From positions 64,001 through 128,000 of the forward strand of contig CAXXJS010000028.1 of assembly GCA_963662665.2 (NCBI GenBank): a stretch of DNA of 64,000 bases, in the 5' to 3' direction. Both the position numbers and the translations under genes were made by a program. Positions within the stretch are counted from its first letter, which is position 1; every line of letters begins with the position of its first letter. Source of the DNA: Candidatus Latescibacterota bacterium (GTDB lineage: Bacteria > Latescibacterota > UBA2968 > GCA-2709665). Under the pieces are notes generated by a model. That model was not told where the DNA came from. It ran no database searches and saw only the letters and a list, made by a program, of their open reading frames with translations. Below are positions 1-64,000 of this stretch, piece by piece.

Positions 1-335
1 TCGCGGACTCCGCATACGATGCGCAAAAGAAGATTGAATCCGGTGAAACCGCCGTCGTGGGAGTGAACCGGTATCAGGAAGCTGCGGATCCGCCGGTTTC
101 CGTGTTCCAGCCCGCACAGGAAACGGAGCATACGCAGAAAGACGCGCTGGCGCAGGCACGAAACCTGAGGGATTCGGATGCGACGAATGCTGCGCTGGAC
201 GACGTCGCACGTCGGGCTCGGGGGAACGGCTCGATAACGGAGGCGGTCGTGGCCGCAGGGATGGCCGGCGCAACGGTAGGCGAGATTTCAGACAGGCTGC
301 GCGCGGTTTTTGGATCCTACAGACCCGGAGGTTGA
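1..335 (+). CDS. Methylmalonyl-CoA mutase family, substrate-binding subunit, C-terminal part (5' truncated by window)
   Basis: Reads AYDAQKKIESGETAVVGVNRY...GATVGEISDRLRAVFGSY, the typical end of MCM large-domain subunits; adjacent to an epimerase. Confidence 0.85.
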   Translation, partial: ADSAYDAQKKIESGETAVVGVNRYQEAADPPVSVFQPAQETEHTQKDALAQARNLRDSDATNAALDDVARRARGNGSITEAVVAAGMAGATVGEISDRLRAVFGSYRPGG

Positions 336-337
336 CC

Positions 338-736
338 GTGGAAGGACGCTTGGATCACGTGGGCATTGCGGTGGAGGAGATTGACCGGGCCCTGGCTGTC
401 TACTCCCTGCTCGGGTTCCAAAAAATGGAAGAAGAGACCGTGGAAGCCGAAGGCGTCCGGGCCGTTTTTCTCGGCGGCGCCGGCCTCACCCGGATCGAAC
501 TCCTCGAACCACTGGACGATCGCGGTTCTCTGGCGCGATTTCTTTCCGGGCGGGGACAGGGTCTACACCACGTCGCAGTCCGCGTGAAAGATATCGAGGT
601 GGAGGTCTCACGGTGCAGAGAAAGCGGCCTCGCGATCTCCAGGGAAATCCGGAAAGGCGCCCTCGGCAGACGTGTGGCGTTCGTGCATCCCCGGAGCGCG
701 TCGGGCGTTCTGATTGAACTCGTTGAAGCCAACTGA
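338..736 (+). CDS. mce: Methylmalonyl-CoA epimerase (VOC family)
   Basis: LDHVGIAV, IELLEP, GLHHVA, FVHPRSASGVLIELVE motifs; start GTG338 or TTG332. Confidence 0.9.
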   Translation: MEGRLDHVGIAVEEIDRALAVYSLLGFQKMEEETVEAEGVRAVFLGGAGLTRIELLEPLDDRGSLARFLSGRGQGLHHVAVRVKDIEVEVSRCRESGLAISREIRKGALGRRVAFVHPRSASGVLIELVEAN

Positions 737-1384
737 TCATGCGCGCAGGGCGGAAACCCTTACAAGAATCGTATTTCTGTGGTGCGACTCCGGGGTAATG
801 GCCTCAATGGACACGACCGGGCCGTCGGGTCCGAATTCTTCTGCTTCCCGGCGGGCGCCGGGACCCTTCAGCGCAATTAACTCTCCCTTTGTTCTGAGGA
901 ATCCTGACGACAGACGCCAGAGAATGGGCAAGGCGCCCACAGCGCGCGCCGTTACAACGTCGTAGCGTCCCCGATGCTCGTCACGCTCGCAAGCAGCCTC
1001 CGCCCGGTCGGTTAAGACCGACAGACCGTCCAGGTCGAGTTCTCCCGCCAGTTGGTTCAGGAAAAGGCCCTTCATTCGTACCGATTCGAGAAGCACAACA
1101 TTTATTTCCGGGCGGGCGATCTTGACCGGGACCCCCGGAAAACCCGCACCCGATCCCAGGTCCAGCAGGGAAATCGGCCCCGCGGGCAGGAATGGCGTCA
1201 CCCTCAAGCTTTCAATAATGTGGCGCTCCCTGATTTTGTCCCTGTCCCCCCGGGACACCAGTCGCACCCGCTCGGACCATGTCCTGAGCAATGTCTCATA
1301 CCGATAGAACCGCGCGGCCTGTTCCGCCGACAACGCTGTTGACAAAGCGTCCTCGGCCGCTGCCAGGAATTCTCGATCGTTCAC
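737..1384 (-). CDS. rsmG: 16S rRNA m7G527 methyltransferase
   Basis: RHIIESL, LDLGSGAGFPG, DVVTARAV, LKG motifs; GTG at 1384 preceded by GGAGGAG. Confidence 0.93.
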   Translation of the reverse strand: MNDREFLAAAEDALSTALSAEQAARFYRYETLLRTWSERVRLVSRGDRDKIRERHIIESLRVTPFLPAGPISLLDLGSGAGFPGVPVKIARPEINVVLLESVRMKGLFLNQLAGELDLDGLSVLTDRAEAACERDEHRGRYDVVTARAVGALPILWRLSSGFLRTKGELIALKGPGARREAEEFGPDGPVVSIEAITPESHHRNTILVRVSALRA

Positions 1385-1439
1385 GGCTCCTCCACGCGCG
1401 CCCGAATCGCAACGCGCCGATCTCTCCCGCACAATCCGA

Positions 1440-1455
1440 TGTTTCACGTGGAACA
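1440..1455. promoter_or_regulatory. parS: parS centromere site
   Basis: TGTTTCACGTGGAACA, a near-perfect palindrome matching the parS consensus, origin-proximal. Confidence 0.9.
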
Positions 1456-1527
1456 TCAGCGGTCTGCTAAAAGCTTAAACCGAAACACTTGACGTCGGCG
1501 CAATTACGTTGAAAATCGCCAAGGGCG

Positions 1528-1572
1528 CGGACCTCTCCCCCCGGACCCCTCTCCCAGGGGAGCGGGGAGGGT
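1528..1572. repeat. CCCCTCTCCC..GGGGAG palindromic REP-like repeat, copy 1
   Basis: Similar to 43648-43690 (inverted) and 61921-61958. Confidence 0.55.
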
Positions 1573-1723
1573 TAGCGATACGGCCTGACGATATCCGTTT
1601 GCGATGGCCGCGCCGGTATATCGGCAACGTCGGCGCGGGAGCCCTCCCGGAGGCAGGCGGAGAAGACGGAAACCCCTTCAAGAAGTGACAGTTTCCCCTT
1701 CACCTGCGAAGGAGGAAAGGTTA

Positions 1724-2672
1724 GCCTCAATGTGAAAAAAACAGCAACTCGGCAACGCGACGAAAACCCCTGAAACGGGCCGTAACGGTCGTCAAAAAGG
1801 ACGTTTTTTCAGTTCACGTCCAGTCACCGGGTGTATCTTGGTAATCAGAAGTTAAATCGCCTTTATCTACTTGCATATATTCGGTTTTACTTCCCCGAAG
1901 AAGTAGAGTCGAGATGTGGCGCGGTGGTTTAGGAGTGGCCTGTCTGTTCCCGCCCCTTTCGTCTGGCGGTGCCTCAATAGCCCCTCCGTGCTCCGTTTCC
2001 ACATCCCGCTCGTCGAACCGGACGTGCGGAGTTACCGCATCCGGCTCTCCGACGGACATCGCCTTCAGGTACACACTGCCCGATCTGCCCGGACAGCTTC
2101 ACCTGAAACCTTAGCTTGATCTGGAGTCGCCTCGTCTTATTCTGGAGGAGGTTATAGGCTTGCGCCACTCTCCCGACAGTTGTCCCCTTCACAAGCACAT
2201 CCGAAGTCAGGCCCCTTTCCTCCGCCGGCGTTACCCGGCATCACAGGTACTACGAGCCTGTCCGCCACCCCATACGGCCCGGCCTGGCCCTCACGGGCTT
2301 CCGGTTGGTGGCTCTCCACCACCGCTGGGGCTTCCCGTGTTGCGTCGGATCTCCTTGTATGCGTGCCTCCGCCATTACCCCGGCGGGACCGTTGGGTGCT
2401 CTCGTTGCCTGCTTCCCCAACGACGGCGGCCTTCCCCGTTCGCAAGCCGGGTCGGCTCCCGCATTACCCTTTTCGAGGCCTGCTCAGCGTTTACTCACGT
2501 TTCAGCCCACATACTCGCCGAGTCGCCTGGCGACCCTCTACACCGGAGGCTTCGGAGATGTCGTTACCTACGTCTCCGCTCCGATTGCTTCCGACTGTGG
2601 CAACATCTGTCGGGTGGGACTCTCACCCACTGAAGTTCCGCGCCTTTTCACGGCGCACTTGCGAATCAAGGT
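1724..2672. mobile_element. 193-bp MITE-like element copy 1, interrupted by a group II intron
   Basis: 1724-1902 joined to 2659-2672 aligns ungapped to 30622-30814 (~75% identity by manual count); TA on both flanks; imperfect terminal inverted repeats. Confidence 0.75.
1903..2658 (-). mobile_element. Group II intron, ORF-less (IEP deleted)
   Basis: 5' GTGCG at 2658; domain V GAGCCGGATGCG..CGCACGTCCGGTTC (2015-2047); domain VI ending GACTCTAC at 1903 with A at -7; only a short IEP N-terminal remnant (NKTRRLQIKL). Confidence 0.92.
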
Positions 2673-2735
2673 TAGGTGTCGACCCATCGCGCATCTCACC
2701 ATTCGCGCGACCGCAGCACAACCGATCATCCGTTT

Positions 2736-4091
2736 TTACTTGCCGATACAAAACGTACTGAAAATCCGGTCCAAAATCTCCTCCGACGTGGTTTCGCCGA
2801 CTATTTCAGCCAGCGCGTCGGCCGCTTCACGCAAATCCACCGCTACCACTTCCCGTGGAAGACCGTCGTCCAGCGCCGCCGTTGCACGGCCAAGGGCTTC
2901 TCCCGCCCGCCGCAGCGCCTGGACGTGGCGGGCGTGCGTTACCGCGCCGGGATCGGGATCGGAGGCCTCGATTACACGCTCGCGGATGAGCTTCCTGAGA
3001 CAGTCGAGCCCATCCCCCGAAAGGGCGGAGACGTTGAGACCCGCGAACTCGTGATCGCCGCGCCATTCGGCATGAAGGCCGAGATCCCTCTTGTTCATCA
3101 CGAGAAGCACGTTTTCGGGATCCAGGCCCGCAACGATGTCTTTCAACCCCGCGCCAACGGGGACGGACGCATCCACGATCAACAGCACAAGCGCGGCCCG
3201 GGCAATCGCAACCCGCGACCGCCGGGCGCCTTCCCGTTCAATGGCGTCTCGCGGCTCTGCGATACCCGCCGTATCGACCAGCGTCACGCAAATTCCGTCC
3301 AGGGTGATGGACTCCTCAATCGTATCCCGCGTGGTTCCGGACACCGGCGACACGATCGCCCGATCCTCTTCCAGCAGTCGGTTGAGCAGGCTGGACTTGC
3401 CGGCGTTCGGGGGTCCCGCCAGCGCAACGAGGGCGCCCTCGCGTATGACTTTGCCATGCCGATACGAGGCGATCAGGCGCTCGATTTCTTCCCCCGCCCG
3501 TGCGACCGATGGACGCACCGCCTCCTGTTCGACGCCCGCGTCTTCGTAGAAATCCAATCCTGCCTCAAGCAGCGTCAACGAATCCCGGACGGCTTCCGCC
3601 AGATCCTCGAACCTCGACCTCAAGCCACCGCGCAACCGGAAGTATGCGGACCGAAGACCCCGGTCCGCCCGGGCGGTGATCATATCGGCAATCGCCTCGG
3701 CCTGGGTGAGATCGATCCGGCCACTGAGGAACGCCCGCCTGGTGAATTCGCCGGGTTCAGCTGGCCGTGCGCCCGCCGATACAAGGGCCTCCATTGCCCG
3801 CTGCAAAAGGAGAGGGCCCCCGTGGCAGTTGAATTCAACCGTATCTTCCCCCGTAAACGAACGGGAAGCCCGCATCACGGAGACAAGGACCTCGTCCAGG
3901 TCCCGGTCTCCGACAACAAGCCTGCCGTACGTCAGACGGCGGTCCTCAATATGGTTCAGATCGCGTGACCCACAAAAAAAACCGGAGGCGATTTCTACCG
4001 CCTCCGGACCCGTGAGCCGCACGATGCCTATCGCTGCCTCGCCGGAACCGGTGGCGATTGCGACAATGGTATCGCGATCCGAAGGTCTCAT
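2736..4091 (-). CDS. mnmE: tRNA modification GTPase
   Basis: DTIVAIAT, SFTGED, GPPNAGKSS, GTTRD, DTAG, NKRD, C-terminal FCIGK. Confidence 0.97.
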   Translation of the reverse strand: MRPSDRDTIVAIATGSGEAAIGIVRLTGPEAVEIASGFFCGSRDLNHIEDRRLTYGRLVVGDRDLDEVLVSVMRASRSFTGEDTVEFNCHGGPLLLQRAMEALVSAGARPAEPGEFTRRAFLSGRIDLTQAEAIADMITARADRGLRSAYFRLRGGLRSRFEDLAEAVRDSLTLLEAGLDFYEDAGVEQEAVRPSVARAGEEIERLIASYRHGKVIREGALVALAGPPNAGKSSLLNRLLEEDRAIVSPVSGTTRDTIEESITLDGICVTLVDTAGIAEPRDAIEREGARRSRVAIARAALVLLIVDASVPVGAGLKDIVAGLDPENVLLVMNKRDLGLHAEWRGDHEFAGLNVSALSGDGLDCLRKLIRERVIEASDPDPGAVTHARHVQALRRAGEALGRATAALDDGLPREVVAVDLREAADALAEIVGETTSEEILDRIFSTFCIGK

Positions 4092-4103
4092 TGTGACTAA
4101 CCC

Positions 4104-5795
4104 TCAGGGGCTGCCGAGCACGCGTTTCACACGTTCCATAACATGCTGCTGCAGAATCGTGAGCAGGTTGAACATGGTCCAATAGAGTACCAGCCCGGAG
4201 GACATGCTCCAGAATATCCACGTCATGAAGACGGGCATAATATAGACCATGATAGCCTGCTTGGGGTCTTTCATGGTCATTTTTGACTGCACAAACGTAG
4301 AAACGGCCATTAGCAGCGGCAACAGGTGGATTTCAAAACCGCCGATGAACAACCGGTCCGGTTGTGAGAGGTCGGTAATCCAGAACACGAACTCGGACTG
4401 GCGGAGTTCGATCGCGCCCCGGAACACATTGAACAGCGAAAAGAGGATGGGCATCTGGATGACCATCGGCAGGCACCCCCCCAGGGGGTTCACGCCCTCC
4501 TCCTTGTAGAGTTTCATCATCTCCCGGCTGACCTTTTGTTGATCATCCGGGTATTTTTCGCGCATCGCGGCGATCTTGGGCTGAAGTTGCTGCATCCTGG
4601 CAGCTGCTTCGAGGCTCTTGTGGGTTAGCGGAAACACCACGATCTTGATAAGCACCGAAAAGACGATGATGACCACGCCATAGTTCGGTATCAGGGGATG
4701 GAGCGCCAGAAAAGCCCGGAGATTCAGATTGGTGATGGGCTTTATGATTGGCCGGAACATGGCGAAGCCATACTCCATGAATTCTTCCATCTCCAATTCC
4801 CGGTAATTGTCCGACAGATCCCGATTCTGCTGTCTGAGCAGATCGTAGGATTTCGGACCCAGATAAACCCCGTATCTCTGACCTGGATCGACGCCCTTTG
4901 CCTGGATTTCGACGTCGTACCATTCTGCGGCGTCTCGCATGTCGCCGCCCAGGCCCAGGCTATAGCTGCCTTCCGGCGGGATCAGGGCAACCAGGAAATA
5001 TTTGTTGTGAATCCCAACCCATGAGATCCGCCCGCGTGGCGGAGGGTCGCCGTCTGGGCCGAGGTCCTCCACGTTCCAGGTTTCCACCTCACCGCCGGCG
5101 CGTGTGACAACTGCCATATAGGCTGCGTTTTCTTCCGGGCTGTTCTCGGTATCGGCGAGACTGCCCGACCAGCCAAGGCCCAGCTTCTCCTGAGCCTGCA
5201 ATCCGGATACGGCGACCGCAATATCCGCCCGGTACCGGTTACCCTGGAAGCGAATCCGTTTCTCCACCGTGCGCGTTCCCGGCTGAGCCCTGAAGATCAG
5301 TTCGGCCTGCTCGGACCCGATCAGCGTGAGCCTGGGTGTGTCGGTGGAAAACTCGAACTCATCCAGCGATTCACCGGCTAGCGACAGACCCATCGCTGTG
5401 CTGCCGGGCGTCATCAGATCCAGAACCCCCCCGTCCGGATGTTCGTAGGCCTTCAGGCGAAGGCGGGTCAGTACCCCGCCCCGTGTGCTGAACGTGGCGG
5501 TAAAAAGGTCGGTTTCGACGATGACGTCCTGTGGGATGAATTCGCCTTGGCCGTATTGGGCGATCCGTGGATCTCTCGATACGCCGGAGGACACTTCCGG
5601 CGCAGTCGGCGCAACCTCCGGTTGACGGACGGGTTGTTCGGGTGGAAGCGCCCGAGGCGTCCGAAGGCTTTGGGCGGGAACCCGCTCAGGAGTCGGGACC
5701 GGCGTCGGCTCCCCCATTATCCATTCCATATAATGGGGATAGAGTATGATGATCAGTCCGATTAAAATAAAGGCGAGGATTGTACGTTTATCCAT
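4104..5795 (-). CDS. yidC: Membrane protein insertase
   Basis: MDKRTILAF N-terminus, NYGVVII, NPLGGCLP, WITDLS, GLVLYW; standard position after rnpA. Confidence 0.95.
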   Translation of the reverse strand: MDKRTILAFILIGLIIILYPHYMEWIMGEPTPVPTPERVPAQSLRTPRALPPEQPVRQPEVAPTAPEVSSGVSRDPRIAQYGQGEFIPQDVIVETDLFTATFSTRGGVLTRLRLKAYEHPDGGVLDLMTPGSTAMGLSLAGESLDEFEFSTDTPRLTLIGSEQAELIFRAQPGTRTVEKRIRFQGNRYRADIAVAVSGLQAQEKLGLGWSGSLADTENSPEENAAYMAVVTRAGGEVETWNVEDLGPDGDPPPRGRISWVGIHNKYFLVALIPPEGSYSLGLGGDMRDAAEWYDVEIQAKGVDPGQRYGVYLGPKSYDLLRQQNRDLSDNYRELEMEEFMEYGFAMFRPIIKPITNLNLRAFLALHPLIPNYGVVIIVFSVLIKIVVFPLTHKSLEAAARMQQLQPKIAAMREKYPDDQQKVSREMMKLYKEEGVNPLGGCLPMVIQMPILFSLFNVFRGAIELRQSEFVFWITDLSQPDRLFIGGFEIHLLPLLMAVSTFVQSKMTMKDPKQAIMVYIMPVFMTWIFWSMSSGLVLYWTMFNLLTILQQHVMERVKRVLGSP

Positions 5796-5955
5796 TCGAC
5801 AGCCCTGTTTTCGTGGTATGCAAACGTGACGCGTAGTTCCGGATGGACCAGGAATGCGAGCCGGGCGAATCCTGGCAATCCATTTACGGGTCAGAACAAT
5901 GGCGGGGGCGTAATGAGGAAGGCGACACACATTCGAAGACAAAGCGGAGGACGAT

Positions 5956-6318
5956 TCAACGAGGAAGCAACCCGATCGGCGGGTTGGTCGACACGGGAAG
6001 AAGATCCAGACTTCGAAACGCAGAGATCAGATCCGAGCGCAGATCCGGGAACCGTGCAGAGGCCGAACCGTCGCCAACGTAAATGACGACCATGTGACCC
6101 GTGCTGCCGTGCGGGACCATTTCCCTGCAGATCGCACGAATTCGCCGCCGCGCGCGATTTCGCGCAACTGCCCTTCCAAACCGCTTCCGCACGGAGATAA
6201 AGATACGATCTTCTGCGGATCTGCACGCACGGACATGCAGCCAGCGGCCCCTGAAAAAAGACCCGGTCCGGCGCAGATTCCGGACCTCACTGCGCAGCCG
6301 GGCATTTAGCCTGCTCAT
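5956..6318 (-). CDS. rnpA: RNase P protein component
   Basis: RKRFGRAVARNRARR (RNR motif); immediately follows rpmH. Confidence 0.85.
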   Translation of the reverse strand: MSRLNARLRSEVRNLRRTGSFFRGRWLHVRACRSAEDRIFISVRKRFGRAVARNRARRRIRAICREMVPHGSTGHMVVIYVGDGSASARFPDLRSDLISAFRSLDLLPVSTNPPIGLLPR

Positions 6319-6319
6319 T

Positions 6320-6454
6320 CTAGAGGGAGACCCGTTCGCGTCCCTTGCGTCGGCGCCGGGAAAAGATCAGACGCCCGCCAGGGGTCCTCATGCGATGGCG
6401 GAAGCCGTGCTTGTTTTTTCGTTTCCGGTTGCTGGGCTGGAATGTCCGCTTCAT
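6320..6454 (-). CDS. rpmH: 50S ribosomal protein L34
   Basis: [22 protein letters not shown]. Confidence 0.97.
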
Positions 6455-6520
6455 TATATCGTCCGTGGGTTGTGCTGGAAACCGCCGTTCGCGTATCTGA
6501 ATGAATTGTAGGAAGTTATG

Positions 6521-6549
6521 AATATAGAGGGGGATGGAATCTTTGTCAA
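6521..6549 (-). promoter_or_regulatory. Sigma-70 promoter of the rpmH operon
   Basis: TTGACA-N17-TATATT on the minus strand. Confidence 0.7.
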
Positions 6550-6585
6550 GGGATTTCGTCTGCATCCATACAATCACACATTATA

Positions 6586-6601
6586 CCACTATATATTGTA
6601 T
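6586..6601. promoter_or_regulatory. NrdR-box-like operator
   Basis: CCACTATATATTGTAT matches ACACTATATATTGTGT at 14/16; weaker second box at 6616-6631. Confidence 0.55.
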
Positions 6602-6687
6602 TTACTTCACTTACTATCCATTATATGGCGCCTCCACTTTACCGAATTACAATTGCAAAATAAGATGAATTTTCCGGTAAAAAGGGC

Positions 6688-6716
6688 TTGACTTTTCAAT
6701 ATCTATTCTTTAGGTT
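6688..6716 (+). promoter_or_regulatory. Candidate sigma-70 promoter for dnaA
   Basis: TTGACT-N17-TAGGTT. Confidence 0.4.
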
Positions 6717-7031
6717 GCTCCATCCAAATTGCCGAGCCCAGTTCTTTCGGCGACTCCCCCGCTATTTGTTCGTCATTACTTTTATCTTGATTATTCTTGT
6801 GACCGGACGGCCACCGGCAGGCCGCTTTATTGTCCGAACGTAAGGAATTCAACCCTTCCTCTGCCGTGAATTCCATCCCCCCAGAAAATCTTCTGTAATA
6901 CTCCCTCCAATAGATGATCTTCTGGCTTCTGGCGGGGCTCCGCGCACTTCCCGGCCAACTTCTTCTTATATTGCCAATCGGGTCCAGCGACGGCAAATGT
7001 CCCTCGCTGGCGTATGGGTGGTTTTGTCTAT

Positions 7032-8441
7032 ATGGTAGAAAATCCTTCCGACCTCTGGGGCCGGTGTCTGCGAAAAATAGAGGGGAAAGTCGAGGCGGAT
7101 GCGTTCAGCACATGGTTCGCACGGACGTCGTCACCGCGGCTGGGCGCCGAGACCGCCGTCATTGAAGTGCCAACCACATTTTTTGCGGAATGGCTTGAAG
7201 AACATTGGCTCGATTTGATCCAGTCTGCAATCGAAGAGATTACTTCCTGGACGCCGGCAGTCAGATTCATTGTCGAGAAAAATGTCCGGTCTTCCTCAGG
7301 GGCGCCACTCGATTTCCTGCCCGACGACGGCCCCGCACCCCCGCGGAACCGCGAACCCGAAATAACGCCGGTCGCTCCAGCACCTGTTTCCGAGGCTGTC
7401 TTTCCGCTGAATCCCAGGTATCGGTTCGAAGACTTCGTCGTCGGCGAGAGCAATCAATTCTCATTCACGGCGGCGAAAGCCGTCGCGGAGTCGCCCGGCC
7501 GGATATCCTACAATCCGCTCGTTATCTATAGCGGCGTGGGGCTGGGGAAAACCCACCTGCTGCAGGCGATTGGCGACTATTGCGTACGCAACAACACCGC
7601 CCGCCGTGTGGTGTATACCACGGCCGAGCGGTTCTTTACCGATTATCTGAAAGCCATTCAGAAGCGGGATTCATCCGCGTATATCGACATTTATCGAAAC
7701 GCTGACATTCTTCTGATTGACGACATCCAGTTTTACGTGAAGACCGAAGCGTGCCAGCGCGAACTCATTCACACATTCAACACATTGTATCAACTGAACA
7801 AACAGATCGTTTTGAGTTCAGACCGCCCGCCGTCAACCCTCAAGGGATTCGAAGACCGGCTTATTTCACGGTTTCAATGGGGCCTGGTTTCGGATATTGA
7901 CCGCCCGGACCTCGAAACCCGGATGGCGATTGTCAATCAAAAGGCGGCCGATCACGGTGTCCGGATTCCCCGGGATGTTGCTCGTTTCCTGGCGGAACAG
8001 GTAGATTCCAACATCCGGGAACTGGAAGGCGCCCTGACCCACCTCATTACATTTTCGGTATATAAACGCGCACCGGTTTCACTTGAAATCGCCAGAGATA
8101 CCATAAAGAGTCTGGGACGGGCGAACGCCATCGGGTCTACCTCAGTCAGCATAGAGGAGATCCAGAAAGGTACCGCGGGTTTCTTCAATATATCCGTTGA
8201 AATGTTGACCGGCGCAACGCGAAAGCAGGAAATCGCCACGGCTCGACATATCTGTATGTACCTCTGCAGAAGGCTTACCGAGGCGCCTCTAAAGGCCATC
8301 GGAACCGAATTCGGAAATCGGGATCATACAACAGTCATTCACGCGTGCAGAAACATCGCGTCCAGGCTTTCAACCGACGCCGATTTCCAGACGCTAGTCA
8401 GCCGCATCCAAAACAGAGTTCAGCAGTTCGCATCGGCCTGA
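7032..8441 (+). CDS. dnaA: Chromosomal replication initiator
   Basis: YNPLVIYSGVGLGKTHL, LLIDDIQF, SRFQWGL, NIRELEGAL, RDHTTVIHA; start 7032 or 7014. Confidence 0.98.
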   Translation: MVENPSDLWGRCLRKIEGKVEADAFSTWFARTSSPRLGAETAVIEVPTTFFAEWLEEHWLDLIQSAIEEITSWTPAVRFIVEKNVRSSSGAPLDFLPDDGPAPPRNREPEITPVAPAPVSEAVFPLNPRYRFEDFVVGESNQFSFTAAKAVAESPGRISYNPLVIYSGVGLGKTHLLQAIGDYCVRNNTARRVVYTTAERFFTDYLKAIQKRDSSAYIDIYRNADILLIDDIQFYVKTEACQRELIHTFNTLYQLNKQIVLSSDRPPSTLKGFEDRLISRFQWGLVSDIDRPDLETRMAIVNQKAADHGVRIPRDVARFLAEQVDSNIRELEGALTHLITFSVYKRAPVSLEIARDTIKSLGRANAIGSTSVSIEEIQKGTAGFFNISVEMLTGATRKQEIATARHICMYLCRRLTEAPLKAIGTEFGNRDHTTVIHACRNIASRLSTDADFQTLVSRIQNRVQQFASA

Positions 8442-8587
8442 ATCCCCATGCATCCCTGGTTTCCGTTATGGCCGCAAGGTCACCTGGAAGCTTTTTCAAA
8501 ATTCCCAGCGGTCTGCACGCCCTTCGTGCCTCATAGCCGCCGCCTTTTCGCTCTTACTCGGGAAATCACAGGTAATTTTCAAATAGC

Positions 8588-8789
8588 TTCTCAATTGCGG
8601 CGAGAACCCTGATAGTTTACCTGATGCGCCGCGACAGTATAACGACCGATTTCCGTCCTGAATCGGTTTTTTCTGTTTATGTCCGTTCACGTCCAGTGAC
8701 CTGAAGTATCCTGGAAATCCGCCGTCAAATCGCCTTTACTCACTTGCGCGTATTCGACTTAGCGTCCCTGAAAAATGACCAATCAAAGT
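8588..8789. mobile_element. MITE-like element copy 2 (left part degenerate)
   Basis: 8683-8789 clearly matches copies 1 and 3 (GTTCACGTCCAGTGA...AATCAAAGT). Confidence 0.65.
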
Positions 8790-8799
8790 CAGGCTGTTT

Positions 8800-9230
8800 A
8801 CCTCGCCCGAATTTTTAACTGAAAACAGCCCATCATGTTGTTAATGTCTATTGAATCTTAAATACATGACATCTAAAAATACTACAACGACATGGCCTGT
8901 TGAAAAGTGGAAAAGATCGAATTCGACCGATAAAATAAAGGAAAATCCGATCGTGCCATTGTTGAATCACTATGGAAACCATGTGTATATCCAATGTATT
9001 GTTCACCTCCATTGGACATGCAGTCCGCGGCTCTGAGGTTTTCCACAATTCATACCGAAAGAATTTCACAGACCGGGAACTCGGAAACAGATACAGGAGT
9101 AATTTCCTTAACTAACATAAAACCAAATATTTGTATCCATAATGTAAACGAGGTTTGTGCGGAACTGCACTGAAGTTATCAACAATGATGAATGTGGATA
9201 TCGTGCCGATGCCCGAGGCGGAATAAAGTA
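8800..9230. other. oriC: Probable oriC (dnaA-dnaN intergenic region)
   Basis: AT-rich; DnaA boxes TTTTCCACA (9039-9047), TGTGTATAT (8982-8990), TTATCAACA (9176-9184), TGTGGATAT (9193-9201); genes diverge around this region. Confidence 0.75.
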
Positions 9231-9464
9231 AGTGCCGTTCGCCCGCATTGGACGGTGATCCGGCAGGATCGTTCCCGTCGCCGGACGCACGGGGTACGCC
9301 TGGCCGGAACTGCGAATATTGTTGCCGTCCGGATCTGAAGCCACAGTGGCCGTTTCAGAGATGGTCGGAGGAGAATTGAGGGGCTTGGAAGGACCGGCTC
9401 CGAGAAGGCTTTCAGGGCGGTTCGAGAGCGGGTTTGCGCCGGACCCCGAAAAAGACAATAAACG

Positions 9465-9493
9465 TTGACAAATTCGATAAAAATCAGTATATT
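9465..9493 (+). promoter_or_regulatory. Sigma-70 promoter for dnaN
   Basis: TTGACA-N17-TATATT. Confidence 0.7.
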
Positions 9494-9610
9494 ACGTTAT
9501 GGTATCCAACGGCCCGCCAAGCCGTTTTTTTCGATGAATACAAAGCGGGATTCAAACCTGGATTTCGATGGGGAAACGTCACGGGAAGGCGTGTTCCCGG
9601 GAGACAGAAA

Positions 9611-10810
9611 ATGAAGGTGGTTATTGAGCAGGAGATACTCATTTGGGGCATCAATTCGGTGCTGGATATCGTCCCGTCCAAAACAGCCCTTCCGGTGCTA
9701 TCGAATATTCTTGTCGGTACCAACGCGGGCGGGGAGATATTCCTTAGCGCGACCGATCTTGATATTTCCATTCACTGTATGCTCGCGGGTACCGTGGAAA
9801 CAGCCGGCTCAACCACGGTTCCGGCGCGGAAATTCGCCGAGATCGTACGGGAGTTGCCCGAGGGCCCCATTGTTCTGTCCGAAGAATCGGGGCGCGTAAC
9901 GATCCAGTGCCAATCGGGACTGGAAGGATCGTACGCCCTCATGACAACGCCCTCCGAAGACTTTCCTGAATTGCCATCGGAGGTCGAGGGCCCCGAGATG
10001 GTTCTCGCACCCGGAGAAGAAGCGGCCGAGGGTGTTGGCGAAGGCCAGCTGTTGCGTGAGATGATTCTGAAGACAACGTTTGCCGTCTCAAGAGATGAAA
10101 CCAGGCCGGTCCTGAACGGCGTATTCTGGAAGGTTGGCAGTGGCCGGATGACCATGGTGGCCACGGATGGAGCCAGGCTGGTCAGATACTCCAGGACGCT
10201 CTCCGGTTCGGAGGGGAGAGAGGTCTCCACGGAGGCGATCGTGCCCACGCGGGCGCTGAACCATCTGGTCAAGCTGGCTTCGGCAGGCAGCAGCCTGACC
10301 CGGGTGCAATTCGCTCAGAATCACCTGCTGTTCGATCTGGCGGCCGCCAACGGCTCCGCAGCGGACGCCAGGGGCGGCATTCGTCTGTTTTCCCGTCTGG
10401 TCGAAGGCCCCTATGTAGACTACGAGCAAGTCATCCCCCAGGACAACGGCACAACAATGAAGGTGCCCAATGCCCTGTTCATGCCCGCCGTCCGACGGGT
10501 CTCCATTCTTTCAAGCGCACAGACGCACCAGGTCCGCCTTGAAATGAACAGCAACCGCGTCGTACTCTCGGCCTCGAGCCAGGAAATTGGGGGTGAGGCC
10601 CGCGAGGTGCTCGAAGCCGAATATAGCGGCGACGAAATGGCGGTTGGTTACAATTCGAACTATCTCCTGGATATTCTCAGGCGTATCGACTCCGAGCAGG
10701 TATTGTTCGAGCTGGACGGGCCAATGGCGGCAGGGATCATTCGGCCGGCCGAGCAGCCGGAAGGTGAAGACTACCTGTGCCTGCTGATGCCGCTTCGGAT
10801 AAACGAGTGA
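9611..10810 (+). CDS. dnaN: DNA polymerase III beta clamp
   Basis: LPVLSNIL, ATDLD, DETRPVLNGV, VATDG, SRLVEGPYVDY, C-terminal LLMPLR. Confidence 0.96.
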   Translation: MKVVIEQEILIWGINSVLDIVPSKTALPVLSNILVGTNAGGEIFLSATDLDISIHCMLAGTVETAGSTTVPARKFAEIVRELPEGPIVLSEESGRVTIQCQSGLEGSYALMTTPSEDFPELPSEVEGPEMVLAPGEEAAEGVGEGQLLREMILKTTFAVSRDETRPVLNGVFWKVGSGRMTMVATDGARLVRYSRTLSGSEGREVSTEAIVPTRALNHLVKLASAGSSLTRVQFAQNHLLFDLAAANGSAADARGGIRLFSRLVEGPYVDYEQVIPQDNGTTMKVPNALFMPAVRRVSILSSAQTHQVRLEMNSNRVVLSASSQEIGGEAREVLEAEYSGDEMAVGYNSNYLLDILRRIDSEQVLFELDGPMAAGIIRPAEQPEGEDYLCLLMPLRINE

Positions 10811-10823
10811 TCGGCGATGCGTT

Positions 10824-11906
10824 TTGAACCTTACGGCGCTCAAGCTTGTCAACTATCGAAACTTCGATACAGTCGACTTTGAGTTTCCAGGCCGAAAAAC
10901 GGCCGTATACGCCGAAAACGGCGCGGGCAAGTCCAACCTGCTGGAAGCCATATATTTTCTTGCCATAGCCAAGTCCGGCCGCGGCTCAAGAGACAGGGAC
11001 GTCGTTCGATGGGGGGCGGAATACTTCAGCATCGATGCGGCGATTGCCTACAAAGACCGGTCCAGGTCGATCCGAATCGCATTTGATCGAAGAGCAGGCA
11101 AAAAAAAAGCGCTTCTGGATGCGGCCCCACTCCCTCGTCTTTCGAACCTTATCGGCACCTTTAACGCCGTTCTGTTCTTCCCGGAAGATGTAGACCTGGT
11201 CTTACGGGATCCTCCCCAGCGTCGCCGTCTCCTGGACATCCTTGTTTCTCAGTCTGAGACCTCCTATCTGTCCGATCTGGATCAGTACCGTCGTGTACTC
11301 GCCCAGAGAAACCGGCTGCTGAAGGAAGGTCAGGGGCGGACCCTGGACGTCCGTCATCTGGCGCCGTGGGACGTTCAGCTGGCCCAGCTTGGGGCGCGGA
11401 TTATTCGTGGCAGGCTGGGCGCACTGGATGCGATGCGACCCGCAATCGACGCGTATTACGGAGAGATTTCCCGTAGCAAAGAACAGATCGCGTCGGTTTA
11501 CCGCAGTCCCGTAAAGGCCGATGACCGAGACCGCGGGCAGGAGATATTGGAGGTCGAACTGAGGCAACGGCGGGCAGACGAAGCCGAACTGGGTTATACG
11601 CTGGTCGGTCCACACAGGGACCATCTCATTTTCACGTTGGATGGGCGAAGCGCGCACAAGTTTGCCTCCAAGGGCCAGCTCAAGAGCATTCTGCTGGCCT
11701 GGAAGCTTGCAGAGGCATTCTATCTGGAGTCCCACACCGGCCGTTCCCCTGTGCTGCTGCTGGATGACATTTTCGCCGAACTGGATCAAAACCGGGCAAA
11801 GGCCGCGATGGATCTTGTCGCTTCCTTCGGGCAGGTGTTCATTACGTCCGCGCGCGAACCCGACGTGAATTTCAAGGACCGGGGATTTCAATTGCTGGCG
11901 CTTTAG
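10824..11906 (+). CDS. recF: DNA replication/repair protein RecF
   Basis: NYRN, ENGAGKSNLLEAI, GPHRD, PVLLLDDIFAELD. Confidence 0.95.
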   Translation: MNLTALKLVNYRNFDTVDFEFPGRKTAVYAENGAGKSNLLEAIYFLAIAKSGRGSRDRDVVRWGAEYFSIDAAIAYKDRSRSIRIAFDRRAGKKKALLDAAPLPRLSNLIGTFNAVLFFPEDVDLVLRDPPQRRRLLDILVSQSETSYLSDLDQYRRVLAQRNRLLKEGQGRTLDVRHLAPWDVQLAQLGARIIRGRLGALDAMRPAIDAYYGEISRSKEQIASVYRSPVKADDRDRGQEILEVELRQRRADEAELGYTLVGPHRDHLIFTLDGRSAHKFASKGQLKSILLAWKLAEAFYLESHTGRSPVLLLDDIFAELDQNRAKAAMDLVASFGQVFITSAREPDVNFKDRGFQLLAL

Positions 11907-11958
11907 CGGCGACTGCTGGCGCTAAAGCGGCGACGTCGCCGCCGCCTGGAACGTAAGA

Positions 11959-12306
11959 ATGGCGTATTTTGAAGAGCTTGAGCATCAGAAGCCGGCGTCC
12001 GGCCGTACCGGCGGCGGTACCGTCCCTCTGGAGGTAGCCCTCCGGGAGGCGGTACGGTCGCTGGGCATCGAGGCGCGGCTGCTCGAGCAGCGTGCGCTGA
12101 TGCTGTTGCCCGAGGTGATAGACGAAATCAGCGGTGTGCAGGACGCGATGGCCCGGCCGGCCGAGATTCGTCGAGGCGAGCTGGTGATCTGGATCAGACA
12201 GCACGCCGTGCGCCACCGTTTACTGTTCGAGCGGCATCGAATCCAGGCGAGGCTGAACGAGTCCCTGGGGCGAGACGTCGTCGCGTCGATTCGGTTCGGG
12301 AGATGA
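11959..12306 (+). CDS. DUF721/DciA family protein
   Basis: Size, position between recF and gyrB, RRGELVIWI...RLNESLGRDVVASIRF pattern. Confidence 0.7.
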   Translation: MAYFEELEHQKPASGRTGGGTVPLEVALREAVRSLGIEARLLEQRALMLLPEVIDEISGVQDAMARPAEIRRGELVIWIRQHAVRHRLLFERHRIQARLNESLGRDVVASIRFGR

Positions 12307-12410
12307 ACGACGGCCGCGGCGGCGCGGATGGGCCATCATGACAAGCCCCGGGTGACAAAGGCTCAATTGGAGAAAATGCCGGGATAGACATCGATCCCAA
12401 CAAGGAGTAG

Positions 12411-14354
<1,944 letters not shown>

Positions 14355-14425
14355 GAGCGTAACGCGCCTGTCCTGCGGCCTGGCGGGAACCGGCGCTGAA
14401 CTGACAAACACTGGAGATATGGAGC

Positions 14426-16912
14426 ATGATGAACTCGCGGCAGCGGATTGTCCCGATGGACATCGGCGATGAACTGAAAAAGTCCATGCTGGACTACTCA
14501 ATGAGCACGCTGGTGAATCGCGCGTTGCCGGATGTGCGCGACGGGCTCAAGCCCTCGCAGCGGCGCATCCTCATCGCGATGAACGACCTGAACCTGGGTC
14601 CCGCCCGGCAACACAGGAAGTGCGCCAATATCGCCGGACATACGTCCGGAAACTACCACCCGCACGGCGAGGAGATCGTCTACCCGACGCTGGTCAACCT
14701 GGCGCAGGACTTCAAGTTGCGATATCCGCTTGTGGACGGACAGGGCAATTTCGGCTCGATCGACGGGTATCCCCCTGCGGCGATGCGGTATACCGAGGCA
14801 AGGATGGCCGGCCCGGGCAGCGAGATGCTGCAGGACCTGGACAAGGATACGGTGGATTTCAACCCGAACTACGACGAACGGCTCGAGGAACCCGCCGTCC
14901 TGCCATCGCGTTTTCCGAATATGCTCTGCAACGGAGCCGTGGGTATAGCCGTGACCATGGCCACGGCGATTCCGCCCCACAACCTCCGTGAAGTGGTCGC
15001 CGGTATGTTGGCATTGATCGAAAATCCCGACCTTGATATCACGGATCTCATGGAATACATCAAGGGGCCCGATTTTCCTACGGGCGGGGTGATCTACGGG
15101 ATGAGCGGCGTGCTGGACGCCTACCGAACCGGCCGGGGGCTGATCCGGGTGCGGGCGACCGCCACCGTGGAATCCCTCAATAACGGCCGCGAAAATATCG
15201 TCATTACCGAAATCCCGTATATGGTGGCCAAAGCCACGCTTCTGGAGAAGATGGCCGATCTGGTTCGGGAGAAGCGGGTTGAAGGGATATCGAATATTCG
15301 TGACGAGTCCGACCGAAAGGGTATGCGGGTTGTGGTGGAACTGAAACAGGATACCTACAGCGAGGTGGTCCTGAACCAGCTTTACAAACATACGCAACTG
15401 GAAAGTACGTTCGGCGCCAATATGATTGCGCTGGTGGACAGACAGCCCAGGCAGCTGAACCTGAAACAGATGCTCAAGCACTATATCGATCACCGGCATG
15501 ACGTGGTGATGCGGCGCACCTCGTACGAACTTCAGGTTGCGGAAGACCGCGCGCATATCCTGGAAGGATTGAGAATTGCGCTGGATGCTATTGAAGAGGT
15601 GATTCAAATCGTCCGCGGAGCGGCCGATCCCGATGTCGCCCGGTCGACCCTTATGGATCGGTTATCCCTGTCCGAGAGACAGGCGCAAGCGGTTCTCACG
15701 ATGACCATTCAGCGGCTGACGGGACTTGAACACCGGAAGATCGAAGAGGAATATCAGGCCCTGGTAGAAAAGATCGCGCGGCTGAAGTCTATTCTGAACA
15801 GCAGGGCAGAGCGAATGGAGCTTGTGAGGTCGGAACTGTTGGAGGTTGAAGCGAAGTATGGAGATGAACGACGAACCGACGTCGTTTTGTCGGCATCGGA
15901 GTTCAACATCGAAGACCTGATTGCCGACGAGGACATGGTCATCACCATCTCCCATCAGGGATATATCAAACGACTTCCGGCGGACACGTACCGCCAGCAG
16001 CGCAGGGGTGGACGCGGCGTGACGGGTATGCGGACCAAGGAAGAGGATTTCGTGGAGCATCTCTTTATTGCCTCAGCCCACAGCTATATTCTGTTCCTGA
16101 CGGATCAAGGGCGCTGTCACTGGCTGAAGGTACACGAGATTCCGGAAGGCGGGCGTGTTTCCCGGGGGCGCCCGGTCGTCAACCTGATCGAGATCGACGC
16201 GGGTCACAATGTGGCCGCGATCGTACCGGTCAGGGAATTTGACGATGTGCGCCATCTGATGAAAGTGACCCGAAACGGTCTGGTCAAGAAGACGGTCCTG
16301 TCCGCGTACAGCCGGCCGCGGCGAGGTGGAATCATTGCGATGAACATTCTGGACGACGACCGGTTGATCGGAGCCGAAGTCACGAACGGGTCACAGGAGA
16401 TTGTACTGGCGACCCGAAACGGCCAGGCCATCCGGTTCCACGAACAGGACGTGCGCGATATGGGCCGCGGCACCCGGGGGGTTAGAGGGATTTCCCTGGA
16501 GGACGACGACGAAGTGGTGTGCATGGTGGTGGTGCAGGACGCCGGCAGCACACTGCTTACGGTCTCGGCCAAGGGATACGGCAAACGAACGTCGGTTTCG
16601 GATTACCGGTTGACCCGTCGTGGTGGCAAAGGTGTAATCAATATCAGGACCACTGAGCGAAACGGCAAGGTGGTGGCGGTGAAGGGCGTGGAGGACGAGG
16701 ATGAACTGATGATCGTGAGCCTGAACGGAATCCTGATCCGGCAGCCGATCGGAGAAATCAGTTCGATCGGGCGGAATACGCAGGGCGTGCGGCTCATCAA
16801 TCTTGACGATGACGACGAGGTGATCGACGTTGCGCGCGTGATTTACCAGAATAACGGCGAGGGCTCGGAAGGGCTTCCGCCTGAGACCGGTCCCAATGGA
16901 GACGTGCAATAG
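14426..16912 (+). CDS. gyrA: DNA gyrase subunit A
   Basis: RALPDVRDGLKP, AAMRYTE, GyrA-box QRRGGRG, beta-pinwheel CTD. Confidence 0.98.
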   Translation: MMNSRQRIVPMDIGDELKKSMLDYSMSTLVNRALPDVRDGLKPSQRRILIAMNDLNLGPARQHRKCANIAGHTSGNYHPHGEEIVYPTLVNLAQDFKLRYPLVDGQGNFGSIDGYPPAAMRYTEARMAGPGSEMLQDLDKDTVDFNPNYDERLEEPAVLPSRFPNMLCNGAVGIAVTMATAIPPHNLREVVAGMLALIENPDLDITDLMEYIKGPDFPTGGVIYGMSGVLDAYRTGRGLIRVRATATVESLNNGRENIVITEIPYMVAKATLLEKMADLVREKRVEGISNIRDESDRKGMRVVVELKQDTYSEVVLNQLYKHTQLESTFGANMIALVDRQPRQLNLKQMLKHYIDHRHDVVMRRTSYELQVAEDRAHILEGLRIALDAIEEVIQIVRGAADPDVARSTLMDRLSLSERQAQAVLTMTIQRLTGLEHRKIEEEYQALVEKIARLKSILNSRAERMELVRSELLEVEAKYGDERRTDVVLSASEFNIEDLIADEDMVITISHQGYIKRLPADTYRQQRRGGRGVTGMRTKEEDFVEHLFIASAHSYILFLTDQGRCHWLKVHEIPEGGRVSRGRPVVNLIEIDAGHNVAAIVPVREFDDVRHLMKVTRNGLVKKTVLSAYSRPRRGGIIAMNILDDDRLIGAEVTNGSQEIVLATRNGQAIRFHEQDVRDMGRGTRGVRGISLEDDDEVVCMVVVQDAGSTLLTVSAKGYGKRTSVSDYRLTRRGGKGVINIRTTERNGKVVAVKGVEDEDELMIVSLNGILIRQPIGEISSIGRNTQGVRLINLDDDDEVIDVARVIYQNNGEGSEGLPPETGPNGDVQ

Positions 16913-16943
16913 GATCTGAGGACAGGGCCGCCGCCGGTTCCGT

Positions 16944-18251
16944 CTACAGCGCTTCAATTCGGAGTATCTGAGCCGGTTCGGTGATTACGGGAAGTCGATC
17001 GATCTGCTGAACGGCAGTGCGCATGCTGGCTTCGCGAGCCTCGTGGGTGGTCATAATGAGCGGCACCGTGCCCTGCTCGGTTTCAGACCGGCCGTGCTGG
17101 ATTACGGTTGCAATGCTGATATTGTGTTCAGAAAAAATGAGGGCGATTCGCGCGAGTACTCCAGGTTGATCAAATACTGTAAAGCGGCAGTAGAAGCTGG
17201 TTTCGACTTCCTCGGGCGGAATAGGATCGGCCTCGGGAAGGTCGGCGAGGGGTGCGCGGCCCGTGGGCCGGCCCGTCATACGCCGTTCGGCCAGGTCGAG
17301 CAGATCGGAAACCACGGCGCTGGCCGTGGGCATCTGTCCGGCGCCGCGACCGTACAGAACCTGGGGTCCGACGGCGTTGCCCACGATCTCTACGGCATTG
17401 AATTCGTCCTTGATATTCGCCAGAAGCGCGTCCGACGGCACGAGAACCGGGTGGACGCGGGCTTCAATTCGATTGTGAATCGCTTTTGCAATGGCCAGGA
17501 GCTTGATTGTATATCCGAGTTCCCTGGCGAAGTCGACGTCGAGCGGAGAGACGTGCGAGATGCCCTCTTTAAGGATGTGCGAGGGATTCAGGCCAACACG
17601 AAAGGCAATGCGGCAAAGAAGGGCGAGTTTCTGGGCAACGTCCGTGCCGTCGATGTCCATGGTCGGATCCGCTTCGGCAAATCCCATTTCCTGGGCGCGG
17701 CGCAGCATGGCTTGAAAGTCACCGCCATCATCGGTCATTCTGGTAAGTATGTAGTTGGTGGTCCCGTTGAGAATCCCGTAGATGGACTGAATGCGGTTCG
17801 CCGCCAGGCCATCCGTTAGCGATCGGATGATGGGTATGCCGCCGCAGACGCTGGCTTCAAAGCCGATGTTTGCGCCGTTGCGCGCGGCGGCGCTGAACAG
17901 GTCGTCGCCCTGTTCAGCCAGCAGGGCCTTGTTGGCCGTGGCCAGGTCTTTTCCGTTCTCCAGCGCTTTCAGGCAGAGGTCCCTTGCGGGGTCGAGTCCT
18001 CCCATCACTTCAACGACGATCTGGATATCGGGGTCTTCAATGACTTCGCTCGCGCTGGCGGTGAGGATATCGGTGGGCAGATCACTATCGCGCGACCTGG
18101 AAATATCCCGCACGGCGATGCGCCTTAAATCGAACGCCACGCCACGGATGGACCTGAAATAGTCGGCGCGCTGCCTGATAATGCGAACGACGCCGGCGCC
18201 CACGACGCCCAGGCCGATGAGTCCGATGCCGATGGGTCGTTGATTGGACAT
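16944..18251 (-). CDS. hom: Homoserine dehydrogenase with C-terminal ACT domain
   Basis: GLGVVG, TANK, FEASVCGGIP, GILNGTTNYIL, GRGAG, DQPGVLA; start 18251 or 18263. Confidence 0.95.
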   Translation of the reverse strand: MSNQRPIGIGLIGLGVVGAGVVRIIRQRADYFRSIRGVAFDLRRIAVRDISRSRDSDLPTDILTASASEVIEDPDIQIVVEVMGGLDPARDLCLKALENGKDLATANKALLAEQGDDLFSAAARNGANIGFEASVCGGIPIIRSLTDGLAANRIQSIYGILNGTTNYILTRMTDDGGDFQAMLRRAQEMGFAEADPTMDIDGTDVAQKLALLCRIAFRVGLNPSHILKEGISHVSPLDVDFARELGYTIKLLAIAKAIHNRIEARVHPVLVPSDALLANIKDEFNAVEIVGNAVGPQVLYGRGAGQMPTASAVVSDLLDLAERRMTGRPTGRAPLADLPEADPIPPEEVETSFYCRFTVFDQPGVLARIALIFSEHNISIATVIQHGRSETEQGTVPLIMTTHEAREASMRTAVQQIDRLPVITEPAQILRIEAL

Positions 18252-18322
18252 GCGGGAATCCATTTTCCGGATAATGGTTAACCGCGAATTGCCGAATATG
18301 GACAGCTTTGAAGCGACGGGTC

Positions 18323-18351
18323 AATATAAGACAAAGGGGAACGGGAGGCAA
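18323..18351 (-). promoter_or_regulatory. Sigma-70 promoter for hom
   Basis: TTGCCT-N17-TATATT on the minus strand. Confidence 0.5.
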
Positions 18352-18441
18352 GGAGGGACACGCCGAGAAACGCGTGTGGGCGTTGTCGTCCGGCGATGGT
18401 TCCGGCGTCCCGTCGCCGGTTTGGAATTCACTTGAAAAGCC

Positions 18442-18470
18442 TTGACAGCTTCAGGGGGCTGTGTTATCTT
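18442..18470 (+). promoter_or_regulatory. Sigma-70 promoter for tRNA-Asp
   Basis: TTGACA-N17-TATCTT with extended TG and a GC-rich discriminator. Confidence 0.7.
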
Positions 18471-18519
18471 TACGCCCGCTCAAAATAAAGGTCGATTTGG
18501 GCGTTTGTCAATATGGAGC

Positions 18520-18598
18520 GGGGTAGTAGCTCAGTATTGGTTAGAGTGCAGGCCTGTCACGCCTGAGGTCGCGGGTTCGAGCCCCGTCTACCCCGCCA
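18520..18598 (+). tRNA. tRNA-Asp (GTC)
   Basis: Cloverleaf: GGGGTAG/CTACCCC acceptor stem, anticodon loop CTGTCAC, TTCGA loop, encoded CCA. Confidence 0.97.
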
Positions 18599-18662
18599 TA
18601 TAAACGAAGGATGGCCACAAAAGGTCCCTCCTTACCACCCTCCGGCAGGGTCACGGACGCAC

Positions 18663-18742
18663 GCCACTTCTCTCACAACCGGATGGGTGGCTTTTTGTGT
18701 TTTTGTTGACGATGCCCGACTCAAAGCAGGGTCGGGCGTTTT
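18663..18742 (+). terminator. Candidate intrinsic terminators after the tRNA
   Basis: GCCAC..GTGGC followed by TTTTT, and GCCCGAC..GTCGGGC followed by GTTTT. Confidence 0.45.
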
Positions 18743-18875
18743 GGTGTTGTGGACGACCCTTCGCCGGTTCACCGGAAGGTACGCCCTTGCGAATGGTCCT
18801 TTGCGGTTGACGTTTTTCCCGGCGGCCGTTTCACGTGCGGAAGTGTGTCGGCCGAAAGGATCCGAGGGAATGTGA

Positions 18876-21800
18876 ATGTCGATCAAACGGATATACGACA
18901 GGATGGTAAAGTCACAGCCGTTTGAGGAACTGGCGCGTCTGATCGACGCACGGACGCCGGCGATTCCGGTACGCGGGTTGCCGGGTTCGCTCGCGGCATT
19001 CGGCATTGCGTGGGTGGAGGAGACGGCGCCAGGGCCGGTTCTGGTGGTGTGCGCTTCGGAGGATCGTGCGGAAGAAGTGCGCGACGATCTGGAACGGGTG
19101 CTGGGTTCCAGCCGCGTTGGGATTTTTCCGGCGTGGGGAGGATCGCCGTACGACCACCGGTCCCCCCATCTGGACGTGATGGGGCTGCGGCTGGAGGCGC
19201 TGGATCAGCTGCAGCGGGAAGGTGGCGGGGTTGTTGTGACGCCGGTGGAGGCCTTGATGAGCCACACCCTCACGCCGGACCTGTATGATCTGGCGGTCCA
19301 GGAAGTGAGGGTGGGGGACGAGGTTGCGCCCGATACACTGGCTGAACATCTGGTGGATATCGGATATGAGCGTGTAACGCTGGTGGGCGGTGTGGGTCAG
19401 TTCAGCGTACGGGGAGGCATCCTCGACGTCTGCTCGTTTGGCAGCGCACATCCGGTCCGGATCGAGTTTTTTGGCGATGAGGTGGAATCGATTCGCGCGT
19501 TTGATCTGGGCACGCAGCGGTCCGTGAACAGGCAAGAGACGGTGAGGGTGCTGCCGTGCCGCGAGGCGGTCCTGGCAGAGACGCTGTCGGACGTGTTCAC
19601 GACACATCTGACGGAAGCCGAACGGCGGCTTGGAATGGGCCTGGAGGGACTGCGTGAAGCGATGGATAGCCAGGGTGCATTCGACGGGATGGAAAAGTAC
19701 CTGGGCATTCTATACAAGGACAAGACCTGCCTGCTGGACCACGTTTCGGATGGCTATGTCGTGGTGGACGACCCCGTCGCAGTCGAAACGGCCGCAGCTG
19801 ACGCGTGGGCCCGGGTGGAGGTGGCGGCCCGGCGACAGAAGAAGAGGCGCGGAGAGCCCGAGCCGCTACCCGCGGATGCCGTGGCCCGCCATCCGGAGGC
19901 GGTTCTGAGACGTCTGGGCGGAATGCGCCGGGTCCTGAACTGGCCGCTGGGCGGACGATCGGGGGAGGGCGTCCACTTTTCGGGCATCGGCGGGCGGCGA
20001 TATGAGGGCCATCTCGAAACACTGAAGGAGGATTTGAGGAGGAACTGGCAGGCAGACTACGAGGTAGTGCTGTTGTGCGAAAGCCAGGGCCAGAAAGCGC
20101 GGTTCGAGGAACTGCTGGAAGACGAGCAGAATCTGATTTCGATATACGTGGGCACCCTGCACAGCGGCTTTACATTTACGTCCCCAACCGCACGAATCGT
20201 GGTACTGAACGACCACGAGATATACACCCTTGCGCGCCGCCGCCGCCGCTACAGGCGGTTCAAGGACGCCACGCCCATCCGCAGCATTTCCAGCCTGCGA
20301 GCCGGCGACTTTATCGTACACGTTGACCACGGCATCGGGCGTTACGAGGGGATCGAGCACCTCACGGTGGATGGTGTTCGCCAGGACTGTCTGTCCATGT
20401 TCTATCGAGGCGGCGACCGGGTGTTCGTACCGGTGGATCAGATGGACCGCGTACAGAAATATGCGGGACAGGACAGCGTCGTCCCCGCGTTGAGCAAGCT
20501 GGGTACGGCAACCTGGGAACGCGTAAAGGAAAAGGCCAGGAAGGAGGTCTTCAAGATGGCGGCGGAGTTGCTGTCTCTTTACGCTGAGCGAAAGGCATCT
20601 CCGGGCATGGCGTTTTCGAATGACACGGCATTCCAGGGAGCCCTTGAAGCCTCGTTTCCGTTCCAGGAAACGAGGGACCAGCTTCAGACGATTCAGGAAG
20701 TCAAAAAGGACATGGAACATTCGGCGCCGATGGACCGACTTGTGTGCGGCGACGTGGGATACGGGAAGACCGAAGTCGCGGTGCGCGCTGCGTTCAAGGC
20801 CGTGGCCGATGGTAAGCAGGTTGCGGTTCTGGCGCCAACCACCATCCTCGCGCAGCAGCACTTCCGTACGTTTCAGGAGCGAATGGACGGACTGCCGGTA
20901 ACCGTCGACGTGTTGAGCCGGTTCCGCACGCCCCGGGAGCAAAGGACGGCGCTCGACGGCCTTGCGGCCGGCCGGGTTGACGTTGCGGTGGGTACCCACC
21001 GCCTGTTGTCCCAGGACGTCCGGTTCCGGGATCTCGGGTTGCTCGTGATCGATGAAGAGCACCGATTCGGCGTTCGCCACAAGGAACGGCTCAAGCAGTT
21101 ACGGCGGCAGGTGGATGTTCTGACCCTTACGGCGACGCCGATCCCCCGGACGCTTCATATGTCTCTGATGGGGACGAGGGATATGTCAATCATCCGTACG
21201 CCCCCCAAAGACCGGCTGCCGATAACCACCGAAGTCCTGCCGTTTGACGAAGAAAGGGTCGCGGATGCGATACTGCGGGAGGTCGACCGCGGGGGGCAGG
21301 TGTATTTTGTTCACAACCGGGTGCAGTCGATGCCCGCCATCGTCAATTTCCTGGAGCAGTTGGTCCCGCAGGTGCGGTTCGGGGTAGCCCATGGACAGAT
21401 GCCGGAAAGACAGCTTGAAAAGGTGATGATGGATTTTCTGGAGGGAAAATACGACTGCCTGGTTTCCACGATGATTATCGAGTCCGGGTTGGATATTCCG
21501 AGCGTGAATACGCTGATCGTGAACCGTGCCGACCGGATGGGGCTCGCGCAACTCTACCAGTTGCGCGGCCGGGTGGGCCGGTCCACGCGGCAGGCGTATG
21601 CGTATCTTCTGATTCCTTCGTGGAAATCGCTGAAAAAGCCGGCGGTCCGTCGTCTTCGCGCCATCGAGGAATTCGCGGATCTGGGCTCCGGCTTCAATAT
21701 ATCGATGCGCGACATGGAGATCCGAGGAACGGGCAATCTGCTGGGCGCACAGCAACACGGTCATATTGCGGCGGTAGGTTTCGAACTGTATTGCCGTTTG

Positions 21801-22286
21801 CTGGACGAGGCGATCGCGCAGAAACATGGCAGTGAGGCGGAACCTGCGGCCGAACCGGAGGTGCAGGTGGCCGTATCCGCCTATATTCCGGAAACCTATA
21901 TTTCGGATGAAGATCTGAAGATGCTGTTTTACCAGCGGCTGGGCGAATGCCGGCAGACGGTGGAGATCCTTGCAATGGAAGAGGAGTTGGCGGACCGGTT
22001 CGGTCCGTTACCCGGGCCCGCCGCGGCGCTGCTGGATACGATAGCCGTTCGGATACTGGCGCGGCAGCTTCGCGCGCACTCGGTTCGGACGGGTCGAACG
22101 CTGGCTGTCAAGTTTCCGAAAGACCGGATGTTAACGCGGAAGCAGGTAGAAGACTGGGTGGCGGCTGCGCCGGTACCGCTGCAGTTTTCCCTGGGCGACC
22201 AGGTGCTCATTGAGGCGGAGCTGGAGGGCAACGGCCCTGGGGAACGCCTCGCAAATGCCAAAAAGGTGTTGCAGTGCCTCGTCTGA
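18876..22286 (+). CDS. mfd: Transcription-repair coupling factor
   Basis: [44 protein letters not shown]-terminus. Confidence 0.97.
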
Positions 22287-22432
22287 ACGGATATATTCCC
22301 GGCCGAATTCCGGGACAGAACATTCGGAACCAGACGACGCCCCGGCAGTCACATGTAAGAGCGACGGGACGGATAGACGGTCGCCCTGCGAAGGCCGTGG
22401 GGGACGTATCTCGCAATCGGAGACGGAACACT

Positions 22433-23734
22433 ATGGCAAGAATCCCTCAAAAAGGTGCGTGGGTTGCTTTGGCGGCGGGTGTGGCGTTGATCTGCACGGC
22501 GAACGCCGTGGCGAAACCGCAACTGCTCGACCAGATCGTGGCGGTGGTGGACGATCAGATCGTGTTGCGTTCGGACGTGATGTCGAACATGGCGCTGGTT
22601 GCCATGCGGCAGGGGCTGAACCGTGAGGACCTCACGCCGGACAGAGTCAGTGAGCTGTTCGACGTTATCCTTGGGAACATGATCCAGGAAAAACTCCTGT
22701 TGGCCAGGGCGGAACAGGACAGCATCGAGGTAGACGAGGAAGTCATCGAGCGTGCGGTCCGGTCCCGCGTCCGGGAACTCAAGGCGGAACATGGCGAAGA
22801 GACATTTGCCGAGCAACTTGTCGAAGGTGGTGTGACGGAACGCGATCTGCGCGATCAGTATCGCCAGGAGTTTCGGAAAGATTTCCTGCGGCAGCGGATG
22901 TACGCGCGCCTGAGTCAACAGGTCGAAGTGTCGTTCAAGGACGTTCAGGACTATGTGGCGCGGTATCAGGACCGGCTTCCGCCGCTGGTGAGTATCAGTC
23001 ATATTCTGGTAGCGATCGAAGCCTCCGACGATCGCGATACAGAGGTCAGGTCGCAGGCGGACATATTGATTGACCGCTTGCGCAACGGCGAAGATTTCGC
23101 GGCATTGGCGCAGGAGTATTCGAGCGACATGGGAAGCCGGGAAGACGGCGGCGACCTGGGTTATTTCCCGCGGGGACGCATGGTTCCGGCGTTTGAGGAG
23201 GCGGCTTTCGCGTTGCGGCCCGGTGAGATCAGTGAGCCGGTAAAGACAAAGTTCGGTTACCACATCATCAAGGTGGAAGCGGCATCCGGCGACCAGGTAC
23301 GGGCACGGCACATTCTGATTCCTTTGCAGCCGTCGACACGGGACGTGACGGCGGCGTACGACAAGGCGCTCGAACTCGCGAAACAGGCGCAGGCGGGAGC
23401 CGATTTCGCGGAGTTGGCCGGAGAACATTCCGCGCACGAGGAGACGGCGAAAAAGGGGGGTCGTATTCCCGGGCCGAACACCCCGGAAAATTTACCATCC
23501 GAATTCTCGGATGTACTGAAGACCATGCGTATGGGCGAAGTGAGCGCGCCGATTCAGACGGAGTACGGATGGCATGTCGTAAGGGTCAACGACGACCAGG
23601 CCGCCGTTAGGGAAATCATCCAGCAAGAGCGCCTGCAAGAGCGGTTTGAAGAGGTCCTTGAGGAAACGCGGGCGCGACTTTACGTGGAAGTTCGGCCCTA
23701 CGAACTGGGATACGGAAGCCGGCCGCGGGAGTGA
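22433..23734 (+). CDS. surA: SurA-like peptidyl-prolyl isomerase (two parvulin domains)
   Basis: Signal peptide, [36 protein letters not shown]. Confidence 0.85.
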
Positions 23735-23839
23735 GGTCCCCCTGCAGCTGAGGTTTCGCCGCCGCCGGTGGTCTGCGCCGCCGGAACGGACAACGGGCAA
23801 CACCTGAATTCGGGATCGACTACGGGCGTCTATTTTGAT

Positions 23840-24112
23840 ATGCGGCTCGATTTATTCTTGAAGCGATGTTGTTTGACGAAGCGCCGGTCCGAAGCAAAAC
23901 GCGCCTGCGAGAACGGGATCGTAATGCTGGACGGGCGTCGCGCGAAGCCGGGACAGGTTGTTGGGCCCGGCAAGCGGGTGAGCATCTCCTTCCTGGACCG
24001 GTACCTGGAACTGAAAATCATCAAGCTGCCAACCGGGAACGTCTCCCGGGCGAACGCAGGGTCATATTACCAGGTGCTTCGTGACGAGGCGTGCGAGGTC
24101 ACTGACTTCTGA
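23840..24112 (+). CDS. S4-domain RNA-binding protein (Hsp15/YabO-like)
   Basis: MRLDLFL..KRRSEAKRAC..G.V..DG..AKP. Confidence 0.85.
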   Translation: MRLDLFLKRCCLTKRRSEAKRACENGIVMLDGRRAKPGQVVGPGKRVSISFLDRYLELKIIKLPTGNVSRANAGSYYQVLRDEACEVTDF

Positions 24113-24146
24113 CGTCATACGAATCCAGGATATCAAGTCGGCCAGT

Positions 24147-24173
24147 CCAGCCCTGCCGGGGCTGGGTTTTTTT
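24147..24173 (+). terminator. Intrinsic terminator
   Basis: CCAGCCC-loop-GGGCTGG followed by a T7 run. Confidence 0.75.
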
Positions 24174-24248
24174 ATAATGGACACCCGGAGTCGCGCAATC
24201 GCGGGCTTGTCGTTTGCCCTTTCTCTGTGACCTGTTTATATTGAATTT

Positions 24249-25034
24249 ATGTTCCGAAGAAAAAAAGACATATGCAAAGCGCAGCCCTACACCAGGCTTG
24301 CGGAGATCTACGACTACGTGATGCGTCACGTGAACTATGTGCAGTGGGCGGATTACGTGGAGTCCGCCTTCGCCAGACACAACGTGGCGCCGTCGCGGGT
24401 GCTCGATCTCGCGTGCGGCACGGGCAGTATGGCGCTGGAACTGCGAAAGCGGGCTTACCGTGCTTCCGGTGCAGACGCCTGCAGGGAGATGCTGGACGTG
24501 GCGGAAGAAAAGACCCGAAGGGCGGGGTGCAACGTGGAGTTCTTCCACAGAAACCTGCTGGACCTGTCAGATCTGCCGCGGTTCGAAGCGGTTCTTTGTC
24601 TGTACGACAGCATAAATTACCTGATGACGATAGAAGACGTGGACCGGGCATTGAAGGAAGTCCACGCGATCCTGCTGCCGCAGGGCGTCTTTGTTTTTGA
24701 CGTTTGTACCGAAACCAACTCGTTGCGATACTTTCGCGGGCTGACGGATAAAGACAGTGGAGACGGATTCACTTACGTCCGTGAGAGCTTTTACAGGAAC
24801 GGGATTCAGTTCAATCGATTTGACATCCGGTTCAAGCAGACGGATGAAGCCGTGGAAGAGGTGCATCGTCAGCGAATATATGCACTGGCGGACATCCGGG
24901 CCGCCCTGGAGCGGTCTCCGTTTGCGCTGGAAGGGGCCTACGACGGTTTCGGCTTTTGCGAGCCCGATGAAGGGTCGGACCGGGTGCATTTCGTATTAAG
25001 GAAAGCCGGCGAGGCGGGTGAATCGCGCAGTTGA
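24249..25034 (+). CDS. Class I SAM-dependent methyltransferase
   Basis: LAEIYD, VLDLACGTG, DSINY. Confidence 0.9.
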   Translation: MFRRKKDICKAQPYTRLAEIYDYVMRHVNYVQWADYVESAFARHNVAPSRVLDLACGTGSMALELRKRAYRASGADACREMLDVAEEKTRRAGCNVEFFHRNLLDLSDLPRFEAVLCLYDSINYLMTIEDVDRALKEVHAILLPQGVFVFDVCTETNSLRYFRGLTDKDSGDGFTYVRESFYRNGIQFNRFDIRFKQTDEAVEEVHRQRIYALADIRAALERSPFALEGAYDGFGFCEPDEGSDRVHFVLRKAGEAGESRS

Positions 25035-25058
25035 AAGGGAGTTTCCTGAAACGGGGCT

Positions 25059-26018
25059 ATGGATTTAACCGGAGCCATATCGTTTTTCGAGCCGGACGAA
25101 CCGTATCTTCTTTCTACCCATGTCAATGCGGACGGCGACGGTATCGGATGCCTTCTGGCGTTGAGGGAAATGCTGGTCCAGAAGGAACGGGTGTGTCGGC
25201 TTGTGGTGGGCGACGAGACCTTAAATCCGAAATTTGCTTTTCTACAGGGATTTGACCATATTGAGTTGTACGGGTCTCTTTCCGACAGGCCGGTGTTCAA
25301 ACGGGCGGTATTCGTGGACACGCCCACCCTCGACCCGCGCCGGGTGGGCAACGTGGGTCGCCTCCTCGGTGTTGGCGCCCGCACGATGATTATCGATCAT
25401 CACGCGAGCGAAAAGCAGGAGGGCGACGTCCGTATCGTCGATCGGGAGGCCAGTGCCGCCAGTGAACTGGTTTACAGGCTGCTTCTGGCGGCGGGAACGG
25501 CGATCAATCCCGCGGTTGCCAACCAGATTTACGCCGGAATCGCGTTCGATACCAAGCTCTTCAGGGTCTCCCGTCCTGAGCGGGGGTTGAAGGTCTGCAG
25601 CGAACTGGTGGATTTGGGCGCGAACCCGGAGGCGGTCGCCGATGCGCTTTTCGCCCGTGAAAGCTATGAAACCATGATGACGCTGGCGGCCGCATTAGGG
25701 ACCCTGGAACTTCATTTCGGCGGTCGGGTGAATACCCTGGTGGTGGACCACGGGACTTACCGCATGGGCGGCAATCTGGATCCTGTAGTGGACCACGCCA
25801 TGGCAATTGACGGGATACAGGCGGCGTTGTTCTTCAAGGAGGAGGCGCCCGGACGGTTTCGCGTCAGTCTTCGTTCCCGGGGCGCGGTGGACGTGAATCG
25901 AATCGCCGTGACGTTTGGCGGCGGCGGACACACCCGGGCATCGGGGTGCAAGATCGAAAAGCCGATTGACGAGGCGAAACGGCTATTGCTGGACGAAGTA
26001 GGGAAGCAGCTCCGATGA
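25059..26018 (+). CDS. nrnA: DHH/DHHA1 phosphoesterase (NrnA-like)
   Basis: HVNADGDG, FVD, IIDHH, DT, SLRS, GGGGH. Confidence 0.88.
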   Translation: MDLTGAISFFEPDEPYLLSTHVNADGDGIGCLLALREMLVQKERVCRLVVGDETLNPKFAFLQGFDHIELYGSLSDRPVFKRAVFVDTPTLDPRRVGNVGRLLGVGARTMIIDHHASEKQEGDVRIVDREASAASELVYRLLLAAGTAINPAVANQIYAGIAFDTKLFRVSRPERGLKVCSELVDLGANPEAVADALFARESYETMMTLAAALGTLELHFGGRVNTLVVDHGTYRMGGNLDPVVDHAMAIDGIQAALFFKEEAPGRFRVSLRSRGAVDVNRIAVTFGGGGHTRASGCKIEKPIDEAKRLLLDEVGKQLR

Positions 26019-26100
26019 TTTCCGGCGATCGATCTGATCTGAATCGGGCGGCGGTCGGTAATCGATCGCGCGAACGGATGAGAGGGAGCGTGGTTCGCCC

Positions 26101-27009
26101 ATGGATTTAATTACGCTCAAGACATGGTCGGAAGCGGACATCCTGGAAACAGTAGAAGCGGGTCTGTTGATGAAGGCAGCCCCGAAACGGTTTTCGGGCG
26201 CACTGCATGGCCGGACGCTGGCGATGCTGTTTCAGAAGCCGTCGACGCGTACCCGGTGTTCGTTTGAGACGGGCATGAACCAGTTGGGCGGGTATGCCAT
26301 GAATCTGGACTGGCGCGCCACCAATTTCCAGCTGGCGGATCTTGGAGATGAGGCCCAGGTACTTTCCCGGTACTCTGACGTCATTATGGCCCGGATGTTG
26401 AACCACTGCGACCTGAAGAAACTTGCCGCCGGGGCCGAGGTGCCTGTGATTAACGGGTGCTGCAACCGGTACCATCCCTGCCAGGCGCTTGGCGATCTGA
26501 TGACGGTCCGCGAAATCCGGGGAAAACTCGAGGGCGCTCACATGGTTTACGTGGGCATTCGGAACAATGTGTGCAATTCATTGATCGCCGGATGTACCAA
26601 GGCCGGAGTGAGAATCACGACGGTGACGCCGGAGGTGAACAAACCTTCCAACGACGAGGATCTCACCGAACAGGCTCGGACGACCGGTCTCTTCGAGGAG
26701 ACCCTTGACCTGGAGGCGGCAGTGGCGGACGCGGATTTTCTATATACGGACACCTGGATCGACATGGAGTTTTTCGAAGATCCCGCGTATGAATCCGAGA
26801 AAAAGCGTCGCGTTGAGGCGTTCGCTCCGTATCAGATAAATGAGGACCTGCTCGACAAGACCGGAGCGCTGGTTATGCATTGCCTGCCCGCACACAAAGG
26901 ATACGAGTTGACGGCGGAAGTGATGGCAAGCCCGAGATGCGTGGCGGTGGACCAGGCGGAAAACAGGATGCACGTCCAAAAGGCGATCCTGACACAGTTG
27001 CTGGGATAA
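26101..27009 (+). CDS. argF: Ornithine carbamoyltransferase
   Basis: KPSTRT, HPCQ, HCLP, QAENR. Confidence 0.88.
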   Translation: MDLITLKTWSEADILETVEAGLLMKAAPKRFSGALHGRTLAMLFQKPSTRTRCSFETGMNQLGGYAMNLDWRATNFQLADLGDEAQVLSRYSDVIMARMLNHCDLKKLAAGAEVPVINGCCNRYHPCQALGDLMTVREIRGKLEGAHMVYVGIRNNVCNSLIAGCTKAGVRITTVTPEVNKPSNDEDLTEQARTTGLFEETLDLEAAVADADFLYTDTWIDMEFFEDPAYESEKKRRVEAFAPYQINEDLLDKTGALVMHCLPAHKGYELTAEVMASPRCVAVDQAENRMHVQKAILTQLLG

Positions 27010-27047
27010 CGCCGCCACCCACGCGCGGCATGGGAGTATGGATCGGC

Positions 27048-27683
27048 GTGGCCGGACTGTTTATTACGTTTGAAGGCATCGACAGGAGTGGGAAAACCAC
27101 GCAGGCCGAACGGCTTGTCGAGCGGCTTCGTGCGGAAGGCCGGGCCGTGGTATTCACTCGTGAGCCGGGTGGCACCGGGCTGGGCCGAATGGTTCGCAGT
27201 CTTGTGCTGGCGCGTCGATCGGAAGTGGACCCCGCCGCGGAGATGCTGTTATTCGCAGCGGATAGGGCTCAGCATGTCAACACGGTGGTCCGGCCTGCCC
27301 TGTCACAGGGGAAAGTGGTTGTTTCAGACCGCTATGTCGATTCCACCGTCGTCTATCAGGGATATGGGCGCGGGCTGGAACTGAATCGCATTCAGGCGGT
27401 TCAGGAAGTGGCCGCCGGGGGGCTCAGGCCTGACCTGACCGTTTGGATCGACGTGAACCTCGAGACCGTTAAACAGCGGTGGATTCCCGCAGATGCCGAC
27501 AGGCTGGAAGCGTCCGGAGATGCATTTTTCGGCAGGGTAAGGGACGGGTATCGAAAGATATGGCTGTCGGAACCGGACCGCGTTCTTCGGATTGACGGTC
27601 GGCGATCCGTCGAAGATCTGGCGTGCAGGATCTACAACGAGACGCATAGACGGCTGGCCGGCGCGGTTGGGCCCAACGGTTGA
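27048..27683 (+). CDS. tmk: Thymidylate kinase
   Basis: FITFEGIDRSGKTTQ, TREPGG, ADRAQH, SDRY, YQGYGRG. Confidence 0.93.
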   Translation: MAGLFITFEGIDRSGKTTQAERLVERLRAEGRAVVFTREPGGTGLGRMVRSLVLARRSEVDPAAEMLLFAADRAQHVNTVVRPALSQGKVVVSDRYVDSTVVYQGYGRGLELNRIQAVQEVAAGGLRPDLTVWIDVNLETVKQRWIPADADRLEASGDAFFGRVRDGYRKIWLSEPDRVLRIDGRRSVEDLACRIYNETHRRLAGAVGPNG

Positions 27684-27798
27684 TATACAGGCAAGACCGG
27701 GCGCATGGGCGGGTGTCCGGGAAGAAGAGGTCGCGTTTGGAATCGCAGCATACAGGGACTTCATGGAATAGCAGGACCTGAGAATGCGGAGGTGGAAA

Positions 27799-29721
27799 AT
27801 GAGCGGACGGAAACGCAGACGAATATGGGTTGGAGCGGTGCTGGTCGGCCTTATGGGAACCTGCGTGGTACTTGATTCGCGGCTTGTAAAAGGGGAAGAC
27901 GGGTATGCCTCCGTTGGAAGCGGTATAGAAGAATACGTCGAGACGCTGAAGCTGCTCACCACGAGCTACTACAAGCCCCTGGCATCCGACTCGCTCACGA
28001 CTTCAGCCATTGAAGGCATGCTGGACGAACTGGATCCGTATACCCAAATCCTCGATCGGCGCGGCTTCGATGACCTTATGATCGATACCCAGGGCAAATT
28101 CGGCGGGTTGGGCATCACAATCAGCACCATGAAGAGGAATGGCGTCGAGGTGCCCGTCGTTCTGAGCGTGATCGAGGGTACGCCCGCCGACACATCCGGA
28201 CTTGTCGTTGGCGATCGGATCGTCGCTGTGGATGGCGACCCCACGCTCAACAAGAAACTCGAGGAGGTCGTGGATGTGCTGCGTGGGACGCCGGGGAATC
28301 GGGTTGTGATTGCGATCGACCGGCCCGGGAGATCCGAGCCGTTCGACCAGGAGATAATCCGGGCGCGTATTCGTGTAAAAAGCGTGGCCAGCATTCCCGG
28401 GATTGAAGAAGGGATCGGTTACATTACCATGTCCGGTCTGATCGGCAGCCGGTTTTCGGAATCCACGCCCGGTGAGCTGAAAGCCGCCGTGGATGAGCTG
28501 AAAGCGAAGAATACGAAGGGCATTATCCTGGACCTGCGGGGAAATCCGGGCGGGTTGCTGGCGCAGGCCGTCGCCGTTGCCGACGTGTTTCTGGGACCCG
28601 ACCTGCTGGTTGTCACAACGCGGGGCCGTGTGGATTCGCAAAATAAAGAGTATCGCACTGCGGAAGCGTCCAGGGTTAAGGATATCCCGCTGGTCGTTCT
28701 GGTCAACGCACACAGCGCGAGCGCTTCCGAGATCGTCGCGGGCGCAATCCAGGACTCGGACCGGGGATTGATCCTGGGTATACCGACCTTTGGAAAAGGA
28801 TCCGTACAGTCCTTCCAGCGCGTCAGCCCAAAAAAAGCGCTGAAGTGGACAACGGCGCTCTACTATACCCCCAGCGGACGGAGCATCCACAAAAACAGAC
28901 GGTTTGGACGGCTGGGCAACCTGGCGCTGAATGTGGGGGACTCGCGGGTGCCTCTGTATCAAACCGTTGCAACGATTGCCGGAGAAGAGAGTCGGGAAGA
29001 CGCGATCACGCGGCTTTTCGAGCAGTTTGATCTGGAATCAACGCAGCAGGCGGAGCAACTGTTCGAGATGGAACTGGGGCAGATATTGGGGATGGCGTTG
29101 CGGGAGGACCGTGTCGCCGCCGACGTCTCGGACTCGGCCCGGGCTTTCACCACCGCCGGTGGGCGCACGGTATATGGCGGAGGAGGTATCACACCCGACA
29201 TCGTGGTGAAGCCGAAGCACAGGCCGCGGCTGATTCTCGAAATGTACAGAGCCGGACTCTTTTTCGATTTTGCCGTTGAATACGCCGCGCGGAACACGTT
29301 ACCCCCGAGTCCGGAGGGGTACGAGGTGGGGGACAGGGAGATCGCCGCGTTCCGGGCATTCCTCGCCGACTCGACGAATCTGGGAAATTTCAGGCGTTAC
29401 CGCTCTCCAGCCGAAAACCAATTGGAGAATCTGAACCGGACTCTGGAGGCCTCAGGCCTCGAGGCGAAAGTCGGCCAGGCGTTGGAAGCCCTGCGAACCG
29501 TTGTCGAAGCGGAGCGGGACGCGGAATTCGAAAAGGCCGAACCGTTTATCAGGCTGGAAATCGGAAGGGAACTGGGAAACCGGGTCTGGGGAAAGAGGGG
29601 GCGCATTCTGGCGCGGCTGAAGGGCGATGAACAGTATCAGGAGGCCGTTAGAATTCTCAAAGATCCGGAACGATACAGAAAGAGTATGAAGTTGGCGTTT
29701 GCCGACGAGAACGGGCGCTGA
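27799..29721 (+). CDS. ctpA: S41A carboxy-terminal processing protease (PDZ)
   Basis: LDPYT, PDZ GGLGI, DLRGNPGG, SASASEI, FGKGSVQ, YYTPSGRSI, GGITPD. Confidence 0.92.
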   Translation: MSGRKRRRIWVGAVLVGLMGTCVVLDSRLVKGEDGYASVGSGIEEYVETLKLLTTSYYKPLASDSLTTSAIEGMLDELDPYTQILDRRGFDDLMIDTQGKFGGLGITISTMKRNGVEVPVVLSVIEGTPADTSGLVVGDRIVAVDGDPTLNKKLEEVVDVLRGTPGNRVVIAIDRPGRSEPFDQEIIRARIRVKSVASIPGIEEGIGYITMSGLIGSRFSESTPGELKAAVDELKAKNTKGIILDLRGNPGGLLAQAVAVADVFLGPDLLVVTTRGRVDSQNKEYRTAEASRVKDIPLVVLVNAHSASASEIVAGAIQDSDRGLILGIPTFGKGSVQSFQRVSPKKALKWTTALYYTPSGRSIHKNRRFGRLGNLALNVGDSRVPLYQTVATIAGEESREDAITRLFEQFDLESTQQAEQLFEMELGQILGMALREDRVAADVSDSARAFTTAGGRTVYGGGGITPDIVVKPKHRPRLILEMYRAGLFFDFAVEYAARNTLPPSPEGYEVGDREIAAFRAFLADSTNLGNFRRYRSPAENQLENLNRTLEASGLEAKVGQALEALRTVVEAERDAEFEKAEPFIRLEIGRELGNRVWGKRGRILARLKGDEQYQEAVRILKDPERYRKSMKLAFADENGR

Positions 29722-29831
29722 ACCCGGATCTCGCGGCGCGATCCGTTCATGCGTGATCGAAAGTGTATTGCAATAGGAAAAACACGAGCGGAACCAGTAA
29801 TGGAATGCGGGGTCCGGTGGGCAGTTTTGGC

Positions 29832-29860
29832 TTGCCATTTGCCAACACGTGATTTATACT
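29832..29860 (+). promoter_or_regulatory. Sigma-70 promoter
   Basis: TTGCCA-N17-TATACT upstream of a hypothetical gene. Confidence 0.55.
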
Positions 29861-30029
29861 TAGAACACCGGGTTGATTTCAAATACTTTAATAAACAATA
29901 TCTTAAAAACGTATTGTCCCACCGGACCGGCCGTCGGAACGTCGTCACTCCGTCAGAATCACGCGCAGGATGGTCGGACTCTTCGTGAAGCGCGTACCAA
30001 ACGATATCGTCAATGCGTGGGTGGAGAAG

Positions 30030-30476
30030 ATGGAAGAATCAAACGGTGAACGGGACGATCTCTACGAAAAGGTACTCGAGCACGCCCGTTGCGAAATAGA
30101 TGCCTCCGCATCCCGGGTTGAGGAACTCAGACGCGCGCTCGGCCTTCTCGAAGCGCGCGTTGAGGCGGCCAGGGCGGTCTACGAAGCCGCTGCCGCGCGT
30201 CTGAATCTGGAAGATGAATCGGACGGTCAGGGTGTGTCTGTTTCGGAAACATTGTCATCCGTTCAGACCCTTCTGTCTGTAGACCGACCCTCGAAGCCGC
30301 TGCCGAACCCCCGCGACCAGCGGGAACCCGCTGCGCAGACCGAAGAACAAGGCGGGAATACCGGCAAATCGGGCGAGCCCTGGCGGCGGATGCGGATCGG
30401 TGGATCCACCGTCGTATGGAAACGAGTGAAGAAGCCGAAGCGACGCCGTAGCCAGCGCGGGAGTCAGCCATCCTGA
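30030..30476 (+). CDS. Hypothetical protein (coiled-coil N-terminus, basic C-terminus)
   Basis: GGAG SD before ATG, upstream promoter, heptad-like E/A/L/R helix. Confidence 0.55.
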   Translation: MEESNGERDDLYEKVLEHARCEIDASASRVEELRRALGLLEARVEAARAVYEAAAARLNLEDESDGQGVSVSETLSSVQTLLSVDRPSKPLPNPRDQREPAAQTEEQGGNTGKSGEPWRRMRIGGSTVVWKRVKKPKRRRSQRGSQPS

Positions 30477-30621
30477 GCTTTCGCCGCGCGAAGACCGCCG
30501 GGAGTTTTTATACAGCTTCTCAAAGTGAAACCCGGACGCCGACGCAGGGAATGTCATTTAATGGCACATTCCCTGTTTTTTTGCTATCTTAACCTTGTGT
30601 TCAGTACCATTTTCGCATATT

Positions 30622-30814
30622 ACCTCAATTCGATAAATACAGCAACGCGGCGCCGCGACAAGACCTTCCGAAATGGGCCGAAAAGGTCGTTTAAATGGAC
30701 ATTTTATCCGTTCACGTCCAGTGATCTGAAGTATCCTGGAAAACCGAAGTCGAATCGCTTTTGTTAACTTGAATATGTCCGATTCAACGTCCCCGAAAAA
30801 TGACGAATCAAAGT
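30622..30814. mobile_element. 193-bp MITE-like element copy 3 (uninterrupted)
   Basis: ACCTCAATTCG...CGAATCAAAGT ends; ungapped match to spliced copy 1. Confidence 0.75.
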
Positions 30815-30888
30815 TAGAGATGGCGGTGAATATCCGCGTCCGCCATTGAAGAATCTTTATTGGAAACCACCAGGTCAGGTGAGCAAGT

Positions 30889-32337
30889 ATGGGAATCTGT
30901 GCAGAGGAAAAACAGATTGAAGAGATCGACGCGAGGGAGCGCAGCCTCCGTATTGACAGGATGACGCCTTCCGGCGGCCTTTATACGGATGTCCAGCGTA
31001 CCGTACACCCCAACTCGAACAGCCCGTGGAGGGTGTCGCCCGAACCGTTCTGGATGCCACCTCGGGTTGTAGAGCATCTGGAACGTCTGGGCGGGCATTT
31101 GTATGATTTCTATAAAGCCTGCAACCGCCTGTATTCACAAAGCGTCCGGAATATCCAGCCGTCCTGGGTAGCCGCATATCTTGACCAGGGGAAGCCGGAA
31201 ACGGTGATCGGATACGGCCGGATGAACCGATTCAAGCAGCATATGCCCCTGGTAATCCGGCCGGACCTGATTCCGACCCCCAAGGGAACGATCGCTTCGG
31301 AGTTGGACTCGGTGCCGGGGGGCATCGGGTTTACCGCCAGCCTGGCGGAGCGTTACGGCAGTTTCGGGTTTGAAATTGTGGGTGGCGCCGCTGGAATGGT
31401 GAACGGATTTATGGGGATGGTACGGTCGGTTGCCGGCATCGGGGAGCCGGTGCTGGGCATTGTCGTGTCGGACGAGTCATCCGGGTACCGCCCTGAAATG
31501 ACCTGGTTGGGAGAGGCCTTGAATCGTGCCGGATTGGAAACCTATGTTGTGCGCCCGGAAGAGGTCATTTTCAGCGAAGCCGGACTGTTCGTGACCGGGG
31601 CGGGCGGAAGACGGCAGATCGACGTGCTTTACCGGTTTTTCGAGTTATTCGACCTGAAGAATATACCCAAAATGGACCTGATCCTATATGCCATTCGAAA
31701 GGGTACGGTAAAGGCAACGCCGCCGCTGAAGGCCCACCTGGAAGAGAAAATGCTGATGGCCCTGTTCCACCATCCTCTGTTGCGTTCGTTCTGGATTCGC
31801 GAGCTCGGGGAAGAGGGGGTGGAGTTCCTGATGCAGACCTTTCCGAAGACCTGGATAATGGACCCGCGTCCCCTGCCGCCCCACGGCGTTATTTCGGAAT
31901 TGAGCGTGGACGGTCGGGTTTTCGGTAACTGGCAGGACCTCGGCTCACTGCGGCAGAAACAGCGCCGTTTTGTCATTAAGCCGTCCGGGTTCTCGGAACA
32001 GGCCTGGGGAAGCCGGGGCGTCGCGGTCGGCCACGACATGGCCGAGACGGACTGGCGGGCTACTATAGACTCCGCGCTCGGCGACTATCACAGGTCGCCT
32101 CGCATTCTGCAGGAGTTCCACACGGGTTCCCGTTTTGCAGTGGCGTATTATGATTTCGAGACGGATCGCATGATGCGCCTCAAAGGGCGCGTGCGCATTC
32201 AACCTTACTATTTCGTACTGGACGGGCATCCCGTGTTATCGGGCGTCCAGGCCACGGTTTGTCCGCCGGACAAGAAGGTATTGCACGGGATGGTCGACGC
32301 GGTGGTGATGCCGGGCGGGGTGGGAAAACCCGGGTGA
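30889..32337 (+). CDS. Uncharacterised ATP-grasp-like ligase (glutathionylspermidine synthase-like/circularly permuted type)
   Basis: IRPDL, ELDSVPGG, VLYRFFE, EEK, VIKPSG..GSRGV.VG, ILQEF. Confidence 0.65.
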   Translation: MGICAEEKQIEEIDARERSLRIDRMTPSGGLYTDVQRTVHPNSNSPWRVSPEPFWMPPRVVEHLERLGGHLYDFYKACNRLYSQSVRNIQPSWVAAYLDQGKPETVIGYGRMNRFKQHMPLVIRPDLIPTPKGTIASELDSVPGGIGFTASLAERYGSFGFEIVGGAAGMVNGFMGMVRSVAGIGEPVLGIVVSDESSGYRPEMTWLGEALNRAGLETYVVRPEEVIFSEAGLFVTGAGGRRQIDVLYRFFELFDLKNIPKMDLILYAIRKGTVKATPPLKAHLEEKMLMALFHHPLLRSFWIRELGEEGVEFLMQTFPKTWIMDPRPLPPHGVISELSVDGRVFGNWQDLGSLRQKQRRFVIKPSGFSEQAWGSRGVAVGHDMAETDWRATIDSALGDYHRSPRILQEFHTGSRFAVAYYDFETDRMMRLKGRVRIQPYYFVLDGHPVLSGVQATVCPPDKKVLHGMVDAVVMPGGVGKPG

Positions 32338-32357
32338 AGTCTCCAGTGGAACCGGAT

Positions 32358-33212
32358 ATGAGCGAAGACACGCGAACCGGGCATTTGCAGGCTGAAAGTA
32401 AACTGGCGCAGCTCGAGAACCTCCTCGAACGAATGGGGAGCGCGGTCGTTGCGTTCTCAGGAGGCGTGGACAGCACGTTTCTGGCTGCCGCGGCTCACAG
32501 GGTGCTTAAATCGAAAACGCTGGCGGTAACGGCGGTTTCGGCCAGCTACGCTACAGGCGAACTCGAGAACGCGCAGGCTCTCGCGGCCCGGATTGGAATT
32601 TCGATGGAAGTGGTCCACACCCGGGAAATGGAGAATCCCGACTACGTAAAAAACGAATCCGATCGATGTTATCATTGCAAGACGGCGCTGGCGGACAAGC
32701 TGGATGAAGTCCTCGAAAAGTATGTGGGACGGTACCGATTTCTGATTTACGGGGCCATCGCGGACGACGTGGGTGACTTCAGGCCGGGTATGACGGCGGC
32801 CCGGGACCGTGGCGTGCGGGCGCCGATGGTCGAGGTGGGCCTGACAAAAGAGGAGATCCGGCATTTGTCCAGAACCTGGGGATTGCCCACGTGGGATCAG
32901 CCGGCGTCTGCTTGTCTGTCATCCCGCATATCCTATGGAACGCCCGTGACCGTGGAAGCGCTGTCGATGGTTGACCGGGCCGAGGCTTTTCTCAAAACGC
33001 TCGGTTTCAGCCTGGTCCGGGTGAGGCACCATGACGATATCGCCCGCATTGAAGTTCCTCGCGAAGAGATCGGCCGGTTTTTCCTGGAAGGACTCGTCGA
33101 CCGGGTTGTGGCGCACTTGAAGGAAATCGGATATCGGTTCGTCACGGTGGATATGCAGGGATACCGGAGCGGGAGTCTGAACGAAACGTTACTGAATATT
33201 CGGGACAGGTAA
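32358..33212 (+). CDS. larE: ATP-dependent sulfur transferase, LarE family
   Basis: PP-loop AFSGGVDS, RCYHCK, DFRPG, SACLSSRI, VRVRHH, GYRSGSLN. Confidence 0.9.
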   Translation: MSEDTRTGHLQAESKLAQLENLLERMGSAVVAFSGGVDSTFLAAAAHRVLKSKTLAVTAVSASYATGELENAQALAARIGISMEVVHTREMENPDYVKNESDRCYHCKTALADKLDEVLEKYVGRYRFLIYGAIADDVGDFRPGMTAARDRGVRAPMVEVGLTKEEIRHLSRTWGLPTWDQPASACLSSRISYGTPVTVEALSMVDRAEAFLKTLGFSLVRVRHHDDIARIEVPREEIGRFFLEGLVDRVVAHLKEIGYRFVTVDMQGYRSGSLNETLLNIRDR

Positions 33213-33254
33213 ACGTCACGGCTGAAGCGTGACAATGTACACGGAACCTGAAAA

Positions 33255-33848
33255 ATGGCATTTCTCGAGATAAAGAAATTCGGCTGTCCGATACTCAGAA
33301 GGAAGGCGCGGCCGGTTGAAGCGATTACGCGGGAGGTGCGGACCCTTGTGGACGATATGTTCGAGACGATGTATGCGGCGGAGGGGATTGGGCTTGCGGC
33401 GCCCCAGGTGGGTGTAAACCTGCGTGTGGTGGTTCTGGACGTGAGCCCCGGTGATCCTGAGTGCGAACCAACGGTATTGATCAATCCGGAATTGAGTGAG
33501 GAAGAGGGCGAGGTCGTGGGCGAAGAGGGTTGTCTGAGTATACCGGGTATTGTGGGAGACGTCAGTCGCCGGGCAACGGTCCGGGTGGATGCCCTGGACC
33601 GGGACGGCAACGAGTTCAGCGGTATGATGACGGATATTGCGGCCCGGGCGGTTCAGCACGAGGTAGATCATCTGAACGGCATTCTGGTCACGGATCATTT
33701 CAGCGCAATCAAACGGAATCTTCTGCGCAGCCAACTCGTCGCATTGAAACGACAAGGCAGCCGCCAGAAGCAGGGGCTGACCCGCCTGGAAGCAATTCGC
33801 CCGTCAAACGCGGTCGGCGGCCCGGATGAAGCGAAGGCCGGGCCATGA
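33255..33848 (+). CDS. def: Peptide deformylase
   Basis: GIGLAAPQ, EGCLS, QHEVDHLNG. Confidence 0.97.
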   Translation: MAFLEIKKFGCPILRRKARPVEAITREVRTLVDDMFETMYAAEGIGLAAPQVGVNLRVVVLDVSPGDPECEPTVLINPELSEEEGEVVGEEGCLSIPGIVGDVSRRATVRVDALDRDGNEFSGMMTDIAARAVQHEVDHLNGILVTDHFSAIKRNLLRSQLVALKRQGSRQKQGLTRLEAIRPSNAVGGPDEAKAGP

Positions 33849-34675
33849 ACCAGCGTGTTGACCTGCATCTGCACTCGACGTGCTCCGACGGGACATTCAC
33901 GCCTCGGGAAGTCGTGCGTCGGGCCGCAGACGCCGGACTCGCCGTGATCAGTCTTACGGATCACGACTCAACCGACGGTATTGCGGCGGCAAAGGAGGAA
34001 GGCGCACGGTTGGGTGTCGAGGTGGTACCGGGAACCGAGTTGAGCGCCCAGGCCGGTGGAACCGACTTACATATTCTGGGGTATTTCATTGACCCCGATC
34101 ATCCGGACCTGATCGAATGCCTTGCCGCCTATCGCCACGCAAGGATGCGCCGGGCGGAACGAATTGTGAAAAAGCTGAACTGGCTGGGATTGCGGGTGTC
34201 CATGGATAAGGTGCTTGCCAAAGCGGATTCCGGTTCGATCGGACGTCCGCACATTGCCGACGTGATGTTGGAAGAAGGCCTGGTTCTGTCGGTTGACGAA
34301 GCGTTTCACAAATACCTGGGGTATTCCAAACCGGCATACGAAAGCAAATATTCGCTTTCGCCGTACCGGGCAATCCAGGTCATCAGGTCTGCGGGCGGGC
34401 TGGCCTGTCTTGCGCATCCGGGCCTGTACCGCAGGGACGATCTGATTTCTCCAATGGTCGCTGATGGCATGGACGGCATCGAGGTCCGGCATACAAAGCA
34501 CAACGCCTCGCTCGTCGCACGATATTCGAAGATCGCGAAGGAGAACAACCTTCTATGTACTGGAGGTTCGGATTGCCACGGCGACGGCAGGGGAGATCCG
34601 GTGATTGGAACCGTGGAGGTGCCGCTGTCCTGCGTGGAGGCGATGCGAGAGCGCTTGATTACAAGGAAAGGCTGA
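33845..34675 (+). CDS. PHP-domain phosphoesterase (TrpH/YciV-like)
   Basis: DLHLHSTCSDG, LTDHD, HILGY, GRPHIA, AHP, GGSDCHG. Confidence 0.9.
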   Translation: MNQRVDLHLHSTCSDGTFTPREVVRRAADAGLAVISLTDHDSTDGIAAAKEEGARLGVEVVPGTELSAQAGGTDLHILGYFIDPDHPDLIECLAAYRHARMRRAERIVKKLNWLGLRVSMDKVLAKADSGSIGRPHIADVMLEEGLVLSVDEAFHKYLGYSKPAYESKYSLSPYRAIQVIRSAGGLACLAHPGLYRRDDLISPMVADGMDGIEVRHTKHNASLVARYSKIAKENNLLCTGGSDCHGDGRGDPVIGTVEVPLSCVEAMRERLITRKG

Positions 34676-34695
34676 TAGCTGGCCAGGCAGGATAG

Positions 34696-35736
34696 ATGGA
34701 AATACGGGCGCTCGGCACGCGCAATACGTTTCGTGACTCTGGATGGGGCGAGCAAATGCGGTCGGATAGTGCATTTTTGGACGAAGACCGGTCCGATCTC
34801 TATTTCCTGAATACCCGCGACGTGTTGGCGCGGGAGGAGATCGATCCGGTTGTTACGATGGAGGTGTTTCCCAACGGGGACGGCACGCTTTGCGGCATGA
34901 CCGAGGTGCTGGAGAACCTGGCAACGGTGTGGCCTGAGGACGCGTCCGTGTGGGCGCTTGACGAGGGCGCGGCGATGTCGCGGAAAGAAGTGGTACTCCG
35001 GATTCGGGCGCGTTACAACAGCTTCGGTATCTATGAGACCGCCTATCTCGGTACGCTTGCCCAGAAAAGCGGTTGGGCGACGGCGGCACGGTCGTGTGTG
35101 GCGGCCGCCGGGGGCATTCCGGTAATCAGCTTCGGTGCGCGCCACGTCCATCCCGCGGTTTCGGATCACATGGAATATGCCGCCATCGTGGGTGGCTGCT
35201 CCGGATGCGCCACACCCGCGGGGGCCAGGCTGGCCGGGCAGGACGCGACGGGCACCATGCCGCATGCACTGATGTTGATTATGGGAGACACGGTCGCGGC
35301 GGCGCAGGCCTTCGACCGGCACATGCCGGAATCGATCCGGCGGATCGTGTTGGTGGATACGTTCATGGATGAAGCGGAGGAGAGCGTTCGGTTGGCCGGG
35401 GAAATGCGAGGCCGGTTACCTGGCGTGCGTTTGGACACGCCCTCTGAACTCGGCGGCGTGACCCCCGATCTCGTGAGTCGGGTTAGAAGCAGGCTGGATG
35501 GCGCCGGGCATCCGGAGGTGAAGATATACGTGAGCGGCGGGATGACGCCGGAACGCATCCGTGAATTCGTAGACACCGGATCCGCGGTGGACGGGTTCGG
35601 CGTGGGCAGCGCAATCAGCGGCGCGTCCCCCATCGACTTTACATCCGATATCAAAGCCGTCGGAAGGCAGTCTGTGGCGAAGCGGGGGCGGAGGCCGGGG
35701 GTAACGGAGAACACCAGGCTCAAACGAGTGCGTTGA
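34696..35736 (+). CDS. pncB: Nicotinate phosphoribosyltransferase (short type)
   Basis: DLYF, SFGARH, GTMPHA, LVDTF, VRLDTP, VSGG, FGVG, KRG; start uncertain. Confidence 0.85.
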   Translation: MEIRALGTRNTFRDSGWGEQMRSDSAFLDEDRSDLYFLNTRDVLAREEIDPVVTMEVFPNGDGTLCGMTEVLENLATVWPEDASVWALDEGAAMSRKEVVLRIRARYNSFGIYETAYLGTLAQKSGWATAARSCVAAAGGIPVISFGARHVHPAVSDHMEYAAIVGGCSGCATPAGARLAGQDATGTMPHALMLIMGDTVAAAQAFDRHMPESIRRIVLVDTFMDEAEESVRLAGEMRGRLPGVRLDTPSELGGVTPDLVSRVRSRLDGAGHPEVKIYVSGGMTPERIREFVDTGSAVDGFGVGSAISGASPIDFTSDIKAVGRQSVAKRGRRPGVTENTRLKRVR

Positions 35737-35789
35737 CGAAACAAGCCCTCCGCCGGCTGACTTTCCGACCAAAGGGGTGGAGACGGAAC

Positions 35790-36044
35790 ATGGAGGTCAG
35801 GGTCTTGTTTTTTGCGTCGTGCAGGGATCTTGTTGGAACACGGGAGGCATTGATATCGATACCCGAGCGTGCCTCCGTGGCCGACCTTTTGGCGCGGCTG
35901 GCGGTGGATCATCCCCGGTTGCGGGAAATGGAAGGCAGTTTGATGGTGTCGGTCAACCAGACGTACGTGGACAGGTCCCGGCGTCTTGATCATGGGGATG
36001 AGGTGGCGTTTATCCCGCCGGTAAGCGGGGGAAGTACAGGCTGA
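35790..36044 (+). CDS. moaD: MoaD/ThiS sulfur carrier with C-terminal extension
   Basis: VRVLFFA, SVNQ, GDEVAFIPPVSGG followed by STG. Confidence 0.9.
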   Translation: MEVRVLFFASCRDLVGTREALISIPERASVADLLARLAVDHPRLREMEGSLMVSVNQTYVDRSRRLDHGDEVAFIPPVSGGSTG

Positions 36045-36082
36045 ACGTGTTGCAAGAAGCCAAACGCAGGAGGCAAGACCGC

Positions 36083-36535
36083 ATGTCCGGTAATCTTTAC
36101 CGAATCCAGGAAGACGCCATACCTGCCGACGCGCTGCACGACGTTGTGCTGAGGGATTCGGATGGGGCGGTCGCGACCTTCGCCGGGGTGGTGCGGGACC
36201 ATGCGATGGGCCGCCGGACGGAATACCTGGTGTACGATGCATATAAAAAAATGGCCGAGAAGAAGATGGAGGAGATTGGCCGGGAGGTGAAGGAGAAGTG
36301 GGACGTGGATCGTGTGGGTATGCTGCATCGGGTGGGGCGATTGGAGATCGGTGAGACCAGCGTCTTGATCGCGATTTCCGCGCCGCATCGAAAGGCGGCC
36401 CTGGAAGCCTGTCACTACGCGATTGACCGTCTCAAGGAAACGGTGCCCATCTGGAAAAAGGAAGTATGGACGGACGGGGAGGAGTGGATCGAGGGCGATC
36501 CTTCGTCGCCGGAGCAGGCAGCCGGGAAGACATAG
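36083..36535 (+). CDS. moaE: Molybdopterin synthase catalytic subunit
   Basis: GAVATFAGVVR, HRVGRL, SAPHR, LKETVPIWKKE. Confidence 0.95.
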   Translation: MSGNLYRIQEDAIPADALHDVVLRDSDGAVATFAGVVRDHAMGRRTEYLVYDAYKKMAEKKMEEIGREVKEKWDVDRVGMLHRVGRLEIGETSVLIAISAPHRKAALEACHYAIDRLKETVPIWKKEVWTDGEEWIEGDPSSPEQAAGKT

Positions 36536-36689
36536 AGTCGACCCGACTGGAACGCGACGCGGCCGTGAACTCAGTGGGTTGGGGGCACGGCTGTTTTGTT
36601 GGACGGGCAAAGGACAGAACATAAGAAAATATCAGTATTAAAAACCACATCTCCCCAGATTCCCTGCCTACGGCGTGTTCCTTGAAACC

Positions 36690-36757
36690 GGGGAGACGTG
36701 AGATGAAAGAGGGTAGAGATTACCTGCCTCGTGAGGTCTCTTTTCGCGCCGGAGGCA
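36690..36757. repeat. 68-bp dispersed repeat, inverted partner at 43757-43824
   Basis: 58/68 identity by manual count; internal TGCCTC..GAGGCA hairpin. Confidence 0.75.
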
Positions 36758-36830
36758 GGTTCTCCACGCTCTATAGTACAACATCTCTATCGGAACGAAC
36801 CTCGTGGGATCTTTTCTTGAGTACGGTTGT

Positions 36831-36975
36831 GGCGCGGGGGGTTTTTCCGTGCAAATCCGTCCAGCACCGGAGCGTTGGAACACCTGACGGGCTTGAAGGT
36901 CACCGGATTTCCGTTAGTGCCGCTGAGGTGATTCACGGAAAAACCGGCCCCCCGCCGAGGGGCGCGGTTCTTTTT
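36831..36975 (+). ncRNA. Candidate structured RNA with overlapping intrinsic terminator
   Basis: GGTTTTTCCGTG/CACGGAAAAACC closing stem, internal CTGACGG/CCGTTAG stem, then a hairpin and TTCTTTTT. Confidence 0.4.
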
Positions 36976-37045
36976 GGTCCTTTTTCTTACGCGCATAAGA
37001 AAAAGGACGAAGAAAAAATGAAAATAGAGAGAACGACTGAGGGAA

Positions 37046-37942
37046 ATGACCTTACAGTCCAGGAGCAGAACCCAGCATCTGGTTTTCCCGCGTTCCCCGG
37101 GCCTTCGCTCTCTGCCAGGAATCGCTCTGGTCTTATTCGCTGCGTCGGTTCTGACGAATCCACTTGCGATCGATCAGGTTGCGGCCCGGCAGGCGTCGCC
37201 CGATACTCGAGCGTCATCACGCGCGGACTCGACCGCCCGGCAGAAGCCTCGACAGTACACGTACCGCGTAATACGTTCGTATCCGCACGATCACGGCGCG
37301 TTTACGCAGGGCCTTGTCTATGAGAACGGTTTCTTTTACGAGGGAACGGGGCTCTACGGGCGGTCGTCGTTGCGCAAGGTCGATCCTGAAACCGGCGAAG
37401 TTACGCGGATGCAGCCGCTGGAATCGAGGTATTTCGGCGAAGGAATTACCATTTTTGGAAATCGCATCATTCAGTTGACCTGGGTGGCGCGGACCGGCTT
37501 TGTCTACGATAAGGAAACTTTCGAACGCGTGCGGTCGCTCACCTATGCTACCGAGGGGTGGGGGATTACCCACGACGGTCGGTGGTTGATCATGAGCGAT
37601 GGAACGCCGACGCTGTATTTCAGGGATCCGGTGACGTTTAAGGAGGTCGGGCGGATTGAGGTACGGGACAATATGGGCCCGGTGACCCGGCTGAATGAAC
37701 TGGAATACGTTGAAGGCGAAGTCTACGCCAATGTCTGGGAAACGGACCGGATCGCCAGGATCGACCCTGAATCAGGCAGGGTAGTGGGCTGGATCGACCT
37801 GACCGGGTTGCTTGCCGGGCGGGACCGGCTTGCCGTGGACGCCATGTTGAACGGAATCGCTTATGATCCGGCGGAGAAGCGCCTGTTCGTGACCGGAAAA
37901 CGATGGCCTAAGCTGTTCGAGATTGACGTGGTGCCCCGATAA
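37046..37942 (+). CDS. Glutaminyl-peptide cyclotransferase (type I, beta-propeller)
   Basis: YPHD..FTQGL, EGTGLYG, FGEG, QLTW, EGWG, NELE, ANVW, LNGIA, TGKRW. Confidence 0.93.
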   Translation: MTLQSRSRTQHLVFPRSPGLRSLPGIALVLFAASVLTNPLAIDQVAARQASPDTRASSRADSTARQKPRQYTYRVIRSYPHDHGAFTQGLVYENGFFYEGTGLYGRSSLRKVDPETGEVTRMQPLESRYFGEGITIFGNRIIQLTWVARTGFVYDKETFERVRSLTYATEGWGITHDGRWLIMSDGTPTLYFRDPVTFKEVGRIEVRDNMGPVTRLNELEYVEGEVYANVWETDRIARIDPESGRVVGWIDLTGLLAGRDRLAVDAMLNGIAYDPAEKRLFVTGKRWPKLFEIDVVPR

Positions 37943-38014
37943 AGTTGTAGAGTCGTTCTGCGCACGGGCTGCCAGGGCCCGTGGAGACATTCGAGGCGCG
38001 GCGCAAGCCGTGCC

Positions 38015-39049
38015 TTATTTGTTGAGGCGCCATTTGAGTAGCGTGCCGACGTCCATCAGGTAGGTGTGGTCTGTCTTTTCCTCTTCTGAGCGACTCTTAA
38101 GGGATTCGATTCTGGCCGTAATGGAACGGCAGAGGCCGTTGAGAATATTGGTCGGCACGTTCAGGCGGTTGCGGGTCTTGTAGAAGGCCCGGATGAGTTC
38201 GGCCCTGGCGGGGCCCGCAGTGCCCACAGGGTTGCCGTCACCGCCGAGACGGAAGTCCCGGTCATATTCCCAGCCGTTGAAATAATCCCCCGCAGGCGTC
38301 TGAAGGAAGGTGGCGAAATTGAGGGCGGCGCACAGGCGGGACCTGAGAGACTTCGAAAAGGAATGGTCCCGCGGGAGGACGTCGTACAGGGAAGCGAGGC
38401 CATTGGCCGTAATGGATTGATAGCCGACGTGAAAGTTGTGACCCGGCCATCCGCCCCGTGGGAGCTGCGCGAAGAAGACGCCGCCCCGGGTCCGCCAGAT
38501 TGCAGTGTTCAGGTACTTTTCCTCTCCGGTGAAATCATACAGGAGGGAGAGGAACCAGAGGGCGAATGCATCGTAGTTGTTGTTTCCCGTAAAGGGGCAG
38601 GTCGTCGTCCAGTCGGCGGCCCTTCGAACGGCATTGAGGTATTTCTCTTCGCCCGTAACGCGAAAACCCTCTACCAGCGCCAGACCTGCCCAGCCCGTGT
38701 CATAGAAGTTATCGCGCTGGTTCATCACGCCGCCGGGGACGGCTTTGTACCACCAGCGGAAGGCGCCGTTCTCGTCCTGCTCGGCAAGGAGATAATCCAG
38801 GCCGCCGACAGCCAGCTTCCGGTATTGCTCGTCACCCAGCGCTTCGTAGCCGTACAGATAACCCAGGATGACGTTCGCGGGCCAGCGGTACGCGGGTTTT
38901 TCCGCATCGGGGACCGTACCCCAGCCGCCGTCCGGATTGCGGCAGAGCTCACAGGCCGTATGCGCCGTATGAAACGCCGCTGCCAGCGTATCCGGGTCAA
39001 CCCGGTTCAAAGTTGGAGGAAGCGTCGACAATGCGGTCGCGAGGCGCAT
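38015..39049 (-). CDS. Hypothetical alpha/alpha-barrel protein
   Basis: Repeated 'TGEEKYLN.A', 'Q..NG.F' and 'Q..RGGW' helical motifs; start uncertain. Confidence 0.65.
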   Translation of the reverse strand: MRLATALSTLPPTLNRVDPDTLAAAFHTAHTACELCRNPDGGWGTVPDAEKPAYRWPANVILGYLYGYEALGDEQYRKLAVGGLDYLLAEQDENGAFRWWYKAVPGGVMNQRDNFYDTGWAGLALVEGFRVTGEEKYLNAVRRAADWTTTCPFTGNNNYDAFALWFLSLLYDFTGEEKYLNTAIWRTRGGVFFAQLPRGGWPGHNFHVGYQSITANGLASLYDVLPRDHSFSKSLRSRLCAALNFATFLQTPAGDYFNGWEYDRDFRLGGDGNPVGTAGPARAELIRAFYKTRNRLNVPTNILNGLCRSITARIESLKSRSEEEKTDHTYLMDVGTLLKWRLNK

Positions 39050-39404
39050 CCGGGAAACCGTCGGGCAGGCGGCGTCCGGGCACAACCACCTCGAAGGACT
39101 CGGTGGCGATAGCCCGGATATCCTGCAGTTCCGTGAGGACCTGCGCGGTGACGAGATAGGCGCCCGGATGAAGGTCGGACTCGAGATTGAAGTGGAACGG
39201 GAGAACCGTGTGCCCGCCGTCGAGGTCCCGTTCTACCTCCCGCAATGAGAACCGCGTGGCGCCGAGAGGATCGTTGATGGCGAACCGGACGCGGACCATC
39301 TGTTTGTCCAGCCCGATCACGTGGATGTCGATGGAGATCCGCTGGCCGGGAACAAAGCCGAAGCTCTTGTCGGGAATGGAAATGAGGAGATATGGCTCGG
39401 ACAT
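38997..39404 (-). CDS. Hypothetical beta-sandwich-like protein
   Basis: Alternating beta pattern, PGAYLVTA..FEVV; overlaps the next gene. Confidence 0.55.
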   Translation of the reverse strand: MSEPYLLISIPDKSFGFVPGQRISIDIHVIGLDKQMVRVRFAINDPLGATRFSLREVERDLDGGHTVLPFHFNLESDLHPGAYLVTAQVLTELQDIRAIATESFEVVVPGRRLPDGFPDAPRDRIVDASSNFEPG

Positions 39405-39452
39405 ATCGGAAGGTCCTTCAGGCGCACCTGGCGTCTCGACGGATCTGGATAG

Positions 39453-41128
39453 TTACGTTACCGGAATGACGGGCAGGAGAATATGGGATGGATATTGTCT
39501 TGAGTGATAAACGGTCTGATTGGCCTGGCGCATTTCGGTTTCGCTTGCCAAAGAGCCGCCCGTATTGAGATTGCGGTCGAACCTGGGAAAATTCGAAGAC
39601 GAGATCTCGAGACGGATGCGGTGGCCTCGCTGGAACACGTTTCCCGTGACGCCCAGGTCGATCTCATAGGCGTAGACGTTGTCAGGTTCGAGCAGGGACG
39701 GGCTGGTGAAGCCTTCCCGAAAACGGGCCCTCAGGATGCCGTCGCAGAGGTTCATGGCGTAACCGGAGGGGGACACGTCCACCAGTTTGGCGGTCCAGTC
39801 CGTGTCCGTGCAGTTGGTAGCGGCGTAGAGGACGCCCTTGACGGGTCCCGTGACTTCCACGTCTGATTCCAGAGGGTCGCTGGTGTAACAGAGTACGTCG
39901 CTGCGCATTTCCACCGGTCGCTGGTCCTGCGGCCCCCACGGGACGATATGGGGGGAGCAGCAGTTGTTTCCGCCCATGGTCGGCGCAGGGTAGCGGGGAT
40001 CGTACGTGTAATGATCGGGGTGTTCCTGTCCCGGGGTATCAGTCGACAGGCACCCGTCGCCAAGCAGCGTATTGGCATGCCCGGCAGAATGCAGGTGCCA
40101 TTTCTGCCATTGGGTTCGCGCGAGGGGCCACTCGTATTCATCCCGCCACCGGTTGACCCCCATGATGAACAGCCTAAGCGGCGGTTCGTCCGCGATGCCG
40201 TTGTCGATGCCCTTCAGCCAGTAGTCGAACCAGCGTTGTTCCAGGCTTTCCAGGTCAACCATGGACGGCGCACCGAAATCGACGTCGCCGGTTTTCGACG
40301 ACGTACTCAGCGCGTGCGGCCACGGTCCAATGATGAGTTTGCTCTTCTTTGCCTCTTCCGTGGCGCCATTCAGGCGAAGGCCGTTGAAGTTGCTGAAGGT
40401 CTGGGCGGCATAGAGGTCGTACCAGCCGCCCATGTTGAACGCCGGCGCGATAATTTCACCCCACCGGGTTTCGTCGTTGAATTCCTCCCAGTAATCGTCG
40501 TAAACGTCGTGTTCGACCCAGTCTTTCCAGAAGTCGACGTCGCGGCCCGCGTGTTCGTCCATTCTGTCGAGCGGCAGCGCCCGAAAGGCTTCGGTCCAGT
40601 TGTGAAACTCAATAGTCTGGCCCGTGCGGGCGTTGGTGCGCATACCCCAGGTCAACATTACGTTCAGTTGGAACGCGCCGCCGGGATGGACGAGCCCGGT
40701 GTAGTAGTCGGCGCAGATGACCCGCGGCGTCATGCATTTGAGATAACGACTCCCATACGGCGCGCTACGCCATTGTACGGCGCCGCCGTAGGAGCTGCCG
40801 GCCATCCCGATGCTCCCGCTGCACCACTCCCGGTCCCCGATCCACTCCTGGGTGTCGTACCCGTCTTCACCTTCCCGAAACGCATAGTAGGTCCCTTCGG
40901 AGTCCCAGCGCCCGCGGCAGTCCTGAAGGACGCATGCGTATCCGTTATTCGCCAGCCGCCGGGCTTTTTCGACCATCCCGTCGGCGTTATTGCTGTATGG
41001 GGTGCGCATGAGTACCGTGGGAAATCTTCCCCGGCGCGAGGCAGGTAGATGTCCGCCGAGAGGTTGATCCCGTCGCGCATCGGCACGTTCACGTCCAGTT
41101 GCATGTCTACATCGTAGTTGGGCTGCAT
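39453..41128 (-). pseudogene. CocE/NonD family hydrolase with one frameshift near 41030
   Basis: N-terminus VPMRDGINLSADIYLP is in one frame; PTVLMRTPY, GSSYGG, GWYD, GPWPH and SSSNFPRFDRN are in another. Confidence 0.85.
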
Positions 41129-41166
41129 CGATTTCCTCGAATTTGAGGGTCTGTTCCTGCGGCAAG

Positions 41167-43500
41167 TTAGATATTGTTGACCAGCACAGGGCCGCTATTG
41201 TCCGACCAGTCCATCCGGATCCGGTCCACGGCCCCGTCCGGATGCGCGATGCGTACGTTCCAGACCTCCCCGCGACGAGTTATCCGCGAGGTGACACCCG
41301 CGCTGACGCCTTCGGTGAACGGCACGAGTGCGTAACCGGTCCGGAAGGGCAGTGTCGTCCGTTTCTTGTAGATGACGACCGGCGCTGGAACGTCCTGCTC
41401 GCTTATGGCGAGCCAGCCCTGGACCGGGTCGTTCCGTCCGCACACGAGGCGCGGCGTCATTCTGGCGAGGGGCAGGACTTCCAGGTTCGGCGGATGCATG
41501 CGTCCCGTTCGGGCGGCGCCGGTGTCCGGGTCGATCAGCACGCGGTAGGGCATGAAGTGGAAGAGCGCCTCGTAGGTGCGGCGGCCCTCGCCCGCGAGTT
41601 CGTCGAAGATCAGGAAGTAATCGGGCTTGACAAACATGACGACCCGGCGGTGGGCGACGGACGCGTCCAGTCCGGCATAACCGGCGTCGTAGGTCGCCAT
41701 GGCGACGTCGAAGCGGTCGTTGGAGCGCCACACCGTCTTGTCCCTGGCGGATTCCACCCATTCGGCAACGGTCTGTGCCCGGCGGTTCTGGCCGCAGCCG
41801 TCCACGAGCACCGTGTTGTGCGCTTCGGTTGTCCGGTAGAACGAGGTCCAGGCGTTCGGATAATACGAGGTGATTCCGGGGTCCACGATGAAGGGCAGGC
41901 CGTGGGCGTGGAGATCGAACGAGAGCATGTCTTCGTGCTGGTGAAAACGGCCGTACGGTCCGCCTTCGAAGAGGAGGTAGCGGGCGTCCCGGTCCCAGCC
42001 GCTGCGCATGACGAAGTAACCGGAGTCCCGGTGGGCGATGGAAGCATGGTCCGGCGGGCTGCCTTCTTCGCCCTCGCTGCCGATCCAGTTGGCAGATTCG
42101 CTGTTGAGAATGGCGCCCGGGCCGGCGAGTGCGTCACCGAATTTTCCGTCCAGGCTGCCGGCGTCGGAAATGGAGGGAAAGGTGAAGTCGGGTCGGTTGA
42201 TGGAGACGCACCAGTCGTACATGCGCCGGATGCCGGCTTCCAGTTCAGGATCCAGGGACCGGCCGAACTTTCCGGCCGCTTTATATGCATCCAGGAACCA
42301 CGAGGCGATCGAGATCTGATAGCCCGGGGTGAGTTCGTACGAGGCGCCGTCCGGCATCACCTGGATGTTCATGTCGTCCATCAGCCGCCTGCTGGCGGCA
42401 TCGTACCAGGCTTCGGCTTCTTGAAATTCGGGGAAGGAGCAGGCCGTAGCGAGCAGAGCCCTGCCTTCCGATATGGTCTTGTTGGAGGGCGGAAAGGATT
42501 CGAATCTGAGGAGATAGACGGTGTGTTCGTAGATGGATTTGAGCAGGTCCAGGATGGTTCGGTCTTCGGTTTCCTGACAGTCACAGAGTACGGTGAAGGC
42601 ATCGACAAGCGTATTGAACGACCGCATGCTCACAATCAGAGAGTGTCCCCAGGCCAGGCCGCCCGCACGGACGTCGAAAGGCATGGGTGTTTTGTGCATC
42701 CAGTCGCGAAGGATGGCTTCGATGCCTTTTGCATATTTGGGGTCCCGGGTCGTCGCCCAGGCTTGTTCGAGCGATTTGAAGTAGGAAAACGCGTGGATGC
42801 GGATGGACCACTCGATATATCCGTAGGGATTGGCGTCCCAGTCCACGCCGTCCGGCCAGTGGTGGTCCATAATGTAGCCGGCGAGGATGCGGTCCGCCTC
42901 ATCGATGTTTGTATCGGGGCCGGAATCGGGCGTCGTGTGCCGCCGGTCGAAGGCACTGGAACGGAAATGCGACGCGATCGCCCCAAGCCGGGCGTCCCCG
43001 TCGGTTGCCCGCGCCGCGGCTTCAAGTCCCGGATGGTCCAGATGTATGGCGGCGATGAGGGCGTCGTCCGTCATTCGCGGTCCCTGGACGATGCGGCGCT
43101 GGACCAGGCGGACGTTCCGGATTCGGCCTCCGGGCGGAACGCGGATATCGCCCGAGGACATATCGCCCCACCCCGAGGTCGGTATTCCGGCGGTATAAAA
43201 ACACTCTGCGGGGAAACGGAACTTGCGCCAGCCCCGCCAGATGTTTCCGCCGCGAGGGGAGACGATGGCGTTGAACCAATAGCCGTCGTCCTGGCTCATG
43301 CCTTCGGTACGATGCCCCGAGGTAAGCGTGCAGTAGATCTGGTCGTCTACTCCTTCCGGCAGGAAGATTTCGGCTCGGATCTCGTTCGCCCGGCCCCAGT
43401 CGCCGGTTTCCAAAGGGAGATCGATCTGTTCGCCCTGTTCGCCTTCCGCCAGGGTCCACTCGGACTCGATGGCGTCGTCCTGAAACATGGAGATGTCCAT
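41167..43500 (-). CDS. Heparinase II/III family polysaccharide lyase
   Basis: QVMPDG..YELTPGY, SGYFVMRSGW, HQHEDMLSF, DPG..Y, AHNTVLVDG; no signal peptide. Confidence 0.88.
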   Translation of the reverse strand: MDISMFQDDAIESEWTLAEGEQGEQIDLPLETGDWGRANEIRAEIFLPEGVDDQIYCTLTSGHRTEGMSQDDGYWFNAIVSPRGGNIWRGWRKFRFPAECFYTAGIPTSGWGDMSSGDIRVPPGGRIRNVRLVQRRIVQGPRMTDDALIAAIHLDHPGLEAAARATDGDARLGAIASHFRSSAFDRRHTTPDSGPDTNIDEADRILAGYIMDHHWPDGVDWDANPYGYIEWSIRIHAFSYFKSLEQAWATTRDPKYAKGIEAILRDWMHKTPMPFDVRAGGLAWGHSLIVSMRSFNTLVDAFTVLCDCQETEDRTILDLLKSIYEHTVYLLRFESFPPSNKTISEGRALLATACSFPEFQEAEAWYDAASRRLMDDMNIQVMPDGASYELTPGYQISIASWFLDAYKAAGKFGRSLDPELEAGIRRMYDWCVSINRPDFTFPSISDAGSLDGKFGDALAGPGAILNSESANWIGSEGEEGSPPDHASIAHRDSGYFVMRSGWDRDARYLLFEGGPYGRFHQHEDMLSFDLHAHGLPFIVDPGITSYYPNAWTSFYRTTEAHNTVLVDGCGQNRRAQTVAEWVESARDKTVWRSNDRFDVAMATYDAGYAGLDASVAHRRVVMFVKPDYFLIFDELAGEGRRTYEALFHFMPYRVLIDPDTGAARTGRMHPPNLEVLPLARMTPRLVCGRNDPVQGWLAISEQDVPAPVVIYKKRTTLPFRTGYALVPFTEGVSAGVTSRITRRGEVWNVRIAHPDGAVDRIRMDWSDNSGPVLVNNI

Positions 43501-43647
43501 GGGGGTCTCCTTTCGATAGAGGCAATTTACGAAATGGGGGATAGGGGTTCAAGAATCATTGCGTATGCCGTAGAGAGCCGCCTTCCTGTTTTGTTGCCGA
43601 CCGCTTTAGGGCTTGCGGATCGTCGGTCACGTGCATTTCTTATCGAA

Positions 43648-43690
43648 ACCCCCTCTCCCTTCGGAGAGGGGGTCGGGGGGAGAGGTCTCC
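43648..43690. repeat. CCCCTCTCC..GGAGAGGGG REP-like repeat, copy 2
   Basis: Palindrome; its reverse complement resembles 1528-1572. Confidence 0.6.
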
Positions 43691-43756
43691 TAAAGGCGGT
43701 AAGAAGGTAGAGGGAAGACGGTAGAAGAAATTCTTGCCAGGTATGTTATTCCACTT

Positions 43757-43824
43757 TGCCTCCGGCACGACAAGAAGCCTCACAAGGCAGGAAATCTCTA
43801 CCCTCTCCCGTCTCACGTCTCACC
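43757..43824. repeat. 68-bp dispersed repeat (inverted copy of 36690-36757)
   Basis: Direct comparison of the two segments. Confidence 0.75.
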
Positions 43825-43902
43825 GCTTTTTGCTGATTTCCGGTTTTCCCTTTGTGTCTTCATGCCTTCGTGTGAGTCAGACTTTTTTCGACGGGAGTAC
43901 TG

Positions 43903-45099
43903 ATGGGTATTCGTCTCGGGATCTGTGGCACCGGAGCGTTCGCAAACTCGTTCATCCCGTTGTTCAAAGCGCATCCGGACGTCGACCACGTGGTATTGTG
44001 CGACCTGGATGCAGAGAAGCTGGCTGAGAAATCCGCTCGTTTCGAAGTGCCTGATACGTATCCGTCTCTCGATGCGCTTTGCGCGGCCGACGTGGATGCG
44101 ATTGCGATCATTACGCAGCACCATCTGCACGGGCCACAGGCGGTTCAGGCCCTGCGCAGTGGCAAGCACGTGTATTCGGCGGTGCCGTCAGCCGTGAGCC
44201 TGGAAGAAATAGCCGGGCTTGTAAAGGCGGTGGAGGAAACGGGGTTGATCTATATGATCGGGGAGACGAGTTTTTATTACCCGTGTACGATCTATTGCCG
44301 GAACCGCTTTCAGACGGGAGATTTCGGACATATCGTTTACGGTGAGGCGGAGTACTACCACGATTACTCGCACGGACTCTATGCCGTTGCGCAGTGGCGG
44401 CACGGCGAGAATTGGAAGCAGTATTTCGGGGCGCCTCCCCTTTTTTATCCCACGCATTCGACAAGCATGATCGTGTCGGTGACAGGGGCGCATGCCACGC
44501 ACGTAAGCGGGATGGGGTTCGTGGACCGGCATGAGGATAATCTGTACGCACGTGAAGACAATGTCTGGAAGAACCCGTTCAGCAACCAGACGATGTTGTG
44601 CAAAATGTCGGATGGGAGTATCGCGCGCTTCAACGAGTTCCGGAGGATAGGACATCCGGGCACGGTTGGGATGAGCCTGTATGGGACGGACGCCGGTTAC
44701 GAGGAGCAGGTGGGCGGACAGGTGTGGATCACAAAGGACCGGAAAGCCTGCGTTGACCTGACCTCGGAGCTATCATGCGAAGGCGTATTTGCCGGTCCGG
44801 CCGACGACCCGATGGGTGCCGTCACGGGAGACGACGGGACGCACCAGGGCGCGTCGCGCGTACATCCGGTGCATCTGCTGCCCAGGGAGTTTGTCGGGTT
44901 GGGAAACGGGCATAAGGGGGCCCATCAGTTCCTGGTGCATGATTTCGTCACGGCGTGCGTGACCGGCGAAACGCCGTCCAATAACGTCTGGCAGGCGGCG
45001 CGGTACCTGGTCCCGGGGCTGGTAGCGCACGAGTCCGCGATGAATGGCGGCGCGTTAACGGCAGTGCCCGACTTTGGAGACGGCACGAAAGGGCCATGA
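43903..45099 (+). CDS. Gfo/Idh/MocA oxidoreductase
   Basis: LGICGTG Rossmann motif, GKHVYSAVP, EAEYYHD, YPTH. Confidence 0.9.
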   Translation: MGIRLGICGTGAFANSFIPLFKAHPDVDHVVLCDLDAEKLAEKSARFEVPDTYPSLDALCAADVDAIAIITQHHLHGPQAVQALRSGKHVYSAVPSAVSLEEIAGLVKAVEETGLIYMIGETSFYYPCTIYCRNRFQTGDFGHIVYGEAEYYHDYSHGLYAVAQWRHGENWKQYFGAPPLFYPTHSTSMIVSVTGAHATHVSGMGFVDRHEDNLYAREDNVWKNPFSNQTMLCKMSDGSIARFNEFRRIGHPGTVGMSLYGTDAGYEEQVGGQVWITKDRKACVDLTSELSCEGVFAGPADDPMGAVTGDDGTHQGASRVHPVHLLPREFVGLGNGHKGAHQFLVHDFVTACVTGETPSNNVWQAARYLVPGLVAHESAMNGGALTAVPDFGDGTKGP

Positions 45100-45203
45100 G
45101 AGGGAAGCCGCGAGAGGCGAATCGAGAGGTTAACGCTAAAGAGACGCGTGGTCGTGTTCTTTACGGGACAGCAGGTATAACTGGCTTTCATTAAGGGAGA
45201 AAC

Positions 45204-45524
45204 ATGGCGGTTAAGCGAACTTCTGGAGAGGGATGGGCGTTTGTTTCCGACGATGTGCCTGACATTGACGTGGAAGTACTGGTTTCCCGCGCGCCGGAGG
45301 AGCAGAAGATTCGGATTTCGCTGGAGAAAAGGAAGCGGGGCAAAGTGGTGACGCTGGCCGGCGGTCTGGTGCTGGCGAAGGGAGATATGAAGGACCTGGC
45401 GCGTGCGTTGCGGGAAGCGTGTGGGACGGGCGGGACGATTCGCGGGGAAACGATCGAGTTGCAGGGAGATTGCAGGAGCCACGTCAGGGCGTGGCTCATG
45501 GAGAATGGTTGGGGGCTTCGATAA
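45204..45524 (+). CDS. yciH: SUI1/YciH translation initiation factor homolog
   Basis: RGKVVT, ACGTGGT, IELQGD. Confidence 0.88.
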   Translation: MAVKRTSGEGWAFVSDDVPDIDVEVLVSRAPEEQKIRISLEKRKRGKVVTLAGGLVLAKGDMKDLARALREACGTGGTIRGETIELQGDCRSHVRAWLMENGWGLR

Positions 45525-45736
45525 TAGAACAAGAATGTCAGCTGTCAGCCATCAGCGTTCAGCTTGAACCGAAAAACCAAACACCACAATCCTTGCAAAT
45601 ACGACACCGCGAATCCATGGTCGAGTGGTGCGGCCCTCTTACGTCTCCCGTCTCACCTCTCCCGGCATGAATTAACCGATCAGTGAGCCGATCACTGACT
45701 GATGACAGCGCCACACCTATAGCGGAGAACTTAACC

Positions 45737-47275
45737 ATGGCCATGGTAGATTGCGATGCGCTGATCCTGGGCGGCGGGCATAACGGACTGGTTGCGGCAT
45801 CCTACCTGGCGGATGCCGGAATGGACGTGCTGTTACTGGAACGCCGGGACCTCCTGGGGGGCGCCTGTGCAACCGAAGAGCTGTTCCCCGGGTACCGGTT
45901 TTCGTCCTGTTCCTACATCTGCCACCTGTTACAGGACCGGGTGATCGACGAGTTGGGCCTTAGGGAACACGGGTTCGACGTGTATCACCTGGATCCCTCC
46001 CGGTTTCAGCCCTTTCCCGACGGCTCCGCCCTCCGCCTCTGGGACGACCTGGATCGCAGCCAGGCGGAACTCGCCCGGTTCTCGCACAAGGACGCGGAGG
46101 CCTATCCCGAATGGCTCGCTTTCTGGGAACGGGCGGCGGGAATCATCTACCCGTATTTTCTGACGCCGCCGCCCACGATAAGTGAGATTGCCGCGCGTGT
46201 GAGGGGAACGGAGGACGAGGCGCTTCTGGACCGCCTGCTGACGACCAGCATGACCGACCTCGTAACCGGCTTTTTCGAGTCAGACCATGCCCAGGGCGCG
46301 TTTATCCAGGCGCAGGACGTGGGCGATCCCGCGGCGCCGGGCAGCGCGTGGGTTTACACGTACATCAAATGCGGCGTGTTCGGACGGCCGGAGAACGTGG
46401 GGATCGTCAAGGGCGGGATGGGTGGCATCGCCAACGCCCTTGCGAGAGCGGCGAGAGCGCGTGGGGCGGTCTTGCAGACGGGCGCGGAAGTCGAGCGGAT
46501 TCTATTGTCGAATGGAAGCGCGTGCGGCGTAGCGCTTGCCGACGGCACGGAGATCCGCAGCCGTATGGTGGTTTCCAATGCGGATCCCAAGCGTACGTTC
46601 CTGAAACTGCTGCCGCCCGATGCGCTGGATGCGCGATTCGTGGCGCGCGCGAGGGGCCTGAAAACCAGAACGGCCTATCTGAAGTTTCACGCGGCGCTCA
46701 CCGGTCTGCCTGATTTCGCGAGGGGCGAATCGGGATACGATCCGCGCTGGTTTGCGGAGATCAAGATTTGCCCGTCTATCGGCTACTTCGCCCGCGCCTG
46801 GGACGACGCGCGGCGGGGTGATCCCGCCACGGAACCCGTGATCGAAGTGCAGATACCATCGGTCTACGACGACACGATGGCGCCTCCCGGCCACCACGTG
46901 ATGTCCGTTTGGGCCCTGTATGCACCCGTGAGCCCGCGCGATGGAACCTGGGACGAACGACGTGAAGAGGTGGGGGAGCGCCTCATCGATACGCTCTCGG
47001 TCTACGCGCCGAACCTGAGGGACATTCTGGTGGACTGGTCGCTATTCACACCGCACGACCTGGAGGACCGCGTGGGCCTTACCGACGGCAATATCAGGCA
47101 CCTGGACATCGTTCCGGACCAGTTCCTCGCACAGCGGCCGCTGGGTGGATGGTCTCGCTACGCGACGCCCATCAAGAACCTCTATCTCTGCGGCGCGGGC
47201 ACCCACCCGGGCGGCGAGGTGACCGGCGCCCCGGGGCATAATGCCGCGAAGGCCATTTTGGAGGATTGGGGATAG
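45737..47275 (+). CDS. Phytoene-dehydrogenase-like FAD oxidoreductase
   Basis: GGGHNGLVAA.YL, LGGAC.TEE, GGMG, LYLCGAGTHPGG.VTGAPG. Confidence 0.9.
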   Translation: MAMVDCDALILGGGHNGLVAASYLADAGMDVLLLERRDLLGGACATEELFPGYRFSSCSYICHLLQDRVIDELGLREHGFDVYHLDPSRFQPFPDGSALRLWDDLDRSQAELARFSHKDAEAYPEWLAFWERAAGIIYPYFLTPPPTISEIAARVRGTEDEALLDRLLTTSMTDLVTGFFESDHAQGAFIQAQDVGDPAAPGSAWVYTYIKCGVFGRPENVGIVKGGMGGIANALARAARARGAVLQTGAEVERILLSNGSACGVALADGTEIRSRMVVSNADPKRTFLKLLPPDALDARFVARARGLKTRTAYLKFHAALTGLPDFARGESGYDPRWFAEIKICPSIGYFARAWDDARRGDPATEPVIEVQIPSVYDDTMAPPGHHVMSVWALYAPVSPRDGTWDERREEVGERLIDTLSVYAPNLRDILVDWSLFTPHDLEDRVGLTDGNIRHLDIVPDQFLAQRPLGGWSRYATPIKNLYLCGAGTHPGGEVTGAPGHNAAKAILEDWG

Positions 47276-47323
47276 CGGGCGAGTTGCGTGCTCACAGCAT
47301 CCGCCCACCAGGCATAATGGAGA

Positions 47324-48667
47324 TCAGAATCGGAGGGTGAACACCGTTTCTTCTTCGGGCGTGGATTGAACGCTGATGGCGCCGCGATGCTGGCGCATAA
47401 TCTGGCGGCACAGCGACAGGCCGATACCCGATCCTTCCTGCTTCGTCGTGAAAAACGGAATAAAGATGCGCTCCTGCACGTCTTTGAGGATGCCCGGTCC
47501 ATTGTCTCGTACGCGGATGAGAACGCGGCCTCTCCGGTCGAGAAGGGCAACCAGGGCGATGCGGGAGGCGCCGCGCCCGGCAAGCGCGTGCATGGCGTTC
47601 CGAAGGAGATTGATGAGCACCTGCTCGATGAGTTCGGGGTCGGCAGTGACTTCGAGAGACGCGGGATCGACTTCAGTGTGCAGCTCGATACCTGCTTTTT
47701 CGCATTCAGGTTGCATGAGGGACACAACACGGTCAAAAAGACCCGTGACGGGACAGATTTTGAAGTCCGGACTGGGAATCCGCGTGAGCTGGCGGTAGGT
47801 ATCCACAAAGTGGTGCAGGCCTTCGCTGCGCGACTGTATGGTCTGAAGGGCGGTGTGCACGTCCGTCACGGTCTGTGGATCGAGTGACGACGCGCGACCG
47901 GATTCGGGGAAATGGCCGCGTAGGGTGGAGGCGAGGGACGAAATGGGTGTGATCGAGTTCATGATTTCGTGTATGAGTACCCGAATAAGCTTCTGCCACG
48001 CTTCCATTTCCTGTTCTTCGAGTTCGCTCTGTATATCCTGTACGGAGGCGAGAGTATACGATTCCCCCCGCATCCGTATCTCCGTGGCGTGAATTACAAT
48101 CTGAAAGAGGTCGTCCTCGTCCTGAACCTTGACCAGTGTCCGGTCGCCCGGCCGCAGGCGCAGAAGTGTTTCGGAGAGGGTCTTGCTTACCGGTTCCAGT
48201 TCGCGCACATTGTGGATATGGGGCCTGCGAAGCAAGCGTTGGGCGGCGGTGTTCATCAGTTCGATGCGTCCGTCGGATCCATAGCAGACCAGCCCCACGC
48301 CCACGTGTTGCACCACGGTCTGCAGGTACTGGAAGTTTTCTTCTTTTTCCGTCCGTGTTCTCCGGAAGGCGTTCAATACGTCGTTGAAAGCCTTCTTGAG
48401 ATCGTCGAATGCGGACCCGAGTCCGCGGCCGCTGAAGGACTGGGAGAAGTCTTCGTACCGGATGGCCTGCAGAAAGCGGGTGAGGTCCCGGTTGGTGCGC
48501 TCCACGTAGTGGATGAGGGCATAAGCCTGGTAGAGTGCGATGCCGGCCAGGATGAGGACGGTGGTGTAGTAGGTCGTCTGAAAGAGGACGAACGCAAGGG
48601 CGCAGATCGTGGCGCTCAGAAAGGCCACCCTCACGATGCAGCGGGTCCTGAAGTGTCTAAAGACCAT
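47324..48667 (-). CDS. Sensor histidine kinase (NtrY/NtrB-like)
   Basis: Two TM helices, HEIMNSITP, QVLINL..NA, DNGPG, FFTTK, GSGIGL. Confidence 0.92.
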   Translation of the reverse strand: MVFRHFRTRCIVRVAFLSATICALAFVLFQTTYYTTVLILAGIALYQAYALIHYVERTNRDLTRFLQAIRYEDFSQSFSGRGLGSAFDDLKKAFNDVLNAFRRTRTEKEENFQYLQTVVQHVGVGLVCYGSDGRIELMNTAAQRLLRRPHIHNVRELEPVSKTLSETLLRLRPGDRTLVKVQDEDDLFQIVIHATEIRMRGESYTLASVQDIQSELEEQEMEAWQKLIRVLIHEIMNSITPISSLASTLRGHFPESGRASSLDPQTVTDVHTALQTIQSRSEGLHHFVDTYRQLTRIPSPDFKICPVTGLFDRVVSLMQPECEKAGIELHTEVDPASLEVTADPELIEQVLINLLRNAMHALAGRGASRIALVALLDRRGRVLIRVRDNGPGILKDVQERIFIPFFTTKQEGSGIGLSLCRQIMRQHRGAISVQSTPEEETVFTLRF

Positions 48668-50033
48668 ATTTTTCCAGCCTGCGGTATAGAGCGCTGCGCG
48701 TGATGCCCAGTTCCCGGGCGGTGTGGCTGATGTTGCCCTCGTGCTTCTCGATGGCTTTGCGGATTGCGGTTTTCTCGATGCGTTCCAGATTGAAGTCTTC
48801 GCAGTGAATGTGGTCGCCCGCGGTGGTATCCGGCGTACTGAGCGGAAAGTCCGACGGTTGCAGCGTTCCGTTTTCGTTCATGATGACGGCGCGTTCGATG
48901 GCGTGCTGGAGTTCGCGGACGTTCCCGGGCCAGGAATACCCCTTGAGTCTTACCAGGGTGCGGGGATGCACGCCGATGCGGGGCTTCTTGTATTTCCTGC
49001 AATACCTGTCCAGAAAGTTGCCGATGAGGAGCGGCAGGTCTTCGCGGCGGTCCCGGAGTGGCGGGAGCCGGATTTCAACGGTGTTGACGCGGTAGAGCAG
49101 GTCCTGGCGGAACTCGTTCCGTGCGGCCAGTTCGTGGATGGGCGTATTGGTGGCGCAGACGAGCCGGATGTCAATGGGGACCGGCTTGTTGGTTCCCAGG
49201 CGAAAAACATTGCGTTTTTCGAGTACGGTGAGCAGCTTGGCCTGAAGCGGCAGTGAGAGGTTACCGATTTCGTCCAGGAAAAGCGTCCCGCCCGATGCTG
49301 TTTCAAAACGCCCCGCCCGGTCTTCTCTGGCGTCTGTAAAGGCGCCTTTTTTGTGCCCGAAGAGTTCGCTTTCGAAGAGGGTCTCGGGAACGGCGCCGAG
49401 GTCCACGTGGATGAAGACCTGGTCCGCGCGGCCGGAATGACGGTGAAGGGCGCGGGCGACGGCGTCTTTGCCCGTTCCGTTGTCGCCCAGGATTAGTACG
49501 TTGGCGTCCGTGGCGGCGACCTTGCGGATGGATTCGAAAACGTCGCGCATCACCGGAGACACGGCCACAATGCCGGGAAACTGCCTGTCCAGGTCGGCGT
49601 GGAGCTGCCGCTGGCGGGAGCGCAGCCGGAAGACGTCGAGGCGCGACCGGCGGAGCCTGGCTGCCGCGGACAGCGTGGCCAGCAGTTTCTCGTTCTGCCA
49701 GGGCTTGAGTACAAAGTCCGTGGCGCCCTCCTTGATGGCCTGAACGGCCGTCTTGACGTCGCCGAACGCCGTGATCAGGACCACCACGGCGGAGGCGTCC
49801 ATTTCCAGGATCCGCCGCAGCCAGTGAAATCCTTCCTTTCCCGACGTGGCGTCCTGGGCGAAGTTCATATCCAGGAGGATCACGTCGTACGCGTCGTTCT
49901 GCAGCAGTTCGGGAATGCGGTTTGGATCGGCTTCGGTATCCACGCTCCCCGCGTGCTGCTTTAGGAAGAGTTGTGCCGCCAGCAGCACGTCGTGGTCGTC
50001 GTCGACAATCAGGATTTTATCGAATGTCTTCAT
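48657..50033 (-). CDS. Sigma-54-dependent response regulator
   Basis: REC domain (VDDD, LLDMNF), AAA+ [27 protein letters not shown], Fis-type HTH. Confidence 0.95.
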
Positions 50034-50247
50034 TGATGCTCCAGGGCGTTCGAGCATGGCTTGACGGGCGGTATCCGCGTCCCGTGCGGGCGAGCGGACC
50101 GGCGGCCAATCACGCTGGAGGTTTTTCAGCTTATGACAAAAGACGCATTTTTCGTGCCAATACGCCTCCTTGATCGAATTTGCGCACAACCATAATGATC
50201 ACATAGACTTACCCTGTCAAGCGGTTCGAGGACCGGCGCCCGCCATG

Positions 50248-50284
50248 TGTTCATTTTCGCACACTACTGTATCATTAGCGGACA
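50248..50284. promoter_or_regulatory. Tandem TGT..ACA enhancer-like sites
   Basis: TGTTCATTTTCGCACA and TGTATCATTAGCGGACA lie ~65-100 bp upstream of the -24 element. Confidence 0.45.
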
Positions 50285-50348
50285 CCGGGGCGCGGGCCTT
50301 TTTCCGCATCGCATCGCTAAGTACCTGTAAAAGCGGGTGAAATCCGCG

Positions 50349-50364
50349 TGGCACGCCCGTTGCT
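50349..50364 (+). promoter_or_regulatory. Sigma-54 (-24/-12) promoter
   Basis: TGGCAC-N5-TTGCT, facing the permease array. Confidence 0.8.
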
Positions 50365-50429
50365 TATGTTATCGTCGGGTCGATTCCGACATGCGCCGGA
50401 TGTATCCGTCGCGGATGTACATCGCCCAT

Positions 50430-50928
50430 TTCGTCATTCGGAGCGAACTTGCAGAGTGCGCGGACGTGCCGCCTGCCAGGTCGGGCTCAGTGCCATAAGC
50501 TCGGGGATCAAGCCATGCTGCAGTAGATCCTTCGTCAGCCAGCCTGCCGGTGACTCTCTGGCAGGCAGGGAGGCTTCCTCAGGATGGCAGTTTGGGCGAG
50601 CGGGCGACGGATACGTTTCGCCAACGGCTATTGCAACGCATGTCATTCTGAGCGCAGCGAAGAATCTCCCGTCTTCTCGGCTTGCCGTGCAGCGGAAGCA
50701 TTCAACAACCCATATGCGCGGAGGCTTCGTTTCCATGACGGCTTCCTCAGGATGGCAGTTTGGGCGAGCAGGCGACGGATACTTTTCGCCAACGGCTATT
50801 GCAACGCATGTCATTCTGAGCGCAGCGAAGAATCTAACGTCTTCCGCACTGTCCAAATGTCAGAGATCCGGGTAAAACCATATGCGCGGACACATCATCT
50901 ATGAATCCAATCCGCGAGGAGTCGACTG
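50430..50928. repeat. Composite palindromic repeat block 1
   Basis: AGATCCTTCG..CTCAGGATG and TGTCATTCTGAGCGCAGCGAAGAATCT motifs; 168-bp period (50641, 50809). Confidence 0.9.
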
Positions 50929-53394
50929 ATGTTCTGGAATTATCTCAAGGTGGCTTATCGGAATCTGCTGCGGCACCCGCTGTATGCCGCGATCAACGTG
51001 GTGGGTCTGGGCATCGCAATCGCGTTCTGCGTGCTGGCATTCCTCTATGTGCGATATGAATGGACCTACGATGGATTTCACGAAAATGCTGATCGGATTT
51101 ACAGGATCGCAAGAGAGACAAAGTTCAGAGACTCGGTTTATTTATCAGATATGACGGCGATTACGTTAGCACCGGCGCTGTCGGATGCGTTTCCGGGCAT
51201 TCGTTCCGTGAGAATGAACCGCGATCCGCGCCTGATTCGCCACGCGGGCAAGACGACAAAGGCATCGTTTCTTTTCGCAGACCAATCAATTCTTGAAGTA
51301 TTCTCCTTTGCTCTGATCAAGGGAGACCCGGCCACCGCACTGGAGGTTCCCAACTACGTGGCTATTACCGAAACAATGGCTGAGAGGTATTTCCCGGGAC
51401 AAGACCCGATCGGCAAGACGATCTCAGTTCAGGATGTCGAAGGTGCAGCTCTCCGCACACGAGCAGCATCCGGAGTCAACGTTTTTTCGTTAGGTCGACA
51501 AGGCCAAGCCCCTGAAACCGGGGACGAATTCTCGGATGCACGACCGACTCAGGAGCTCACGGTAACCGGTGTGATCAGGGCGATTCCCATGAACTCTACG
51601 ATTCGTTTTGACTTTCTCTCCTCGTTAAATCCGGAGGACCAGAAACAAGGATCGAATACGCGCCGTGTAAACACTTACATAATGCTCCCTGACTATCTGA
51701 ATCCACTGGAAATCGAGCGTCGCCTCGAGGACTTCGAGATACCACGCTCCAGTAGCCGATACTCGAGTAAGCTAAAGTTGCAGCCACTTAGAGACATATA
51801 TTTTGACACCAGGCGCATCGGACCGCGCTCTATTGGCAATCCTGTCAATTCGCATCTCCTTGGAGCCATTGCAATACTGGTGCTATTCGTGGCCGCAGTC
51901 AACTATACGAACCTTTCGGTAGCCCGGTCGTTCTCCCGTGCCCGCGAAGTTGGAATGCGCCGGGTCGCCGGGGGTCTTCGGACGCAGTTGGCAAGGCAGT
52001 TTCTGGCGGAATCGGTTATGCTGACATTGGTCGCGGTTGCGCTCGGGCTGGCGCTGGCCGAACTGTTCATGCCGGGCTTCAACAGTCTGGTCTACAGGCA
52101 ATTCGCACTTTCCGATCTTGCGGATTCTAACTCGCTCGTGTTTCTGGTCGTCTTGGCGCTATTGGTAGGAGTTTTCGCCGGGGGTTACCCGGCATTATTC
52201 ATGTCCGGATTTCTCCCGGTCGATGCGCTGAAGGGACGTTTCAAGGCAGATCGAATGGGTCTTTTCAGCCGTTCACTCGTGGTATTTCAGCTGGCCATCT
52301 CCTCGTCACTGGTGACCTGTATGACCATAGCGTCCATACAAATGAACATGTTGAAATCGAAACCGCTTGGTTTCGAGCCCAGCCATATCGTTGTCATTCG
52401 TCTTCTTAGGATTTCTGACAGAATGGAACTGGCCGATATCTTTGAGGAGGAGATCCGGGCATATCACTCCATTCTAAGGACCACGAGAACATCACACGGC
52501 CTTAGCAATTCCATGCGGAATAATACACTCATTAGCTGGAAAGGGACGAAGCTGGAAGGCGTCGAGAGAATTTTCTGTGATCAGCGATTCCTTGAAACAA
52601 TAGGAATAGAGCTAATGTCAGGTCGAAACTTCGAGCTGGAAAGCGACGCGGAGACGTCGGTCATTGTCAACGAAACTCTCGCCAGGAAACTGGGATGGGA
52701 TGCGCCTCTCAATGAGACGATTCGACTGGACAGAAAGGAACTGTCTGTCATCGGGGTCGTCCGGGACTTTAATTTCCAGTCCCTCCACCACGCCATTGGC
52801 CCTGCTGTGGTGCAATTGCAGGCCACGCCGTCGCCCGGCCGGCCCACGTGGGATACGCGATATCTGCTCATGGTTCGGATTCGCCCCGAAAATGTCTTCG
52901 AGACACTTGATTTCCTGAGAGAGAAGTGGGGTGGGATCGTACCGGATGTTCCGCTCAACTATGATTTCCTCGATGAGGATATCGACTATCAATACCGGGA
53001 GGAAAGGCGGTGGTTCAGAATCGCGGGTTTCGCGACGTTCTTTGCCGTATTCATCGCCTGCCTGGGCGCCTTCGGGCTGACGTCGCTCACCGTTGCCAGG
53101 CGCACCAAAGAAATCGGAATCCGGAAAGTCCTGGGTGCCCCGACGTCGCGTATCGTCTCGTTGCTCACCCGCGAATACGTAATACTCGTCGGCATTGCCA
53201 CTCTGATCGCGTCGCCTGTGACCTACGTCGCGGCGGAGCGCTGGTTGCAGGATTTCGCGTATCGCGTGGACCCTGGGATCGGGACTTTTCTGCTGGGCGG
53301 CCTGCTCACGCTCCTCGTCGTGCTCCTGGCGGTGAGCCTTCAGGTCGCCCGCGCTGCCCGCGCGAATCCGGTCGACGCATTGAGGTATGAGTAA
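50929..53394 (+). CDS. ABC transporter permease (duplicated MacB/FtsX-type), copy 1
   Basis: NYLKVAYRNL, R.REVG.R..GG, RRTKEIGIRKVLGA, ANPVDALRYE. Confidence 0.93.
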   Translation: MFWNYLKVAYRNLLRHPLYAAINVVGLGIAIAFCVLAFLYVRYEWTYDGFHENADRIYRIARETKFRDSVYLSDMTAITLAPALSDAFPGIRSVRMNRDPRLIRHAGKTTKASFLFADQSILEVFSFALIKGDPATALEVPNYVAITETMAERYFPGQDPIGKTISVQDVEGAALRTRAASGVNVFSLGRQGQAPETGDEFSDARPTQELTVTGVIRAIPMNSTIRFDFLSSLNPEDQKQGSNTRRVNTYIMLPDYLNPLEIERRLEDFEIPRSSSRYSSKLKLQPLRDIYFDTRRIGPRSIGNPVNSHLLGAIAILVLFVAAVNYTNLSVARSFSRAREVGMRRVAGGLRTQLARQFLAESVMLTLVAVALGLALAELFMPGFNSLVYRQFALSDLADSNSLVFLVVLALLVGVFAGGYPALFMSGFLPVDALKGRFKADRMGLFSRSLVVFQLAISSSLVTCMTIASIQMNMLKSKPLGFEPSHIVVIRLLRISDRMELADIFEEEIRAYHSILRTTRTSHGLSNSMRNNTLISWKGTKLEGVERIFCDQRFLETIGIELMSGRNFELESDAETSVIVNETLARKLGWDAPLNETIRLDRKELSVIGVVRDFNFQSLHHAIGPAVVQLQATPSPGRPTWDTRYLLMVRIRPENVFETLDFLREKWGGIVPDVPLNYDFLDEDIDYQYREERRWFRIAGFATFFAVFIACLGAFGLTSLTVARRTKEIGIRKVLGAPTSRIVSLLTREYVILVGIATLIASPVTYVAAERWLQDFAYRVDPGIGTFLLGGLLTLLVVLLAVSLQVARAARANPVDALRYE

Positions 53395-53968
53395 AAGCAG
53401 GCAGACAGGAATGTCTGCCCCACCCTCACAACGGATTTCTCAACATGGCAGTTTTGGCGGACGCATCAACACTCGCCCTTCCTCCTGACCGTGTAGGTGC
53501 AAACGTGCCGCCTGCCAGGTCGGGCTCAGTGCCATAAGCTCGGGGATCAAGCCATGCTGCAGTAGATCCTTCGTCAGCCTGCCTGCCGGTGATTCTCTGG
53601 CAGGCAGGGAGGCTTCCTCAGGATGACAGTTTGGGCGATTGGGCGACGGACGCGTTTCGCCAATGGTTATAGCAACGCATGTCATTCTGAGCGCAGCGAA
53701 GAATCTCCCGTCTTCTCGGCTTGCCGTGCAGCGGAAGCATTCAACAACCCATATGCGCGGAGGCTTCGATTACTTGGCGGCTTCCTCAGGATGACAGTTT
53801 GGGCGATTGGGCGACGGACGCGTTTCGCCAATGGTTATTGCAAAGCATGTCATTCTGAGCGCAGCGAAGAATCTCCCGTCTTCTGGACTGTCCATACGTC
53901 CGACACCCGGGAAAAAACCATATGCGCGGACACATCATCTATGAATCCCATCCGCGAGGGGTCGATTG
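53395..53968. repeat. Composite palindromic repeat block 2
   Basis: GCAGACAGGAATGTCTGC hairpin; core motif at 53680 and 53848. Confidence 0.9.
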
Positions 53969-56341
53969 ATGTTCTGGAATTATCTCAAGGTGGCTTATCG
54001 GAACCTGCTGCGGCACCCGCTGTATGCCGTGATCAACGTGGTGGGATTGGCCGTGGGGCTTGCGTGTTGTCTGTTGGTTCTGATGCTCGTACTGGACGAA
54101 GTCAGCTACGACAGGTTTCACGAGAAGGCGGACAGAATCTATCGCGTACTCTGGGACGGGCAGTTCGGGGACAACGCATGGACTACGCCATTGAGTCCTG
54201 TCCCGGTGGCTGAAGCGCTGTCCAGCTTTCCGGATGTGGAGCGCACCGTACGAATGCGCCGGGAACGGCGCACGCTTCGGGCCGGACAAACACGCACAAA
54301 CGAGTCCGGCTTTTTTTACGTGGAGACGGGCTTCTTCGACGTGTTTACCGTGCGTTTTATAGCAGGAGATCGGGTGACCGCGCTTCGCGACCCCGATTCT
54401 GTTGTGATTACCGAACAGACGGCGCGACGATACTTCCGGGGTCAGGACCCACTGGGACAGCCGCTGAACCTGGCCGACGGTTCGACGTTGCGGGTCACGG
54501 GTGTGGTGCGAGAGTTTCCCCGGCAGTCCCATTTTAAATTCGACTTTCTCGCACCATTGTGGACGCTTCCCATAGTAGAGCAACGCAAGACGCAATGGGG
54601 ATCGGCCACCGTATATACGTATGTCGCTTTGAGGGAGCAGACTAACGCTTCCGATGTGGAAACGAAACTCCGCGAGTACGTTAATCGTCGAGGGCTGGCG
54701 GCAGGCTTTGCCCGATCGGGTGGTTACAGCCGGTTCCGCTTGCAGCCGATGACGCAAATTCACCTGCGCTCACAGTACGACTACGAACTCGAACAGAATA
54801 GCAAGATTGCGCACGTATATATCTTCGCCCTGGTTGCCGTGCTTGTTCTGTTCCTGGCGTGCGTGAATTTCGTAAATCTGCACACGGCGTTGTCAACCAG
54901 CCGGACTCGAGAGATAGGTATACGAAAGGTGCTGGGTTCACGACGCGGGAGACTCGTCCGCCAGTTTCTCATTGAGTCGTCCATGCACTTTGTCCTGGCG
55001 TTCGTTCTGGCGATGGGGCTCAGCGAACTGGCAATACCCCATCTGGCAAGCCTCACGGGAAAACAGTTGGCAATGAGCAACCTGAGTTCTCCTCAGGTTG
55101 TTCTGGCGGTGTGCGGGGTATTCGTCGTGGTCGCCGCACTGGCCAGCGCGTATCCCGCGCTCGTGTTGTCTTCCTTTCGGCCTGCGGACGTGTTTGCAGG
55201 CCGAATTGCGGCAGGCCCCGGGGCAGAGCGATTGCGCAACGGGCTCGTCGTTACGCAATTCTGCATCTCGATCGGAATGCTCATCGGGGTATTGGTGATT
55301 CGCGAACAACTTCTGTTTGTTCAACACAAACGACTCGGATTCGATAGAGAAAACGTACTTGTCGTACACGGCGCAAGGGCTCTTGGGCAGCAGTCACACG
55401 CATTTCAAGAACGACTCAAATCACTTGCTTCGGTAGTCACCGCTTCAGTTGCACAAAGCGTGCCGGGCAAGGAATTCGGCTCTGTGCTGTTCCGGCTGGA
55501 GCAACCGGCCAACTACGAACAGACCTCGCTCACCTTCACGACGGTTGGCGAGCATTACGTGGAAGCCCTGGGGCTGGAGGTCGTCCAGGGTCGAAATTTC
55601 GCGCCTGAAGAATTCCCGTCGGACTCCACGGCCTTCCTGATCAACCGTTCGGCCGCCTCGATACTCGGATGGAAAAACCCGGTGGGCAAGCGAATGGTAC
55701 TTGCGGGTCGCGAAGGAGGAGTCATCGGAGTTGTCGAGGACTTCCATTACCAGTCACTTCGCCACCGGATCGAACCACTGGTGCTTCCTTTTCTCCGCTG
55801 GAGCCGCGACTATGTCGTCGTTCGATTGCATCCCGCCAACGAGGCGGATGTTGTTTCATCGGTACGAGGCCTGTGGGAGGAGTTCGCACCCGATCAGCCA
55901 TTCGAATTTTCATTTCTGGACAGCGACTATCTTCGGCTCTACGAAAACGAGCAACGGATGATTCGTGTCGTGCAGGTATTTTCCGGCCTCGTGATTTTCA
56001 TCGCCTGCCTTGGTCTCCTGGGGCTGGCTTCCTTCGCGGCTGCGAAACGGAAAACAGAGATCGGCATTCGCAAGGTGCTGGGCGCCACGGTGGCGAACAT
56101 CGTGTTCCTGCTGACCAGGGACTTTGCCCGGCACGTGCTGATCGCTTTTGTTTTCACTTCGCCAATCGCGTATTACGTCCTGTCCCGGTGGCTGCAGGAC
56201 TTCGCGTATCGCTCGAATATCGAATGGTGGATGTTTGCTGCGTCCGGAGGCCTGGCGATGGGGATCGCGCTGTTGACTGTGAGTGGACAGGCGATCCGTG
56301 CCGCGACGGCCAACCCCGTGGAAGCACTGCGCAGCGAATAG
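53969..56341 (+). CDS. ABC transporter permease, copy 2
   Basis: Same architecture; EIGIRKVLG twice, ANPVEALRSE. Confidence 0.93.
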   Translation: MFWNYLKVAYRNLLRHPLYAVINVVGLAVGLACCLLVLMLVLDEVSYDRFHEKADRIYRVLWDGQFGDNAWTTPLSPVPVAEALSSFPDVERTVRMRRERRTLRAGQTRTNESGFFYVETGFFDVFTVRFIAGDRVTALRDPDSVVITEQTARRYFRGQDPLGQPLNLADGSTLRVTGVVREFPRQSHFKFDFLAPLWTLPIVEQRKTQWGSATVYTYVALREQTNASDVETKLREYVNRRGLAAGFARSGGYSRFRLQPMTQIHLRSQYDYELEQNSKIAHVYIFALVAVLVLFLACVNFVNLHTALSTSRTREIGIRKVLGSRRGRLVRQFLIESSMHFVLAFVLAMGLSELAIPHLASLTGKQLAMSNLSSPQVVLAVCGVFVVVAALASAYPALVLSSFRPADVFAGRIAAGPGAERLRNGLVVTQFCISIGMLIGVLVIREQLLFVQHKRLGFDRENVLVVHGARALGQQSHAFQERLKSLASVVTASVAQSVPGKEFGSVLFRLEQPANYEQTSLTFTTVGEHYVEALGLEVVQGRNFAPEEFPSDSTAFLINRSAASILGWKNPVGKRMVLAGREGGVIGVVEDFHYQSLRHRIEPLVLPFLRWSRDYVVVRLHPANEADVVSSVRGLWEEFAPDQPFEFSFLDSDYLRLYENEQRMIRVVQVFSGLVIFIACLGLLGLASFAAAKRKTEIGIRKVLGATVANIVFLLTRDFARHVLIAFVFTSPIAYYVLSRWLQDFAYRSNIEWWMFAASGGLAMGIALLTVSGQAIRAATANPVEALRSE

Positions 56342-56379
56342 CGCGTACACCGCTTGCCATACGAGACCTGAGATCGACC

Positions 56380-56933
56380 AACCTGTCATTTTGAACGCAG
56401 CGAAGAATCTCCCGTCTTCTCGACTGGACGTGGAGCGGAAGCCCTCATCAGCTCATTTGCGCGGACGCTTCGTTGGCGTGACGGCTCGTCAATCTGTATC
56501 CATACCTACAGAACGCCAATGACGTGGGCAGACAGGAATGTCTGCCCCACCTTCACACCGGATTTCTAAGCATGACAGTTTTGGCGGAGGCATCAACACT
56601 CGCGCCGCCTCACCCTGACTGTGTAGGCGCAAACGTGCCGCGTGCCAGCTACTTGCGAATGACAGAACACGCTCGGGTTTCGTCCGATGCTGCAGGAAAT
56701 CCTTCGTCAGCCTGCCTGCCGGTGATTCTCTGGCAGGCAGGGAGGCTTCCTCAGGATGACAGTTTGGGCGATTGGGCGACGGACGCGTTTCGCCAACGGC
56801 TATTGCAAAGCATGTCATTCTGAGCGCAGCGAAGAATCTCCCGTCTTCTGGGCTGTCCATACGTCCGACACCCGGGCAAAAACCATATGCGCGGACACAT
56901 CATCTATGGATCCCTTCCGCGAGGAGTCGATTG
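56380..56933. repeat. Composite palindromic repeat block 3
   Basis: Core motif at 56384 and 56813; GCAGACAGGAATGTCTGC at ~56528. Confidence 0.9.
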
Positions 56934-59285
56934 ATGTTCTGGAATTATCTCAAGGTGGCTTATCGGAATCTACTGCGGCACCCGCTTTATGCCGCGATCA
57001 ACGTGGTGGGATTGGGCATCGCGATAGCGTTCTGCGTGTTGGCGTTCCTGTATGTGCGTCACGAGTGGACATACGATGCGTTTCACGAAAACGCTGATCG
57101 GATTTACAGGGTCTATCTGGAAGACATGCCGGGACAAGCGATAACTAGCGCGCCGTCCCTGTTGGCGCCGACCATGGCAGAGGCGGTTCCGGAAGTTCGT
57201 TACGTTAGAATGGCTAATGAACTCGGCTTCATTCAACACCGAGGCGAGAAGATAGCCGAAAATATCAAGGTTGTGGACCCTGAAATCTTCGAAATCTTCT
57301 CCTTTCCGCTCCTGAAAGGCGACCTGAAAACGGCACTCCTGGATCCCCAGAGTGTCGTTATTACCGAAAAGATGGCCGAAAAGTATTTCCCTGCTGAAGA
57401 TCCGATGGGCAAGACGCTGTCAATCCAGATCGGCGATGGCAGGGGTTGGCGGGTCCGGGAGCTAACCGTTACGGGAATAGTCGGGCCAATACCCAGAAAC
57501 TCGAGTATTCGCTTTGACATCCTCTCCAGACTCGATGTTGTGCTCAATGAACCTCGATGGAAACACAGATTCTTGAATACATACTTCCTGCTTCCTGACT
57601 TCGTACGCGCCCCGGAATTCGAGCGGCGGATGGAAGCTCTCGCGACGGTATGGCGCACAAGTCGATACTGGAAATCGGCGAAATTGCAGCATCTGAAAGA
57701 TATTCATCAGTATTCAAAGGGAATCGAATTTCAACCTGCAGGCAATCCGGTATATTCGTACATCCTGGCGTGTATTGCAATGCTTGTGCTGGTTGTTGCC
57801 GCGGTCAATTATACGAACCTATCGGTGGGCAGGTCATTCTCCCGTGCCCGGGAAATTGGATTGCGCGAAGTGGCAGGCGGTCTGCGAACCCAATTGGCAA
57901 TACAGTTTCTGACAGAATCGGTACTGCTGACTCTTGTCGCATTTGGGCTTGGTCTGGCATTGGCCGAACTGTTCATACCGGGCTTCAACAGTCTGACCCG
58001 AATGGAGTTTTCAATTTCCGATCTGGCGGATTCCACCGCACCGGTTTTTCTGGTTGTCCTTTTGCTGGTGGTAGGCATCGTTTCGGGCAGTTATCCCGCG
58101 CTTATCGCGTCAAGATTTCTGCCGGCTGAAGCGCTTAAGGGGCAGATGAGATTGGAACGATTGGGCCGCATCAGACGGGTGCTTGTGGTATTCCAGGTTG
58201 CCATCTCCATTGTATTGGTCGGATGCACGACTGTCGTCGGCAGGCAATTGAGTCTGATGACGACAAAACCGTTAGGTTTTAGTCCGAAGGATGTTTTAAT
58301 CGTCCGTAAGATGGATAAACTGGATGATAAGGGCGTTGCCGGAGCCTATCAGGAGGCAGCCCAATCCTACCATGCCGTGTTGCAGACCGCAAGAACAGGG
58401 CACGCCTTCAGCAACAGGGTCCAGAGCGTTATAGATTTAAAGACAAACGGTACTATCTTGAATGACGTCGAGATCCTTGACGGTGATCTGGGCTTGCTGG
58501 AAACACTGGGTGTGCGGCTGAGATCGGGTCGAGGATTCGAGAGAGACGGCGACGCCAAGACATCCGTACTCGTCAACGATGCTCTGGTTGAAAAACTGGG
58601 ATGGCAAGCGCCTCTGGGAAAGACGTTACAGTTAGGCAGCGGCAGGCGCAAATATACCGTGATCGGCGTGGTTCGCGATTTTTACTTTCATTCAGTTCAT
58701 CGTTCCGTAAAGCCTGCTGTGATGAGACTCAATCCCAGATCTGTTCGAACAAGAATGCTGATGGTTCGCATCCGACCGGACGACAGGGCGGGCGCCGTTC
58801 GTTTCCTGAAAAAGAAGTGGGAGGAAATGGCGCCCGACGACGTGTTTTATCATTCCTTTCTCGAGGACGAAATTAATCGTCAATACCGGGAGGAGAACAG
58901 GTGGTTACGTATTCTCGGCTACGCCACCTTTTTTGCGGTATTCATAGCGTGCCTTGGCGCCTTCGGGCTGACGTCGCTCACCGTTGCCAGGCGGACCAAG
59001 GAAATCGGGATCCGGAAAGTCGTTGGCGCGCCAACAACACGTATCATCTCCCTGCTTGCCCGCGAATACGTGGTCCTCGTCGGCATCGCCGCTTTGATCG
59101 CCTGGCCGGCGACTTACATTGCGGCGGAGCGCTGGCTGCGCGATTTTGCGTACCGCGTGGATCCGGGAATAGGGACTTTCCTGCTGGGAGGCCTGCTCAC
59201 GCTCGTCGTCGTGCTCCTGGCCGTGAGCCTTCAGGTCACCCGTGCAGCCCGCGCGAATCCTGTCGACGCGCTGCGGTATGAATAG
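56934..59285 (+). CDS. ABC transporter permease, copy 3
   Basis: ATG 56934 after GAGGAG; ends nearly identical to copy 1. Confidence 0.93.
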   Translation: MFWNYLKVAYRNLLRHPLYAAINVVGLGIAIAFCVLAFLYVRHEWTYDAFHENADRIYRVYLEDMPGQAITSAPSLLAPTMAEAVPEVRYVRMANELGFIQHRGEKIAENIKVVDPEIFEIFSFPLLKGDLKTALLDPQSVVITEKMAEKYFPAEDPMGKTLSIQIGDGRGWRVRELTVTGIVGPIPRNSSIRFDILSRLDVVLNEPRWKHRFLNTYFLLPDFVRAPEFERRMEALATVWRTSRYWKSAKLQHLKDIHQYSKGIEFQPAGNPVYSYILACIAMLVLVVAAVNYTNLSVGRSFSRAREIGLREVAGGLRTQLAIQFLTESVLLTLVAFGLGLALAELFIPGFNSLTRMEFSISDLADSTAPVFLVVLLLVVGIVSGSYPALIASRFLPAEALKGQMRLERLGRIRRVLVVFQVAISIVLVGCTTVVGRQLSLMTTKPLGFSPKDVLIVRKMDKLDDKGVAGAYQEAAQSYHAVLQTARTGHAFSNRVQSVIDLKTNGTILNDVEILDGDLGLLETLGVRLRSGRGFERDGDAKTSVLVNDALVEKLGWQAPLGKTLQLGSGRRKYTVIGVVRDFYFHSVHRSVKPAVMRLNPRSVRTRMLMVRIRPDDRAGAVRFLKKKWEEMAPDDVFYHSFLEDEINRQYREENRWLRILGYATFFAVFIACLGAFGLTSLTVARRTKEIGIRKVVGAPTTRIISLLAREYVVLVGIAALIAWPATYIAAERWLRDFAYRVDPGIGTFLLGGLLTLVVVLLAVSLQVTRAARANPVDALRYE

Positions 59286-60365
59286 AAGCAGGCAGACAGG
59301 AATGTCTGCCCCACCCTCACATCGGATTTCTCAACATGACAGTTTGGGCGGACGCATCAACACTCGCGCCGCCTCACCCTGACTGTGTAGGCGCAAACGT
59401 GCCGCGTGCCAGTTCCTTGTGAATGACAGAACACGCTCGGGTTTCTTCCGATGCTGCAGTAGATCCTTCGTCAGCCTGCCTGCCGGTGATTCTCTGGCAG
59501 GCAGGGAGGCTTCCTCAGGATGACAGTTTGGGCGATTGGGCGACGGACGCGTTTCGCCAATGGCTATAGCAAAGCATGTCATTCTGAGCGCAGCGAAGAA
59601 TCTCCCGTCTTCTCGAATGGACGTGCAGCGGAAGCATTCAACAACCCATATGCGCGGAGGCCTCGTTTCCATGACGGCTCGTCAATCTGTATCCATGTCG
59701 ACAGAACACCAATGACGCGGGCAGACAGGAATGTCCGCCCCACCTTCACACCGGTATCCTCAGCATGACAGTCTAGGCGAAAACCTCCTGGACACATTTC
59801 GTGGCTGAGGATCTGCCGTCGTATCATTCTGAGCGGAGTCGAATATCGCACACCGAAGCATGGTCATTGCTTGCGTTGCCTGCACTGAGCTTGCCGAAGT
59901 GGCCTGTCGAAACGGCTTGTCGAAATGCCCGGAACTCGGATTCCCGTCAACACTCGCCCCGTCAGCCTGACCGTGTAGGCGCAAACGTGCCGCGTGCCAG
60001 CTACTTGCGAATGACAGAACACGCTCGGGTTTCGTCCGATGCTGCAGGAGATCCTTCGTCAGCCTGCCTGCCGGTGATTCTCTGGCAGGCAAGGAGGCTT
60101 CCTCAGGATGACAGTTTGGGCGATTGGGCGACGGACGCGTTTCGCCAATGGTTATAGCAAAGCATGTCATTCTGAGCGAAGCGAAGAATCTCCCGTCTTC
60201 TCGAATGGACGTGCAGCGGAAGCATTCAACAACCCATATGCGCGGAGGCTTCGTTTCCATGACGGCTTCCTCAGGATGACAGTCCGTACCGACACTTGAC
60301 CGACAGTCTTCGCCAATGTTTATTGCAAAGCCTGTCATTCTGAGCGAAGTCGAAGCATCTCCCGC
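59286..60365. repeat. Composite palindromic repeat block 4 (double unit)
   Basis: Core motif at 59577, 60165 and 60333; two GCAGACAGGAATGTC hairpins. Confidence 0.9.
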
Positions 60366-60425
60366 GGGTTCTGTTGTGCTTCGGATATCCCGGGCTCGTG
60401 CGGCACAAACAGCATCCGGCGCTGA

Positions 60426-61823
60426 ATGAATAGCGAGGGAGGAGAGCAATTGGAGACTGAATTTTTCGAACGTATCAAGACCAACGACGTGGGCGACCCG
60501 AACGCCGCTGCCGATCGCAACCATGGCGACGCCTTGCTGTCCGTGATCGCCGGCGAACGCGCAAGCCAGGGGCCGGGGAACAAGATTGTTGCCTGCTGCG
60601 GCAGAACCCACATTGCCTGGCAGGACTCGTACAATCAGAGGTACTTCGCCCGGGTACGCACGCTCGATCATGAAACGGGCAGGTGGAGCGCGGGCGCCAT
60701 CCTGGCCGAGGGCGTCGACGAGCATTCCCGTCCCACCCTTGCGAACGATAGCCAGGGCTACCTGCACATGGTCATGGGCGGACACAACTCGCCTCTGCAG
60801 TACCAGCGATCGCTGCGGCCGCACGATTCGTCGGCCTGGACCCCCGTCGAGGCCTTTGGCCGAAACACCTATCCCGTCCTCCTATGCGGTCCCGACGACA
60901 CGCTTCACCTCGCCGCCCGTGACGGCAGCCACAGCGGCATGGAGTTTTGGGAGAGACCGCCTGGCGGCCCGTGGAAAAGCCGTGGCCTGATCGTGACCCG
61001 GCAGCGGCGTTTCACGGGGTACACGGGCATGAACAACGACGTCGCCTGGGGACCGGGACGGAAGACAATGCACATGAGCATGGCCTTTTTCCTGGGTCGC
61101 AAGGCGAATGCGGGGGAGCACTCACGTGACGTATCCGGTCTGTACCAGGCCGTGGGTTACATGCGCTCCTTCGACTTCGGCCGCACCTGGCAGAAAGACG
61201 ACGGGACGCCGGTTCCGCTTCCGGCAACGCCGGACACGATTGACCTGCTGGAGGCGGGTGAGAGCAACAACCCCAAGCCCGGCATTCACCACTGCGGCCT
61301 GGCCGTCGATTCGAAGGACCGCCCCTACGTGGGCTACGTCCGCCACACACCCACCCCCTGTCGTGTCTTCCTGAAGACGCCCGACGCCGGGAAGTGGCGC
61401 GGACTGCCGTTAGGTGAGGCCGTGGCGTCGCACTGGCCCGGTTGGGGGGTGCTCGCCTTCAAGCCGGTAATGACGTCCGATGACGTCCTTTGCGTTCTCG
61501 CCCAGATCGTTGCCCTGGGGCACCCGGACGAGAATTGGGACCCGGGTATCCATGGCCTACCCTCCTTCTGGCTGCGCGACCATCCGGAACTCTCACGCGT
61601 CGTCTGGCTCGAATCGTCCGATTACGGGGAGACACTCACGCCGCGTGAGGTACTCGCATTCGATTCTGAACAAGGTCAGCTTATGTCTTCCCTGGAACGC
61701 ACAAACGGCGCCAATCCGATCCCGCCGGGCACCCGTCCGTCATTCATCTACACGCTGGGCGATTCCCGATACGCGGACGAGGGCGAGACCATCGACAACC
61801 ACCTGTACTGGGTACGCGTCTGA
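60426..61823 (+). CDS. BNR/Asp-box repeat beta-propeller protein
   Basis: DSQGYLH..GGH, TYP.L..GPD.TLHL, RSFDFGRTW, SSDYGET. Confidence 0.75.
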   Translation: MNSEGGEQLETEFFERIKTNDVGDPNAAADRNHGDALLSVIAGERASQGPGNKIVACCGRTHIAWQDSYNQRYFARVRTLDHETGRWSAGAILAEGVDEHSRPTLANDSQGYLHMVMGGHNSPLQYQRSLRPHDSSAWTPVEAFGRNTYPVLLCGPDDTLHLAARDGSHSGMEFWERPPGGPWKSRGLIVTRQRRFTGYTGMNNDVAWGPGRKTMHMSMAFFLGRKANAGEHSRDVSGLYQAVGYMRSFDFGRTWQKDDGTPVPLPATPDTIDLLEAGESNNPKPGIHHCGLAVDSKDRPYVGYVRHTPTPCRVFLKTPDAGKWRGLPLGEAVASHWPGWGVLAFKPVMTSDDVLCVLAQIVALGHPDENWDPGIHGLPSFWLRDHPELSRVVWLESSDYGETLTPREVLAFDSEQGQLMSSLERTNGANPIPPGTRPSFIYTLGDSRYADEGETIDNHLYWVRV

Positions 61824-61920
61824 ATCGATGCGCATGCAGGGACTGGCGCCGAGGACGACTATAAGTGAGAAAATAGGACTGCATCGCGGCGCTGCGTTAT
61901 GTGTAGAAGCGGGCACGGCG

Positions 61921-61958
61921 ACCCCTCCCCATCCCCTCCCCGGCACGGGGCGGGGAGC
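61921..61958. repeat. CCCCTCCCC..GGGGAG REP-like repeat, copy 3
   Basis: Palindrome resembling 1528-1572. Confidence 0.5.
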
Positions 61959-62014
61959 GGTCGTGCTGCCTCTCAGGTATTCACACGCGCAAATCACTCG
62001 GTGATGATCCAATG

Positions 62015-62230
62015 CCGCAGTAGATCCTTCGTCAGCCGTTCGGCTTCCTCAGGATGACAGATTCTACCGACACTTGACCGACAGACTTCGCCAATGGTTA
62101 TAGCAAAGCATGTCATTCTGAGCGTAGCGAAGAATCTCCCGTCTTCTCGATTGGACGTGGGGCGGAAGCCTTCATCAGCCCATATGCGCGGACGCTTCCT
62201 CAGCTATGCGACTTCCTGAGGACGACAGTG
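62015..62230. repeat. Palindromic repeat block 5 (short)
   Basis: AGATCCTTCGTCAGCC..CTCAGGATGACA and core motif at 62111. Confidence 0.85.
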
Positions 62231-62396
62231 GCGGGCAGGTGGCAGCAACCGTCAGGTCGCCGGAGCAGTCCATGCGTGATATTTCTCATTCCATGAACCA
62301 TCGGCGCGACGTATCTTGAAACACTCCGAATCCGACCATTAATTCAAGAACAGGAAAAGCGGTCATAACGGACCGCTTTTTCCGTGCGAGTGCAAA

Positions 62397-63557
62397 ATGT
62401 CCGATAAGCGCCAGGAAGAACGATTCCAGACAACCGACGTGATGATGCTGTCCGGCGGGCACGCCGTGCACGATACGTACAGCGGATTCCTGGCGCCCTT
62501 GTTGCCGGTCTTTATCCAGACCCTGTCTCTATCCAAGACCGAAGCCGGCATGTTGATGGTCGTAAGGCAGGCGCCGTCTGTCTTTCAGCCGATTGTCGGA
62601 CTTCGCGCGGACCGCTCGAATCTGCGCGCCCTCGTCATTCTCGGACCCGCCGTCACGGGTATCGCGATGAGTCTGCTCGGCGTGGCTGGAGGGTACGCAA
62701 CTCTCGTAGCCCTCCTGGTAATCGTCGGCTTCAGTTCGGCGGCCTTTCACGCGGTTGGACCGGCGATGGCCGGAACGCTCTCGGGCCCGAATCTGGGGCG
62801 CGGCATGGGCATCTGGATGCTGTGCGGTGAGCTCGGCCGCACGATGGGGCCGATTCTGATTGTGAGCGTCATCGGCCTGTGGGGTGTGGCCGGTACAGCC
62901 TATCTGATCCCCGTGGGCCTTGTGGCGTCGCTCGTCCTGTTGCTGCGCATGCGGTCCGTTGCGGCGCAGTCGTTTTCATTCTACAAAGCGCTGCCGTGGC
63001 GATCCGCGCTGAAACGCATGGCCCCGGTTATGGTACCGCTGTCCGGCATCGTGTTCGTCCGCGCGTTTACAATGGCGTCGCTCACGGCATTTCTGCCCAC
63101 GTTCCTGAGCGAAGAGGGCGTGAGCCTGTGGCTGGCAGGAGCGTCGCTTTCCGTGCTGGAAGGCGCGGGCATCGCGGGGGCGCTGATCGGCGGATGGGCG
63201 AGCGACCGGTTGGGGCGCAAGCAGGTACTCGGTTTTTCAATGATTGGGACCCCCATTCTACTATTCGTCTTCCTCGACAGCCAGGGCTGGGTTCTGTTTC
63301 CGGTCCTGGTTGTGCTGGGCTTTGTCGCGCTTGCGACAGGTCCCGTTGTCATGGCGATGGTGCAGGAAAGCTGCCCGGAAAACCGGGCATTCGCCAACGG
63401 GATCTATATGGGCGGGGGATTCGCGCTTCGGGGACTGGCGATGCTGCTGCTGGGAATGATGGGCGACGCCTATGGCCTGCGGAGGGCATTCGAAGTCAGC
63501 GCGGTTTTGATGTTTATTGGCGTCGCGCTGGTATTGAAAATACCGGAGAAGCGGTAG
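62397..63557 (+). CDS. MFS transporter (Fsr-like)
   Basis: GHAVHDTY..FLAPLLP, QP.VG..ADR, AAFH, GGWASDRLGRK; about 12 TM segments. Confidence 0.88.
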   Translation: MSDKRQEERFQTTDVMMLSGGHAVHDTYSGFLAPLLPVFIQTLSLSKTEAGMLMVVRQAPSVFQPIVGLRADRSNLRALVILGPAVTGIAMSLLGVAGGYATLVALLVIVGFSSAAFHAVGPAMAGTLSGPNLGRGMGIWMLCGELGRTMGPILIVSVIGLWGVAGTAYLIPVGLVASLVLLLRMRSVAAQSFSFYKALPWRSALKRMAPVMVPLSGIVFVRAFTMASLTAFLPTFLSEEGVSLWLAGASLSVLEGAGIAGALIGGWASDRLGRKQVLGFSMIGTPILLFVFLDSQGWVLFPVLVVLGFVALATGPVVMAMVQESCPENRAFANGIYMGGGFALRGLAMLLLGMMGDAYGLRRAFEVSAVLMFIGVALVLKIPEKR

Positions 63558-63562
63558 GACAA

Positions 63563-63688
63563 GAGATCCGACCGTAGCGCGAACTGTTAGTTCGCGGGCA
63601 ATACATACGTTCGCGCTGCGAAAATTCAGCGGGCAGCCAAGCGCGGTGCGAGCTGAGATCCGACCGTAACGCGAACTGTTGGTCCGCA
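63563..63688. repeat. Two direct copies of a 34-bp palindrome-containing unit
   Basis: GAGATCCGACCGTARCGCGAACTGTTRGTYCGC at 63563 and 63655. Confidence 0.7.
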
Positions 63689-63783
63689 GGTAGATATCAC
63701 AAGAATACCGGTGTTGATGCAATTCCACAATTGCCTGTGATTTGGCGCTAGCCACGCAATTCCGTCAACCACATTGCCTGAAG

Positions 63784-63999
63784 TTACACCGCAATGCCAA
63801 CTCGCAGCGAAGCATCATAGCCACCCGTCCCGGCATTGACATTCACTTTTACCAGCTGGTATTGGAGTGTATTGGCTGGCGAACGAAAAAGGCCATCGTC
63901 GGTGTTTTTCGTGGGATTCTGTCCATGAGCAGAATAATCCGCTGTATTGAACACAGCCGTATTGAATTCTTCGGGAAAAGCCAACTGTGATGTTGCCCT
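63784..63999 (-). CDS. Intradiol ring-cleavage dioxygenase-like protein, C-terminal part (truncated by window)
   Basis: ATSQLAFPEE.N.AV...HGQNPT.N..D.LF...GY.A.L.VGIAV. Confidence 0.6.
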   Translation of the reverse strand, partial: RATSQLAFPEEFNTAVFNTADYSAHGQNPTKNTDDGLFRSPANTLQYQLVKVNVNAGTGGYDASLRVGIAV

Positions 64000-64000
64000 C

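Follow-up and report, generated by a model that had tools for sequence, protein, structure and literature searches.

An ORF-less group II intron inserted at the left end of a MITE in an uncultured Latescibacterota genome, with candidate helper introns in the same genome

The window analysed here is a 64,000-nucleotide stretch of a Candidatus Latescibacterota genome (contig CAXXJS010000028.1, positions 64,001 to 128,000 of the forward strand). Close to its beginning, the minus-strand genes mnmE and rsmG are separated by a short repeat, which is itself interrupted by an intron (Table 1). An initial annotation of this DNA had proposed a 756-nt group II intron without an ORF at this place, and the match to an Rfam domain 1 model, the alignment of domains 5 and 6 and the conserved ends all bear this out. 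The intron is complete. On the minus strand, it starts with GTGCG (2658-2654) and finishes with CTAC at 1903, in keeping with the GUGYG 5' end and the AY 3' end of group II ribozymes, and these ends are set independently by the fact that excision restores the repeat. Domain 1 is recognized by RF02003 (group-II-D1D4-4) with 89.7 bits (E 2e-18; gathering score 49). The RF00029 model (D5/D6) aligns over its entire length to 1903-2049 and scores 35.7 bits (E 4.6e-05), which lies below the gathering score of 40 because of a long insert in domain 6. Domain 5 is thus identified by this alignment and not by the curated score. At the base of domain 6, the fold comprises 3 bp, a bulged A at 1909 and then 10 bp; this A lies 7 nt from the 3' splice site, within the 7-8 nt expected. 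Another 3' end, around 1971, came out of the genome-wide RF00029 search with about 30 bits and was rejected, since the restored repeat needs an end at 1903.

Domain 4 of the window copy contains no RT/maturase ORF, and there is no notable ORF anywhere inside the intron. The initial annotation had described a short N-terminal stub of an RT ORF. What remains of it is a similarity of about 30 nt near the former start codon (intron 484-512), where 2147-2175 resembles the ORF-start region of a full-length intron by local alignment; the ATG itself is gone.

Table 1. Features at the intron locus, other copies of the repeat in the window, and full-length introns elsewhere in the genome
Feature	Position	Strand	Basis or remark
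rsmG, downstream gene	737..1456	-	TIGR00138, 124.4 bits, cut-off 99.5
3' exon: remaining MITE (1725-1902) and duplication CTAA (1721-1724)	1721..1902	-	family alignment
IBS3	1902	-	pairing analysis
ORF-less group II intron	1903..2658	-	GTGCG...CTAC ends; Rfam D1 and D5/D6 matches; excision restores full MITE
Domain 6, long distal extension	1906..2011	-	centroid fold; RF00029 alignment with insert
Domain 5	2015..2047	-	33 nt; RF00029 and two plastid D5 models align; hairpin in fold
Domain 4 remnant without ORF (intron 451-605)	2054..2208	-	local alignment to 1975-nt copy
EBS3 (intron A284)	2375	-	column complementary to first 3' exon base
EBS1 hairpin; EBS1 at 2439-2445 (intron 214-220)	2435..2451	-	MFE fold; loop hypervariable
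EBS2 candidate (intron 189-193)	2466..2470	-	hypervariable patch in otherwise conserved loop
Domain 1 core	2495..2632	-	RF02003 match
5' exon: MITE left end (2659-2671, 13 nt) and duplication CTAA (2672-2675)	2659..2675	-	family alignment with flanks
IBS1	2659..2665	-	pairing analysis
IBS2	2668..2672	-	pairing analysis
mnmE, upstream gene	2736..4091	-	TIGR00450, 327.7 bits, cut-off 252.6
Partial empty MITE copy, site TTGGTCA	8682..8793	-	profile search
Empty diverged MITE copy, site TTCGTCA	~30623..30817	-	family alignment
Full-length introns (L001-L003), same genome (G000)	C61:80849-82823, C24:8271-10245, C16:124183-126157		

The repeat family was delineated by cutting all intron copies out of a working version of the genome, followed by an nhmmer profile search. 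This search gave 80 hits at E-values up to 0.001, 68 of them full length. The family unit is 191 bp long, with imperfect terminal inverted repeats of about 10 nt. When the copies are aligned with their flanks, conservation begins and ends abruptly, and the 4 bases outside the left end equal, copy by copy, the 4 bases outside the right end. These tetranucleotides are mostly CTAA or TTAA (YTAA), and the rare TTCA, TCAA and TAGA likewise match between left and right; they are target site duplications. Small, non-coding and multicopy, with inverted ends and duplications, the repeat is a true MITE. None of the 68 full-length copies lies within a gene, all being intergenic according to a crude codon-usage gene caller. 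Once the intron is excised in silico, the window locus becomes a full-length member of the family (profile positions 6-216, E 7.9e-73). The restored element put forward in the initial annotation is therefore real, its size being 191 bp, with a flanking 4-bp duplication at either end, instead of 193 bp. The empty copy to which it had been compared is real too, and merely about 75% identical, copies of up to 96.5% identity being found elsewhere; the sites TTCGTCA and TTGGTCA that had been read in the two empty copies of the window are both correct.

The origin of the MITE was searched for among longer elements. Fifteen elements of IS1380 type (PF13701) in the genome have matched 4-bp NTAR duplications, and their ends share with the MITE ends short stretches only; a MITE-end motif search around longer elements for a parent transposon gave only noise. 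These 15 copies represent one near-identical element of about 1.7 kb with an intact 479-aa PF13701 transposase frame, for example at C28:185449-186741, outside the window, and at C10:121223-122515; no intron lies inside any of them. MITE copies are also found head to tail or nested (C9:10023-10323, C36:43126-43449, C30:42474-42742 and C24:7970-8305). In such pairs, the next copy begins exactly at the common 4-bp duplication, so the ends of existing copies are a favoured insertion place for the MITE.

Eight full copies of the 756-nt intron were found in the genome by BLAST. Compared to the window intron, one is identical, five show 1 difference and one shows 2 (99.7-100% identity). Insertion at places unrelated to the repeat, which had been named beforehand as evidence against a MITE-directed intron, is seen for none of the ORF-less copies: all eight follow the same 13 MITE bases and are continued by the same MITE sequence on the 3' side. 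Each occupied MITE has its own flanks and its own duplication, and the 3' parts of the other seven hosts are 88.5-96.2% identical to that of the window host, i.e. diverged by about 4-11%. Introns differing at 0-2 of 756 positions within such diverged hosts are thus much younger than these hosts and arrived in them independently, which argues against a composite copied as DNA. The pattern points to recent, independent retrohoming as the probable source of the copies. The genome-wide RF00029 search found exactly 11 D5 sites, which correspond to the eight short copies and to the three full-length introns described below. Pieces of other group II introns occur at two further loci of this genome, C5:13735-13948 and C10:148815-148958. 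They correspond to the 5' part, matching the first 145-214 nt of the intron at 78% and 70% identity, and as no domain 5 was detected near them, they are probably truncated relics.

The orientation of the intron relative to its neighbours was also considered. The co-orientation with mnmE and rsmG pointed out in the initial annotation holds at the window locus and does not extend to the genome, since the upstream gene is co-oriented with the intron at four of the eight copies, which gives no transcription bias (the genes around the copies were called with the same crude codon-usage caller). With four of eight copies antisense to the upstream gene, transcription of the introns by read-through is uncertain. 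On the intron-sense strand, local GC skew is negative at five and positive at three occupied copies, negative at seven and positive at five empty cognate copies, and so does not discriminate between occupied and empty cognate sites. Public contigs from four runs covering 1500-3000 of the window end at the MITE and intron borders; among them, no join that skips 1903-2658 was reported, a result that bears neither on splicing nor on the existence of empty alleles. One RNA-library run from another habitat holds only intron pieces of 90-95% similarity, which could be RNA or DNA of a relative.

The occupied MITE copies are not a random sample of the family. A short intron is present in 6 of the 17 copies with the site TTCGCAA and in 2 of the 3 with TTCGCTA, a single mismatch away, against none of the 48 copies with any other site. 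The expectation that copies with TTCGCAA would be the occupied ones thus holds, with this one-mismatch variant added, in the sense that the occupied copies are a subset of them. For the exact motif TTCGCAA, the one-sided Fisher test gives p = 0.0023; for the two motifs pooled (8/20 versus 0/48), a grouping picked after the data had been seen, it gives p = 1.7e-05. Twelve cognate copies are still empty, so the target is not saturated.

This preference is in keeping with the sequence of one hairpin of the intron. The differences among intron variants concentrate in its loop (intron 212-220), which in the MFE fold has 9 nt and is closed by CCCG/CGGG. It contains the EBS1 sequence TTGCGAA, which is fully complementary to the 7 bases at the end of the 5' exon and gives 7/7 pairs at the window locus. 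The position assigned to EBS1 in the initial annotation is thereby corroborated twice, by its placement in a hairpin loop and by its covariation with the exon. Covariation was analysed on 42 copies with exons: this genome contributed 11 and six related genomes 27 ORF-less copies, to which some full-length copies were added. Five unparsed copies, one tandem-intron junction at a contig end and exact duplicates were left out, and 39 distinct intron-site pairs were kept. Between loop bases 3-9 and exon positions -7 to -1, these cognate pairs form on average 6.08 Watson-Crick pairs out of 7 (7/7 in 21 cases and 6/7 in 10), compared to 2.19 out of 7 over 1220 non-cognate combinations; the 39 pairs include kin and are not independent, the separate changes being far fewer than 39. 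Eleven classes of EBS1 loop can be distinguished, most of which match their own sites.

Two further contacts with the exons are indicated by the same comparison. The patch at intron 189-193 is a candidate EBS2, with weaker support than EBS1: facing exon positions -14 to -10, it would form 4 Watson-Crick pairs and 1 G-U pair at the window locus and 4-5 pairs across the classes, with compensating changes in several of them, and misfits too. The column assigned to EBS3 is complementary to the first base of the 3' exon in 18/18 chosen representatives (A:T 10, C:G 5, T:A 3); a single further column qualifies only if wobble pairs are counted. Judged by eye, position +1 is not tracked by the base 5' of EBS1. 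IIB introns contact the first nucleotide of the 3' exon through an EBS3 that is separate from EBS1, while in IIA introns delta, beside EBS1, takes this role. The predicted pairings, with EBS1, EBS2 and a separate EBS3, indicate that exon recognition is IIB-like. Introns of class C (IIC) insert after terminator-type hairpins, have no EBS2 and possess a very short IBS1, as described in part in excerpts of PMC4424553; this class is ruled out here by the 7-nt EBS1, the EBS2 and the fixed sequence address inside an inverted repeat.

The short introns are accompanied in the genome by relatives that do encode a protein, as might be hoped for on the basis of the initial annotation, which had called for an RT-encoding relative with a similar ribozyme. 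Three copies of 1975 nt are found on contigs C61, C24 and C16, with ribozyme parts 95% identical to the short form over intron positions 1-450 and 97% over 606-756. A frame encoding a 441-aa protein is open in every one of them, so that an RT/maturase ORF is present in all three. The protein contains RVT_1 and GIIM domains only (TIGR04416, 354 bits, cut-off 300). It stops 34 residues past GIIM, no endonuclease domain was found in it, and it is in this respect En-minus like class D (RmInt1-like) proteins. Its matches among plasmids and solved structures bear only generic names for group II RTs, and a six-frame search of the genome found no intron RT beyond these three. On these sequence grounds, the 441-aa RT+X protein is most likely the trans helper.

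The relation between the two forms is not a simple one. Over positions 451-605 of the short form, only the 30 nt or so near the former start codon align with the 1975-nt copy, which indicates that more than a simple deletion separates the short form from the full-length copies of this genome. One full-length intron sits at the standard position in one of the 48 MITE copies with other sites (TTCGATT), another lies on the opposite strand about 40 nt into a MITE copy, and no recognizable MITE surrounds the third. Paired with their own exons, the full-length copies form only 3-4 Watson-Crick pairs of 7. The EBS1 loop of the C16 copy is perfectly complementary to the exon ends at the C61 and C24 copies, whose own loop pairs with the C16 exon end only with three G-U pairs. 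The loops thus look swapped, which could result from mis-threading of a 2-kb repeat during assembly or from recombination between copies. Such mismatches cast doubt either on the assembly of these repeats or on the splicing of the full-length copies.

Intron-like DNA was detected in 16 of 21 other genomes of the family that were searched and in none of 19 from the sister family. Among eight relative copies from six genomes of the genus, the domain 4 remnant is 89-97% identical to that of the window in seven and 75.5% in the eighth; the ribozyme core is 89-98% identical across them. The remnant is thus conserved about as well as the ribozyme, which fits a single old ORF-less lineage. In the related genome G009, two copies with a loop fitting TTCGTCA lie at the same MITE position, and in G006, a copy with a loop fitting TTCGAAA lies 13 nt inside a sequence that resembles the other end of the MITE. 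The genome G001 has five copies of another class at one site (L030-L034), all of an ORF-less subfamily, four of which lie inside another repeat that resembles a MITE, is about 175 bp long and has inverted ends of its own. In G013, an element encoding a PF13701 transposase harbours a full-length copy 13 nt in from its end, and this end resembles those of the 15 IS1380-type elements of the window's genome.

The case of G009 deserves particular attention. This closed chromosome, rated 99% complete, contains six ORF-less copies (loci L025-L028, L035, L037 and L125 belong to this genome), three of which are 99.7-100% identical at three different cognate sites. Neither family nor protein searches matched an intron RT in it, its sole RT-like gene encoding a 522-aa Drt8-type defence protein. 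Likewise, no intron RT was matched in G005 and G006, drafts of about 100 contigs in which ORF-less copies are present. Dependence on a resident helper is thus not universal. An unbinned plasmid or a recent loss may lie behind the missing RT of G009, and we find it rather improbable that the ORF-less lineage persists and multiplies where the genome has no gene for a group II intron RT. If this were the case, and if no helper were carried by a plasmid or phage, a non-cognate polymerase or some other route to cDNA would have to be envisaged.

The most probable reading, to which we would give a chance of about 80%, is that a non-autonomous intron retrohomes into the left end of the MITE with an RT/maturase acting in trans. 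The initial annotation had likewise seen a non-autonomous retroelement that uses a non-autonomous repeat as a landing pad, and the precise site, the occupancy, the covariation and the resident RT introns all speak for it. The intron RNA would be transcribed, and spliced with the 441-aa protein of a full-length relative. Reverse splicing by the RNP, with its RT/maturase supplied in trans, would follow at DNA sites fitting EBS2, EBS1 and EBS3, and the left end of the 191-bp MITE would be the corresponding address in this genome. There, IBS2 would straddle the border between duplication and inverted repeat, taking in the final base of the former and the initial bases of the latter, while IBS1 would correspond to element bases 7-13 and IBS3 to base 14. 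Since no endonuclease domain is present in the helper, the primer for cDNA synthesis would have to come from replication intermediates, as it does in other En-minus introns. The anatomy of the intron, its common insertion site, the EBS/IBS covariation, the recent multiplication and the intact helper genes are seen directly in the sequences; splicing, the trans action of the protein and the priming route are the parts of this scheme that we infer.

The common insertion site might also be explained by DNA transposition, the intron being the cargo of an intron-bearing MITE copied by a transposase. The intron indeed leaves both inverted repeats at the outer ends of a 959-bp composite, and 15 intact PF13701 transposase genes are available in the genome. 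Transposition would nevertheless not give host MITE halves that differ by 4-11% around introns that differ by 0.3% at most, nor would it place related introns with other EBS1 loops at other sites fitting those loops. The occupied MITE copies are, besides, no less diverged among themselves than the empty ones, and such an origin seems hardly credible to us. The genome is also a MAG of 66 contigs with 5.4% contamination, and the apparently swapped EBS1 loops of the full-length copies raise the question of whether the multiplicity or placement of the introns is an assembly artefact. This appears very improbable, since the flanks of every copy are unique on either side and join up to form a MITE, and since copies of this type are also present in closed genomes of the genus. 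Moreover, in three public runs, intron contigs have about 3 to 12 times the word depth of long flank contigs where both are listed (X1, X5), bearing in mind that depth is not copy number: the values for intron versus flank contigs are 83-98 versus 7-12, 23-28 versus 5-7 and, for X8, 7-13 versus about 11, without excess.

A different view would see the present copies as recent but inert relics, i.e. neutral intergenic inserts on which the helper no longer works or which are not transcribed. The public contigs, which stop where the repeat begins or ends, give no evidence of expression; every second copy is antisense to its neighbour, 12 suitable sites are still free, and the full-length copies have mismatched EBS1/exon pairs. 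Against this stand the near-identity of the copies, their intact conserved catalytic parts, the three open helper ORFs and a domain 4 remnant as well conserved across species as the ribozyme itself. On balance, inertness is considered unlikely, and trans-assisted retrohoming is retained as the most probable interpretation of the locus.

Several known systems show parts of the same arrangement. Mohr, Ghanem and Lambowitz described in 2010 the 17 ORF-less TeI3 introns of Thermosynechococcus elongatus, which derive from one deletion, are mobilized by the proteins of relatives, have diverged EBS families and prefer other mobile elements, according to excerpts of that article (PMC2882425). As far as these excerpts go, the present introns are alike in that one ORF-less lineage outnumbers its ORF-bearing relatives, with good EBS/IBS pairing at the sites, diverged EBS families, helper proteins that act (here probably) in trans and a preference for other mobile DNA. 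They differ by their host, an uncultured Latescibacterota genus, by a helper without endonuclease domain, by their target, a MITE end, and by a domain 4 remnant that is no simple deletion of a resident full-length copy; our system is also known from its sequence alone. The En-minus class D intron RmInt2 of Sinorhizobium meliloti GR4, reported by Toro and co-workers in 2014, homes into the inverted repeats of ISRm17, and cDNA priming in class D introns proceeds from replication intermediates, as excerpts of that report put it (PMC4615759). Judging from the same excerpts, both systems are En-minus, use transposon inverted repeats as a homing site, which multiplies the targets, rely on a short and tolerant EBS2 pairing and have helpers that are, or here would be, partly interchangeable between relatives. 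Unlike RmInt2, which encodes its own protein in that account, the window copy is ORF-less and its target is a non-autonomous MITE.

Bacterial ORF-less introns are rare and nearly always found beside related introns that encode a helper, according to the part of the 2015 review by Zimmerly and Semper considered here (PMC4424553), which cites C.te.I1 of Clostridium tetani as the one bacterial case of an ORF-less intron whose genome lacks an intron RT. The closed chromosome of G009, with ORF-less copies and no detectable intron RT, resembles the situation described for C.te.I1 in that part of the review. The window's genome differs from it by its three helper genes, and G009 by its several copies, three of them near-identical.

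No description of a group II intron homing into a MITE was found in the open-access literature on introns with MITEs or REP elements; a paper on Thiomargarita reports the reverse arrangement, a MITE inside a group I intron. Trans-mobilized ORF-less introns, EBS divergence and homing into transposon inverted repeats are already published, as seen in excerpts of PMC2882425 and PMC4615759, and the present finding extends known biology and does not change its principle. It gives an example of layered genomic parasitism in an uncultured phylum, with a retroelement devoid of enzyme inside a DNA transposon devoid of enzyme. The genus offers a natural series of EBS1, EBS2 and EBS3 variants matched to their targets, which is of use in work to understand or engineer group II introns that lack an endonuclease. 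Its genomes with copies and without a helper gene are the place to ask how ORF-less introns survive.

Beyond the genus, a hairpin loop matched to the exon also occurs in introns of other phyla whose proteins are 58-78% identical. Among 10 related introns from other genomes or phyla, a transposase gene follows within 1.3 kb after the intron in only two, which indicates that homing into full-size IS elements is not general. By eye, many 5' exons from several phyla (L047-L111) show a YTAR-like tetranucleotide at about -17 to -14, then CC; this is what would be expected from a 4-bp duplication followed by an IS1380-type end, or possibly from recognition by the protein. One large class with the exon end ATCCATG lacks this tetranucleotide, again by eye. 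A TA dinucleotide in the distal 5' exon also gives the impression of being conserved. Finally, four introns (L025, L035 and L037 in G009, L042 in G011) contain a GC-rich palindromic hairpin of about 27-30 nt, located at three different places in otherwise conserved intron sequence, which looks like a tiny mobile or recombining repeat.
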